Part shown: positions 1 to 64,000 of the stretch, piece by piece
Numbering within the stretch: position 1 is the stretch's first letter
Layout: every line of letters starts with the position of its first letter
NCBI GenBank assembly: GCA_012862495.1
Contig: BLSG01000410.1
Location: 135,558 to 199,557, forward strand
Source of the DNA: Thraustochytrium aureum
Lineage: Eukaryota
Length of the DNA stretch: 64,000 bases
Direction of reading: 5' to 3'
Translations under genes and position numbers: made by a program
Notes under the pieces: generated by a model
Told to the model about the DNA's origin: nothing
Databases searched by the model: none
The model's input: the letters and a program-made list of their open reading frames with translations, nothing else

Positions 1-242
1 CTGGTGCCAGGACCACGTGTGCCTTGCGTGAAGAGGAGGTGGCCCCCGGCTTGCCTGGCTACGCGATTGCGCGATTCGACTCAATGAAAGGGCTCGAGTT
101 GAAACTGCCACGCAGCCACTTGGAGCGCTTGCGCGACACCGAGCCTCCTGGCCTCCTGGACGAACACACCCTTGTGAATGGCCGGCCGCTCGGGCGGCGC
201 AAGAAAGCGGCGGCCGGGCTTTTCGGCGCGCACGCCTCGGGT

Positions 243-3200
243 TCATGCGGGCCAGCGGGCGCCGAAGCGGAAGCGGCGACGCCTGTGGTCCGGGTCGTCC
301 TTTGGGGCCTGGGAGCTTGTCGTTTCGGAACCCGCCGTTGGGACATGCCACAAGTGGTGTGCGTGGTCGTCGTTGTCGCCGTCGCGCGAAGGCAGAGTGC
401 CTCGGCCCCGACCCTCACTGTTTCGAAGAACGGAGGGGACGGGCGTGTTGCTGATGGAGCCGAGTGCCACGTCGCTACTGACAGAAATGACGGAGCCACC
501 CGAATCGGCTCGTTTGTGCCCCATGCCGCGCGAGAGAACTGCGCTTGCCCGTTGGAACGGGGAGCGCGGCGATACGACGCGCGTCAAACCCGCAGTTGGC
601 ACGGAAGTGCGGTCGGCACGGAGCACCACAGACGGCGGAGCGGGGAGAACGTCTTGATCAAAAACATGGTGACCCTCGTCCACCTCGTCCTCGGCAAGGT
701 GGCCCTCCTCTTCAGAGCTATCCGCGGCGCGAAACCTGTCGACCTCTGAGACCTCGACGCTGCCCTTCATATTGCTGGACGACGAACCTCGAGCGTCGCC
801 CGGAGGCGTCCGAGGGCGCGAAGCGGCTGCTGCAGACGCTGCGGCTCCGCCAGCGCCGTCGCTAGTGCCTTGGGTTGCTGAGAAAAACGTCTTCCTTGCC
901 GCTTGCGTCAGCTTGAGCCGCGCAGACTGGAGCTGCTTGGCCCGCGCTTGCTGCTCCTGGTGCTCCTGGTGCTCTTGGTCTGCGATCATTTTCCTGTCGC
1001 GATGGCGGCCCCCGCGCGCAATCACGAGCGATTTAAGCAGCTTGAGGCTGATCTTATTTCGAAGGTGCAGGAAAAAGGCTTGCCAAGTTAAGACCCGCAA
1101 GTGGATGATGATGCGCGGGCACTCGGCTCGCCTGTTGGTGAACCCGCCTACAATCGGAAACTTGTGGCAGCCAAGGTTGAGGTACACGGGCGACGTGCGG
1201 ACATAGCGCAGGTATACGATGTCAATGAGCTGCCCCGATGCAAGCCGAATCGCTTCGCGGGTCATCAACCCGAGCGCGCTCGCCCGCCGCGTGCTCAAAA
1301 GATAGCGCCGGTTCTCATTCGCCACTAGAAACGCCGCGTACTCGTCCTCGTCGGTGAAGATGCCGCCGACGCGAGCCGCCGCGATGTGCGCAGCCATGCG
1401 GCTTTCGATCAAGCCAAACTCCACGTTTCCATCGTGACTCCCACGAAGGGCTCCAGCCACTGCGCCCCACTGGACGCGAGGCCCAAGCTGGCCGCCCGGC
1501 CCGACGCGTGACTCGTGCATCAACATAACCTGCTTGGACGTCTCGGACATCTCGGCAAGCTTCGCCGGGGCCTGCTGGTCGTCCAGAGCATTTGCCAAGT
1601 CGGCATCCATCACTCCTTCCCGCAAATGGGGCCGCATCGCTGCCGCCCACATCAGCGACGCGATCCGTGGCTCCATGTCCCGAGCGCGGCGAGAGGTGAT
1701 GTCTGGCCCAAACGTGTACGACACCGTTCTGTGGTTCCCGCTGAACCAGTTCGGCGGCGACTCGACGTCGCCGTTCGTAATGGCCACAACGAGGTCCAGC
1801 GCGTGGCTCGGCGCCGACATGTCCCGCGTGAAGGAGAGCGAGACCACTTGCGAGATGGCGACCGAGCCGCGCGGCGGCATTCGCAGGCGGGTTTCAAGCT
1901 CGCTGCGGTAGTACTCGAACGCTACAAACGGCGTCTTGTTTTCTAGCCGAACGCGCAAGTGGCAGTAGTTGCGACGAACTCGGCCAGCTGCCCAGGAAAT
2001 ATCCGTTCGGCCGCGCTTGAAGATCCACCCTGATCTGATTGTCCACACTGTTTCGCCGCCGTCGGGGCCGAAAGGTTCTCCGCTGTCCGTCGAGCCCTTG
2101 CGCCCGGGTCGAAACGGCTGTTGCCCTCCAAAAGGGGCTGCCCCGGCTCCGCTGGGGCTCGCAGCGATGCCAGCAGCTCCGTCGTTCTTGTCAGGCTCCG
2201 ACGGGCCAGCCCTTGCCGCAACCGCCTCTGCGGCGCGCGGCCTGATTTTGCCAGCCCTGCTCTCGCTCCACTTGAAGTCGCCTGCGACGGGTCAGCTTTG
2301 AGCGGCTGCAAGCGCTGGCCGCCGCGGCGCCCGGCTGCGTTCGCACCGCAGGAAGCGTCTCCCCTTCGTCTTCACCTTCGGAGTTGAAGTACTTCATCAG
2401 AAACGTGAACACCTCGTACGTCAAAAACACGGAGAGCTGGTGCACTGGCGTTCCTGGGTACACAAGAAACTGGAGCATGTCGTACACGTTTACCTTGTAG
2501 TCCCCAAGAAGGACGTGCGGCTTGGTGCTCGCGTCCACGCGGAGGATCGGCACGTTGCGGCCGCGTGAGACGAGCCCACATTCACAACGCGGCCCCGGAG
2601 AATGTCTCGAGGGGTCCCGTCGTTGACCTGACCCGCAATGGGCGCTGGTTCACAGTCCAGCACCCGAAGGTCTTGAAGCGAGACCTGCACCTCCGTGGAC
2701 CCGTCCTCGCTGAAGATGTGGGATCCTCGGAGCCGAGTTGCGAGCATTCGCACGCGCTCATGGTCTTCTTCGTCAGTCGCACCTCTGCCCTCCTCGCCTC
2801 TTGCACCAGCGAAGCCTGGGTTCTTGTGCAGCGCGCTTCGATCCCGCGGGGGCGAGCCGTGCGCGTCCGCATGCTCACCGTGGCTGTGGAAGCCGCCAGC
2901 GCTCGGGGCCGTGCCGCTTTGAAGGTGCGAGGCGGCTTCCCCGAGGATGATCAGCGTAGCGTCGCCTATCGTATAAACAAGCTCGCTCTTCCTGCTGTTC
3001 CTGTTTTTGACCCGCCCATCGAGTATGGCATTCACGTGCTTTTGCAGCACTGCGACATTGTTGTTGGATTTGGCAAGCTCTGCCTCTGCAGCAGAGACGA
3101 GTGAACCCGAAGCGGCCGTGACTCCAGCGTCGCGGCGGCGGCGGCGACTGCTGGCCCGCGACGAGACTGACGCCAAGCTCGAGCCCCGCGAGGACGACCT

Positions 3201-6200
3201 GCTCCTTGCGCGAATCCTATCCTTGAGTTTTCGGGGGCGGCCCGGAGGCGAGCTTGTGTCGCTCATCATCCCCGAGGGCCGGTCCTCGTGCGCAGGTGCG
3301 AGGGGGACCTGGACAGAATACTCCCCACGCAGATCGCTGCCCGGGCTTTTCCCGAGCAAGGCTCCTTTCTCTTCAAGCAACTCTCTCGTATCAAAGTGAA
3401 TATGGCCAGGCGTCCCAGCAGACCAGTCCTCGCTCATCGTTTTGCGGCGATCCCGCTGGCGCCGTCGCGAACGTGCACGAGCGCGGGCTGACGACCCTTG
3501 CGAGGTCGGTGACGGGAAATCGTACTTTGACCCAGCCTCCTCTGCGCCCTCTTCGTCCTCGTCAAAGTCCATCACATACTCAGAGTGCCCGTCCGAGTCG
3601 AGCCAGCTCGCGTGTTCTTCTCCATCGCTGTCGCTGTCGCCCAACACGTCCAAGCGGTCCATGTTTTGGAACCATCGCAGGCCCGACTGCTCTGCGAGAG
3701 CCTCCTCCGAGACGCCGCTTTTGATCATTGCAGTGTAGTCTGGCGAGGGCATAACAAGCAGAAGGTCGCGCACGACGCCGAGGACATTGAAGAACTCGTG
3801 GGAGCCGACGCGAATCTCTAGCTTGGGAACATCGATCAAAAACTTGGCGCACGGCACGTCTCCGTCGTCTGCAGAGAGCCGCTGAGTGTTGACGGCTTCC
3901 TCGGGGGGGAAGATTGTGAACGACGTCTCACGAACGGTAAAGTCCGTCTTCACCAGTACAGGCCGCGGACGGGAACGCTCGACGTCGGGATCGTAGAGGA
4001 TGATCGGATCCGCTGGGCTACTTGTAAATGCGGACTCCGACTGCTGGAACGCGAACGCATAGTCGCTCAGTCGCTCCGTGAAACACAGAGGCGACGTCAC
4101 GGGCCGAATCTTAATCCACGGACTCTCCCCGGCAGCGTCAAAGTCGCTCGGCGGAATGAAGACCTGGGTCCCTGTGACTGCGACCTCCACTTCTTTGCAC
4201 AGCATTTCAAACCCAGGCATCACCTCTCCTGTGGCGCGGTGAGCCAGATCCAGCATGCTTTTGTACGTGGAGATGACGGCAGACTCCGCCGAAACGAAAG
4301 CGAGGCCGCTTCGAGCCCTTAGTTGAACCTGTGCCCAGCGTAGTTGGACCACGAAGGAGAGGTCTCCAAGGGCGTCTTGCTCGTCCTCTGTTGAATTCGC
4401 AGTGTCGTCGCCTGCGTCACCCATGCGTCCCTCAAAATTGCCCTCGCCCGAGTCCCCNNNNNNNNNNNNNNNNNNNNNNNNNNNNNNNNNNNNNNNNNNN
4501 NNNNNNNNNNNNNNNNNNNNNNNNNNNNNNNNNNNNNNNNNNNNNNNNNNNNNNNNNNNNNNNNNNNNNNNNNNNNNNNNNNNNNNNNNNNNNNNNNNNN
4601 NNNNNNNNNNNNNNNNNNNNNNNNNNNNNNNNNNNNNNNNNNNNNNNNNNNNNNNNNNNNNNNNNNNNNNNNNNNNNNNNNNNNNNNNNNNNNNNNNNNN
4701 NNNNNNNNNNNNNNNNNNNNGAGTCCCCACCGTGCGCATTCCCAAAGGGCTTTTCAAACATTGCCAGCGACTCGGCTCGGGCGAGCGCCTCCTCTTCCTC
4801 TTCAGGTCCCATCACGTAGCTCTCCCAGTACGCCACGCGGGTCTGAAAGCGAGAGCTATCACTCCTTCCGAGAAGATCAGCCATAAATCCAGTCGCGGGG
4901 ACGCTCGGAGCGTACACGCCAGTGAGGTCCACGAGCGGCCCTTCAAAGTGGCCGTCAAACTGCTGCGGTCGCTCGTCCTCCTCCCGAACGACGACGTGGA
5001 CGGGCTTGGCCGAATCAGAGGCTGTGGCGCTTTGCCCCCCGCCCGACGCGCTGGAGGCGCGGCGAACCATCGTGCTCGAGCTCCCAAGGCGGGACAGCCT
5101 TGTCGCGGCCGTCCCGCCCCGCCCCTTGGCGTCTCGCGAGAGGGTACGGCTGGACTGGCCCCCGACCGCGAGGTCCTCCTTGAGTCGCTCGTCGACGCGC
5201 CACTGTTGGCGAATTGCATACAAGGTGCTGCCTACGACCATGAATATGGCGTCCGCACGTTAATGGTCCACGTGAGGTGGCACTCGTCAATGACAATCGT
5301 CAGGGCCTCGTCGTCCGTCTCGGCGCCGCCGATCGAGCTGACCCGGTTCAGGCCTGCCTGCATGTGCCGCCACTTGCCAGCGTGCAGCATCAAGGCCGGC
5401 GACCAGAGCCACGGTTCTTCGACGAAGAGAGGCGTGCGTTTACTGCCTTGGGGCCCAGATTGGTTTGCGTGGTCGCCGCCGCTCTCTGATCCAGATGCTG
5501 GGCCAAGCTCGTTCAGGCGCGGAGGCACGGGGAACGCGCTCCAGTACCGCCACCCGCACCCCGACGCGTCAACGTATGTCCGGCCCTCCAGGAGCATCGC
5601 AGAAGCCGACCCTGGAACGTGCTCCAGCGCTCGCGGGATAAAGTACGCCGATACGTTGGGCACTGCACAAGGAGAGCGTGCAGTTTCCAAGGCGGCGGCA
5701 GCCCGTAGGGCGGACTCCAATCCGACGCGGTGCCATCCTCGGGCGCATCGCGCACATACTCGAGCTTCGTCAGCAACGAGTCTGCGTGAACGAGGAGCGC
5801 CGCTTCGCTGTTTGGCTCTTCCCACCACAGAACGCGGAGCCTATCAGCGAGGATACCAATTTTGAGGTGCGTTAACAGCCGCCCAAAAGTAGGGCGATCG
5901 GCCGGGGTCTTGGGCGGCCCTGGCGGGGCCAGGGAGCGCCAGACGTCGCAGATTGCCACATAACTCGCCCAGCACAGCGTAACTGCAGGGAAAGCGCATG
6001 CCTCGTCGTCCTCGTCGTCGATGTCATCCTCGTCCTCCCCTTCGTCCTCCCCCACCTCCTCGTCTTCTTCGTTCAGCGCGTCTGCCACGCCATCTGCGGC
6101 GGCGTGGACCTCGCCGCGGCCACTCTGGCCCCTGTCCCAACCCTGCGCTGTGTCCGGGTCTGCGCGGTGTCCCTCCTTGGTCAAGGTAGGCGAGTTCGTC

Positions 6201-9200
6201 GGGGAGTCGACCTCCGGGATTGGCTGGTGCGCTCGGTGAGATATGGAGACGTTCCTCACCCGGTCCAAGCCTCGACGGCTCTTAACGGGGTTCGCCCACG
6301 AGAGGATGCCTGGGCCATCCTCCTCTGTCCCATCGACACTGTGTGTTGAGAGCGAGGCCGAGCCCGACGACAGGGTGGAGGCCCGTCTAGCGCGGAATGT
6401 ATTTCCTCCGAATGCACCAACCGCCATCGGCGCGTCGCCGTCGGTTGTCGAGACGCACCCAAGCTCAAACTTGAGGCCCAGGTCGAGCCCCGTGGAGCGA
6501 AACGATGCNNNNNNNNNNNNNNNNNNNNNNNNNNNNNNNNNNNNNNNNNNNNNNNNNNNNNNNNNNNNNNNNNNNNNNNNNNNNNNNNNNNNNNNNNNNN
6601 NNNNNNNNNNNNNNNNNNNNNNNNNNNNNNNNNNNNNNNNNNNNNNNNNNNNNNNNNNNNNNNNNNNNNNNNNNNNNNNNNNNNNNNNNNNNNNNNNNNN
6701 NNNNNNNNNNNNNNNNNNNNNNNNNNNNNNNNNNNNNNNNNNNNNNNNNNNNNNNNNNNNNNNNNNNNNNNNNNNNNNNNNNNNNNNNNNNNNNNNNNNN
6801 NNNNNNNNNNNNNNNNNNNNNNNNNNNNNNNNNNNNNNNNNNNNNNNNNNNNNNNNNNNNNNNNNNNNNNNNNNNNNNNNNNNNNNNNNNNNNNNNNNNN
6901 GACCGTGCTTGTGGGTGGTGAAACTGTACGTAGTGGTCTTGCGTCAGGCCGCTCCCCCAGCCCAGCGAGACCTGCACCCGAGCAAGGGGCACACTGAGCA
7001 AGGTAAACTGGTCGACCTTCCGATCTTGGTCGTCACGAATCGTACTGAACGTGAGCCCTTCGCAGTACAGCTCCCACTCGCGCTGGGCAGCAGCGTCCGA
7101 CGCCGTCTTTTCGACTGGCGACCGCAGACCGGTTCCGCCCTCCCCGGGGCCGCCCTGCATCGGCACAAAGAAGCTGCCCCAGTCCATCACATCCCGCGCG
7201 ATGTGCGTCGAGCAGCTGCTGTCGCTGCCGGTGCTCGCGCGCCTTCGCGTTCGCGTACCGGGACGTGAGCGGCGCCGCGCAGCGTCCCAATCTGCGGACT
7301 CCTCGCGCATGCTTCGAAGTGTCACGTTCGTGCCCCTCAGGAAAATACCCGTGTCCCCGTGCCAAGGCGAGAGCGTAAGAATCCGCACCGAGGCCCGCCT
7401 CGCCTTTACTGTGAGATGGCCATGGTACATGTAGCGAAGCTTGTCCCAGAAGCCAAGCTTTGGGGAGGTCTTGTCCGAGCCTTTGGGGAGTGCTCGGCTC
7501 AGAGCCACATCAAACGCGTTCATCGTAGTCGTCAAGCAGTCGCCGTGCGTCACGTTGAGCTGCTCGCAGGCTAGACTCAGGCTGTAGTACAGTTTCGTGG
7601 GAACGCCGACGCGCGGGAGGCGGTCCACCAATATCCCCAGCGGGTGCCCGCGCCCCGCAAGCGGTGCCTTTTGCGGGGGCTCCTGGCTGCGCGCAGACTT
7701 GTTCGCGTGTGCAGGCTGGGTGTCGGCGAGCGACGGGGATGGCCCAGGTGTGGTGGGCGGAGAGTCGTCGACGTCGCCCGGGACCGAGCCAAACCCGGCC
7801 CCGGCGGCCTCGTTCGGAGCCACTAGCTGGCCTGAGGGGAACGCCTCGCTCAGGACGACGCTAGCCTCCGACGTGCAAGCCGCCGTTCCGTTGATTTCCC
7901 CAAGCACTACCTCGCTCGGGCGAAACAAGGACACAGACCAGGCTTCCACCAGAGGGCGCCTGTGGTTGCGGAGCTGAAACATCACGTGGTCTAGCTTGAG
8001 CTCCTTCAAGGTGCACCCCGTGACAAAAGAAAACCCATGTTTGCGGGCCTTGGCAGCAGCCTCAGGAGGGCAGTCGTCGAGGCGGCGGAGAGTCTCGAGA
8101 AGGCCGTGGCGGCCGTGCGCGCAGTCGTCCCACAAGATGGAGGCCCCAAAACCCTGCAGGCTAATAAGTGCGAGGAACGGGGCAGGCCCTGCTCGCTTTG
8201 GAACATACTTGAGCAGATCAGGGTTCTCTTCCCAAGCCGCCTCGTCGTGCCTGAACCGCACTTCGGCATCGTCGACGCCCACCTCCACACGAATCCGAAG
8301 CGTTGCCGCACGGGCAGCAAACCCGCTGCGCAATGTTTTTTGCTCTCGAAATTTCCCGCGCTCGCAACGCCTGCGTGGAGAGCATCCGGGCTGAAGGGAG
8401 ATTGCGGAAGTACGACGCTTCTGCGCGCAATCCGCAAAGAGGTCGCCGGCGGCGAACCTGGACCCCCCTCGTGCGCCTGCTTTGTTGGAAGAACAATTCC
8501 ATACCTTGACATGACATGGCGCACGCCTGCTCTGAAAGCTTTTCGCTGTTGCAGCAAGGCCTGAAGGGCGTCGCCAAACTCAATCCCTGGACCTTGAATG
8601 ATGCGCACCGCGCGGAGATCAATGCGGGCTACAACGTCCTCGTCCTCCCCATCGGGGCGAGTGCTTGCGGAGCGGCCCGCAGGTTCACCCTGGCTACGTC
8701 GCAGGTCAACTCTGATCAAATTGACGCGTAGAATCGTGTCAAAGGTAACGGCTGTCGAGCGGTCGAGGCGCTGGGCAGCCAGCGCAAGCAATAGCGGGGT
8801 CAGCGTCACGGTGGCCTCCCCCACGCTCGTCGAGGACGCAGTGACCTTGGGAATCCAAATCCGAAAGACGTGGCCAGAGCAGTGAAGCCCTTCATTTGCG
8901 TGCAGGAAGATGCTGAGCTTTGACAATGCCACTGAGACGTTGAAACGGGTCTTTCGCCAAAAAGACACGCCGACTTTGCGATGAGCAGGCGCTTTCCCAC
9001 TGCTGTCAGCGCGATGCTCGTTGTCGCCACTCACCGTCTTCGTGCTGCCGTTTCGGGACCGAAAGGAGGTGTTGGTTGCGAACCCGCCCCCCACGCTTCC
9101 CGACGCGACGGAACCACGATCGAAAGAGAGTCCATGGCGCCCTGCGCCCTCCCCACTGGACCCCAAACGAAGCTCGGATAGAACTGGGTCCAAGAACAGT

Positions 9201-12200
9201 CGAGTGTACTCCTCGTGGTAGTCGGCCGCGAGCGCGAGCAGTCGGAGCCACGATGCGCCGAAAAAGTGGAATTTGTTGGCCCGGTCAGCCGCCACAGCAA
9301 CCTGGACGTCGGTTGGGTACTCTGCTTCCTTGTCCCAACCGAGCGCGCTACTGACGATGAGTGGGCCAGACATCGTGATCAAGCGAAAGCGGCGCCGGTG
9401 CGACGCAGTGCCCCGCGACTCTGCCGCCTCCGCACCTGTGTCGTGCGGGGTAGAAGACTGGCGCTTTAGTTCTGTGGAGCCCCACGCCGAGGCCAGGAGC
9501 TGCGAGCGCTCCTGCAACTCGCTCGACTCGAAACCTTGCGAAACAGTCAGAGGGCCGACTTGGACCCGTCCAGAAACAGCCACACGCTGGGCGAGTTGCG
9601 CAGACCAGAGCAAGCGCAGTGCGTCAGGCAGCTCGCTTTCGTTCCCTTTAGCAGCCATGCGTGCCTTTTGCGCGCGTGCAAAAGCCATGGCGTCGACGGC
9701 AGCGGGCGCGCCGTGGTGACCGTCGCTGTGGAAGGCAAACTCATCGAGCCCAATGATGAGCTTCGTTGGGTCAACACTTCGGTGCGAGCCGGGCTTGTGG
9801 ATCTGTCTGAGCCGTGGAAGGATCGTCACCATAGCTGAGCTAACTTGGAAGCGGAGTGACACATGCCGAGTGATGGAGACGCCCAGTCGCTCGCTGATCC
9901 AGAGCGCGGCGAGAGGGCCAGCCTTTCGAGCGGCTTCTGCAGAGCCCTTGGTAGCGGCGCCACTCGCGCGGCAGCTCGCTGCCGATTCCTGGCTCTGGGC
10001 GCCCAGCCGACCGGACGAGCTCGCGCTGAGCGCCGATACACTCGCGCCTGTTCTCACTCCTGATGCTACAGAGCGGGTGGCAGAGTGAGAAGCAACAGCG
10101 CCTGGCTGTGCTCCCCTTGAAACTGCCGTCTTGAGAAGCAGCCCCAGACGGCCCAGGAGCAGGATCCGCGTCAAGAAGGTCGTCGTCAAGGTCGTCCAGA
10201 TCACCGTCGTCCATCCTCAACGCGAGGCGGACGCTTGAGATGCACTCGAAAAGCGAGATTGCCGCCTGTACGCTGGGCTTGGACATGCGAACGGATACCT
10301 CAAGCGCGCTGTCATGGTGGTGTTTGTGAGAGGCGACGCGGACGGCTTGAGCGAGCATACTAACAGCCCGAGGACTGCGCGGGCTGCGCCAAGCCGGAGG
10401 CCGCACGACGGCGGTGTCGAATGGCATCCGGCACAGGCCGCAGACGCCTTCGCCGCCCTCGTTCATGTAGCAACAACTATTGCACTCCCAGTCATGCTCC
10501 GGACCGCGCTCTAGCGGCGGCGTGGCCGGCTCCGCGCCCGCGTCGCGGTGGAGATCGCCACTAGGTGAATCGGGCAACGGTTCCGTCTCCTGCCGCGGAG
10601 TCGCAGGCGCGGTTCCGCTACCAGGACGCGACAGGTGCCCAGCTGACGGAGGGGAGGCCAGGTGCACCCAGCAGGACCTGAGCCACTCTGACTCTCCAGC
10701 GCGGATTGCGAGGCGGCTTTCAAACGACAATGCGTCGAGACTCAAGAACGAGATGCGGCTCAGGTCGTCGCGAATGCTCTCTTCGCGGCCTTCGCGCATG
10801 GTGAGGTGGTTGGCGACGAGCTTTTCCCGCGTCGAGAGCTGTGCAGTAGTGAACAGAGAGTCCACGTGCAGGGCCAGTGTCACCTGACGGCTAATCACGT
10901 TCAAAGGCCCCTGCGGCGCCCCGTCTTTCGCGAGAGACTCAGAGGGGCGGCTACCTCGTGGCGAAGACGCTTCGCCTCCCAGCCCCGGCTGCTCTGCGGG
11001 TTGCACATCGAGGGGCGCCAAGGCGCCTCCTTCGCCGGGGGCCATGGTTGGTGAAGGCAAGCCTGAGCGCCGTATGCATGCGCATGGCGCCGACTATGTG
11101 CGCCTGCCTCCAGTGGTGGCCAATAGCGGCTCGCCGCCTACAGTTAGGAGGGCAGAGGCGACGCGCAAGTCACATCTTCTTGGGAGCCGACACAACAAGC
11201 TGCTAAGAACGACATCTGCAAGCGCGTCAAGGGCGCCGGCGTCACGTGCGCGGCGGTTCAGGTCGGCCAAGTCCAAGTCATCATCGTCCTCGGCGCTTTC
11301 AGCCTCGCCATGCGCGGAAACCTCGCGTTCGCTGACGCGCTGCGCGACGCCCACGCTGCCTGGCGGCATACTGCACACTGAACACACCGCATCGAATGGC
11401 GTGTTGCGAAAGCTGCAGGAAACGCACTCCCATCCCGCCGAATCAGTCGAGACTTCGCTGTCGGCGTAGGGCCGGCCTGCAGAGTCCAAGTCCGAGCCCG
11501 TCATGGATCCGTCTTCGTCGTCCTCCTCGTCCTCCTCGTCAGCGCGATTTGTTGCTCCGCCGCCAGTTGAGCTTTCCCCGCTGGAGCTGCGGCGCAGTTT
11601 CCCTTGCTCGTGCAACGCGAGGCCCGGGGTTTTCGATTCCAGTACGCGACGGCGTTGCGCCTTGTGCGATAGAGCTATTCTCTTCGCGGCCGAGAGCCCG
11701 GCGAGGTCGGCGGCGCCAGGTGCGTCGAGAACCGGGTTCGGGGCATCTCCAACAGGAGCCTTTGTTTTTCTGGATGCGAGGGCCTGGACAGCGTCCAGGA
11801 GAGCGGAGGAGACAAACAAGTCTACATAGTCCACACCAACGAAGGTTGTCGCTGGCGCTTGCCACGAGCGCTTGCCGGCCCCTTCGAGCCCCGTGCTGGC
11901 GACGCGCTGCGGTATCACACAAGAGCATAGTGCTTGAGGTGACGCCGACTTGCGCGCATCGCCGTAGTCTGCCGACCTCTCGAACGCTGCAGAGGCGCAG
12001 ACGTTGGAGGCGTGGAACAAAGGCAGCCGCGCCGTCCCGTCGCCAACGCTAAGTGTGAAGCGGGAGACAGAGAAGCGCGGCTCCACAAGCACGCTCGGCT
12101 GTGTGGACGCCCGCTTGGTTTGCGAGGCCGCTGGGGCGCCGTCGGTGCCATCAGGCCCACTTTGAGCAGGGAAACCTGCCTGCGTGGGGGCGCCGGCTTG

Positions 12201-13416
12201 CGGGACGATGTCCTGCTTGCTGCACGAAAAGACAACGCCTGTCGTCTCCAAGTCCAGCGCGGTACCTTCGACGGCGTGCCGGACAGCGACCCGGTCGAGC
12301 TCAACCACCACAAAGCCCCGAAATCCACACCAGACGCTCTGCTGTGCGATTCGAGCCTTTCACGGCGTCCGGCGCAGCGGCTGATTGGGCCGCGTCTGCT
12401 CCAGCGGACGTCTCTGCGGCAGTGGGCTGGCCTTGTTCGCCCTGTTCTGGTTGATGTTTGTCGGCTTCTGTGAGCGCCTTGCGCCTCCTGAGCCGCTCGA
12501 GCGCGCTCGAAAGCAAGTTGAGGGACGCGCCGCTCACGTACAGCGTGAGAAGCGGGCGCGAGGGTCCGTGAAACGGGTTGATCGCTCGTGCCGAGAACCG
12601 AAGGGCGATCGAGTCGATCTCGAGCAGGGGAGCCTCCTGGTACAGCAAGGCGATGCCCTCGATTCTGCGCCGGAGGATGTCGATTTTGCCCACCTCGGCC
12701 CGCGCGTCGAGGACCAAGAGCTGGGCCACTATCAAGTTGACCGTTCCGGTGAAAAAGGCTGCTAGCATGGCCGGCCGCGAGAGGACGACGACCGTCAGAG
12801 CCACCAGGAGCGCGAACGGCGTCAGCGTCTGCAAAGGAAATCCTACGAGCCGGAACAAGCCCCCGAGCGCCAGCGACAGCAGAATGTAGAAAGCTAGAAC
12901 TGCTGCAACTGCAACGGAGGGAACGGACATGCGCCATAGCTTTTCAGGGGCGCCGCTCGAAGGCTGCGCGTGCTGTCCGAACGCCAGCGGCTCTCTGGCC
13001 GCTGCGCCGGCGACGCGCGAGTCGGCATCACCGGGCTCTTGCCTTGCCGCCCCGCCCGTGCTGCTGCCAAACTGGTGCTCGACGTTGTTCGTTGCCTGTC
13101 GCCACCAGTCCCCTCGCGGGAGCGGTTTGGGGCGCGGGAGGAACGACCGGCTGGCCGAGCTGGCCACCGACGGCGATATCGAGGTGGCCAGCGAAGCGCG
13201 GTCTTCCTCGCCGCCGAACGCCACATCCAGCGGCGGCGGCGGCGCCCTTCGCCGCGTCCCAGCTGCTGCGCCCCTCGTCCAAAACCCCTCAGCGCCAGGC
13301 CTGGCCCCACGACCGCCTCTCCTGATCCTCGCGCGTTCCAGCGCGTCCCTCTTCGTCGTGGGCGTGTCAATAATGCCTTGGCCAGTCGCCCAGTCCACGT
13401 CCTCCTCTTGCGCCAT
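243..13416 (-). CDS. BLTP2: Bridge-like lipid transfer protein, BLTP2/KIAA0100/Hobbit/Fmp27/SABRE family; one ~13 kb gene broken by assembly frameshifts and gaps
   Basis: Consecutive minus-strand ORFs (12301-13461, 11094-12311, 9840-11060, 8006-10204, 6465-8333, 5513-6427, 5232-5828, 4432-5241, 2490-4757, 2191-2553, 243-2048). Has N-terminal hydrophobic helices, the Fmp27 signature SPKLGFWDKLRYMYHG (~7425-7470), and Apt1-like C-terminal segments (HQLSVFLTYEVFTFLMKYF; YLRYVRTSPVYLNL...LTWQAFFLHLRNKISLKLL). Probable ATG at 13416 (MAQEEDVDW). The exact C-terminus is uncertain. Confidence 0.8.
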
Positions 13417-13935
13417 TCTCGCGGCCCGCAGCCCAAAACCCGACGAGCTGCGGCTGAACACGGCGAGCCGCTGGCGAGGGCAGCCGCCGGCAGGACCGCG
13501 AGTGAGCCGGACCCTTACCGAGGCCCCTCGCGCCCGCAGCGGCCGCCGCCGTTGAGGGTCTGCTGCCCGNNNNNNNNNNNNNNNNNNNNNNNNNNNNNNN
13601 NNNNNNNNNNNNNNNNNNNNNNNNNNNNNNNNNNNNNNNNNNNNNNNNNNNNNNNNNNNNNNNNNNNNNNNNNNNNNNNNNNNNNNNNNNNNNNNNNNNN
13701 NNNNAGCCCAACACGATCTGTTGTTGTTCGTGTCCCAATCGATTGAACTGGCATCGCGAATCGATTGACCGTGTGTCTTGAAAGGTGACTTTTCGAATGA
13801 ACTGTTCGCGAATCGATTATTCGCGAATTCAATCTTTCAATTGAATTCAATCGGTGTTGTTGGACGCGCTGGACGAGCTGCAGGCAGACCGGATCGGAGT
13901 CGAAGCGCAGGTGCGCGCAGAGCGGCGTGGAGAGC

Positions 13936-16900
13936 ATGTGGCGTCGCGCAGTGCGTCGCGTTGCTGGCGGCCGTGCATGTTCTCTGTCGCCCAAGGCTCG
14001 GCGCGGGCTGGCGGACGGCACCGTCGCTCCGCGGGTGGTGACGATCGGCGACGTGACGCTGGAGCGGCAGCCGCCGCGCAAGGTTGAACTGGTGCCACGA
14101 GGGTACGATCGGACGTATGGCGCTGCGGCTTCGCAGGAGGTGCTGGCGCACCTGAGGTGGATGCTGCAGAAGGACAAGCTGGGGCAGGATANGTTTTTGC
14201 TGGGGTCGCCCGGGCGCAGCCGGCGGCACTTGGCCCTGCGGTATGCAGAGCTCACCCAACGCGAGGTCGAGTACATTGCGATTAGCCGGGATACGACCGA
14301 GTCGGACCTCAAGCAGAGGCGCGAGATCATCGGCGGGACTGCCGTCTTTGCAGACCAAGCCCCGGTGCGCGCTGCGCTCCACGGGCGGCTGCTGATTGTG
14401 GACGGGATCGAGAAGGCGGAGCGCAACGTCCTGCCCACGCTCAACAACTTGCTGGAGAACCGCGAGATGCAGCTGGACGATGGCCGGTTCCTGATGGCCC
14501 CGGCGCGCTACGACGCGCTCGCCTCAGCAGGCGGCGCCCCAGAGCATCTGGTGCGCGCGCACCCAGAATTTCGCGTAGTTGCGCTGGGGCTCCCGGTGCC
14601 GCCGTTCAAGGGCAAGCCACTTGACCCGCCGCTCCGCTCGCGCTTCCAGGCGAGGGTGGTCGATCCGCTCGGCCCCAGCGAGCTGTGGGCCGAGATGGTG
14701 TACGCCGTCTCCACGATCGACGCAGGCGTCTCGGGGCGGCCCGACGACCTGCCGCGCCTAGTGGCGCTGAGCGGGGCGGCGGCCGCTTTGCGCGACATGG
14801 AAGAGGTCTGGGCGCGCCCAGGCGGAGCGGAGCAGGCCGGGACGCCGGGCATGCCACACTTTCCGGAGGACAGCTTGCCGGCTCTTGCGGCGCTCGCCCA
14901 TGCGCTTCCAGAGGAGCGAGTTGGGACTCTCCTGAACCGCGCGTTCCCGTTTTTCGACGAGATGCCCCTCCCGCGCGAGCTGGAGCCGTTTCGGAAAACG
15001 TGCCGCCTGTTGCTCGAGCAGCGGGCGGACGAACTTGTCGGCGGCGCGCCCGCCAGCGCGTTTCGTGCCGAGTCTGTCTACAAGCTGAAGAGCGTGACCG
15101 CAGGGGAGCGAGCTGACGGCCCGGGGGAGTTTGCTTTCGTCGCAATGCGCGGCCCCTCTAAGAACGAGGTTGTCACGCTGCGGGGCGAGGTTGGGCCGCT
15201 GCTCGGCCACGGCGAGGTGGGCCAGTTGCCGCAACGGAGCGGCCGGCACTTTCACGCGATCGACCNNNNNNNNNNNNNNNNNNNNNNNNNNNNNNNNNNN
15301 NNNNNNNNNNNNNNNNNNNNNNNNNNNNNNNNNNNNNNNNNNNNNNNNNNNNNNNNNNNNNNNNNNNNNNNNNNNNNNNNNNNNNNNNNNNNNNNNNNNN
15401 NNNNNNNNNNNNNNNNNNNNNNNNNNNNNNNNNNNNNNNNNNNNNNNNNNNNNNNNNNNNNNNNNNNNAGGACCACTGCGCCGGGCGGGACCTCCTCCTC
15501 GTCGGGGACGCCGGGTCGGGCAAGTCGCGGCTTGCAGAGCAGCTAGCAGCGAGGCTTGGGTACGAGACGCAGCTATTCAGTTTGTACAAAGACATGAGCG
15601 CGAGGGACCTGCTGCAGCGGCGCAGCACGGATGCCGAGGGCAACACGGGGTGGGACGATAGCCCCTTGATCAGCGCCGCTGTGAATGGCGACTTGCTGAT
15701 CATGGACGGGATCGACCGCGTCGACGCAGAGTCGCTGACTGTGATCCAGCGCCTACTGCAGGACCGGGAGGCCGACCTCTTTGACGGGCGCCGGCTTGGG
15801 CCGCATGGCGACCTGCAGGTCCATCCGCGCTTCCGCGTGCTTGCGCTTGCGACGGCGAGCCGGGGGAAAGCGGGGATGGCCTGGCTCACGTCCGAGCTCC
15901 TGAGCATGTTTTCGGTGCACCACTTGGAGCCACTGCAGCCCGCGGAGCAGGAGCTGATTGTGCGCGTGTGCCTCCCCGGCGTGCCCGGCGAGTTCCTTGA
16001 CACGCTCCGCGCGTTCTCAAACGCGCTAGCTGCGTCGACCTCGCCAGGATCGACGGGCCCCGGGACGGGCAACGCCCGCGGCAAGGCGGGCGTTGGGCGC
16101 AAATCAGGGCAAAGCGGCACCGTGGAGGCCACGCGGGCCGCCTCGCTCGGGCTCGCCCCGCTCTCGACGCGGCAAGTGATGCGGCTGTGTAGGTTTGCTG
16201 ATGCTTTCCCGGAGCGCGCCGCGCCCGAGATGCGCGAACGACTGAAAAACGTTTTGCTGGGGCACTTTCTTCCGACCTCGCAGAAGGTCGCGTTGGAGCA
16301 GCTGATGACCGAGATGGGCGTCAGCGGCGGCCAGCAGCAGCAGCAGCAGCAGCAGCAGCCAGGTGACTCTCGCCCCGAGGACCTTGAGATCTCCACTGAG
16401 GGCGGCGTTTTACGAATCGGCGACGTCGCTGCCAACGTCCGCGTCGCGGCGCGCCCGGAACTGGTTCCTGCGCCCGTCTTTTTCGACATCCCCAAGCACA
16501 AGGAGGTGCTCCGCGACCTGCTAGAGGACGTCGTGTCGAATGAAAAGTACATCCTGCTGATCGGCAACCAAGGCGTTGGCAAGAACAAGCTCGCCGACAG
16601 GCTGCTGCAGCTCCTGCAGTTTGAGCGCGAGTACATCCAGCTCCATCGCGACTCGACGGTGGGCAGCCTCACGCTCTCGCCGAGCCTGCGTCAGGGTATT
16701 GTCGTGTGGGAGGACTCGCCCTTGGTGCGGGCCGCGATCCATGGGCGCACTCTCATGGTTGACGAGGTCGACAAGGCGCCGCTCGAGGTGGTGAGCGTGC
16801 TGAAGAGCCTGATCGAAGACGAGGAGATGCTGCTCGCGGACGGACGGCGCCTTGTGAGCCGAGCCCGGTTCGACGCTGCCCGCGCGTCCGGTTCGCGGCA

Positions 16901-17435
16901 CGAGGAGTTTGTGCCGATCCACGACGAGTTTCGCATCTTGGCGCTGGCGAACCGCCCCGGCTGGCCCTTTCAGGGCAACTCGTTTTTTGCCGAGATTGGC
17001 GACATTTTCAGCTCGCACGTGATTGGCAACCCAGACGCGGCCTCCGAGCTGGAGCTGTTGCGGGCCTACGCGCCTTCCGTGGAGGTGCCCCTGCTTCGCA
17101 AGCTGGTCCGGTCGTTCGCGGACCTCCGCGCCCTGGTGGAGGATGGCGTGTTGGTCTACCCATACAGCGCGCGCGAGTGCGTCGCGGTGGCCAAGCACCT
17201 GGAGCAGTTCCCCGACGACGGGCTTGTCGGCACGTTGGAAAACGTTTTGGGTTTTGATAGCTACGATCCGCAGCTGCTGGAGGTCATCGTTGGCGTGTTC
17301 CAGCGGCACGGGGTGCCGTTGACCGTGCGGCGAGGGGCGGACCGCGGCGGGCGCCGCGCGTTAACGATTGCTGTCGCGGACGCCAAGGAGCTCCCTCCAG
17401 CAGTTGCGACGGAGGAGTGGACGCGCCAGGGGTAG
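13936..17435 (+). CDS. VWA8: VWA8-like mitochondrial AAA+ (AAA_5/MoxR-type) ATPase with three AAA modules and no vWA domain
   Basis: Arg-rich presequence MWRRAVRRVAGG, then LRWMLQKDKLGQDxFLLGSPG, ISRDTTESDLKQRREI, DGIEKAERNVLPTLNNLLENREMQLDDGRFL, LIGNQGVGKNKLADRLLQLL and ANRPGWPFQGNSFF, all characteristic of VWA8. Spans gap 15266-15468. Confidence 0.9.
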
Positions 17436-17865
17436 TCTGTGGTCCGAATCGAGTCAGCTCCCGAGATCGACCATTTGGGGGCCAGGCATGGATGGATCCC
17501 TTTCCTGTTTCGGGCCAACGGCCAGCTTGCTCTGCGCTTTAGGAACGAGCGATGCCAGGCAGGCAGACGAAGAGTTCTGTAGACAGAGTGACTGGGTGGC
17601 ACTTTCAAGTTGATTGATTGATTGATTGAATAATTGAAAAATCGACGTTCGTTCTCCATAATACGACGAGGGCGTGGCAGTTTCCGCTTTGGGACCCCAG
17701 CCCACTCTACGATCCCTCTGCACCGGGCGCGAAACCCATGGACGCGTCGTGGGGCCGGTTGCTCCCGAGCGGACCAACCGCTGAGCGCATGCGCAAGCGG
17801 CCCCCCGCGGCCCGAACACGTGCCCCAGCTCGGACGAGTAGCTCTAGAGCTAGTACTCCAAGTAG

Positions 17866-19176
17866 CTACCTTGCGAAGAAGCCGCCATACCGACGGCGGA
17901 TGAGGATCCCGGCGGCGAGCAGGCCCACGAGCCGGCCAAGCCAGGCCGGCGCATAGCGCGCCAGCGCCTTGCGCTGCACAAGATATGCGACAAGAAACAC
18001 CGCAGCGAAAGCCTGCAGCGGGTGCGTGCCCGGAGGGCTCGGCTTGCGGTGCGTGACAATGTGCGGCTTGCGCGCGTGCTCCTCCTCTGCAGAAGCGACG
18101 AGGGCCTCGATGGCGGCGTTGACGGGCTGCACGTGCTGCTCGTTGACGCCGTGCCCCGCGTCCGCAAAGTGAAGCCACTTTCCACAAAGCGCCTCGCTGA
18201 GAATCCGCGAGTTCCACGACCCCACCAGGTTGTCCTTCTCGCCGCTGATGACCAGCACGCCGAGCTTGAAGGAGCGGAGGCGCTCCAGCCGGTGCCACGA
18301 AACGTAGTGAGAGAGCACGGCGGGGAGCTGGCGCGCGACGCCGTCGAGCCGGATCTCTGGGGCGTTGCCGCTCTCAATGTACTTGCGTGCGCGGCGAATC
18401 ATGGCATACGCATAGCGGAGCCGGTTCGTCGTCAAAGGCACTTCTGGGGGGTGCTCGGCCTCCTTGTGCTTGTCAGCGTCTACCTCCTCGTCGAGGTGGT
18501 CGACGGGGAACAGAAGCTCGATTCCGGCGTCGAGCGACCCGGCCCCTCCCAACGCGGCCATGGTTCGCAAGAACGGCCGGAGCCCGTGCAGGGGCGGCAA
18601 TGTGCCGAGCAGACCACCCGCGTGCGTGGAGATGAGCGTCAGCGACGCGAACCTGGTTGGTGCCATGAGGACGAGCTCTTGCGCAGCCATGCCGCCCATG
18701 GAGAGGCCGACGACGTGGACCATGCTACCCCAGCCCTCGCCCTCGCCTGGCTTGGAGGACTTTTCGAGCTGCAGAAGCAGCTGCAGGTAGTCTGCGGCCA
18801 GGTCGGTGGTGCGCCAGCGGCCCAGGGGCGTGTCGCTGAGCCCCGTGCCGCGGTTGTCGACGAGGCAGACGGTGTACTGGTCGGCTTCGTCGATGCCAAA
18901 GTGCTCCAGCTGCGGCTCGAACTGGGTGTGCGTACCTGCCATGCCCATGAGCATGATCATCTTGCGCGGCCCGCGCCCGTGCACCTCGTAGTACAGCTTG
19001 TGCACCTTGCCGTGGCCGCTGACCACATAGCAAAACCTCGCCTCCTCCTGGTCAAAGTGCAGGTGCCTGGGCCGCGGCATCTGCTTGCTCGCGCAGTGAA
19101 TCACCTCATTCGTGCCGCCGCCGAGCACCGCGTACGGATGCCGTGTCTCCACAGCGTCCGCTTCACGGCTCGCCAT
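17866..19176 (-). CDS. Alpha/beta-fold hydrolase with C-terminal hydrophobic segments
   Basis: VDNRGTGLSD, nucleophile elbow GLSMGG, SGEKDNLV (Asp) and DAGHGVN (His). ATG at 19176 (MASREADAV). Confidence 0.88.
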   Translation of the reverse strand: MASREADAVETRHPYAVLGGGTNEVIHCASKQMPRPRHLHFDQEEARFCYVVSGHGKVHKLYYEVHGRGPRKMIMLMGMAGTHTQFEPQLEHFGIDEADQYTVCLVDNRGTGLSDTPLGRWRTTDLAADYLQLLLQLEKSSKPGEGEGWGSMVHVVGLSMGGMAAQELVLMAPTRFASLTLISTHAGGLLGTLPPLHGLRPFLRTMAALGGAGSLDAGIELLFPVDHLDEEVDADKHKEAEHPPEVPLTTNRLRYAYAMIRRARKYIESGNAPEIRLDGVARQLPAVLSHYVSWHRLERLRSFKLGVLVISGEKDNLVGSWNSRILSEALCGKWLHFADAGHGVNEQHVQPVNAAIEALVASAEEEHARKPHIVTHRKPSPPGTHPLQAFAAVFLVAYLVQRKALARYAPAWLGRLVGLLAAGILIRRRYGGFFAR

Positions 19177-19281
19177 CGCAGCCAACACACGCGGCGTCCC
19201 GCGAGGCGAACAGAAGCCCCCGAGCAACCAACAGATGCGACTGGCCGGACAACGCGCGCCCCTATCGCCCTGCTGCCCGAA

Positions 19282-19283
19282 CG

Positions 19284-19331
<48 letters not shown>
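19282..19331. repeat. (GCCT)n tetranucleotide microsatellite upstream of the hydrolase gene
   Basis: About 12 direct copies of gcct. Confidence 0.95.
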
Positions 19332-20444
19332 CGCGCCTCGTCGCCTTCGATCTGGACCAAGTATGCACGTGATCGAGTGCTCGACCCGCAGATTCCAATG
19401 CGCCACTCGACGGATGGTGCGCGTCCGCCATGTCCGATCAGCTGCACCTCCGCGTTGGCTCCGACGAACGAACGCGCCGCCCTTGGCCCATCCTCAGGCG
19501 AGCGATCGAGCGCGAATCGCCGATGATCGACCGCGGCAGGCATGCCAGGACCGGCGCGGTTTCANNNNNNNNNNNNNNNNNNNNNNNNNNNNNNNNNNNN
19601 NNNNNNNNNNNNNNNNNNNNNNNNNNNNNNNNNNNNNNNNNNNNNNNNNNNNNNNNNNNNNNNNNNNNNNNNNNNNNNNNNNNNNNNNNNNNNNNNNNNN
19701 NNNNNNNNNNNNNNNNNNNNNNNNNNNNNNNNNNNNNNNNNNNNNNNNNNNNNNNNNNNNNNNNNNNNNNNNNNNNNNNNNNNNNNNNNNNNNNNNNNNN
19801 NNNNNNNNNNNNNNNNNNNNNNNNNNNNNNNNNNNNNNNNNNNNNNNNNNNNNNNNNNNNNNNNNNNNNNNNNNNNNNNCGAGCGGCCGCAGATGCGCCT
19901 TTCGCGCTCGCACCGTGCTGCTCGCGCTCGAGCAGGAACTGGGCAAGCAAGCGCCTGGCCGATGTGGAGTCCACTTGATCGAACGAGCCGTGATCATCGA
20001 TCGTCGTCGATCTGCCAGGAGGACAAGCGCGGAGTGCGCCATGCCATGTGGACTTGCTGCTCCCCGAGCCTCAGCTGTCAGTCAGGAGAGCCAGCGCGTG
20101 AACGCGGCGGCCGCCCAGTCAGTCAGTCACTAGGGTGTTGTGAGTTGTGACTGAGGACTCGGAGGGCCGGAACGCGCGATTTCGCCACTGCCCGTGGGAG
20201 AGCTACCAGGCTGTCTTCACGGCTGCCGATGAGATGCCACACAAATCGCAGCGGCGTTCAGTGCAAGGCTGGGCAGACGCGCAACGAGCGGCAAGTCGAA
20301 CACGATCGCAGCGGCGATCTGAGCAGGGCTGTGGCAGACACGAAACGAACGGCAAGACACGAACGCGAGCTCGCGAGCGCAGAAGCGCAGAAGCGCAGAG
20401 GGCGGGCGTTGGCTAGGGCAGCGCACGAGGCTCACGGTGCAAGG

Positions 20445-23400
20445 ATGGAGTATTTTGCCGAGTCCGCCGAGGACGTGGTGGCCGCCATGGGGCGAGGCGT
20501 GACGAGAATCTTGTGCGTTTGGTTCGTGTGTCTGTGTTTGCTGCTGCGCGATGGCTGGTCGCGGACAAACTGATTGCACGCAGGACAGCTGAGAACTGAC
20601 GCATCGAAAACACCAACGGAAATGGCCACAGCGCTTTTGGCATCTGCATCGACGATACTGAAGCCATCGCGCTGGCCAACGCTCTCGAGACCAACACGAC
20701 GCTGACGCATCTAAGGTGTGTTGTCACGGTTGCAGATCTTTCGCTGCATCCAGGCAGGCTGCCGACGCGCTGGTGCTAACAAAGAGGGCATCGACAAAAA
20801 CATCCGCGTGCGGTCGAGCAACAGGTTTGAAAGGAACAATATCGGCAACGCAGGGGCTGGCGCGCTGGCCCAGTCGCTCCAGACCAACTCGACGCTGACT
20901 CATCTCAAGTAAGTCGTCCATGCTTATCGGGCCAGGTCTGAAATGGCTCGCCTTGGCTGACCAAGAGAGGGGCACGACCGAAATCAAACCGACAGGATCG
21001 GCAAGAACCAGGTCAACGACGAGGGGGCTCGAGCGCTGGCCACGGCCCTTGGGAACAACGCGGCGCTGAAAGTACTCGAGTACGTTTTGGCTGCAGACGT
21101 ATCTGTAGAGCTCTAGCTAAAGCTTGCTGGACAGCAGAGTGCGCCGTTTGCTCGCTCGCAGGAAGGAAGCCTTCGCCTCTCGCGTGCTATGTCGTCCACC
21201 AGAGCTAACGAGCTGGTTCTGCGCCAAAGCCTTGAAGGCAACGAGATCAGCAGCGAAGGGGCCACCAACCTGGCCCTGGCGCTCGAGACCAACTCGACGC
21301 TCTCCACGCTAGAGTAAGTCCTTGCGCATGCTGTGGCAGCTTCCAAGCAGGCTGGACCAATTAGTGGGTGCGCGTTCGAACGCTCTGACGTGTTGAGCTC
21401 AATGTCGAAACATCAGCCTTCACCACAACAAGATCTGCGACGGAGGGGCTTGCGCCTTGGCTCGAGCTCTCCGTAGGAACGCGACGCTCACTGCGCTGTT
21501 GTAAGTTTTGGCGGATTTGTGCGCCCGGCGTGTCAATGTTCTGCATGCTGCATCCACATGCTGGGGTGCTGACGGAATCAAAACGAGAAACAGCCTTGAC
21601 TGCAACCCCATCGGCTCTGACGGTATCGAGGCTCTGACCAAAGCGCTGGAGAGCAATTCGACCCTGACGAGGCTAGAGTAAGTAGTTGCGGCGCGCCAAG
21701 GTTCGCTACCGAAAAGTGTAGCTCATCCCCCAATGCTTGGGCGCACCCTTGCTGACGAGCGATATCATGAATCACTGCAACAGTGTTGGTTGCATGCACA
21801 GGAACACATCGACATGGCCGCTCCAGGACACGGCGCATGAACAAGAGCGCATGGAGCAAGAGCGCATGGAGCAAGAGCGCATGGAGCACGAGCGCATGGC
21901 GCAAGAGCGCATGGCGCAAGANNNNNNNNNNNNNNNNNNNNNNNNNNNNNNNNNNNNNNNNNNNNNNNNNNNNNNNNNNNNNNNNNNNNNNNNNNNNNNN
22001 NNNNNNNNNNNNNNNNNNNNNNNNNNNNNNNNNNNNNNNNNNNNNNNNNNNNNNNNNNNNNNNNNNNNNNNNNNNNNNNNNNNNNNNNNNNNNNNNNNNN
22101 NNNNNNNNNNNNNNNNNNNNNNNNNNNNNNNNNNNNNNNNNNNNNNNNNNNNNNNNNNNNNNNNNNNNNNNNNNNNNNNNNNNNNNNNNNNNNNNNNNNN
22201 NNNNNNNNNNNNNNNNNNNNNNNNNNNNNNNNNNNNNNNNNNNNNNNNNNNNNNNNNNNNNNNNNNNNNNNNNNNNNNNNNNNNNNNNNNNNNNNNNNNN
22301 NNNNNNNNNNNNNNNNNNNNNNNNNNNNNNNNNNNNNNNNNNNNNNNNNNNNNNNNNNNNNNNNNNNNNNNNNNNNNNNNNNNNNNNNNNNNNNNNNNNN
22401 NNNNNNNNNNNNNTGCCCAGGAGGCGCTGCATCATATCGCTTCATGGAAATCCCGCCATGACCTCTCGCGACTTCGGAACGCGACAGAAGCCGCCATCGA
22501 AGGGCAGGACGAGCCTCTGCCATCGCTCAAGTCGCTCCTCAAAGGTCAAGACAAGTTGGATGGGCTGGAAGGGTGGTTGACTGGAGTTCGCGAAACGATA
22601 CGACAGGAGATTGCTGCGCTCGAGAACCGAAACACTCAAGCCGATGCGCCTCTCTGCCTTGTGCGAGCCGCCCTTGCAACGATATCAGTGTACTACGGGT
22701 CAGTGTTGCCGGGCCAGGTCCAAGTGTTGAGGGACCGGCGCGAAGCAGCCAAGATAAAACTGAACGACGTTGCAGCTGGCGAGAACGAGCCCAGCTTTTC
22801 GCGGATCGAGAGCTGCGTCGCAGAGCTCCGCAGCGCGAGCCTCGGGCTCCGCGAAACCCGACACCGGCTTCAAATCCAGCTGCAAGATTTGGAGGAGGAT
22901 TTGGCCTACATAACTAGCCTGGACGAGCGCGCCAATGCCGTGGCAGAGATCGCAGATATCCAGCGCCAGCTGGACGAGCTGGACGCGGCAAGCACGCGGA
23001 GGCGGGTGGAGCACGAGCTTCTGAGAGAGCGGGCGCGCATCCTGAACATTGCGATGAAGCACTTTCCAGAGAAGCGCTTTGACGAGGGCTTTATACTCAG
23101 GCTGCGCGTCAATGCGGGACTCCCCGTCGCAGAGCTGTGTCGCAGCGGGGTCTGGTTGGACGGCGCAAGACAGAGCGATTTTATCGTCCAGGAAACCTTG
23201 GCGGCCGCAGGGTCCAAGACTGTGGTTCGGGCCACTGATTCGCGAGGGGCGGTGGTCGTGCTCAAGCGCTTCTTCCTCGGCGACGAGGACCGCCAGCGCC
23301 ACTTTTACCGGCAGTGCGGCGTGCTGCAAGCACTGCGCAATTCATTCGTGGTGTGTGTGCAGGGCGTCTTCGTGGAGGGTCACTTTGGGTTTCTTGTGAC

Positions 23401-24352
23401 GCCGTTTTACGATCGCGGCAGCCTGGACAAATGGCTGCTCACCGACGTTGGTCAGGCCCGCAGCGTCGAGGTCTGCAAGAGCATCGCTTGCGACGTGCTC
23501 GACGGCCTCGTGGCCATGCACGCTGCTGGGTGCGTCCATATGGACGTCAAGCCGGGAAACGTGCTGCTGACCCAGTCTGGTCGGGCCGTGATCGGCGACT
23601 TTGACGGCGTGCGGCAAGTCGACGCGACGGCAACGCGAGCTCTGCACGTCACTTTGAAATACCTCGCACCTGAGGTCGCTTCTGGCGCAGCAACGGCGGC
23701 GAGGAGCAGCGCTGACATGTATGCTTTCGGCAAGGTGCTCGCCGAGCTCTTCGGCGGGATCCACGACGTGGCTGCGTTGGTGGACGAGCTGTGCTCGGAA
23801 GACCCGACGGCCAGGCCAAGTGCGGCCCAAGTGCGCCGTCGGGCGTTCTTCGACCGTGCGGCGGTGGAAGTGCGAGACTGCATGGCGTGCATGGACAAGG
23901 TGGACCGCGCGCGCGCAGCATGCTGCCCGCAGGGCCACGCGGTGTGCCAGGAGTCGTGCCTGGAAGGCTTTCTCGGTGCGCTTCAGGACGAGCGACTCGC
24001 CCCGGACGGGTCGGTGTCGTGCAGAATATGCGACGAGCTGATCCCGAGCAGCGAACTGGCGCGCCTAGCCCCTCCTGCGGTGTGGGCCGCTGTGCAAGCG
24101 CGGCTTCAGGACCAGCATCGCGCCGACCTTGAGCGCGAGTTCAAGGCCCTCCTCGAGGCCGAGCTGGCAAAGGGAGAGATGGAGCTGGGCCTGCGGCGGC
24201 ATTGGAACCACATTACGGGAAGAATCCTTTCGCTGAGCTGCCCGCGGTGCGGCGAGGTTTTCGCGGACTTTGACAGGTGTTTCGCGATCTCGTGCGGACG
24301 GAACGGGTGCGGTTGCCACTTTTGCGCCTGGTGTCTGCAGGACTGCGGCGAC
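20445..24352 (+). CDS. Multi-exon protein: RI-type LRRs, coiled coil, protein kinase, RING and RBR-RING2-like domains; 3' end in gap
   Basis: Exons 20445-20512, 20632-20715, 20825-20908, 20996-21079, 21230-21313, 21417-21500, 21594-21677, then 21784 onward, all with GT..AG phase-2 introns. LRR consensus xLxxNxIxxxGAxxLAxALxxNxTLxxL, then an EQERM repeat, kinase motifs (VVLKRF, HMDVKPGNVLL, GDFD, YLAPE), and Cys-rich CMAC..CPQGHAVC..C..CRIC and CPRC..DRCFAISC..C..FCAWC. Continuity across gap 21922-22413 is inferred. Confidence 0.8.
21838..21921 (+). repeat. 15-nt coding tandem repeat (E/A-Q-E-R-M) running into an assembly gap
   Basis: At least 5 gcaagagcgcatgga-like units before the N-run. 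Confidence 0.9.
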
Positions 24353-25797
24353 NNNNNNNNNNNNNNNNNNNNNNNNNNNNNNNNNNNNNNNNNNNNNNNN
24401 NNNNNNNNNNNNNNNNNNNNNNNNNNNNNNNNNNNNNNNNNNNNNNNNNNNNNNNNNNNNNNNNNNNNNNNNNNNNNNNNNNNNNNNNNNNNNNNNNNNN
24501 NNNNNNNNNNNNNNNNNNNNNNNNNNNNNNNNNNNNNNNNNNNNNNNNNNNNNNNNNNNNNNNNNNNNNNNNNNNNNNNNNNNNNNNNNNNNNNNNNNNN
24601 NNNNNNNNNNNNNNNNNNNNNNNNNNNNNNNNNNNNNNNNNNNNNNNNNNNNNNNNNNNNNNNNNNNNNNNNNNNNNNNNNNNNNNNNNNNNNNNNNNNN
24701 NNNNNNNNNNNNNNNNNNNNNNNNNNNNNNNNNNNNNNNNNNNNNNNNNNNNNNNNNNNNNNNNNNNNNNNNNNNNNNNNNNNNNNNNNNNNNNNNNNNN
24801 NNNNNNNNNNNNNNNNNNNNNNNNNNNNNNNNNNNNNNNNNNNNNNNNNNNNNNNNNNNNNNNNNNNNNNNNNNNNNNNNNNNNNNNNNNNNNNNNNNNN
24901 NNNNNNNNNNNNNNNNNNNNNNNNNNNNNNNNNNNNNNNNNNNNNNNNNNNNNNNNNNNNNNNNNNNNNNNNNNNNNNNNNNNNNNNNNNNNNNNNNNNN
25001 NNNNNNNNNNNNNNNNNNNNNNNNNNNNNNNNNNNNNNNNNNNNNNNNNNNNNNNNNNCGCCGTTCATCTCGCCAGCGCGCGCGACCACACCGGTAAGCG
25101 CATCGAAGGCACATGGTAGAGTAGGCCTGCATGCCGGTGGTCGGTTTTTGTATCTCCCAGCGGACCTCTCATCACCCTCATGCATCATCTCATCACACTC
25201 GTCCACCCAGTGGCACGTCAGAACAGAACAGATTCGCCGTCATCGCCAAGAGATTCATTGATTTCAATTGTTCATGAAATCAAGATTCATTGCGTTTTCC
25301 AAGAATTCGTTCATCGTTCGTCTCTGCTGAAACGCCATTTTCCCGCCGTCACTCGCGCTTGTCGAATCCGCGACCAACATGGTTCCCCACGCGCGACTCA
25401 AGAGCGGAACAGAATCTGAAGATTCATCTTCTTCACCCCACAACACCGCGTCGCCTGGTCCCCCTCTCGGGCCCTCCCTGCCGAGTTACCCCGAGAGGCG
25501 CGGCACAAAGCCGATGCGCGCTGTCCCCTCCCGTGAAAACCTCCCACACACAGTAACCCCGGCTCACACAGCGGGTTCCCCTGAACGCCCTCCTAGCTCC
25601 CCTTCCTCCTCAACCACCCGCACCCTGTCGTTCCGCGCTCCCACCACCTTCCACTTCACTTTTGTGCCCTCTTACCGTTGAAGTTCAACTCGCGCGCCGC
25701 CCCCCAAATCCATTCATTCGCTCTCTCCCTTGACCGACCCCAAATTGATTTGGTCCACGTTGATTCCTTCGTTTTTCCTCCTTTTTTTCCTCGTTGG

Positions 25798-25882
25798 ATG
25801 AAAAAGCAACGAAAAAGCAACGAAAAAGCAACGAAAAACAATGAAAAGCAACGCAAAACAATGAAAAAGCAACGAAAAACAC
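25798..25882. repeat. A-rich ~11-nt minisatellite (gaaaaagcaac)
   Basis: About 7 degenerate copies in an AT-rich, low-complexity intergenic stretch. Confidence 0.8.
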
Positions 25883-27948
25883 CCAAATGACTCGATGGAG
25901 TTCCATGATCAATCAATCAGGATGGAAGAAAGACTGTGACGAGACCGTCAGTCTCCTTCATGCGTCCTTCTTTCCCTCCTCGATTCACCCACCGGAAAGA
26001 AAGAAGAAAAGAAGAAAGGAAGGAAGGAAAGAAGGGAAGAAGGAAGGCAAAAAGGAGGCGGAGAGAAAGCACCGGTCCGCGCCAGTGCGCGTGAGCGAAG
26101 AGCGCAGCAGACACCGAACAGGTCTCGACGCGCGCTCGTGCTGCTCGGCGGCCGGAGCATCGCCCTCGCTGTCGCTGGCGGAGGCGCTGTCGCTGGCGCT
26201 GGCGCTGTCGCGTGCGCGGTCGCTGGCGCGGTTGCTTGCGCGGTTGCTCGCGGAGTCGCTTGCGGAGTCGCTTGCGCNNNNNNNNNNNNNNNNNNNNNNN
26301 NNNNNNNNNNNNNNNNNNNNNNNNNNNNNNNNNNNNNNNNNNNNNNNNNNNNNNNNNNNNNNNNNNNNNNNNNNNNNNNNNNNNNNNNNNNNNNNNNNNN
26401 NNNNNNNNNNNNNNNNNNNNNNNNNNNNNNNNNNNNNNNNNNNNNNNNNNNNNNNNNNNNNNNNNNNNNNNNNNNNNNNNNNNNNNNNNNNNNNNNNNNN
26501 NNNNNNNNNNNNNNNNNNNNNNNNNNNNNNNNNNNNNNNNNNNNNNNNNNNNNNNNNNNNNNNNNNNNNNNNNNNNNNNNNNNNNNNNNNNNNNNNNNNN
26601 NNNNNNNNNNNNNNNNNNNNNNNNNNNNNNNNNNNNNNNNNNNNNNNNNNNNNNNNNNNNNNNNNNNNNNNNNNNNNNNNNNNNNNNNNNNNNNNNNNNN
26701 NNNNNNNNNNNNNNNNNNNNNNNNNNNNNNNNNNNNNNNNNNNNNNNNNNNNNNNNNNNNNNNNNNNNNNNNNNNNNNNNNNNNNNNNNNNNNNNNNNNN
26801 NNNNNNNNNNNNNNNNNNNNNNNNNNNNNNNNNNNNNNNNNNNNNNNNNNNNNNNNNNNNNNNNNNNNNNNNNNNNNNNNNNNNNNNNNNNNNNNNNNNN
26901 NNNNNNNNNNNNNNNNNNNNNNNNNNNNNNNNNNNNNNNNNNNNNNNNNNNNNNNNNNNNNNNNNNNNNNNNNNNNNNNNNNNNNNNNNNNNNNNNNNNN
27001 NNNNNNNNNNNNNNNNNNNNNNNNNNNNNNNNNNNNNNNNNNNNNNNNNNNNNNNNNNNNNNNNNNNNNNNNNNNNNNNNNNNNNNNNNNNNNNNNNNNN
27101 NNNNNNNNNNNNNNNNNNNNNNNNNNNNNNNNNNNNNNNNNNNNNNNNNNNNNNNNNNNNNNNNNNNNNNNNNNNNNNNNNNNNNNNNNNNNNNNNNNNN
27201 NNNNNNNNNNNNNNNNNNNNNNNNNNNNNNNNNNNNNNNNNNNNNNNNNNNNACTTTGAGTGAGGCGCCGCTGTGGGCTGCTCGGCCCGCACGCGCTTTT
27301 TTTATTTATTTGATCAAGATCAAGATCGGTGGCTGGAATCGGTGGCGGGAATCGGCGGCGGAAACCCTTTCGCGTCGGCACCGGCCGCCGCTGCCGTGGC
27401 CCTTGTAATAGCCCTCCTCCGTCCCCGTGGCCGGGTCTCAATAGACCGTCCAATTGTCAGCCGTAGACTCGCCACACAACCATCTTGCTTCCATCTCCCT
27501 GTAAAGCTAGACCTCGATGGCGAACGCAATGGCGAACGCACGCAACCTGCTTGCACAACAGGGTCCAACTCGCAACTTCGGTTCGGCAGTGTCATCTCGC
27601 TCAAAGACGCACCAACCACACTGCCTCGATCAAGTTCGTCCCGGCGCTCGAGCTCCAGGGGGCATGGGACGAATGCATGCGAAAGCTCAAGCTGGAAGAT
27701 ACTGCACAAAAGGAGCGCCGTTTCTTTGTCTCTTTGTCTATTTGTCTGCATGCAGCGGCACGTGGCGTGGACAAGAGGAGTGGCCAGCCCCTCACTCGTG
27801 CATTCGATCGGCAACCTTGAAGGCATCCGCTCTACATGCTGCGCTCAAAAGACGCAGCAGTGGAGTACCCTATCTGTATTCCCAAGTCCTGCGGGGAGCG
27901 CCCGCGATACCGGTCCTCGCCCTCGCGCACCGCGGCTCGCATCGGCGC

Positions 27949-28614
27949 TCATTCGTCCAGCAGGATCTTGATCTTGCCGCGCTGCAGCAGCTTGATGTCA
28001 TTCTCGATGAGCTGCATCTCTTTCTCGAAGCGCTCCTTGAGCTTGTTCTTGGACAGGGACTCTGCGCCTCCGCAAGTGCGTTGGTAAGACTTGTTGATCG
28101 CACCCCACTTGCGCTTGAGGTCTTTGATGAGCGCTTCCCGGTCCGCGTCCGCCATCGATTCGACAGCCTGGCCGCCCATCTCGCTCAACTTGGCGTCCTC
28201 AAAGTACTCGCGCAGCAGCTCCGTCTCCAACTCCATCTGCTCCTTGACTTTGTTAAGGTAAGCCGGGCGCTTGCCGTAGTCTTTCTTGTCCACGTATCGC
28301 TCGATCTTTTGGTTTCCGCCACGCGGCTTTTCAGCAAGCCGCTTGCCGTTGAGGATGACTTGCACAGCGTTTGCGACGATAAAGTTCTTGGTCGACGCCA
28401 TCCCGTGCTGCGGTTTCTCGTGTCGCCGAGGCACTGTCGGCCTGCGCTCCGGCTTGAGCTCTTTCGGCACCTCGGTCGGGGCATTCTTGGTGAACGTTGA
28501 GTAGCTCGGCGCCGCCTTGGGGTCGAACGAGCTCTTGTACTTGGGTCTTCGCGACCGCGATGCCACAGCGCGCTCCTCCTCTTCCGCCACCCAGTCACGC
28601 AAGTTCTCGCTCAT
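27949..28614 (-). CDS. ENKUR: Enkurin (flagellar/ciliary microtubule inner protein)
   Basis: KNFIVANAVQVI, YVDKKDYGKRPAYLNKVK, LIKDLKRKWGAINKSYQ and KERFEKEMQLIENDIKLL match the enkurin domain. ATG at 28614. Confidence 0.85.
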   Translation of the reverse strand: MSENLRDWVAEEEERAVASRSRRPKYKSSFDPKAAPSYSTFTKNAPTEVPKELKPERRPTVPRRHEKPQHGMASTKNFIVANAVQVILNGKRLAEKPRGGNQKIERYVDKKDYGKRPAYLNKVKEQMELETELLREYFEDAKLSEMGGQAVESMADADREALIKDLKRKWGAINKSYQRTCGGAESLSKNKLKERFEKEMQLIENDIKLLQRGKIKILLDE

Positions 28615-29469
28615 CTCGACGACCAAACAGCGCCGCCTCAAAAAAACTTGGCGTCGTTGGCCGCCGGCGCCTCGCGCGTCTGCCCGCTCCTCTTCGGGCG
28701 ACTTTTCTCCACCTCTGCACCAACGACTGCTCTACTTGCTGGTGCTGCTGCTCGTGCTGCTGCTGGACCTGCTGCTGGACCTGCTGGTGGTGCTGGAGCT
28801 GCTGGAGCTGCTGGCGGGGATCTGCTTCACAGTCGCATTGGCGTGCCGTCGTGTCTCGTTTCGTGGTTGATTTGGTCAAACTCCGCGCGGCGCACTACGA
28901 AACTCCAACGGATCAAACGCCAACCAGCGAACAAAGAACTCTACAATACCTTAAAATCAATGCAGTTCGTAACGGTCAGCTGCATCCGAAGGAGGAGCAG
29001 CGGCCTGATTGCCGATGCGCGAGTCCGTGCGTGCATTCATTGCTCCNNNNNNNNNNNNNNNNNNNNNNNNNNNNNNNNNNNNNNNNNNNNNNNNNNNNNN
29101 NNNNNNNNNNNNNNNNNNNNNNNNNNNNNNNNNNNNNNNNNNNNNNNNNNNNNNNNNNNNNNNNNNNNNNNNNNNNNNNNNNNNNNNNNNNNNNNNNNNN
29201 NNNNNNNNNNNNNNNNNNNNNNNNNNNNNNNNNNNNNNNNNNNNNNNNNNNNNNNNNNNNNNNNNNNNNNNNNNNNNNNNNNNNNNNNNNNNNNNNNNNN
29301 NNNNNNNNNNNNNNNNNNNNNNNNNNNNNNNNNNNNNNNNNNNNNNNNNNNNNNNNNNNNNNNNNNNNNNNNNNNNNNNNNNNNNNNNNNNNNNNNNNNN
29401 NNNNNNNNNNNNNNNNNNNNNNNNNNNNNNNNNNNNNNNNNNNNNNNNNNNNNNNNNNNNNNNNNNNNN

Positions 29470-30013
29470 CGATGGCGCCGACGAGCTTCGACGCCGAGCA
29501 TGGGCCGGAGTGCATGCTTGACGGGTGAGTCGCTGGAGGACGTGCAGGGGTGAGGTGCCGGGCGCGGGCTGACACAGCGCGGGGCGGCGCAGGAATGAGA
29601 GGTCGTTCTGGATGACGACTGGGCTGTTTCCGCAAGAGGTGATCATCGCCATGGACCACGCGTCGCTCATCTCCAAGATCACTATCAAGTGCACGAACGG
29701 TACGTCCGCGCAGCCGCGTTCGCAGCGCGAAAGGCCGTCGGACTTGTCTCGAGAACTAACGATGGCTACTGCGCAGTGCAAAAGGTCGAGTTTCTCGGCT
29801 CCAATGACGCGTCCTCGCCGACGTCCTGGGCAGTGCTCGCCGAGTGCGACCTCCCGGATACGGACGGCCAGATCCAGGTTGAGTCCTGCGCGATTTCGCG
29901 CGATGCAGGCTCGGGCATAAATGGACATCAGCTTCGTCAAGGTTCGGCTGTTGAGCGGGTGGGACGACTTTGCCAGCGTTCAAGCTGTGCACGTCGTTGG
30001 CCGCGAGGACTAG
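29470..30013 (+). CDS. IFT25: Intraflagellar transport protein 25 (HSPB11); 5' end in gap, two introns
   Basis: Spliced product TSFDAEHGPECMLDG|NERSFWMTTGLFPQEVII...CTN|VQKVEF...DTDGQIQVE...ISFVKVRLLSGWDDFASVQAVHVVG. Introns at 29525-29592 and 29700-29776 (GT..AG). One extra A in the run at 29919-29921. TAG at 30011-30013. Confidence 0.88.
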
Positions 30014-30092
30014 CGAAGCCCATCGCCAGGCTATTGTGAAGACCTACCTTCCACCTATCGAACAGAATCGTCGTGCGCCCTAATACTTGTTT

Positions 30093-31320
30093 TCAGTTGT
30101 TTTTACAATATCCCTCCTCCGCAGCCGGGCTCTGGCGGCGCGGCCTTTCATGCAGCCCGAGCGCATCGAGAAGCGCCTCGTCGGCGGCTCGGCCGCCCTC
30201 CAGGGCCAGCCTCGAGCATAGCACCATGCATTCCCCAGCTCGATCGCCAAAGCCTGCGCGCAAGAGATCAAGACTCCGTGCAGCGTCCTTCTCAGTGGTC
30301 ACGAGCAAGCCCGGCCCATCCTCATCGTCGCGCTGCGAAGCGAGGTCGCTCAGCGCTGCGATATCCTCAACCCCGAACGCGTGATGGTCCGCAAAGTCCA
30401 TAACCGCGACGCGAGTTGCGCAGCCGCCGAACAGGTCGCGGAGCGCTGCTTGAAACGACTCGGGGCTCCCGACGCCGCAAAACCCAATCACGCCGCGCCG
30501 TTGCCCAGGCGAGCGCAGGACGCGGCTGGCTCTGAAGCGGTCGAGCCTCGGCCCGGTGTTCGCTACCCGCGCAGCGTTGTAGCCAGTGAGCGGCACAAGC
30601 TCAAGGGGGACCATCCTCGACCTGAGGACTAGTGTGCCCTCGCGAGTCGCCAACTGCACACGCCGCACTATATCGGCAGCTCGAGGCGCTGAAACAAGGT
30701 TGGCATGATGGATTACCACCACAGAGGCGCGCGAGAGCGCCACCGACCAGGGCTCGCGCAGCGCCCCGCCCGGGACGACCCTCGAGTAAGCCCCGTCCAT
30801 TCCCTGCAGGGCGTTGACCATCACAAGGTCGGCGTCGCGCTGCACTGCCCAGTGCTGGAGTCCGTCATCCAGCACGCACAAGTCAACATCTGCGTGGCGA
30901 GCGAGCACACGCGCGGCTGCGGCGACTCGATTCGACCCGATGCCGACCACAGCAGTGGAACGCAGCGCCGCCTGCAGCATCCCTGCCTCGTCTGCGCCGT
31001 ATCCGCGCGTCAGGACCATCGGGCGCCAGCCTCGGGATGCAGCTAGCGCGCACAGCGTCTACGCCGCCGCACGGGGCGCGGGCATGGTTAGCTCCACTGC
31101 AGAGCCCAGCGTACGTCACTGTGCACGCCCGCGACAAACATTCGAGCAAACATACCTGGACCATCGGCGTCTTGCCCGTGCCGCCAAGGGCGGCGTTTCC
31201 CACGCTCACCGTGCGCGCGACAGGCAGCCGCTCACAGCGCAGAATCCCGCGGGCATGCAGCCACCTATCCAGCGCGGTGCCAGCCTCCCACAAAGCCGAG
31301 GCGGCTCGCGGCACTGCTTG
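30093..31320 (-). CDS. lpxK: Tetraacyldisaccharide 4'-kinase (lipid A 4'-kinase); one intron, 5' end in gap
   Basis: SVGNAALGGTGKTPMV (P-loop), LTRGYG, LDDGLQH, GALREP, FCGVGSPESF, FADHHAF and VTTEKDAAR. Removing intron 31059-31155 (GTATGT...GCTAAC...TAG) restores the frame. Confidence 0.92.
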
Positions 31321-32109
31321 NNNNNNNNNNNNNNNNNNNNNNNNNNNNNNNNNNNNNNNNNNNNNNNNNNNNNNNNNNNNNNNNNNNNNNNNNNNNNNNN
31401 NNNNNNNNNNNNNNNNNNNNNNNNNNNNNNNNNNNNNNNNNNNNNNNNNNNNNNNNNNNNNNNNNNNNNNNNNNNNNNNNNNNNNNNNNNNNNNNNNNNN
31501 NNNNNNNNNNNNNNNNNNNNNNNNNNNNNNNNNNNNNNNNNNNNNNNNNNNNNNNNNNNNNNNNNNNNNNNNNNNNNNNNNNNNNNNNNNNNNNNNNNNN
31601 NNNNNNNNNNNNNNNNNNNNNNNNNNNNNNNNNNNNNNNNNNNNNNNNNNNNNNNNNNNNNNNNNNNNNNNNNNNNNNNNNNNNNNNNNNNNNNNNNNNN
31701 NNNNNNNNNNNNNNNNNNNNNNNNNNNNNNNNNNNNNNNNNNNNNNNNNNNNNNNNNNNNNNNNNNNNNNNNNNNNNNNNNNNNNNNNNNNNNNNNNNNN
31801 NNNNNNNNNNNNNNNNNNNNNNNNNNNNNNNNNNNNNNNNNNNNNNNNNNNNNNNNNNNNNNNNNNNNNNNNNNNNNNNNNNNNNNNNNNNNNNNNNNNN
31901 NNNNNNNNNNNNNNNNNNNNNNNNNNNNNNNNNNNNNNNNNNNNNNNNNNNNNNNNNNNNNNNNNNNNNNNNNNNNNNNNNNNNNNNNNNNNNNNNNNNN
32001 NNNNNNNNNNNNNNNNNNNNNNNNNNNNNNNNNNNNNNNNNNNNNNNNNNNNNNNNNNNNNNNNNNNNNNNNNNNNNNNNNNNNNNNNNNNNNNNNNNNN
32101 NNNNNNNNN

Positions 32110-35100
32110 GCGCGCAGGACGTGGCCTCCTCGGGGCGCTTGTCGTGGCGGACGCGCTTGAAGCGCGGGAAGCGCAGCGAGAGGCCCAGGTCGGATCCCGG
32201 CACGAGGCCCTCGGCGGCGCGGTGGTTTGGCGAGAGCGTGAGCTCTGCGGCGCGCACCTCCCAGACCTGGCTGGCGCGAAACCACGCCGAGGGGCGCAGC
32301 GTGCTCACGTAGTGCGGGGGCTGCCGGGCCAGCGTGCGGGGCTCGCCGTCGGCGTCGGCCGCCGCGAAGAAGGCGCTCTGCTCAGCGTAAAACTCATCCG
32401 AGAACCCGCTCATTACCTTGCAGACCGTGCGGAAGCACTCGGTGTCTTCGTCGTAGGCCGCGAGGAGGAACGGGGACCACCACTTGCTCTTGCGGCCCGA
32501 CCCGTGCCACGCGCCGATCACGACGAGGTCGACCGTGTCGCCCAGACCGCCGCCGACCAACCTCGCGGGGCCGAGTCCAGCGCCCGCCCCCGCCTCGCCG
32601 TCCTCCTGCTCAGCTTCGGCCTGCTCCTCAACGTAGTCTTGCTTGAGCTTGAGCCACGCCGTGCTGCGCTTGTTTGGCTCGTATGTGGCCTCGGCCGCGT
32701 CAAGCAGCTTGGCCATCAGCCCTTCGCACTTGGCGTCGAGCGACTGCTGCATAAACCCCATGACCTCCGCAGCGAGATGGCCGCTCTCTTCGGCGCCCTG
32801 CACCGCAGCAAAGTCGCGAGACTCGACTTGGCTGTACTTGCCGAGCAGCGGCTGAAAGTTCTCTGCAAGCAGCTCTCGACGCCTCCGCAGCGGCTCGTCC
32901 ACGAGCGAGGCCCCGTTCAGCTCGATCAGGTCGAACGCAAACACGGCAACAGCAACATTCTCGCCCGCAGGAAGGGCAACCGTTGCTGCTGAGCCCCGCG
33001 CGGCCTCGTTTGAAGCGGATGCGGCCACCGCGAGTGCTGTCGCAGCAGCTTCCGAGGGAACTCCTTCGCCGTTTCGGGACCGCGTGCTGAGTTGCTGGAA
33101 CGGCAAGATCGTCACCGTGTCCCCCAGACCGGTCAACGGCGACCACCTCGGCGTCCACAATGTACGAGCGAACGTTGGGCTTGGCCACAAGCTTCATTAT
33201 GGCTGCCACGTCAGGGAACTTTGCAGTGTTGCTCTTGCAGTGACGGCTAAAGATCTCAAACTCGCCGCTCGAGCAGAGGTGGAGCTGCACACGCTGTCCG
33301 TCGTACTTGAACTCGCAGGTAAAGGCTCCTTTGCCAGCAAACGCGTTGATAAACTCCGCTGCCCCATGGCACACCTGTGCCAGCATGGGGCGAACTGGCG
33401 TCCCCGGCGACNNNNNNNNNNNNNNNNNNNNNNNNNNNNNNNNNNNNNNNNNNNNNNNNNNNNNNNNNNNNNNNNNNNNNNNNNNNNNNNNNNNNNNNNN
33501 NNNNNNNNNNNNNNNNNNNNNNNNNNNNNNNNNNNNNNNNNNNNNNNNNNNNNNNNNNNNNNNNNNNNNNNNNNNNNNNNNNNNNNNNNNNNNNNNNNNN
33601 NNNNNNNNNNNNNNNNNNNNNNNNNNNNNNNNNNNNNNNNNNNNNNNNNNNNNNNNNNNNNNNNNNNNNNNNNNNNNNNNNNNNNNNNNNNNNNNNNNNN
33701 NNNNNNNNNNNNNNNNNNNNNNNNNNNNNNNNNNNNNNNNNNNNNNNNNNNNNNNNNNNNNNNNNNNNNNNNNNNNNNNNNNNNNNNNNNNNNNNNNNNN
33801 NNNNNNNNNNNNNNNNNNNNNNNNNNNNNNNNNNNNNNNNNNNNNNNNNNNNNNNNNNNNNNNNNNNNNNNNNNNNNNNNNNNNNNNNNNNNNNNNNNNN
33901 NNNNNNNNNNNNNNNNNNNNNNNNNNNNNNNNNNNNNNNNNNNNNNNNNNNNNNNNNNNNNNNNNNNNNNNNNNNNNNNNNNNNNNNNNNNNNNNNNNNN
34001 NNNNNNNNNNNNNNNNNNNNNNNNNNNNNNCTCCGGGCGCTGAACTTGCGCTTGCAACAGTTTTGCGCCGCTTGGCCGGGGGCGGGGGCGGGCTTGGCGC
34101 TGTCCGTTGCGACGGCGGCCCGCCACTGTTGCTGGCGCCCGCGCTGGCGTTGCGGGCGCTGCCGCATATTTCGCAGCACGAAGGCGAGCTCCTCGAATTG
34201 TTTTCAAATGTGCAGCGCGAGCAGGCCCAGGTGTCCGCCCGCTCTTTCGCCGGCCGCCCTACAACGGCAGGCGGCGGCGCAGCAGGTTCCTCCTCGCGGC
34301 GGCCGGGCGAGTCATGTAGGGCAGCCTCGACGAGATCGATGACCTCCAGCTTTGCGGTACTGTGCGAGCCAACCTGTTCGCCCTCCAACGGGCTTCGCTC
34401 GGGCTCCTTGTCGGCACCGGTAGCAGAGTCCGCCGCGCTCGCCGCCGCCTCGAAAGGCCTTTCCGGGGCCTCCTCAAAAGCCGCCCCCGAGCTTCTAAAC
34501 CCCTGGAAGAAGCGCTGCTTGCTCTTGCGGTCGTCGATCAGGTTTCGGAAACGGTGCACAATCGCCCTGTAGTGCTTCTGGTCCGAGAAGACGGTGGGCA
34601 CGACCTCGCGCGGCTTGAGGAACCCCACAAACTCTTCGAGCTCGGCAAAGTTGCTGTGCTCAGAATAGGCAACGATGTTGACGCTGATCGATCCAGAGTC
34701 GTCCAAGCGCACAGCGTTCCGCTTGTTGTAGTTTGAGGAGTGCGCCCAACCGGTGGGGATAAGCGCGAACACGCGGTCGAACTCGACGCCGCGCTCGCTC
34801 CGGAGCTGGTCCACGTAGGCGCGGACGTTCCCAAAATTGGGCTGAAAGTACGGCCAAATGGCCCCAACGGTGCCCATCGGGCACACGTGGACTGGTGCGG
34901 AGGGGTCGTCGCAGTAAAGGGCCATCTTTTCAGGCGGTAGGTCGAGGCATGCCATGACGCGGCGCTTGCGCTCTTCAAGATAGACGCGGCGAAATCCCAT
35001 CGCCTCGCAGAGCCCAAACACGACGCGCTCCTTGCCGATCGTGTAGGCCGAGACGAGCACCAACGTGCGCGCAGCAGCGTCTTGCTGCTGGAACGAGCGC

Positions 35101-35762
35101 AGCCCGTCCACGGCGCGCTGGATCGTCTCCTGCTGCGTGGGGAACACGTGATTCGGGTGCGCGTACGTGGTGTCCAGAAACACGGTGTCAATCCGGTGCC
35201 GCGCCTCAACGAGCGCTGGAACCTGCTGCATCTCTGGCGAGTAGCGCATATCTCCGCAGTGTAGGAACAGCGCGCCGTCGCTGCGCTGTACAAGTAGCAG
35301 TACAGCGCCGGGGCAGTGGTTGGCATCGATCAGCGTGACCTGAAAGCCCTCAAACTGGACGGGCTCGCCGAGCGGGTGAGGTTGCACGAGGTCGGCGCTC
35401 ACCTCCATTACCGAGACAAGCAGCGCGGCAGTGACCTTGGAGCAGTGCACAACGGCGTCCTTCCAGTCCTTGGAGAGCCCAGAGTAGTGGTCGCCATGAA
35501 AGTGCGAGAGAAAGCGAACGAGGCCCTTGCAGGGGTCATCGTCGCCAAGGTCCTGGTCCAGCCCCTCCTCCTCCTGCTGCTGCTCCTGCTCCTGCTCCTG
35601 CTGCTGCTCCTGCTCCTGCTGCTGCTCCTGCTCCTCCTCGGCCGCGGCCCTTCCCCTGCGACTGCGGCGCCGCAGCTCTTTGCGCAGCGCGGCGTTCGAC
35701 CTGAAGCAGTCCACGAGGCATCGCGTGCCGGGCACGAGCTTGGTCCTCAGCGCGCCATTCAT
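32110..35762 (-). CDS. LIG6: DNA ligase 6-like protein: SNM1/Artemis-type MBL/beta-CASP nuclease + RanBP2-type zinc finger + ATP-dependent DNA ligase
   Basis: FLSHFHGDHYSGL, DANHCPGA, HCGDMR, FLDTTY and YSEHSNFAEL (nuclease); WACSRCTFEN..CEIC; PVRPMLA, motif I EFKYDGQR, FDLIELNG, CEGLMAK, WLKLKQDY and SLRFPRF (ligase). Gap 33412-34030, extra G at 33121-33125, C-terminus in gap. Confidence 0.88.
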
Positions 35763-36122
35763 CCCTGCCCGCGGCTCGAGCGCGTACGCGGCGGGTGGCC
35801 TGGAGGCCGCGCCGTGGCGCCGGCTGCGCTCTCCGCCGCTACTCGCTGGCCGGCGCCTGCTGTCTGCCGGACGGGCAACGTGGGACTGCACAACGAGGCT
35901 GAGGGGTTGCTCAAGGACGTGGGCCCGCGGCGAGCTTCAATCAAGGCCGGTCGATTGGGATGGGATGGAGATGGATGGCATGGAGTTGGATCGGGCGGAT
36001 GCTGGTCGCTTTGTGGCGAAATGCGGGCGCAGATCTCGGCGTGGCCCGGGGTTTGTGCTGAAGGCTAGGTGGGCGCCGAGCGGTGCAGGTCGCGCGCTCG
36101 CGGGGCCGCTCCGCGGGTCGGC

Positions 36123-36599
36123 TTACTCGTAGACAAACATGTCCTGGGGGCGCTCGTACTTGTTGAGGCCCTCCGGGAACCAGAGCTCGATCTCAGCCTT
36201 GGCGCTCTCGACGGAGTCCGAGCCGTGGCACACGTTGCGGCCGACGTGGACGCAAAAGTCGCCGCGGATGGTGCCGGGGGCCGAGTCCTTCGGGTTGGTC
36301 TCGCCGAGCATGACGCGGCCGGTCTTGACGACGTTGAGGCCCTCCCAGACCATGGCAACGACGGGGCCCATCATCATGTACTCGATGAGGCCGCCGAAGA
36401 AGGGCTTGGAGGACAGGTCGGCGTAGTGCTTCTCGAGGTGGTCCTTGGTGGGGGTCACCATCTTGAGGGCAACGAGCTTGAAGCCCTTGGCCTCGAAGCG
36501 CGCCAGGATCTGGCCGACCAGGTTGCGCTGGACGCCGTCCGGCTTGATCATGATGTAGGTGAGCTCGCGCTCCATCGACTCGATCGAGGCACCGGCCAT
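36123..36599 (-). CDS. NDK: Nucleoside diphosphate kinase (group I)
   Basis: [34 protein letters not shown] and catalytic RNVCHGSDS. Confidence 0.97.
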
Positions 36600-37162
36600 T
36601 TTCCTTGTTGGGGCTTGTTTGGGAGGTTCCTGCAGAGCTGGGCGCCGGCCGTTCGTTAGTTTTTGCTTCTGAGCGAGCGAGGCTTGGAGCTGGCAAGTCG
36701 GAGGAGACGGCCGGCAGGCCCCAGCCGGCAGGCCCCACCCCAGCCGGATCCCGGGCAAACGAGGCGATACGGCAGGGCGGCTCAGCGGCTGAGGTTGCCT
36801 GGCCGCGGGCGTGTCAACTTACGGGTTGCGTGCGTGCGTGCGTGAGAGCGAGCGAGAGTGCGAGAGAGCGTGCTGGGCGGATGCGAGTCTGGCCGCAAAT
36901 TGTGGTGGCTGCCAGCCGTGCGCCTGGCAGCCACAACCTCAAGATACTCGGCTTACGTGCAGAAGCTCGTACCCGCGTCTGCATGACGTCACCATGGCGA
37001 ATCTTCTCGATCATCGAGCGCAACGTGGGGGGCCTGTCTCGTCACAGCATGACTGACAGCGACTGCGCGGCACGCTGGGGTCCTGGTGACTGGAGGCCAC
37101 GAGTACAGAAAAAAAACAGTTCAGAGATCCTACACAACAACAACACAACAAACAACAAATGA

Positions 37163-40100
37163 TCACAGGATGATGCGGCCAAGCGCAGCCTCAAACTCCG
37201 CGACGTCCCAGCGCACATTGGAGAAGTCCATCCCCGTCGCCACCCAGCGGTCCATGAGCTCCCCAAAGTTCCACGGCCCAGAGCGGCCGAGCATGACTGG
37301 ATCCGACATAGGGTCGCCAGCAAAGCTGGTCAAGCTCGCGCTGACGCGCTTGTTTACTTTGGCTTGAGGCAGCTTGTCCCATGTGACGCGCCCTGCAAAC
37401 TCGAGGCGGAGTTGACGCTGCCACTCCGGCCACTGCGCGAGCCACACGTCGAGGTCTGCGTCGGAAATGGCCATAGCTTCCTCCCGCGCGACCGCCAGCT
37501 CGCGCTTCTTTATTTTGATGTAGGCCGGGAAGAGCATGTGCTGCGCGCTCACCGGCAGATCCAGGTCTTCGCGTAGGTCGATCTCGTACTTGAGGTAGAC
37601 GCAAACATCGTCCACGTCGCCGCCCATCTCGTCAATCTTGTTACGGGCGTGCCGGTGCACAATGTCGAGCCGCATAATCGCGTGCCCGAGCTCCCGCAGG
37701 GCGCGCTTGTCGCCACGCGCCTTTGCCACGCGCGTTGTGAGCGTAATCTGGTTGAGCGCCCAGATCGGCTTGTCCCCGCACCGATCGATAGAGTCGACCA
37801 TGCGCGTCAGGATCTCTTCGCGGGAAAAGTCGTCGTCGCGCAGCGTAGAAAAAACCTCGACCACGCGGCGGGCCAGCCCCTCCCGGGTCTCCTCGCGCTG
37901 AAACTCGGCCGCCATCCGCAGCTTGGACAGAAACTTGAGCACGTCGCCCAAGTAGTACTTTGGCACCAGGGGCGTGAGCTCGTGTGTCGCGCCCTCGTAG
38001 GCGGCGGCTTTTTCCCAGAACCGCACGGCGCTCTTCAGGTCGGCAAAACCGGCGCCCTCGTCCCCAATCACATAGTCGAATTGGTCGCCTTCGAACCAGT
38101 CCACCTCGTTTCCGCACTCGCGCGCTGCGGCCTCGAGCTCGACGAGGCGCTGCCGCGGGATGGACGACTCAGAGATCTCGATCGCACGGCAGGTCGCTGG
38201 CACGCTGCTCGACAAGTCGCGAAGATTTGGAAGGTTGCGGAGCAGCATGGACTCGCGGACGCGAAGCGTGTTGGTCGCCGGTCCGCTCGGCGGCGCGCCG
38301 ATGCGAGTCAGGCCGACGCAGTCTTCGACAGCGAGGCGGCGCCCGTGCAAGTTGTCTATGATCTGCAGACTCGGGCAGCTGCAGACGGTGACTCCGCGCT
38401 GTACGACTAGCGGGCGCGACGGGTCTTCGCCACCAAGCCGTCGCAATCCGCACCGCGTCAGCGACAGCTCGCCGAAGCGCAAGTTTGGTGGTATCGATTG
38501 CAGGCGCGGGCACAGGTCCAGGTCTAGCGCCTCAAGCCGGCCGGCGGCTGGGAGGACCGACAATGCGCGGCATCTGCTCAGCGTCCACGTGGGGAAGACC
38601 ATTGCGTCGGCATCGCCGTCCGCCTCGTCGCCGGGCGTAGCCCGGGCCAGAGGTGGGCTAACGTTGTCGTCCCGAAGCGCGAGTAAGCTCGCGCAAGCCT
38701 CAACAGTCAGCGACAGAGGCGCGTTTCCGGCCCCGAGCTCTGCGAGAAGGGAGCAGTGGCGCAGCTCCACGCTTCGCGCCTCGACTTTGGCTGGGAGCCG
38801 AGCCACGACGCTAACCGAGATGGTAAACTCCTCCGCAGCGCGACCAGTTCCTGGAGGCAGCTCGCGCACGCGCGGGCAGGCCTCCAACAGGAATCGGCGC
38901 GTCACGACGAGTCCCTTCGGAAGCTCGAGGCGGCGGCAGTGACTGACTGCGATGTCCTCGATTCGCTTGACGCCTGCAGGCAGCTTTGAGATGAGTGGGC
39001 AGTCGCGAAGCACGAGGGCCTCGCTCGGTAAGACGCGCAACTCGGAAAGAGCGGGGCAAAATGCAAACTCTGCGCGCTGCAGCGCGAATGCTCCGACGCC
39101 GCGTAAGTGCTCGCAGTACCTCGCAGAGAGGTAGCTCGAAACCCGCGCTTTGCTCGTCACCAACGCCTTGCACCGCTCAACAATGAGCACCTCGAGCTGG
39201 GCCTCCGCGACTTCGGCGACGGCATCGCAGGCTGACAGAATCAGCGCCGTCTTGGCCGCCCGTACGGGCACAGCCTTGAGGCGCGGGCATCGTTCCACTC
39301 GAACGGTGCCGGCCCGCACCTGGGCGTCTATCGAGGTAAGCTCGCGCAGCCCGATCAGGTGGACCAAGTCGAGGCCTTGCGTCCGCGACCGCGGTGTGAT
39401 TCGGATTGCGCTCACCGGCATGTTGTACACAACGAGGTGCTTGCCCACCACAACGTTCTTCGGGAGCGTTTTGAGGCGGGCGCAGTCCTCCAGCCACAGC
39501 ATTCCGTCCACAGTGAACTTGTCCACGTTGTCAAAGAATGCCTCGGCGCAGCCCACAAACTTGGCGTTGCCCAGGACGTGCACCCGGCGCGGAAGCACGA
39601 GAGGCTCCAGGGAGGGCCCGTCCCTCTGCGGCCGAACCACAAAGTCACCTTCGATGCGGAGCTCAGGAAACACCTCGCCAGCCTCTGGAGCCGCAAGCGC
39701 CGCAGCGGCGCGCTCCCGTCGCGATAGTGCCTCCAGCCAGTCAAAGAGGCGCCGAAAGGCGGGCAAGTCGGCGCGCTTGACCGGCCAGGCCCTGCGGAAA
39801 ACGCGCTCGAGCGCTCGCTGGTCGTCCATGCCGTCGCATGCGCGGGCTCGTGAAAAAGCAAAAAGGGCCTTGGCGGTAGCCTCGCCTACGCCGGTTGCGT
39901 CGAAACGGACCGCGGGCACGCGCTCCGACTGCATAAACATGTCGATAAGGTGCAGCGCCACGCCTTGGTCGACGTTTCGGTTGCCGGACAATATGCACTC
40001 GCGGATGTGCGGCGTCTTGGCGACCTCCTCGAGCAGCTGCAGCGTCTCGGCGCGGCTGTGCCGAAGTCCCGAAAGGTCGACGCCGCGCAAGCAGGGCATG

Positions 40101-43100
40101 TCGCGCGAGACGCTGGTCTTGCCCTTGTAATTCTTCGGTAAAGACTCCTTCGCCGCCCCCGGCGCAGCTCGCAGCGCCTCAAACAGCTTTGCGCAAGCCG
40201 CTAACGACAAGTGGCTCCCGCCCAGCCCAAGCCACTCCAGCCGTGGTGCCCCGCGCAGTGCTTGCAGCAGGTCGTCCAAATCGGCCGAACCGATACCAAG
40301 CCAGCCGAGATCGAGCCGCGTCAAATTGCTCGCACCCGACAATAGCGCCGCAAAGGCCGGTCCCATACGGGTGTTGGACCGCAAGTTGAGGTTGGCAAGA
40401 TGAGCAAGCTTGGGCCCGTTCGCCCCAAACCAAGTCGCGAGCGCCTCGCCGGCGTCGTTCTTCTCGAGCCGGAGACTCTCCAGCGGGGCCTCTGCCTCGA
40501 GGATGGCCTCGAGCAGCGCCACACACCCCGTGTCGCCGAGAAAGTTGCCACACGCGCTGAGAGACCGCAGCCGCGGAGCGGCGCGCACAACCTGACCTAG
40601 CTCGGCTCCGCCAACTGGACCGCATAGCCCGTTCTTGTCAACCACGAGGGACTCCAGCTGCCCGAAGACGTCGGAGAGCGCGCTGAGGCCAGACACACCT
40701 AGTGCATTGCCACGCACGTTAAGAGCGACGAGGTTAGGCGCCGCCTTCTTGAGGACCGGCACAAAGGCTTCAAGCTCGGCTCTTGGCGCTGCACCGAGGT
40801 AGTTTCCCTCCAGCGAGAGGTCGCGAAGGCAGCCGAGCGAGCCGTGGGCATCAGAAAGCAGGACGCGCAGTACGGCCACGGAGAGGCCGGTGTTCGCCAG
40901 ACTCAGTGAGCGGAGCGCGGGCTGGGCAGCGTTGTTCCCCAGCCCCGCTGGCAATGCTTTCGGAACCGGTTCGAGCTGCGAGTTGACCACCCAGCTGTGC
41001 ACGGACTGGTACGATGCATCCGGTGGGGCATGGACAAAGGCGCGCTGGCCCAAGTTGACCTCCAGCAGCGAGCCCTTGTGCGCAGAGAGCGCAGGTTGCA
41101 AGCCGGCCTGTATCTCCACGTCACGGAAGGCGACCCCATTCGGCGCGTCCCAGCTTCCCGCATATGAAAAGCTGATCTGGCCCGCCTCGATATCGACGGC
41201 GCAGCCCACGATTGCGCTGCGTCTCCTGTCGAACTGCTCGCCAAAGGCGACGCTTGCGCCGTCATGCCAAGCGAGTTGGCGCCCGCCGTCGAAGGCCCAC
41301 GATTTGTCAAAGTCGCCCACGCCGTGCGTCTGCGGCCACTGCTGCGGCTCGCGGTGAAGGCTGGCGTCGGCCCAACCGACCTGGAAGAGGCCGTGGGGTC
41401 ATGCGGCGCACAGCGACCTCAAAGTACCACTTCCCTGTGGTGAGGGCGATGCGCGAGTAAAACGCGGAGGGAAACCAGGCCGGCCCGAACGGGAGCATGT
41501 AGATCGTGTCGCACCCGCCACGCCCGGGCGACACGAGCGCTGAGCGCGTCTCGAAGTGGATGCCGTGCACGGTGCCCGACGCAGGCACCTTGCACAGCGC
41601 GAGCGAGACACCGACGCGCCCACTCACTCTTGCGCTAACCGCTCGACCGCTCGTGCGAGCGCCGCGCAAGAACGCGAGCGATTCGAGGAGGTCTGCCCCA
41701 TGATGCAAGTTGACCCGCCCGCTCTTCTCGAACGCTTCGCGTGCCTGCTTGACGTTGGATTGGAAGGTGGCTTCTCTGTCGGCAAGGTCCTCCTCCGCGC
41801 TCGCGACATCGAGGTGGAGCGTGAGTGGGCCGGTGCTCTTCACGTCGCCGCTCTGGCCAGCTCCGTTCTCGAGCGGGTCGGCGTCCTCCCAGATGCCATC
41901 TTCCCAAGCGTCGTCCGCCCCGGCGGCCTCGGCGGCGAGAAGAGCATCGCTTCCGTTGAGCGAACCGCTATTGTCTCGGTTGAGCGAGGCTGCGCCGTTT
42001 GGTCCCGCTGCGAATCCGTACGTCTCTTCAAAGTTTCCAAGCTCCGAGACGGGGTAGCCAGGCAGGACTGTGCGCGCGCTGCGCCGCGCAAACAACCCGC
42101 GGACCTTGCGCATGAAGGGAATTGGGCCAGTTCGCCGGCGGTCCGGGGAGCCCTCGTCCTGCTTGCTTTCCACAATCATAGACTCTGCCACGTACTTGTC
42201 GACGTCATACGTGACGAAAACTGGGCCTTGCTCCACCGAGCCGCGGCAGGCGCACATCAGGTCATTGCAGGTCTCGAAAACGTCGTCAGCAGCTCCGGTC
42301 GCCCCGGTCGCCCCAGTCGCTTGCGGGGAGCTTTGTGGGCGCTGGCCGGCTACCGGTGCCTCCGGGCCTCCCCGAGGCGCCGTCCCGCTCACTCGCGAAG
42401 CTCGCTGCGAGGTTGGCGCCCGGACCGGCGAAGCACTAGCATGAGGTTCACCCTCGTCCTCTTCGTCGATGTCCGGGAGCACCTCTGTCCGCGCTGCAGC
42501 GCTGACTGGTGGAGCATTAGCAATGGCAAAAGGTTGCGCCGCGGCTGGCTGTAGTTGGGGCATCCGTCCCAGCTCTCCTGGTACCTCGTCAACAGCTCCA
42601 GCTGCTGCCGCCGCTTCCACCTCGGCGGAAATCACGTCGGGGGCGCCGAGCAGGTTGGATGAGCGGCGCAACTGGCTCACTCTTTGGATATGCAAAAGAG
42701 ATCGACGCACCCGGAGCTGGTCGCTGACGCTCGAGCTTGCACGCCTGCTCCGGCGTCCTGCATTGTCCTCGAGCGGCGGCTCGCTCCCGCCGCCCTGCTC
42801 TTGGAGAGGAGGCGCTCCCTCGCCTTCGCTCGGGCCAAGGCCGCGCTGGGTCGCAGCGGTGTCTGGCTCAAGGGGCGCCGCCACGGTCGGGTTCGGGTTC
42901 GCTTGGTCCTCCGCGCGGGCTGGGCGGCTCACCAGCGAATCCCTTCGCCGCGACGGCGTGCGCTCACGCGCTTCAACACCGTTGCTAGCAGCGTCCTCGC
43001 CGCTCTCGGCGGCATGGCCGCCTCCCGGGGGCTGCACGTTCGATATGGACCCGCTGCGGCTCCCGCGGGCGTCGGCGCGCCGACTGAGCCCGTCTACTCG

Positions 43101-43167
43101 CCCGCCGCGGCTCTCCGAGGCTATTTCTAGCGTCCCGCGTCCCGCCAGGTTGGCTGTCCCACTCCCC
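37163..43167 (-). CDS. SPRY + RI-type LRR + second LRR array + NEL-type (IpaH/SspH family) E3 ubiquitin ligase + U-box-like tail; 5' end in gap
   Basis: SPRY: GKWYFEV..HGLFQVGWAD..GVGDFDKSWAFDG..IVGCAVDIEAGQISFS (one extra C at 41395-41398 joins the two ORFs). RI-LRRs LRSLSLANTGL and LRDLSLEGNYLG. LxLxxCxxLxxLP repeats. NEL motifs FLSKL, DSIDRCGDKPIWALNQI, LRELGHAIMRLDIV, VDDVCVYLKYEIDLREDLDLP..HMLF and WLAQWPEWQRQLR. Confidence 0.85.
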
Positions 43168-43489
43168 NNNNNNNNNNNNNNNNNNNNNNNNNNNNNNNNN
43201 NNNNNNNNNNNNNNNNNNNNNNNNNNNNNNNNNNNNNNNNNNNNNNNNNNNNNNNNNNNNNNNNNNNNNNNNNNNNNNNNNNNNNNNNNNNNNNNNNNNN
43301 NNNNNNNNNNNNNNNNNNNNNNNNNNNNNNNNNNNNNNNNNNNNNNNNNNNNNNNNNNNNNNNNNNNNNNNNNNNNNNNNNNNNNNNNNNNNNNNNNNNN
43401 NNNNNNNNNNNNNNNNNNNNNNNNNNNNNNNNNNNNNNNNNNNNNNNNNNNNNNNNNNNNNNNNNNNNNNNNNNNNNNNNNNNNNTGCC

Positions 43490-43490
43490 G

Positions 43491-43537
<47 letters not shown>

Positions 43538-43545
43538 CTGCCTGC
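43490..43545. repeat. (GCCT)n tetranucleotide microsatellite upstream of the SPRY-LRR-NEL gene
   Basis: About 12-13 copies of gcct. Confidence 0.95.
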
Positions 43546-43903
43546 GTCCCGAGCACACGCTCGTTGGGGGTCTGCCACTCCGGTGCTCGTGGTGTGCAAG
43601 GAGCAACGAGCTCGTTCCACTGGCTCGTCATGAAGGGTGTCTTGTTACGTATTCAGGCAGTCAGACGCGTTGGCGTTGCTCGTCAGGGAGGGTCTGGTGA
43701 TGTGCGGTGGAGGTGGCCTCGTCACGGGGAGGGACATGATACGGCTGATTTGTGCGTTGGAGTCCGGATGGATGCGCGGGGGAGGGAGGAGTCGCGATTG
43801 GCTTGGGCGGCAGGCTGGCTGGGTCGCGCTGCGAGGCAGGGCGTGGTGCTGCCAAGCGCGCTGGGCTGTTCTGCATAACGTGCTGCTTGCGGTCTGCTTT
43901 ATC

Positions 43904-45085
43904 ATGCCGTCTGTGGCTGACATTGGCCTGGCCAAAGGCCCGCTCGGCACGCGGCCAGTCGTCGCGTTCAGGGAGCGGACCGTGTACAGCGACTCCGTGA
44001 CGCTCTCTGCTGTGCATAAAGCTACCCTGGATGAGGCCTGGAGGCGAGTGAGCGGCGGCGCGGCAACGGTGTCCTCGAGCAAGGTCGACGATGTCCTTGC
44101 AAGCCTTGGAGTCCAACTTGGCAAGCAGCTCCGCCGAAAGCTCGTCAAGCCACTGCTCGCGCAGCTGAGCAAGGACGGGCCGCGCGAAAGCCTCAATGAA
44201 GATGACGAGGCCAAGTCGGACGAGGGCAAGCGCCGGGACTGGGAGGCCGCGCGAGGAGTGGCGCTGGACGACGAAATGGGCGAGTCCAAAATCCCCGAGG
44301 CCAAAGTGGGCGAGAGCACCGGCGACGAAAGCAAAGCAAGCAGCCCAGAGAAGGACGGAGAATCTGCTTGCGGATCGCTGGCGCCGCCCCTCGGAAAACA
44401 GCGGAAGACGCTCTCATACGCCGAGGTGTGTTGGGTCGTCGCTCACGTGTTTGCGCCGCATGCCGTGTACGGGCGCGAGCTCGGGCGCGCGGTGGCAAGG
44501 GCCGATCTAGACGCAGCTCAAGAGCTCATGGATCGCGGGTGCTCGCCCTTGGCGCGAGACGGGCGCGGCATGACTGCGCTGCACTACGCGTGCGAGGCAG
44601 GGCAAGTCGCATCGGTCAAGCTCCTCCTAGATCGTGCTGGGCCAGCCGGCGCAAGCGCGCTCAATGTGCAGGACGCGAACGGCTGGACGCCTCTCATGGT
44701 TGCCGCCACCAACAACAAGCACAATGCCGTGAGCGCTCTGCTGCGCAGTAAAGCAGACGCCAAGCTGGCGTCCAGCGAGGGCCGGACGGCCTTGCACTGG
44801 GCGGCTGCCAAGGGCCACGTCGAGTCATGCAAGGCGCTGCTCAGCGGAGGAGGGGGCGCTGGCGCGCTGGTCAAGGCAGTCGACAACTGCGGGCTGACCC
44901 CGCTTCACTTGGCGGTGCTTGGAGAGTGCAGCCAGGTGATCAGCCTGCTCCTTGATGCTGGCGCCAGCCCAGAAGCGCGGGACAGGTGTGGGAGGTCCTG
45001 TCGCGACCTCTGTATTGACCAAGACGCCGCCGAGGCTTTGCTGGGACCGATGGACGGCAAGGGCCGAGCCTCTAGCAAAAAGTAA
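43904..45085 (+). CDS. Ankyrin-repeat protein
   Basis: GMTALHYACEAG, GWTPLMVAATN, GRTALHWAAAKG and GLTPLHLAVLG. Probable ATG at 43904. Confidence 0.9.
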   Translation: MPSVADIGLAKGPLGTRPVVAFRERTVYSDSVTLSAVHKATLDEAWRRVSGGAATVSSSKVDDVLASLGVQLGKQLRRKLVKPLLAQLSKDGPRESLNEDDEAKSDEGKRRDWEAARGVALDDEMGESKIPEAKVGESTGDESKASSPEKDGESACGSLAPPLGKQRKTLSYAEVCWVVAHVFAPHAVYGRELGRAVARADLDAAQELMDRGCSPLARDGRGMTALHYACEAGQVASVKLLLDRAGPAGASALNVQDANGWTPLMVAATNNKHNAVSALLRSKADAKLASSEGRTALHWAAAKGHVESCKALLSGGGGAGALVKAVDNCGLTPLHLAVLGECSQVISLLLDAGASPEARDRCGRSCRDLCIDQDAAEALLGPMDGKGRASSKK

Positions 45086-45202
45086 CCATCGTTTCAACGC
45101 TGACCCGAAGATGCGAGCTCGAGCCGCACAATCAATTAATTAAAATAATTCACAGCACGCCAAACGCCGCAGAGTCGCAGACGCTCAAGCGGTGCCAGCC
45201 GC

Positions 45203-46412
45203 CTACGCCTCCTTGCCGCCTTTCAATTCGCCGCGGCGCGGCCCGACGCTCGTCCGGAAGATCTGGTACCCGACCGCACCAAAAACGAGGGCTGCCCCGG
45301 CGACGCCCTCTTTGCCGACTGCGTGGCCAAAGAGCAGGCAGGAGAGCGTTATTGAGAGAACCTGGCGCGTGGTCATGATCGTGGAGAACGCGAGAGGCCC
45401 GAGCGATTTGATAGTGTGAAAAATAAATGTCTGCCCCACAACACCTGCGAGCGAGAACAAGGCCACGTGCAACGCGCAGTCCAGGTTTGAGGCCAAAAAC
45501 GCAACAGAGGTGGCCAACTCGCCGGTCTGCAACAGCGCAACGAGCGTGAAGAACGCTGAAAACAAGTTGACGCCGAACATCATCTCGTAGGACGAGCACC
45601 CGTACGTGGAGAACAGGTGCCCCTGCCACTGCGACGTGTACGAATCGAAGATCAGGTAAAGCGCAAGGAGCGCATACCCGGCGAGCGATGGCTCTAGCGC
45701 CGTTGACCCGCTTTTGGAGCCGCGCTGGGCCAGCGTGAAGACGCCTGCGCCAACGCCAATTAGGATCGCGACGACGTACTCGTACGCCTTGTAGCGCTTG
45801 CCGACAAGGACCGTGCCCACGATCATGACCGGGATGAGCTTGGAAGACTTGGCCAGGACCTGCGTGGGGAAGTCGACGTACTTGAGCGACTCGAGCTGGC
45901 ACCAGCTGCTCAGTACGTTCGAAAGCGACACGTAGGAAAACTTGACCAGCGGCGCACGGAGCCCGCTCGGGCCCGACCGGCGCACCAGCGCGAATGCGAC
46001 AGCAACAGCCACTGCCCGGTTGCAAAACACGAGAAAGGTGCTGCTTTCGAGCTTGCCCCCAGCGTACTCGTGGGACATGATCTTTTCTTGCAGCACGCCC
46101 CAGCTCAGGTACGAAGCCAGCAGACCCATGGCGCAAAACGCATACGTTCCCAGAACGGGGCTTCTTCCCGTAGTGTCGGAACGGGGTTCGGCACTCTTTG
46201 TCGTTGCGCCATCGTTCGCGTCCGCACTGCCGGCGGTCCCAAAGGCGAAGGCGCGCACAACAGCGGCCTGCCACGACGCGTCCGTCGCGCTGGGCTTCCT
46301 GGCCGCAGCCGCGGCCGCAACTCCCGCGCCAAACAACACTATATACACCCCCGAGCTGCTGCGCGAGCTGCTGCGCCCACTCGGGCGCGCCCTGGCTCGC
46401 CGCCCAGTCCAT
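45203..46412 (-). CDS. SLC35B2: PAPS / nucleotide-sugar transporter (UAA family, SLC35B2-like)
   Basis: YLSWGVLQEKIM, SLSNVLSSWCQLESLKYVDFPTQVLAKSSKLIPVM, FDSYTSQWQ, GQTFIFHTI and TIMTTRQ. An extra G at 46348-46352 joins the N-terminal MDWAASQG exon region. Confidence 0.88.
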
Positions 46413-46727
46413 GGTCAACGCCTAGCCGACAGGAGGTGGGTATGCGCACAAAAACCTGGACCTCGCACAAGCGCTACGACTCAGCTGGCGAAGGTCAGTG
46501 CGCGTGCACCGGCCGCGACGCAGTTCGCCGTGCCGCCTTGCGTCCACGGCGCCGTCACCGTGCACGCTTTTGTGCCTGAGCTGCGCGACGAGGGGACGGG
46601 CGCCAGACGCACCTTTTGACTTGCGCAGGAGAGCCAATAGCCCGAGCTTGCCAGAGCTGCGCAGGAGCTCGCTGGGCCCCCTGGGCAGGCGCCCCAAGTC
46701 CAGAGCCCAAGCTCGGGTCGTCCTGGT

Positions 46728-47100
46728 TGTGTTCGGATCGATCGATCGAGGCGTTTTGGATGCGGATTGGTTGACGGATTGGATCGACCGGCCGAGGCGG
46801 GTTGGACGAAGCCTCGAGCCGACCTGGCTGCGCCCTCCGCGCGACCGACCGAGTCGTCGGTTCGGATCGATCGACCGAGGCAGAGCGATCCGATCGACCT
46901 CGAGGCGGGTTTGGCGGAGCCTCGAGCCGCCCAGCCTGCGCCCACCGCGCGTTCGACCGCGGCGGAGAGAATCGCTCGACCTAAGCGTGTGGTAGGTTTG
47001 AGCCAGTCGACCGAGACCAATCGACCTGGGCGGACCGAACCGACCAACCAGGGCGGGTGGGCACGGCCTCGAGCCCTCCAGCCTGCGCCAACCGCCCGCG
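46728..47100. repeat. Degenerate GATCG-rich tandem repeat (~110-130 nt units) between divergent genes
   Basis: Recurring gttcggatcgatcga..gaggc..gatcgacc..gaggcgggtt..gcctcgagcc..ctgcgcc..ccgc blocks, 2-3 copies. Confidence 0.65.
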
Positions 47101-47187
47101 CGCTCCAGCAAGGCTGTTCGGGCGCCGCGAACCAGCAGCAAGCTGCCTGCGCGTCCAAGTTGAACCCTTCCGAACGAGCGACGGACA

Positions 47188-47296
47188 CCAATGAACACGC
47201 GAACCAACAATGAACACGCGAACCAACAATGAACAAACGAACAAACGAACCAACAATGAACAAACGAACCAGTAATGAACTAATGAACTAATGAGC
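47188..47296. repeat. A/C-rich minisatellite (aatgaac...gaaccaac)
   Basis: Repeated aatgaacacgcgaaccaac / aatgaacaaacgaac units. Confidence 0.8.
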
Positions 47297-47389
47297 GAAC
47301 ACGGGAGGCTGCCGCGCGGGTGCGCGTGAGTTGTCCCGAACGGCGGGTGCGCGCGAGGCGGTGCGGCAGACCCGCAACGGGCGAGGAGG

Positions 47390-48104
47390 ATGGGCCGCAG
47401 GGGCCGCTGGCGCGTGGCGTTCTTGTCGCTCGAGTTCGCCGACCCGGTGTTCTCAGGGAATGGGATACACGCCAGGACCGTGGTGAACGCGCTGCGCGGC
47501 GTGCCGGCAGCGGCCGAGGCCCGGCACGGCGCGCGAGACGCGGCCGTTCGCGGCGCTGACGTGCTCGTGCTTTGCGCGTGCCCGCAGGGCCAAGTCGTGA
47601 ACGGGGCTGCGAGCAACGAAACGGCTCGGGGTGGACGCAGGGGCGCGGGAGCCGCGCCCACGACGCGGGAGAACGGCGGCGCCGACGATGGAGTTGGATC
47701 GGTTCGCGTGCTCACGGTTACCGTTCCGACATGGTTCAAACTGGACCGGAGCTCGTCGTGGAAGGAATATGGACTTGGCGTGGCGAAATTTGCGCGCGAG
47801 GTGCACGAGTTCGCGCCAGATGTTGTGCTCGGCGTTGATTGGACCAGCTTGCTCGCACTTCAGACACTTCGCAGCCAAGGCGCGGTGACGAGAACGCCGT
47901 CTGTCTTTTGAATTTTCGGCTCTTTTGCGAGTCAACTGGCAACACTGCTGCGGATGCCGAGTTTTACCGCGATAAAGAGCGGCTCGCGCTTCGCGTGTTC
48001 CAGGAGGCCGTGGCTCTGTGCAAGAGCGATGCCCGTGTGCTGGAAGCGCTCGCGACACCCGATGGCGGGGCACCGACCCGGGCGCGCTAGACGTCGGCCG
48101 CACG
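47390..48104 (+). CDS. Putative GT-B (GT4-like) glycosyltransferase, N-terminal part; continues into gap
   Basis: RVAFLSLEFADPVFSGNGIHARTVVNAL, DVLVLC and FAPDVVLGVDWTS. A missing T in the run at 47906-47909 continues into LNFRLF. No C-terminal donor-binding motif is visible because of the gap. Confidence 0.55.
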
Positions 48105-48857
48105 NNNNNNNNNNNNNNNNNNNNNNNNNNNNNNNNNNNNNNNNNNNNNNNNNNNNNNNNNNNNNNNNNNNNNNNNNNNNNNNNNNNNNNNNNNNNNNNN
48201 NNNNNNNNNNNNNNNNNNNNNNNNNNNNNNNNNNNNNNNNNNNNNNNNNNNNNNNNNNNNNNNNNNNNNNNNNNNNNNNNNNNNNNNNNNNNNNNNNNNN
48301 NNNNNNNNNNNNNNNNNNNNNNNNNNNNNNNNNNNNNNNNNNNNNNNNNNNNNNNNNNNNNNNNNNNNNNNNNNNNNNNNNNNNNNNNNNNNNNNNNNNN
48401 NNNNNNNNNNNNNNNNNNNNNNNNNNNNNNNNNNNNNNNNNNNNNNNNNNNNNNNNNNNNNNNNNNNNNNNNNNNNNNNNNNNNNNNNNNNNNNNNNNNN
48501 NNNNNNNNNNNNNNNNNNNNNNNNNNNNNNNNNNNNNNNNNNNNNNNNNNNNNNNNNNNNNNNNNNNNNNNNNNNNNNNNNNNNNNNNNNNNNNNNNNNN
48601 NNNNNNNNNNNNNNNNNNNNNNNNNNNNNNNNNNNNNNNNNNNNNNNNNNNNNNNNNNNNNNNNNNNNNNNNNNNNNNNNNNNNNNNNNNNNNNNNNNNN
48701 NNNNNNNNNNNNNNNNNNNNNNNNNNNNNNNNNNNNNNNNNNNNNNNNNNNNNNNNNNNNNNNNNNNNNNNNNNNNNNNNNNNNNNNNNNNNNNNNNNNN
48801 NNNNNNNNNNNNNNNNNNNNNNNNNNNNNNNNNNNNNNNNNNNNNNNNNNNNNNNNN

Positions 48858-50498
48858 GGCACTCCGTCGGTCGCGCGTCAGACGGATCGGCCCAAGGTCC
48901 TGGAGCAGGCGGGGACCTCGACGGCGCGTGGCTGTGGGAAGAGATGCGCGTGGGCCTTGCCGAGGACGGCTCGTTGTCGGGGCTTTCGCAGACGACAATC
49001 CGCAACGCGGCCCACCGCGTCGGCCAGCTTGGGCTCGACGACCTCGTATGTCGAGTGGAAGCAGAGTGGAAGCGACTAGTGGATGCCTCGATGGTCGATG
49101 CCGAGCGAGAAGCGGACCTAGAGGTGCTACCCCAAGAGAGCCAAACGAGGCAGGGCGGCGAGGCTGCAAGCCTGCCGGCCTCAGCAAGCCGGGTCCTTGT
49201 CCGGGCAAGGGCGCGCGCTCTTGCCAAAGCCAAGCTAGAGACGCGAAGGCGGAAGCAGCACACCGGCTGGGCAACCTTCTTCATGGACGCGACAACCTTC
49301 CCGGCGGTCTCGCAAGCCCGATACCGACTCGTGCCCTCTCGCGTGCCAGAGGTGGCCTTTTGGAGCAACCTGTTTGCGCTCGTCCGACGGGCCGCTCGCT
49401 TGGGCGCCGAGACAAACCCGTTCAAAGCCTTGCAGAACCTCGCCGAGCGGTACGGGGCGGGCCCAACTCTGCAGCTTGTTGACGCGGCCAGCGCGCCCTC
49501 AGCAGCTGAGGGCCGGGGGCGACAGGCGCCGTTGCGCTCAGTTGCTGAGAGGCTGCTGGGTTGCGCGCGGCTTGTCGTTGCGACGGGCTGCCCCTCGATT
49601 CGCGGAAATCCTGTGACCCCACAAAAGATGGACGGGTCGTGCGCCACTGCGCTGGTGGTCCGCGCGGCTTGCGCCGCTGGAGGGATCTCTTCTGCCACTG
49701 TCCTCATCGAGAGAGCGAATAGTTTTGCCGTGCAAGCGTGTATGGGAGTTTTCTTTGGGGCGCGTATCCACTGGAAGGGCTCTGCAAATGGCATGACCGA
49801 AGTGACTCTGTACGGCGACGGTGGCAACGTTAGCGTCGAGACGTTTCTGGCGGGCTCGAGCCCCGCAGCCAAACAGCTGCAGGAAGAGCGTATCAGGGAG
49901 ATCGCCGCAGAGCTCTTTGACGGCCCTACGCTAGGGCACTGCTTGTTCGTCGAGCGGGTTGGCCCCGCGAGGATGGTCAATTTTATGCCGCAGACGGGAC
50001 TGTGCTGGAGCAAGCTTTCATCGCGCCACTGCAAGACGTAATTCGGGGCGGCTTGGATCCGACGGACTCGTGGCTGGCAGCTCTGCTCTTGTGTCGGCGA
50101 GCGCCTCCATGGTTGGCATGGGCCAGCCTAGGCTAGCTGAAGTCATCACCACCTGCGTGCCTCTCGGCGAGCAGGTCCGTTGCCACATCGGCACGGCTGA
50201 CGTCGTTGTGGGTTCACTGGCTACGTTGGCCGGATTTGCCCTTGCTGGAGCCCTGGCGCTCGTCGCAGCAGAGCGCGGCAGTTGCCAAAGGACCCCAGAG
50301 GCCCTGGATAGGTTTATGGGGAGCGAGGACGAGGTGCGTAGGGCCTTGGAGGCGAGCGCCTCAGCGGGATCGTGGGACGATGGAGCGCCGCATCGCGCCC
50401 GAACTGTAGGCGGTGTTGGATTTGATGCGCTTGTCCGCGCGCACGCCGACATGCGCTCCATTGTGGCAGCCGAGTGGGACCAACAACGGCCGGCTTAA
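48858..50498 (+). CDS. BSD-domain-containing protein, partial, probably frameshifted near 50000
   Basis: FPAVSQARYRLVPSRVPEVAFWSNLF resembles the BSD consensus. Long open frame after the gap; ORF 49959-50498 may be its continuation. Confidence 0.5.
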
Positions 50499-51409
50499 AA
50501 TAGAGAACCTTTTCATGAGTTCCCCCTCGGAAGATCCAACTTGCCAAAGGCATCATCTGACACGCAATACTTACAGAATTGACGAAGCGCCGCGGCGTGA
50601 CCGGCCATGCTCGTGCGAGCATGCTTCGAGCATGCTTGCAGGGCCGTCCATTGATCATATGTTCAAAACAAACGGCCTACTAAGGAGAGCATCAAGGGCA
50701 TTGACTCGGCCGCCGGCGCCTGCCTTCGCCTTGGCTTTGTTGCAATTGTGCTTCTTGATTACTGTATATTGGAGGCGGCGTGCTGAAGAGCACGCAGTCC
50801 AGTCCCGCAGGAACCAGACTGACAACCAACCGTGTGTAGATGGCGAAGAGCCTGACGAGCCAGAGAGAGCGCATGCAACAGTTCTCAAGGAGCATCGCGG
50901 CAAGGACCGATGATAGGACGTGAAGCAGTCAACTTNNNNNNNNNNNNNNNNNNNNNNNNNNNNNNNNNNNNNNNNNNNNNNNNNNNNNNNNNNNNNNNNN
51001 NNNNNNNNNNNNNNNNNNNNNNNNNNNNNNNNNNNNNNNNNNNNNNNNNNNNNNNNNNNNNNNNNNNNNNNNNNNNNNNNNNNNNNNNNNNNNNNNNNNN
51101 NNNNNNNNNNNNNNNNNNNNNNNNNNNNNNNNNNNNNNNNNNNNNNNNNNNNNNNNNNNNNNNNNNNNNNNNNNNNNNNNNNNNNNNNNNNNNNNNNNNN
51201 NNNNNNNNNNNNNNNNNNNNNNNNNNNNNNNNNNNNNNNNNNNNNNNNNNNNNNNNNNNNNNNNNNNNNNNNNNNNNNNNNNNNNNNNNNNNNNNNNNNN
51301 NNNNNNNNNNNNNNNNNNNNNNNNNNNNNNNNNNNNNTGGCTGGTTAGATTGATTCCTCGCGGTGCATCCTTAGCTGTCTGAAGATGGCGTTGACGGACT
51401 CACTCATCG

Positions 51410-52309
51410 TCAGTTCGTGTTGACGGGCTCGTAAAGCGATGCAAAGAGCGGGTTCACGTGACAGCCGGTTTCGCTGTCGAAGGAGCAGTGACTTTCCATG
51501 GGCATTTGGAGCGCCGCTCTGGAGTCCGACACGAGGCCACGGTAGTTGCGTTCAACTCTGTCGCAGGCGCGCTCCGAAGCAATCGAGCTGCACGGGTCCG
51601 GCTGCCGTCCCAAAGGCTCACAGATCTCGTTGCTAATTGCGAGCGCAATCTGGTCATTGTCGAAGGTTGTACGATACCGGTCCGCCTGCCAAATTGCATC
51701 GCAAGCGCATTTGAAAAAGTCTCGCGACTTTGATCTTTTCGTCGTCTGAAAACAGATGATCTTGGTGCGCGACCTTCGGGTCGCGAAATGGAAATCCTCA
51801 ACCGTTTTGCACAGGTCGCTTGGGTTCCGTTCAGCTTCGATCGGCATATCGTCAGAGTACAGGAGGATGGCCGTGTTTGCATTCCTCCGGCTAAACTTCC
51901 TGCCGACTTGTCCGCTAAAGAGAGGTTCGATGGACGTCGTCTCCTCAATTCCCTTTGTCGGGTAGAGTAGCATTTCAAGAAAGTTCTTGATCGTTTGCAG
52001 GTCGTACGAGTCTGGCTTTCCCAGCGCGGTAACTGGGATCAAGCTGTCGAAAGTTTTGCCAAACCGCACAATGGAAACTTGCGTCCCGCTTTCGCCGATG
52101 TGAAGGTTGTTAAGGACCCTTTTGTTCACCGCTACCTGAGCAGTCAGGTATGTGTCAGCGACACTCCTGTTGGCTGCGAACGTGTCGTCCACCGCGAACA
52201 TAACCCGCGCATTGCAGGATCTGACTGGCCTCGAACTGGATTTCGCCCAAGTTGAAACAATCGCGGCAAGCACGAGTGTCATTTGAAGCATGGTGGCGAG
52301 GGGAAACAT
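51410..52309 (-). CDS. Secreted protein with a divergent vWA-like domain and Cys-rich C-terminus
   Basis: Signal-peptide-like MLQMTLVLAAIVSTWA. VMFAVDDTFA, TQVSIVRFG and AILLYSDD follow vWA strand order. C-terminal cysteines. Confidence 0.6.
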   Translation of the reverse strand: MFPLATMLQMTLVLAAIVSTWAKSSSRPVRSCNARVMFAVDDTFAANRSVADTYLTAQVAVNKRVLNNLHIGESGTQVSIVRFGKTFDSLIPVTALGKPDSYDLQTIKNFLEMLLYPTKGIEETTSIEPLFSGQVGRKFSRRNANTAILLYSDDMPIEAERNPSDLCKTVEDFHFATRRSRTKIICFQTTKRSKSRDFFKCACDAIWQADRYRTTFDNDQIALAISNEICEPLGRQPDPCSSIASERACDRVERNYRGLVSDSRAALQMPMESHCSFDSETGCHVNPLFASLYEPVNTN

Positions 52310-54223
52310 GGTGTTGGAGATCGCGCTCGCCCCACGGTGTTGCGGTCTGTGCCTTGCTTTGCTGCTGTTTGCTGGCGCTCAGAGGTCAATGCTGTTGACT
52401 TGTTGTGTCGATTGGTGTTCTGTAATGCTGTGGCCTGTTCTGGGTTTGCTTCGTCAATCTCAGCCGAGCGCAGCACTTCCTTTGCCTTAGGTCATCTGAT
52501 GAGACATAGTGCCTCAATCAAAACCACGGAGAAGACCCTACAGACGTTGGGCTGGTTGTCTGATGATGCTGCATGATGGTTTTTTAATGGCTGCCTCCCT
52601 GGGCAGCCTGTGACGAGAACCTCAGTGCGGGACAACAGCCGCGTGCTGAAGACCTCAAGACCAATTCCGTCAGATCTTGTTCAAACCACAACTTCCAATC
52701 TAAAGACAGCCTGAGCAAGGCAAAGCAAGGCAATCAGCGGCTTCTGGCCGCGCGGTTCGTTGTAGATCCTCTCACGATCTGCTTGGGCAATCGCCAGGGT
52801 GTGTCAGTCCAAACTCCTCCTTCCAGAGTGATCGAGTGCTTCACATTCACTCCGTCGGCATTCGCGAAACACATGCTGATCAACATTGCGAGCGCCCCGT
52901 TGAAACCGCTCTTCCCCCCTTGCACAGCCCGACCAGCAACGAGCTCCGGCCACATCTTGCGTAGACTGCTCTAGGGCTTCCGCCTCCGGCCACATCCGGC
53001 AACACAATCGCGTCACTGCGGCTTGAGAGTCAGCGCAAAGAGCAAAGGGAATGTCAGCGCCACGCAAGAGCGAACGAGTCCGGCCACACTTTCGGGGCCT
53101 TTTCCGTATCTCGAACGAAACGAGGAAGGCCATCTGGGTCCGGCTTCTCCATCGAGCAAGGCTATCTGGGTCCGGCTTCTCCATCGGACAGATTTCAACT
53201 TGAGCTCCCTGGTGCTAGTGCACGGCAAGGAGAGGGATCCAACCATCCGTGCACGGAGCGTCCTNNNNNNNNNNNNNNNNNNNNNNNNNNNNNNNNNNNN
53301 NNNNNNNNNNNNNNNNNNNNNNNNNNNNNNNNNNNNNNNNNNNNNNNNNNNNNNNNNNNNNNNNNNNNNNNNNNNNNNNNNNNNNNNNNNNNNNNNNNNN
53401 NNNNNNNNNNNNNNNNNNNNNNNNNNNNNNNNNNNNNNNNNNNNNNNNNNNNNNNNNNNNNNNNNNNNNNNNNNNNNNNNNNNNNNNNNNNNNNNNNNNN
53501 NNNNNNNNNNNNNNNNNNNNNNNNNNNNNNNNNNNNNNNNNNNNNNNNNNNNNNNNNNNNNNNNNNNNNNNNNNNNNNNNNNNNNNNNNNNNNNNNNNNN
53601 NNNNNNNNNNNNNNNNNNNNNNNNNNNNNNNNNNNNNNNNNNNNNNNNNNNNNNNNNNNNNNNNNNNNNNNNNNNNNNNNNNNNNNNNNNNNNNNNNNNN
53701 NNNNNNNNNNNNNNNNNNNNNNNNNNNNNNNNCCGGTGTCTCCGGTCCGATTGCATTTCCGGCCACCACTGGCACCTGGAACTCTCTCGGCTCACAACAG
53801 TCGCTGCGGCATGGAGCCGGAGCCGGAGCCTTTGACGCTGAGATTTGCGGAGCACTGACCAGAGACCGGAGCTTGTCGGATGTTCGCTGTCCGGTGTCGT
53901 TGGTTCGGCCTGTTTGATGTCCCCACCGTGCCGTTCGCAGCGAACCAGAAGCGGGCTACAATCGCATGCAGCGGTCGCGCTGGCCTGTGGCAGTGTCTCC
54001 CCTCCCTTCGTGACCGAGGTGGCAACAGTTGGCTGAGGTTTGCAGGCGTCATCGGGTTTCATCGTCCTTTGCTTGGCAAGAATCCAACAACAGAATTCAT
54101 TCGTTTACTTCTTTGGGGCACGCACTGGTGCACGTACGGTAGAGAGCTGCTTGGTTTGCCACGCGGGTCGCCTTGCTGCCTTTGCCACTCGACGCGCGCG
54201 GGTCGCCTTGCTCGAAGGAACAC

Positions 54224-56362
54224 CTAGCGCTTTGCTCTGGCCCTGCCCTTGCCCTTGCCCATTTTCAATGCGCGGTGAAGAGAAACCCCACGTTGCTGCT
54301 CGGCGGCCTGAGCTTTGCGCAAGTTGTTTATCCGCTCGTCGAGCTGGCGCGTGGAATCCTGTGCGACCTGCGGCAGGTCCTGGGAATGCGCTGATATGAT
54401 GCGGGGAGAGCTCATCACCTCGGCGTTCGTGCCAGCGCCCTCATCGATTCCGAACGGCAGGTCGAACTTCGAGCGCGAACCGCTCGAGCCCAGCTCGGCA
54501 GAGGCGCGCTTCGAGACGCGCTTCGAGTGCCTGGTCGCGCGCGCGTGGCTCGAGTCGGCGCGGGTCTCGCCCGCAACACCTTGGTCGTCTTGGACTTGCT
54601 GCATCAGGTCTTCTGTCGCCGCATCGCGCGCGCGAGCGGCAGAGGCAAGACGCTGGCGCTCCTCAGCGCGAGCCTTTGCTGCCTCTTCGACGGCCGCTTC
54701 AGCCGCAGCGCGACGCGCCTCCTCGGCGGTACGGCGCGCACGCTCGCTCGCATAGACGCTTTGCTCCTCGACGATCGCTGAGCGAGAGTGCGTGGATACG
54801 TGTTGCGCGACGACGTGGCTCTTCCTATCGACGGCGGCGGCTGACTTTTTGGGNGCGTTCGCGTCTCTGTCGCCCGCGCCTCCGCCACCACGTGCCCATT
54901 GGGTGAGGCCGCGAACCGAGCTGCGCCACGGGCTCGCCGAGACCGGTGCCAGCGGTTTGCGGAGCGAGAGCGAGTCGGGCTTTCCCGTGGCGTAGCTTGC
55001 GCCTCGTCGAGGTGTTTCATGTTGAAAGCGACGACGTCGTCACCTTGCTCTCCGGAGGCGACCGACTCTGCATCAGAGTCGTCTGATGAAGAAGATGAAG
55101 AAGATGAAGTACCACGGCGGCGGCCGTCAGGGCCGCCGGGTTGACCCGTTGAATGGCCCCGGTTTGCAGCAGAAAAGTGGGAGTCGAAGCCGTCGGTGCG
55201 TATTGTGACCGCACGCGTCGGTGGGGGCTTGAGAAGCTCCGGCGGGGGCGACCAGAAGAAGAGGTTGCGCAGCGTGATGGGGATTTTGTTGAGCCGGAGC
55301 TCTAGAAACCTGCATATCGAAATGTAGACGAGCGCCAGGGCGAGGAGTGCGCCCGACACGACTGCAACGTACACGAGTGCGTTGGGCGAGTCGGAGGGCG
55401 CTTCCTCAACGTCGATGCGGTCAAACGTGCTGGTGGGCACCTCCCACTCCTCGTCCCATGACGTGTCGCTGGCGTTCATGCACCCGAGTCCACTGACGCA
55501 AAACTTGGGGCTGGAGAACTCGGCGCAGTCGCCCTGGGCGCACACGGCGCTCGATGGGAGGTTGGCTTGCGAGAGGATACCGCACATCCCATTCCGCGCG
55601 CCCGTGTTGCGAGCCACCTTGATGTACCCTCCGTCGCCCCAGCGCTCGCCCCACTGGTTGCGGACTAGCCAAAAGTCCTTGCTGTTGATGGTGCCGTAAC
55701 CGACCACGAGAGCGGCGTGGTTGATGTCGTCTGTGCAGTCTGGAGAGTCGAGAACGCCCTCTGTGTAGGCCTTGAAGTCGTCGGCGTACCCGTTGATCGC
55801 GACCGCGACTGGCTGCCGGCTGACGGCCTCCTTGAGGGCGGCTTCGCTGACAGGAACAAAGGTGACGCCGCCACTCGCGATCCTGCCTCGCACGACCCCA
55901 GGGCGCGACGCGTCGAGTTTGCAGGCGCCTTTGCTGCGGACGCCCATGTACGAGTAGGGGTAGTCCTTGGACGTGGCGAGCGCGTGGTCGGCCATGTACT
56001 TCAACGAGTAATAAAAGTTGCCGCCACTGCAGGCGCGCTGGAAATCGTCCTGGTCGCACTCGAGGAGCTGGTCCTCGGATAGGGAAATCATCTGACCTGT
56101 CCGGATGTACATGATCCCTTCCAGCGCTCCCGTTGCTGCAAAGGCCCAGCACGCCCCGCATCTGCCCTGCATCTTGACGTCGGCCACGGCGCCAAACTTT
56201 CGCCAGTCAACCGAGATCGGGAGCCCGTCGCCGCCGACATCGCCGATGCCCGGGCCCGAGACGCTCTGCAGTGTGCGCTTGCCTAGCCTGCGTCCGGGCA
56301 GCGGCTCAGACGGCCTCGAGGCTCGCGCGGCCCGCATCTCGTCCTCGGGCAGCGGGATGAAG
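54224..56362 (-). CDS. Papain-family (C1A, cathepsin L-like) cysteine protease with a transmembrane helix and long C-terminal tail; prodomain in gap
   Basis: SVDWRKFGAV, QGRCGACWAF, SLSEDQLLEC, INHAALVVGYG and FWLVRNQWGERWGDGGY. TM segment ALVYVAVVSGALLALALVYISIC. The tail continues past a frameshift near the ambiguous base at 54854 to the stop at 54224. Confidence 0.88.
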
Positions 56363-57112
56363 NNNNNNNNNNNNNNNNNNNNNNNNNNNNNNNNNNNNNN
56401 NNNNNNNNNNNNNNNNNNNNNNNNNNNNNNNNNNNNNNNNNNNNNNNNNNNNNNNNNNNNNNNNNNNNNNNNNNNNNNNNNNNNNNNNNNNNNNNNNNNN
56501 NNNNNNNNNNNNNNNNNNNNNNNNNNNNNNNNNNNNNNNNNNNNNNNNNNNNNNNNNNNNNNNNNNNNNNNNNNNNNNNNNNNNNNNNNNNNNNNNNNNN
56601 NNNNNNNNNNNNNNNNNNNNNNNNNNNNNNNNNNNNNNNNNNNNNNNNNNNNNNNNCATCCCATCTCACGACTCGCAGAGACACACACGCACACACGTGG
56701 AGACGGAGGGGGCGAGGGAGGGAGAGAGGGCGTCGTGCATCATACCAGCGGAGTCTGTTCTGAACTGATGAGAGCCGTGCACGAGTCGTGACGGAGTGAC
56801 CCTGATCGAGTGGGAGAGCGAGCGACTCGGAGTGCATCACGCTGCCAGTGCGTGCGTGCATGCCTGCCTGCGGCGAGGCGCCCAACGTGGACCACAGCAG
56901 CTGAAGAAGTACTTTCTTTCCGGGCTGCTGGGCTGGACGGAGCCAGCGCACTTCAGGGCGATGCGCTCTCTGTTCGTCGTGCGCCGGGGAGCTCGCTCTG
57001 TTCGTTTTCCAAAGTTCAAAAAGCAGGTGTTTTTTGGTTTGGGTGTTGCGCAGAGCTGCATTCACGCAGACGAGCGGAGCCGCGGCGGGCGCGGAAGGCA
57101 CTGCGAGGCAGC

Positions 57113-57940
57113 ATGCGGTTCAGGGCGAGGCTCGAGCACGCCGGCCTGCAGACCTTTCTGGCGGTCGCGCAGTGCCTCGACAAACTGAGCAAGGACTGCG
57201 CGATCCACCTGACGGAGCGCTCCTTCGAGTTCCGAAAGAAGCCCGAGGTGGACAGCGAGGTGCAAGTGTACGCGTCGCTGGTGAGCGAGTTGTTCAGCGA
57301 GTTCCGCATCGAGAGCAAGGCTGACAACACCATCTCGTTCACCGTCGGCCTGCGCAACCTGCTGCGGGCCTTCCGGTCCGCAGACCAAGGCGAGGAGACG
57401 ATCCTCAAGCTCACCCGCAAGGACGGCGTGCCCTGCTTGAGCGTCCTGGCGGACACCCCCAACGGGCTCACGGTGACCCAGGATGTGCCGATCCTGCGGC
57501 TTATCACCCGCGACGGCATGCAGGACTATCGGGAACCGCAGCTTCCGCCGCCAGCGGTTATGATGCTCTTTCCCGATCCCCGGCACGTGCGGACCGTGCT
57601 GGAGCGGCTTCGGGCGCTCGACAAGTTTGTCATCGTCGAGTTCTCGGCCAAGGGCAAGCTCGTCTTCAAGGTGCAGACCGAGTCGGTCTGCGTGCGAACA
57701 ACCTACCAGGGGCTGGACTTTGAGCCTGGCCAGGCGCTGGACAAGCGTCCCAAGGTGTCCGCGACTGTCAACATCGCCGAGTTGCTGAGCATTCTGCACT
57801 TTGGGGGAGCCAACTTGGACAAGGTGCTCATTTGCTGCGTCGAAGACAAGGCGCTTGTCCTGTACGTGCGCTTTGAGGAGGAGATAGGGACCATGACGTT
57901 CTACTGCCCGCTTGTTGATCCGAGCGACTACGTGGACTAG
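57113..57940 (+). CDS. HUS1: Checkpoint clamp (9-1-1) subunit HUS1
   Basis: MRFRARL, LFSEFRIES..NTISF, LLRAFRSA, LKLTRKDGVPCL, VTQDVPI, YREP and terminal MTFYCP; 275 aa. Confidence 0.88.
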   Translation: MRFRARLEHAGLQTFLAVAQCLDKLSKDCAIHLTERSFEFRKKPEVDSEVQVYASLVSELFSEFRIESKADNTISFTVGLRNLLRAFRSADQGEETILKLTRKDGVPCLSVLADTPNGLTVTQDVPILRLITRDGMQDYREPQLPPPAVMMLFPDPRHVRTVLERLRALDKFVIVEFSAKGKLVFKVQTESVCVRTTYQGLDFEPGQALDKRPKVSATVNIAELLSILHFGGANLDKVLICCVEDKALVLYVRFEEEIGTMTFYCPLVDPSDYVD

Positions 57941-57979
57941 CTCTAGCTAGAGGTAGTGGCGGCGCCCTCCGCCAGTCTT

Positions 57980-58539
57980 CTAAAAGTACGCGCGCGCCTT
58001 CTCGTTTCGCCTCACGCAGCCCTCCCGCGCTCTTTCGTCTCCACGCTCTCGCGTGCGCTTCATGTTCCGTACGAGGTCCTTGTACGGGTAGACGCGGGCC
58101 CCACCAGCCTCAGAGCTGGCGGCGGAAGCTTCTGGCCCGCCCGCCGGCGCTCCAAAGTCGTGCACGTGCGCGCTCCCTGCAGCCCCATATCCTCGACCAC
58201 CTTGGGAGTACCCGCCTGCCGAGGCGAACTGCTGATCTCCGTATTGCGCAGCCTGTTCGGTGGTGAACGGGGCGTACTCCTGTGGGTAGCCATTGGCTTG
58301 GTAGGATTGCTGCGAACCCCATTGATGGTGGCTCCCGTCGAACGCACCGCCCTCGTAAGGGGAGTAGAACTCGGTGTGGTTGGCGCTTTGGTACGAAGTA
58401 CCGTCCAAGGTGTATGGAGTCTGGTGTTGGGCGTATTGCCCCTGTTGCAGCTGAGGAGGAGGAGCCTGGTTGTGCGCGTACTGGTCGTCGTGCTGGTAGA
58501 ACGGTTGATATGCCGCCTGCGGCTGCCGGATCGCCCGGA

Positions 58540-58592
<53 letters not shown>

Positions 58593-58710
58593 GCTGCTNN
58601 NNNNNNNNNNNNNNNNNNNNNNNNNNNNNNNNNNNNNNNNNNNNNNNNNNNNNNNNNNNNNNNNNNNNNNNNNNNNNNNNNNNNNNNNNNNNNNNNNNNN
58701 NNNNNNNNNN

Positions 58711-58755
<45 letters not shown>

Positions 58756-59667
58756 GATGGTGATGGGGGTGGTAGTGCGGCTCAGCTTGTTGTTGCTGGA
58801 ACTGGCGTTCAAATTCGCGAACGCTGTCCTGCGTTGGTATCCCACCACCGGGGTGCGTATGCTGATGGTAAACCCCGCTGGAATCGTAGCCAGCCTCCAG
58901 TATCCCGGGCGAGCCACCATAGTACGCTTCTTCGCCAGCGGCCCTCGAAGCGGAAAGCCCGCCGAACACTGGCGAGCTCGGGGCTCGAGTGGAACCACCA
59001 GCCAGTTTGCGCCCCCCACGCGGGGCGGCCTTGAGCGGGTTGAGCTCCCTGCTAGCTTTGCTTGGCCGGTCTTGCGAAGGCAAGGAGCTGGCCGAGTGCT
59101 TTGTCGCCAGCCAGTCCAGCACCTCCTGGTTGTACTCGATCGCGCAAGTCTGGCGAATTTTGCAAACAGACCCTTCCGTCGTGTTCGACGGAAGGGCCTT
59201 CGCTCCACGAACGTGAAGCGTGTACCGCACCTTGACAAAAGCCTTGGTTGCCAGATTCTGGCGAAGAAGCGTCGTGGAGGGCGTCTCGCCGACGTAGAAT
59301 CTGTAGAGGGCGTCGGGGCCGCCGGGATATGGTGCGAGGCGCGTGGAGAGGTCAACCCAAGCATCTTGGTCCGGCCCAAGACCTGAGGCATGGTCGAGGA
59401 GGACGGCCCCTGAGACCTGGCACCCACCTTTTGCCCACACGTCCATGCACAACTGGCCGTATCCCTGCATGCCTGTAAGGTGCAACGCTTCCCCGGTCCG
59501 GACTCGAAGTACGAGCGGCTCCGCGCCGCGAAACAGCGTCTCCTCGACGTGAACAAGCGAGACTGACTGCTCTGCGTCGTCAACGTGCGAAGCGAGACAG
59601 CCGGCCCGACCACGAGCCTGCCCTTGGTCGCGCGCGGCCTTAGTCTTGGTCGCCGGACCGCGTCGCG

Positions 59668-59701
<34 letters not shown>

Positions 59702-61914
59702 GTGAGTGTCGGATGGAAACATGTAGGTTTGCATTCCAAGCTTCGCGGCTGCTTTGCGCAGGCCTCGCTCCATGTCGGCGCCAGCACCACGCAGCAGCAC
59801 GGTAGCATCCAAGTTGGTCCGCGCAAAAGTCCATATTGTTGCAAAGGAGTCTGCGCTTACCTCGTCGAGGAACACTGCCGACGGCGTCGACTTGGACCGG
59901 AATAAGTGCTGGTACATCAGGCTGCTCGGAAACCGCTGGAAGATCTCCGGGAAAAACCAGAACGGGCGCCCCCCGACCACCGTCTCGACAAGGCGCAACC
60001 CACCAGGGTTGTGCACAATTGCGCCCGCCGAGGTGACACCGAAACTGACGCCACGCTCTCGCTGCTCTCGAGAGGCGCGCTGCGCTTTCTTGTAGTGGTG
60101 CTGGACGAGACGAACCAGGTCGTCTGGAGAGACCTCGTCGGCAAGAGCTCCGCGGCTTCCTTTTTCGTAAGGCTCGATCCCATCGCCTTGAGCACGCTTT
60201 GCACGGTGTGAACAGTCAACGAGGCGGGCATCATTGCTTCGGTCTGCGTGCCGGCTGCTGCGGCCGGAGGTTTGTGAGTTTTTTTGCGAGCAGCAGCGGA
60301 AACAGCTGGGGGTTCATGAAAGTAAGTCAGCGAAGCCTGGGAAGATGCTTTGCTGTGGCGGCGGTCCAAAGCCGCGGCGTCGGGCCCTGGCTCGCTGGAT
60401 TTCTTTTTGGGGCTTGGAATTCGGGATGGCGGTGCCGCAAGCACGGCGTGGGACGCTGCCGGGGCGCACGTTGCGACATCGCCACTCACCCCCGCGTTTT
60501 CATCAACCAGCTGGATGCAGTCGTACGATTCCGTTGACACAATTTTGATAGACTTGTCGGATCGCGTGGTGTTCGCCGATTTGTGCGACTCAAGGCTCGG
60601 GCGCCGGCTGTCGCTTCCGGTTTTCGAATCGAGCTGCACGACATTTGATTGGCTCACGCTTGCTTCGCTTGACTCGCCTGACGGAGGATGATGATCGACG
60701 CTCTCTTGGTGGTCGACGTCTACTGGTTGGTCTTCGGCCTCCTCAATAGCCTCCCGTTGGCCCTGCCCAGATTCTTGGGAGTTGTACACGTCAGCAGTAG
60801 CCCCCATGGCAGCCTCGGAGCTCTCTACTGGTGGTAGATCTGTTCTTTTCGCCTCCATGTGCTCGCCGCTTGTCCCCTCTTCACCCTCGAGATGTGCGGC
60901 GTTTTCCTCAGAAGCGCTTGGTTCCGCCTCGACCTGGTCGCTACTCAAATTGCTCACGTCCACTACAGCGCCGTCGAGGTCGATTGAGAGGCCTTCGCTC
61001 TCTTCGGCGACAAGTTCTTGCTCGATGCGATCAGCGTGCACTTCACCGGCGATTTTGTCGTCGCCTTGCTGCAATCGGTCGTCTGCCTCGGAATGATGGG
61101 CCGGGCTGGCTTGCTCTGCTTCGTCAGGCGCGCTTTCTAGCTCATCGATTTGCGTTGGCTCTGGTTTCTCGACCGACGCTGTCTCCTCCAACGATTTGGC
61201 TTGCTCGCGTTCCTGCACCGTCTCGGCACCCTTGGGCTCCTCACCTTGTTCGCCATTCGCTGCTGGCTTGCTAAGGTCAACTTCGATGGCTTTTTGCTGC
61301 TCCTCGGCGTCCAGTGTTTCCTGCGGAGGGGCTGCTTGGCCGTCATTGCTGGTCTTGTGATCGCCTGGTTTCTCGTCGACATTGGGTGTAGGCTCGCTAC
61401 TCAACGCATCTTGCCACACCGGGCTTTCACCACTTTCCTCGTCTCCGCGAGTTCCTTCATCGTCGCCACCAGTGGAGAGCGTATCGCCTGTTTTGGATCG
61501 CCCAGCTTCTGCACCGCTTGGCTCTGCACTGGGAGTGTCTGGCCCAGAAGGTTGAGCTTGCGTCTGCTCATCGTTGTTTACACCGTCTGCAGCGGTTGCG
61601 GCTTCTGGAGCGATAGGGTCGGGATCTGTGTCTGGAGTTGTCGCGTTTGGACCTGCGCTGGATACTTCGGCTGGACTAGTGCCACCGCTTTCTTCTGCGC
61701 TTCCGCTCTCTTCTGCGCTTGAGCCTGTGCTTGGCTCTGCACTTGCGCCGCCGCTTTTCGCCCGCGTTTGTACCTGCATCAGGGACAATGATGCCCGTTT
61801 CTGTTGCTTGTGGACCACCATCTGAAATCAGCTCGGATTGGGGCGCAGGCGGCCCACTGGCCCCCGCGAGCTCGCTGCTGGGGTCGGCATGTTGTTGGGC
61901 CCCTCCTCCGCCAT
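57980..61914 (-). CDS. Large low-complexity protein: acidic N-terminus, BTB/POZ (T1-like) domain, poly-Q C-terminus
   Basis: ORFs 59917-61821 and 57980-60016 joined by a frameshift. VETVVGGRPFWFFPEIFQRFPSSLM..VFLDEV..SFATIWTFART..LRKAAAKLGM resembles a KCTD-type BTB domain. Probable start MAEEGPNN at 61914. Confidence 0.55.
58541..58753. repeat. (CTG)n / poly-Q trinucleotide repeat flanking an assembly gap
   Basis: Long ctg runs on both sides of the N-run; encodes poly-Gln on the minus strand. Confidence 0.95.
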
Positions 61915-62389
61915 CGCGTTGCGTCGCTCACCCTTCCTGCCACGCTGCGGCGCAGGCGGCCCCGTCTTGCTTTCGCGGCGCCTGGGCCTGCCTCCCAGCG
62001 GCCCTCTACGTAGCTGGCCTGCTGCCTGGCGTCGAGCGGCCCCCGCGGCCGACCGGCGGTCTCCGCGCCGCATGCGGGCTCGTCGGACTCAACGGATACT
62101 TTTCCATGTCCCACGAGGGCGTCGCGAGTCGTGCTCGCAGCTGATGCCTTTGACGAGCGCCGAGTGNNNNNNNNNNNNNNNNNNNNNNNNNNNNNNNNNN
62201 NNNNNNNNNNNNNNNNNNNNNNNNNNNNNNNNNNNNNNNNNNNNNNNNNNNNNNNNNNNNNNNNNNNNNNNNNNNNNNNNNNNNNNNNNNNNNNNNNNNN
62301 NNNNNNNNNNNNNNNNGCTAGATGGCTGGCGCCCGTCGTACAGCTGTTCCACTCGGGGGGGGCAGTCCAGCTCTGCTGCCGAGCGCGAC

Positions 62390-62456
62390 TGGCGCGTCTC
62401 TCTCGCCGACGGGCGCGTCTCTCTCGCCGACGGGCGCGTCTCCTTCGCCGACGGGC
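62390..62456. repeat. 21-nt tandem repeat, about 3 copies
   Basis: ggcgcgtctctctcgccgacg repeated. Confidence 0.85.
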
Positions 62457-62842
62457 CCTTGCACTAGCGAGCGCTCCTTCTCCTGCCACGCCAAGATCAA
62501 GTGTACCACTCACTCCTCAGTCGATACGATTCGCTGCGTCCATGCGGCCGCAGCACAGCACAAGGGGAGAGGCGTGTGGCCCCGCAAAGCCATGGTCGTC
62601 GACGTCAGCCCCCGGTGACATTCTGGGAGTTCGTTTGGAGGGGAAATGCACTTGCGTTTCTGTTCTGTTCTGCACCGACGTTGGCTACCGCCTCGGTTGG
62701 ATTTCTCCTCGCAGGAACGTCGCATGTTGGTGTTGGCAGCACATGGTCCCAAGAGGGCTTATTACTTACTTGCGTTGCAGCGTGTGTTTTGTTGTTTGGA
62801 AGGAAAGCAGGCAGGCCTCAGCCGCCCAGCGGCCTCGACCCT

Positions 62843-63490
62843 TCATGGGTAGGCCGTGAGCGGGTTGGCGAGCAAGCCTGTGGGCGAGGCGGGCAGCACA
62901 GCCGACTCGCCACGGCCGGCACTGTCGCACGAGTCGTCCTCGGCGAGGCGATCGTTCACCTTGCGCGGAAGCGGACCAGAGACAATAGCGCGGACCTGCT
63001 GCAAGCGGTCCATCTGCAGCTTGAACTGGTAGTTTTTCAGGTCCTCGACAAACCAGACGTTCGGGTCGGCCACCCTGCGGCGTTCGCGGATGAGCGAGAG
63101 CGCCTGCGGCAGGGATGCACCGCGCTCGAGCATGAGAAAGCCCGCCACGATGCTGACAGAGCGCGAAATCCCCTTGCGGCAGTGCACGACGACGCGGCCT
63201 CCGTTGTCGAGGCAGTTCTGGATAAAGTAGGCTGCCGCCGGCACGAAAGCGGAGAGCGGGGTTAGCGGGATGTGCAGCTGGGCCTCCGAGAGCGGCTCGT
63301 CCTTGAGCGGCAGATTCAGGTATGTAAAGTCTGCTGGGAAGTGCGACTCGCACGACTGGGCCGCGCAGTTGATCACGTGCGTGATGCCATGCTCTCTGAG
63401 AAACGCGCGGTCGCGGCAGGCGCGGTAGCGGGCGACGTAGACGCCGTCAAAGATGACGCTCATCTCGCCCTCATAGCCGAGGCGCACCAT
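62843..63490 (-). CDS. Atypical dual-specificity protein phosphatase
   Basis: GITHVINCA, LPLKD, active site VVVHCRKGISRSVSIVAGFLM and RRRVADPN. ATG at 63490. Confidence 0.92.
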   Translation of the reverse strand: MVRLGYEGEMSVIFDGVYVARYRACRDRAFLREHGITHVINCAAQSCESHFPADFTYLNLPLKDEPLSEAQLHIPLTPLSAFVPAAAYFIQNCLDNGGRVVVHCRKGISRSVSIVAGFLMLERGASLPQALSLIRERRRVADPNVWFVEDLKNYQFKLQMDRLQQVRAIVSGPLPRKVNDRLAEDDSCDSAGRGESAVLPASPTGLLANPLTAYP

Positions 63491-64000
63491 CGCAGGCGGC
63501 TGGTGCGAATCGCTCGCTCTACTCGCGCGTTTCTGGGCGCCGCTGGTCACTTGGGAGCAGGCCGTTGCACTCCGACCCTCGCGCACGTGGAGCGAGTGTC
63601 CGAGGCTCCGAGCAAGTACTCGGCGGAGGAGATCTGGGCTGCAGTCTGTCTGACCCCGAGGACTCTACTGTATGCCACCGGCGTGGCGCGCTAGTGCTGC
63701 GCAGACGCAAGGAGGCAGGCAGGGCAGGCACGCGGGACGCTGAAGCGGGCACCGCTTTCCCGGCCGCCGGGTGCCTTCCAAACGGGTTTGTTGTGTTCAC
63801 GTCCGTGCCAGTTGCGGGTCTGGCGCAGTGTGGTGAGGCTGGCCATCGGTTGGCACATCTCATCTGAACTGAATGAATTCTGAACTGCTGTGAGGGGCTG
63901 CGCGCGAACGCCGGTGCGCTTTCCCGGTGTGCCGCGGCTTCTCCGAGAGACCGAGGGCCGAATTGCGTTGAAATAAAAGCCTTGAACAGAAGAGGGGAGC

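Follow-up and report, generated by a model that had tools for sequence, protein, structure and literature searches.

An array of six exons, each exactly 84 nucleotides (nt) long and each proposed to encode one leucine-rich repeat (LRR), lies in a 64,000-nt stretch of the Thraustochytrium aureum genome (hereafter the window) and raises two questions: which gene does the array belong to, and does it form a recognition module that can be diversified? The gene is composed of an N-cap, six RI-type LRRs, an EQERM repeat and coiled coil, a Ser/Thr kinase, a RING1, a long helix, and an Rcat-like module (Table 1). The kinase and ligase domains joined to the LRRs were overlooked in the original prediction, in which the feature ended at 21784; the gene goes on beyond that point into a kinase and RING1–Rcat frame.

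Table 1. Features of the array gene, in window coordinates
Feature	Position	Strand	Evidence or remark
Opening coding exon with probable ATG start (22 codons + 2 bases), giving a helical LRR N-cap	20445..20512	+	
84-nt exon, LRR1, degenerate, without Asn	20632..20715	+	
84-nt exon, LRR2	20825..20908	+	LRR_6 E 0.098, transcript joints
84-nt exon, LRR3	20996..21079	+	LRR_6 E 0.016; second version in X2 differs at 8/84 bases
84-nt exon, LRR4	21230..21313	+	second X2 version differs at 7/81 aligned bases
84-nt exon, LRR5	21417..21500	+	transcript joints
84-nt exon, LRR6	21594..21677	+	LRR_6 E 0.038, transcript joints
Start of long exon; 15-nt tandem repeat, 6 copies at 21833-21921, EQERM-like units	21784..21921	+	joint 21677>21784
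Assembly gap, 492 N, inside coding sequence	21922..22413	+	bridged by X1 contig
Helical/coiled-coil region common to thraustochytrid relatives	22415..23210	+	blastp E 6e-23 to 3e-7
Ser/Thr protein kinase domain, end approximate	23219..23850	+	Pkinase E 2.4e-27
RBR-type RING1, then predicted 52-residue helix to about 24230	23879..24040	+	model, Foldseek, profiles
Rcat(RING2)-like zinc module, cut by gap at 24353	24239..24352	+	Parkin alignment, profiles
Likely transcript 3′ end; possible stop 25117-25119, frame not established	25059..25300	+	X1 and X2 contig cover

Structure and splicing of the exon array

Each of the 84-nt exons is preceded by AG and followed by GT and is read as one base, 27 codons, and two bases, so that all the introns flanking them are in phase 2. 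The seven introns in the LRR part of the gene measure 119, 109, 87, 150, 103, 93, and 106 nt, and the predicted CTRAC branch site is found in every one of them, 25–49 nt upstream of the AG. Downstream of this site, the acceptor regions (introns within 20513-21783) are A/purine-rich and have no pyrimidine tract. The spliced frame that opens with the ATG at 20445 runs through 236 codons without a stop before it reaches the gap at 21922, and the N-termini of two related proteins, P0158 and P0004, resemble by eye the product of the first coding exon.

Transcript data were contigs from three public runs of one study (X1, X2, and X3), none of which is recorded as RNA; X1 and X2 were taken as RNA from their spliced joints and empty introns. 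The GT..AG joints of all seven introns are present in the contigs, six of them (including the first-exon joint 20512>20632) in both X1 and X2 and one, 20908>20996, in X2 only, with none in X3, and all 11 wholly intronic bins have a depth of 0 in the three runs. Because contigs join every intron and the intronic bins are without cover, the exon structure is real and used; the boundaries, phase-2 flanks, and junctions originally predicted were confirmed at all coordinates. Splicing in transcripts also rules out chance or pseudo-exons. X3 yielded no contig at least 95% alike on the LRR exons, which is not taken as absence. Mid-exon joints and joints that go back were rejected as splicing, since they have no GT..AG ends and derive from paralogous repeats. 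Contigs extend 5′ of the ATG, from about 20190-20246, and in X2 the 5′ untranslated region (window 20376 and 20394-20437) carries an 8-base deletion and three substitutions.

The array is thus tandem, exact in length, frame-preserving, uniform in intron phase, and used in transcripts. A motif scan finds the 28-aa LxxLxLxxN motif with a helical convex side (RI-like, LRR_6), and each exon encodes one LRR, that of the first 84-nt exon being degenerate. Taken singly, the exons give sub-threshold LRR_6 matches in Pfam for three of the six, and the spliced N-terminus matches the LRR_6 proteins P0158 (E 7e-29) and P0004 (E 9e-21). Among themselves, the six exons are 50–69% identical in nucleotides and 33–52% in amino acids (44% on average in the repeats); these nucleotide identities and the unrelated introns rule out a recent tandem duplication of the six. 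The introns, described at first as unrelated, are essentially so, but three of the 21 pairs beat all 300 mononucleotide shuffles (z 4.0–4.9), a likeness that plausibly comes from shared branch-site and A-rich ends. The claim of intron-poor neighbours finds rough support in an intron-consensus pattern with 13 matches in 64 kb, eight of them in the array gene, a circular test as the pattern was built from the introns of this gene.

The gene beyond the array

The first assembly gap is bridged by an X1 contig of 2093 nt, which comprises LRR exons 3-6, 21784-21909, 564 letters across the gap, and 22414-23482; as the 564 letters between 21909 and 22414 keep the frame, LRR exons 3-6 are linked in frame to the kinase exon. 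The X1 and X2 contigs match the EQERM repeat only to 21909 and differ at two sites, and the number of EQERM units may differ from that in the assembly. Beyond the gap, the frame is open for 646 codons (22415-24352). Its first part matches P0003, P0158, P0004, P0253, and P0001 in blastp, and we infer a coiled coil there from its composition.

In the kinase, the β3 Lys (23264), the catalytic Asp, Lys, and Asn (HMDVKPGN, 23537), the Asp of DFG (23597), and the Glu of APE (23666) are all retained. DFG itself reads DFD, as it does in 42 of 49 kinase-bearing members of the family described below; Gln replaces the αC Glu, likewise in nine of the 49, and the Gly loop is degenerate and not standard. 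Second contigs, about 90% alike, are found on 23488-23626 (kinase) and 24224-24349 (Rcat), from which it follows that the effector part has at least one expressed paralog.

Contigs continue from the Rcat-like module into the gap at 24353. This gap (24353-25058) exceeds the roughly 75-residue tail of the relatives and may contain an intron or a further domain; in P0001, a TIR stands at the C-terminus. As for NACHT or NB-ARC domains, Pfam on 22415-24352 gives kinase families only, and none is present in full-length relatives, the check covering the gene apart from two gap stretches of about 190 and up to about 250 residues. Given that a STAND NTPase domain is absent from both the readable frame and the relatives, the gene is not an NLR.

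A RING1–helix–Rcat unit

A structural model of 23858-24352 (25-sequence alignment; pLDDT 91.7, pTM 0.64) consists of a RING and a second zinc module with one 52-residue helix between them. The best 10 structural matches of the RING1 part are all RBR ligases, with moderate Z scores of 5.9–7.0 (below 8), in a fold search that barely tested the second module. Foldseek places RNF216 (E 2.7e-4) and Parkin (E 4.9e-4) at the top, and profiles match Parkin RING1 at E 1.7e-7 and, in CUL9 and ARIH2, the third RBR domain. With Parkin RING2, the second module aligns without gaps (E 0.27, weak alone), having a Cys at the catalytic position of Parkin and an Ala in place of its His.

These residues recur across the family. 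Of the best 150 profile matches, which are biased towards the profile, 142 fit the motif; the non-ligand Cys is found in 137 of these 142, as in 25 of 25 aligned sequences, and two residues after it stands Ala in 137 of 142 and His in none. A Gly directly precedes the Cys in 120 of 137, and the window's own copy has Arg. The RING1 His lies 101 residues before the next zinc module here, and 95–133 in all 123 measurable relatives (of 147); a distance of this size, which includes the predicted 52-residue helix, leaves no room for an IBR/BRcat.

Compared with RBR E3 ligases such as Parkin, HOIP, HOIL-1, ARIH1/2, RNF216, and CUL9, the unit has the RING1 fold and, at the sequence level, a C-terminal Rcat with the cysteine spacing of Parkin RING2 and the catalytic-position Cys. 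It differs from them in having a single long helix and no IBR/BRcat, Cys-x-Ala rather than Cys-x-His, and a fused kinase. According to the cited part of one review, none of RING1, BRcat, and Rcat occurs without the other two (PMC3940038), and Parkin needs its His, a Cys-x-His motif that, in the sections of another paper, is not conserved in all RBRs (PMC3709503). The unit departs from the RBR type in the IBR and the His, yet likely works like an RBR. We infer ubiquitin ligase activity, and likewise any role in defence.

A rather unlikely alternative is that the second zinc module is non-catalytic and IBR/BRcat-like, which would make the C-terminus half an RBR, serving as a plain RING ligase or as a binder of ubiquitin or E2. 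IBR and Rcat have one common fold (PMC3940038, in the part cited), Pfam gives weak IBR matches, the IBR of insect Parkin likewise has a Cys at that position, and the Parkin-type His is absent; the statement in a 2014 review, within its cited part, that no isolated BRcat or Rcat domains are known also speaks for it. The extra Cys is, however, kept across diverse members, in most of them directly after a Gly; in both CUL9 and Parkin, the profile ranks the third RBR domain higher than the second; and no further zinc module follows in any of the 137 members checked. This alternative bears on the C-terminus alone and goes with either view of the LRRs discussed below.

Family and relatives

Among 1.84 billion representatives, a profile of the RING1–Rcat unit matches 829 clusters at E<=1e-30 and 4205 at E<=0.001, the weak tail of which probably includes ordinary RBRs. 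Of the 54 members of at least 760 aa among the best profile matches, 53 were scanned: 43 have a kinase, eight a UPF1-like helicase, and two no family. The partners within the 43 kinase members are ankyrin repeats (five), LRR_6 (four), and ubiquitin (three), and further partners are TIR in P0001, a sacsin domain in L016, and CCCH fingers in L008. The sources, among 20 looked up, include Hondaea, Euglena, Telonema, Polarella, Polykrikos, Paulinella, Balamuthia, and Rhodelphis. Kinase-less RING1–Rcat genes lie on six viral contigs (L030-L035), several of them giant-virus MAGs, as found by a search pattern that included Cys-x-Ala.

Several fusions extend beyond the common partners. L016:536-10576, L018, and L019 are single frames of about 3350 aa with a sacsin domain, kinase, and RING1–Rcat, and in P0198 histone-fold and HMG-box domains precede the kinase and the ligase unit. 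The UPF1-like helicases, of the SF1 type, are joined to RING1–Rcat in P0149, P0175, P0179, P0180, P0183, P0188, P0229, and P0234. Helicase–ligase fusions such as ZNFX1 act as nucleic-acid sensors, and these proteins are reminiscent of them. The best matches in the ESM Atlas are haptophyte clusters with scores below 0.9, taken as leads only.

The combination of LRRs, kinase, and RING1–Rcat also occurs in P0158, in P0004 and P0003 of Hondaea, in P0172 of Euglena, in P0243 of Balamuthia, and in L004. The last, from another lineage, encodes all three parts in a single frame without introns, and the exon array is therefore not needed for this architecture. The nearest named relatives are paralogs of Hondaea fermentalgiana called 'Protein kinase, putative' (34–36% identity for P0001-P0005), names that are automatic and come without a described function. 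These paralogs (P0001-P0005 and P0122), like P0158, have the core of coiled region, kinase, RING1, and Rcat, whereas their N-termini carry LRRs, ankyrin repeats, or both, and one has the C-terminal TIR. In P0001, P0003, and P0004, odd stretches just ahead of LxxN motifs look like the read-through of mis-modelled introns and stand at the same position, hinting, from proteins alone, that Hondaea may have the same exon layout.

In a FastTree phylogeny of 49 kinase-bearing members (399 columns, midpoint root), restricted to members of at least 600 aa passing the motif filter and so leaving out, for example, P0005, P0243, and P0247, the window protein groups with the Hondaea paralogs, P0158, P0253, and P0259 in one clade with support 1.0. 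The LRR-bearing Euglena protein falls outside this clade, and the tree suggests that LRR fusions may have arisen independently.

A search for longer relatives, a weak test, returned one unrelated match only. An LRR exon array near the ligase unit was found at none of 35 metagenome or viral loci, most of them short, with one strict motif. As for the literature, the exon layout is already known; within the limited coverage of our search, no paper was found on thraustochytrid LRR exons, on the IBR-less ligase family, or on an IBR-less RBR/kinase fusion, which surveys of RBR evolution may nevertheless mention.

Variation in the LRR module

Aligned at 80% on the LRR exons, the contigs less than 95% alike number 48 of 53, 22 of 30, and 29 of 29 in the three runs, these being fragments rather than genes, with the unlike parts alone listed. 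They accumulate over the helical framework; at the strand, similarity drops and their letters differ from one another. Many paralogous LRR repeats are expressed. Counted with one motif, LRRs number 6 here, 10 in P0158, 6 in P0004, 5 in P0172, and about 2 in P0003, and the repeats of P0004 are 72% alike on average, an indication of recent homogenisation, against 44% here.

X2 contains two 204-nt contigs, at depths of 14.3 and 17.3, that cover one and the same spliced segment running from the LRR2 end to mid-LRR4. Over LRR3-4, one of them differs from the window at 2 of 165 bases and the other at 15 of 165. The contigs flanking LRR3-4 are single, with exons identical to the window (that both versions share these flanks follows from 30-base overlaps), and the long (kinase) exon in X2 differs at 11 of 1905 bases (0.6%); 15/165 against 11/1905 gives a Fisher p of 6e-11, in a comparison chosen after the fact. 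We take the two versions for alleles, or for very closely related paralogs, in which a local tract has diverged. Of the variant's 15 differences, five are visible: two are silent and three are replacements on the helix side of LRR4, not on the concave strand. The tract begins 9 bases ahead of an exon end and breaks off within an exon; as its limits are not those of exons, conversion or balanced alleles explain it better than a clean swap of exons.

The variable residues had been placed at the splice junctions. Across 27 repeats from four proteins, strand positions are indeed variable (2.5–3.4 bits), but so are positions on the helix surface (2.9–3.1 bits). The junction lies inside the β-strand, which means that the concave face of one repeat is built from two exons and a split codon. 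The proposed diversifiable recognition module gains genuine but partial support, in that the gene is not single-copy-like, repeat number differs among relatives, and one run carries a divergent version of LRR3-4; the observations that follow speak against the mechanisms named for its diversification.

It is quite improbable that active exon shuffling or skipping generates a receptor repertoire here, in the manner of Ectocarpus ROCO and Tetrahymena LRR genes. Such a process would account for the strict phase-2 symmetry of exons in a region with few introns, for the many paralogous repeats that are expressed and keep one framework while their strand residues vary, and for repeat numbers as far apart as those of P0158 and P0003, with P0004 recently homogenised. 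Yet no GT..AG joint that skips an exon occurs among the listed joints (15/16 and 15/22, from contigs, which drop rare forms), and neither nhmmer nor a six-frame HMM finds a spare or inverted LRR exon besides the six (next E 0.28 and 0.81) in the 64-kb window, which has 20 N runs; the introns are too short to conceal one, and the ends of the variant tract do not respect exon borders.

Possible, though doubtful, is an ordinary signalling or housekeeping regulator, in which the LRRs would be a fixed interaction or autoinhibitory scaffold, the exon periodicity a relic, and the X2 variant a close paralog or the product of neutral conversion. The repeats are old, only 33–52% alike, over the aligned LRR exons only 2 bases separate X1 and one of the X2 versions from the window, kinase-exon differences are mostly silent (14 of 20 examined), L004 has the same architecture without introns, and the variable positions are not limited to the concave face. 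What such a regulator fits less well is a paralog-rich family whose N-terminal domains change within Hondaea, differences confined to LRR3-4 between identical flanks, and partner domains and viral copies that suit a role in conflict.

Possible mode of action

The explanation we favour, with somewhat better than even confidence, is that the six exons form the N-terminal LRR domain of an expressed coiled region–kinase–RING1–Rcat gene, whose product is likely a cytosolic recognition switch and cysteine-type ubiquitin ligase. The LRR arc would bind a partner or a foreign ligand, and this binding may relieve inhibition or favour pairing via the coiled region; the kinase would then phosphorylate itself or a target. 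RING1 would bind E2~Ub, and the long helix could swing the Rcat Cys to take ubiquitin and then pass it on, the role of the base falling, without the His, to another residue or to the substrate. The symmetric exons probably originated by tandem duplication of an exon–intron unit, and they would ease slow change in the germline, through repeats gained or lost and conversion among alleles or paralogs, instead of diversification by splicing or in somatic cells.

For a recognition switch, the LRR, ankyrin, ubiquitin, UPF1-like helicase, and TIR partners count as sensor-typical. RI-type LRRs serve many non-defence proteins too, however, which weakens the recognition role, and the best solved matches of P0158 include ciliary proteins as well as ribonuclease inhibitor. 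Also counted against a recognition ligase are the Ala for His, the Arg before the Cys, the Gln for the αC Glu, the non-standard Gly loop, and the helix-side replacements. A more far-reaching version, put forward tentatively and on balance unlikely, would see an undescribed two-domain cysteine E3 class, mounted on exchangeable sensors (LRR, ankyrin, RNA helicase, sacsin, CCCH, and TIR) and a kinase, as a cell-autonomous immune effector that giant viruses have captured, with gene conversion and balancing selection maintaining diversity in the modular 84-nt exon array of thraustochytrids.

Relation to known systems

In vertebrate NOD/NLRC genes, as described in the cited part of PMC6642158, one 28-aa LRR is encoded per exon, with the border in the β-strand. 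The T. aureum array likewise has one RI-type 28-aa LRR per 84-nt frame-preserving exon with a border inside the β-strand, a likeness at the level of the strand that does not imply a homologous codon. Unlike NOD/NLRC, the gene has no NACHT, its LRRs are N-terminal to the kinase and ligase unit, and no alternative splicing was seen.

Another unicellular eukaryote, Tetrahymena, has exact-length phase-2 LRR exon arrays, thought in the cited sections of PMC6564038 to be unique to it. Tandem exact-length LRR exons, phase-2 introns, and a split junction residue are common to both, whereas the exons are of 84 nt here and 90 there, the organisms belong to different supergroups, and no retroelement or exon scrambling is shown here. 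In form, the array gene is a counter-example to that uniqueness, as worded in those sections.

Ectocarpus has arrays of 72-nt LRR exons with and without shuffling, according to the cited parts of two papers (PMC3341825; PMC11378527). Its LRR-ROCO and LRR-kinase genes resemble the array gene in being from a stramenopile and in having one LRR per exon and a fused signalling domain, and they too are candidate receptors. The repeats there are of the plant-like 72-nt type; in contrast, the array gene has no ROC-COR and no inactivated or inverted intronic exons, the hallmark of shuffling, and as far as those accounts go, it is closer to the Ectocarpus type II LRR-kinases, with repetitive exons and no shuffling.

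On its own, the exon array is a further independent case of a known layout, extended to labyrinthulomycetes, and the attached ligase unit matters more. A natural, widespread RING1–Rcat without IBR and His would constitute a minimal system for testing the roles of both. The sensor-type fusions and giant-virus copies suggest a candidate defence pathway based on ubiquitin in protists, a group in which little is known of such pathways. Thraustochytrids can be grown in culture and harbour persistent large DNA viruses (PMC12606086, in the part cited), so the defence idea is testable.

Elsewhere in the window, at 14194-17432, lies a VWA8-like AAA gene, the nearest proteins of which are Aurantiochytrium-labelled (62%) and from Hondaea (60%).

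Follow-up and report, generated by a model that had tools for sequence, protein, structure and literature searches.

NEL ubiquitin ligases, among them Shigella IpaH, Salmonella SspH1, SspH2 and SlrP, and rhizobial NopM, are effectors of type III secretion systems (T3SS) that share a helical catalytic core (PF14496) preceded by leucine-rich repeats (LRRs). Their activity depends on a cysteine within a CxD motif and on a second aspartate, the two aspartates of IpaH9.8 being Asp339 and Asp397; substrate binding relieves an autoinhibited state, whereupon ubiquitin passes from the E2 to the CxD cysteine and on to a substrate lysine (PMC9320238). These enzymes have been termed exclusive to pathogenic or symbiotic bacteria (PMC9320238), and the abstract of a 2022 NEL review names Proteobacteria genera only. 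In the accessible portion of another study, a NEL-like alien domain is reported in green-algal NLRs, the basis being an LRR superfamily assignment rather than a demonstrated catalytic NEL (PMC7145615). Neither eukaryotic NELs nor NEL-U-box fusions are described in the available portions of three further papers (PMC7029713, PMC11800578, PMC12591485). Likewise, the full-text literature searched, which comprised few subscription papers and excluded supplements, yielded no thraustochytrid or other eukaryotic NEL family and no NEL-U-box fusion.

The gene described here resides in Thraustochytrium aureum (assembly GCA_012862495.1, contig BLSG01000410.1, forward-strand positions 135,558-199,557), and all coordinates refer to this 64,000-nt stretch, which we call the window (Table 1). 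Its product belongs to the NEL domain family without being of the classical IpaH/SspH type. An expanded eukaryotic NEL variant in which a predicted U-box takes the place of the thumb is apparently undescribed.

Table 1. Features of the NEL-ligase gene and its neighbour, in window coordinates
Feature	Position	Strand	Basis or remark
NEL-ligase gene	37163..43167	-	Whole gene; component parts below
5′ coding part: low-complexity N-terminal region, then pre-SPRY segment	41433..43167	-	Open frame
SPRY domain	41042..41432	-	Frame-broken near 41395; Pfam PF00622, E 4.5e-14
RI-type leucine-rich repeats	39899..40921	-	Ribonuclease inhibitor, E 4e-12; NLRP7, E 9e-4
Second LRR block, Cys-containing repeats	38129..39601	-	12 LxxCxxL-type repeats, 1 clear VxG-type
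NEL catalytic core	37394..38044	-	Pfam NEL profile
CxD motif (catalytic Cys 37778-37780, Asp 37772-37774)	37772..37780	-	Aligns to IpaH9.8 CxD
Second catalytic Asp (37610-37612) and extra Cys (37601-37603)	37601..37612	-	phmmer alignment
Predicted degenerate U-box/RING-like C-terminal domain, in place of the IpaH/SspH thumb	37166..37357	-	Model and profile link
Stop codon of NEL-ligase gene	37163..37165	-
Nucleoside diphosphate kinase (NDK) gene, neighbour	36123..36599	-	PF00334, E 1.3e-56

Structure and integrity of the gene

A single open frame (37163-41398) contains every motif quoted in the initial annotation, which had matched the C-terminal part to IpaH motif by motif and in order. This match is reproduced by phmmer alignment of the last 320 residues with PDB sequences, where the top 12 of 15 hits are IpaH, SspH or SlrP proteins (E 1.3e-7 to 3.3e-4). 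The Pfam NEL profile aligns with residues 1153-1335 of the main frame (E 3e-28, 99-103 bits, cut-off 24), and a structure model of the region (pLDDT 92) has an all-helical core whose best fold matches are SspH2, SspH1 and IpaH; a single-sequence fold prediction reached a pLDDT of 36. By comparison with the narrower NCBIfam models, the gene product scores 33.7 of the 550 bits set for IpaH and also falls far below the SlrP cut-off.

The CxD motif is intact, as had been claimed, and its cysteine and aspartate are retained in 86 of the 90 rows of the eukaryote-type family alignment, the remaining four being gaps. Counting along the alignment identifies the second aspartate as the equivalent of Asp397 in IpaH9.8; it is present in 88 of these rows and replaced by glutamate in two. 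Three residues past it lies an extra cysteine, found in 70/90 eukaryote-type rows, at a position that is glutamate in 63/65, 8/10 and 74/74 rows of three bacterial sets. One may speculate that this cysteine is a relay or redox site.

The fusion of this core to SPRY and RI-type LRR modules, both lacking from classical NELs, was also borne out. The SPRY domain scores 53 bits against the PF00622 cut-off of 26.3 and resembles ryanodine-receptor SPRY as well (E 4e-10). An LRR region of the substrate-binding kind does precede the core, in two blocks and of a class unlike that of IpaH/SspH: repeats in the family are VxG-type, compared with S-type LRRs in 28 of 60 classical rows. Judged by its repeat pattern, the second block represents a degenerate version of the repeat found ahead of NEL across the family, the LPxxLxVxGxL type.

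Within the window the gene is split into two frames inside the SPRY domain. All four sequencing runs, drawn from three studies, show a one-base difference from the window at 41395. A 1941-residue orthologue, P0004 (43% identity over 1424 columns), continues across the break: one window frame aligns with its residues through 547 and the other from 548 onward. Because the runs and the orthologue both read through it, the break is probably an assembly error. An intron at this site was considered and dropped, as the run contigs and orthologue exhibit a one-base difference and no skipped stretch. A second one-base length difference from the window occurs at 43089 in two of the four runs. The last ~105 residues of the 5′ part correspond to P0004 452-547 (E 1e-13), and the start codon is hidden where the 5′ frame enters an N gap at 43168; a (CTGC)n microsatellite (43487-43545) lies beside this gap.

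Sequence comparison between run and window points to purifying selection on the gene: 32 of the 40 differences listed for run X2 are synonymous (expected 25.6%; p 9e-13), as are 27 of the 35 listed in the LRR part, a pattern that is purifying and not diversifying.

The NDK gene, which has human NDK A/B among its best PDB matches, begins 563 bp beyond the NEL-gene stop, in line with the ~560 bp estimated previously. Among 30 frames scanned, the other neighbours are also eukaryotic (Hobbit, midasin-type AAA, DRMBL plus ligase, ankyrin, UAA transporter, cathepsin, Hus1 and dual-specificity phosphatase). GC3 of the NEL core and tail is 0.82, versus 0.82 and 0.81 in two correctly framed neighbours, which agrees with the host-like GC noted at first. 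The DRMBL-ligase region (32117-35936, minus strand) is apparently one gene, uniting DRMBL, a RanBP2-like zinc finger discernible by eye and an ATP-dependent DNA ligase; it runs across an N gap, and its parts are arranged as in plant DNA ligase 6.

Contamination, chimeric assembly or a pseudogene could be suspected from the frame break in the window and from the lack, among the run contigs listed, of a single contig joining NDK and the NEL stop. These explanations are most improbable. Reads of run X1 cover 30/30 bins from the neighbouring ligase gene through the NEL gene, the eukaryotic SPRY and RI-LRR modules share one open frame with NEL, orthologues and paralogues occur in several assemblies, the break is read through in every run, and the gene is under purifying selection. 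Given its eukaryotic neighbours, matching GC3 and some 90 relatives in one clade, the gene is not a contaminant. It is a real, intact, nuclear, eukaryotic gene encoding a protein of ~2000 residues.

A predicted U-box where classical NELs have a thumb

Similarity to classical NELs stops at residue 246 of the 320 C-terminal residues, and the helical C-terminal thumb that binds E2~Ub in those enzymes is absent from the gene product in both alignment and model. Instead, the last ~65 residues are modelled with strands, and model residues 257-320 match the U-box or RING folds of AvrPtoB, Prp19, RNF4, UBE4B, Ufd2, LubX and CHIP. A transitive profile link, in which each single score is modest, leads from this tail to bacterial tails and from these to solved U-boxes. 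Pfam U-box (PF04564) returns no match for the tail, and the best bacterial tails reach 15-16 bits against a cut-off of 21.4. On the strength of the model and the profile link, it is highly likely that the tail has a zinc-free, RING-like fold of the U-box kind. The catalytic unit had been taken for a plain IpaH-type NEL unrelated to RING ligases, a description that no longer fits given the predicted fold of its C-terminal subdomain.

The tail, in which P-V, W and G residues are conserved, is retained in 88/90 eukaryote-type and 63/65 bacteria-type rows and occurs in 0/74 classical NELs. U-boxes contact E2 by way of loop 1, a helix and loop 2. Here the hydrophobic residue of loop 1 is kept, and in the eukaryotic clade other residues occupy the loop-2 proline and linchpin arginine positions. 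Prediction of a complex between NEL plus tail and a metagenomic UBC4/5-type E2 used as a proxy, run without alignments, scored 0.00 in two runs, a value that speaks neither for nor against E2 docking, and a search of the ESM Atlas returned only unrelated clusters, under 0.8.

U-box dimers of the Prp19 type offer a parallel for a tail with a purely structural function. The gene product could thus be an active NEL ligase whose tail is vestigial or serves dimerization or core packing, with E2~Ub engaged by another surface. The altered loop-2 and linchpin positions and the missing Pfam match are consistent with this arrangement, which we nevertheless regard as unlikely: the tail and its conserved residues persist in nearly all rows of both types, and it occupies the exact place of the classical E2-binding thumb in a protein that otherwise has none.

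Relatives in thraustochytrids and Chlamydiota

Searches for relatives yielded 19, 10 and 150 among the matches listed. The domain profile matched 160 proteins, of which 155 with at least 170 columns were kept. Their motifs separate them into 90 rows of a CxDKP/DDVC type, the gene product among them, and 65 rows of a CxDR/DEIE type, the labels having been set by motif and rank and one protein, P0104, having later been moved to the former group. About 90 eukaryote-type relatives form one clade. Its named members come from Hondaea fermentalgiana (at least six paralogues), Thraustochytrium sp. LLF1b and Mucochytrium quahogii, and one more listed member is labelled Durusdinium trenchii (P0009). Their N-termini vary, with SPRY plus LRR in 9 of 48 scanned and ARM, TPR with kinase, SAM or LRRs only in others, and several members are recorded from culture transcriptomes. 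In T. aureum itself, runs X1-X3 contain loose ends or joints at 37213, 37395-37432 and 37774; divergent contigs from these runs match conserved NEL stretches only and then part, one of them spanning the catalytic motif, and probably represent further NEL paralogues of the same organism.

The sequences of the family are already public yet apparently unstudied. Some entries were named automatically, for instance as "NEL domain-containing protein" in Mucochytrium or after IpaH/SspH-type proteins among the CAK entries, and Hondaea P0005, P0006, P0011, P0017, P0019 and P0045 are misnamed ryanodine receptor, disease-resistance protein, importin alpha, LSm1 or nephrocystin-3, misnaming by which the family has been hidden. 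P0009 lies on a contig of 11 kb and clusters with a Hondaea protein (99/84); it is either thraustochytrid contamination of that assembly or a real dinoflagellate copy. P0104 (CAK9086939.1) falls outside the main clade and pairs a eukaryote-type tail with a catalytic motif of the bacterial type, and P0101 and P0105 carry the bacteria-type motif together with eukaryote-looking N-termini; these three may be second transfers.

Bacterial proteins of the same three-part module, LRR-NEL-U-box, come from a Rhabdochlamydiaceae MAG (L001), Chlamydiota genomes (G003, G042, G144, G151, G224, G233) and a "Verrucomicrobiae"-labelled MAG, together with about 65 unnamed proteins; none is described in the literature searched. 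They share about 25-35% identity with the gene product and lie on the same side of the core tree, differing from it in the CxDR/DEIE motifs, in a length of 500-800 residues and in having no SPRY, ARM or TPR modules, and they are probably injected effectors. A GTDB scan, in which 79 loci were kept from the best 80 of 224, places the Rhabdochlamydiaceae MAG, the "Verrucomicrobiae"-labelled MAG and an uncultured genome within the Chlamydiota sample among the first eight loci, all of which match through the tail, whereas matches from IpaH and from Salmonella, rhizobial and Pseudomonas NELs end before it. Of 300 Chlamydiota genomes searched, 74 contain NEL domains, with as many as 9 scored matches in a single genome; among the 30 best loci from this phylum, 7 have the tail and 23 lack it. 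Among the bacterial LRR-NEL-U-box loci (L001-L008, L080-L083, L086, L088, L103), one MAG has tandem copies and L004 directly follows a SctV-like T3SS gene.

Trees of the NEL core were built with the tail excluded (231 rows, 201 after dereplication at 85%; a careful tree on 64 hand-picked rows). They recover the eukaryotic clade with support of 100/100 and split classical NELs from the rest (96/83), and the nearest bacterial relatives are not IpaH, SspH or NopM but proteins with NEL and U-box from Chlamydiota and from unnamed bacteria. In a second, quick-only tree the eukaryotic clade joins the unnamed U-box proteins and not the named Chlamydiota, at an unstarred node (87). VxG-type repeats adjoin NEL in 35/64, 35/43 and 7/7 rows of the eukaryotic and bacterial U-box sets and in 1/60 classical rows; with one LRR class thus next to NEL, the LRR-NEL-U-box module travelled whole.

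The initial annotation had proposed a horizontally acquired or unrecognized eukaryotic NEL family. That the family was unrecognized holds, and an AU test of the direction of transfer does not reject monophyly of the bacterial U-box group (p 0.42). From its distribution, a bacterial origin is the likelier reading: one LRR-NEL-U-box effector gene would have passed from a T3SS-bearing intracellular bacterium to a thraustochytrid ancestor and would then have been duplicated and fused to SPRY, ARM, TPR and SAM modules. Conversely, the module might be ancient in eukaryotes or have arisen there, with passage to intracellular bacteria or loss from most eukaryotes, as the U-box is a eukaryotic fold and both P0104 and the dinoflagellate-labelled P0009 hint at a wider spread, and as the AU result would allow. 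This we consider improbable, since all named eukaryotic members except that one label, which groups with Hondaea, are Labyrinthulomycetes, bacterial NELs show by far the greater diversity, and the bacterial U-box group is monophyletic in 0/200 bootstrap trees. With regard to carriers, 0 of 31 viral pattern matches to the eukaryotic type were confirmed; for the bacterial type 49 of 74 were, every one ending before the tail. BFVD gave no fold match at E <= 0.001, and mobile-element searches gave one weak phage record and two plasmid records.

Proposed mechanism and possible roles

The gene product is very probably an active cysteine ligase. Hydrophobicity stays at or below 1.6 in every 19-residue window of this protein and of two relatives, which fits a cytosolic protein; by its neighbours and family it is eukaryotic and nuclear-encoded, unlike the T3SS-secreted bacterial enzymes. 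U-box ligases such as Prp19, UBE4B/Ufd2 and CHIP, and the mimics LubX, AvrPtoB and NleG, share the predicted fold of the last ~65 residues and have no catalytic cysteine, whereas the degenerate U-box here is joined to a NEL thioester core.

We favour, as rather more probable than not, a cytosolic cysteine-dependent E3 in which the predicted U-box, instead of a thumb, recruits E2~Ub to the NEL core. The SPRY domain and the two LRR blocks would bind substrate, the core being kept inhibited until then as in bacterial NELs. The U-box would dock a UBC4/5-type E2~Ub, ubiquitin would move to the CxD cysteine as a thioester, and the two aspartates would promote its passage onto a lysine of the substrate, which would probably then be turned over by the proteasome. 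Loss of the linchpin arginine would fit a dock for transthiolation rather than for direct transfer. In RBR (Parkin, HOIP) and RCR (MYCBP2) ligases, a RING-type E2 dock likewise feeds a catalytic cysteine. The gene product would follow the same logic with neither IBR/RING2 nor a tandem-Cys zinc domain, its core being of the unrelated NEL fold and N-terminal of the dock.

A role in innate defence, with the SPRY and LRR modules sensing intracellular bacterial or viral proteins and directing their ubiquitination, would be compatible with the proposed cysteine-dependent mechanism. The Hondaea paralogues and the variety of sensor-type N-termini are suggestive, and the pairing of SPRY with an E3 brings TRIM proteins to mind. 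This role is nonetheless doubtful because the gene is conserved and under purifying selection, not fast-evolving: a full-length orthologue persists, the LRRs themselves are not diversifying, relatives in culture transcriptomes fit constitutive use, and no defence genes lie among the neighbours scanned.

More tentatively, and with somewhat less than even confidence, the family may constitute a further eukaryotic class of cysteine E3: a NEL-U-box effector of chlamydia-like bacteria, captured once by thraustochytrids and deployed as modular sensor-ligases, possibly with a second-cysteine relay and possibly against invaders. Thraustochytrids are culturable and genetically tractable, so that the mechanism and role of the ligase are directly testable. 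A U-box in place of the thumb would mean that the E2 dock of NELs is exchangeable, joining two ligase classes thought separate, in protists and in environmental Chlamydiota. The description of NELs as confined to bacteria is overturned by a eukaryotic NEL family that is both conserved and expanded, and this family would exemplify the domestication of a bacterial effector enzyme by a host lineage.
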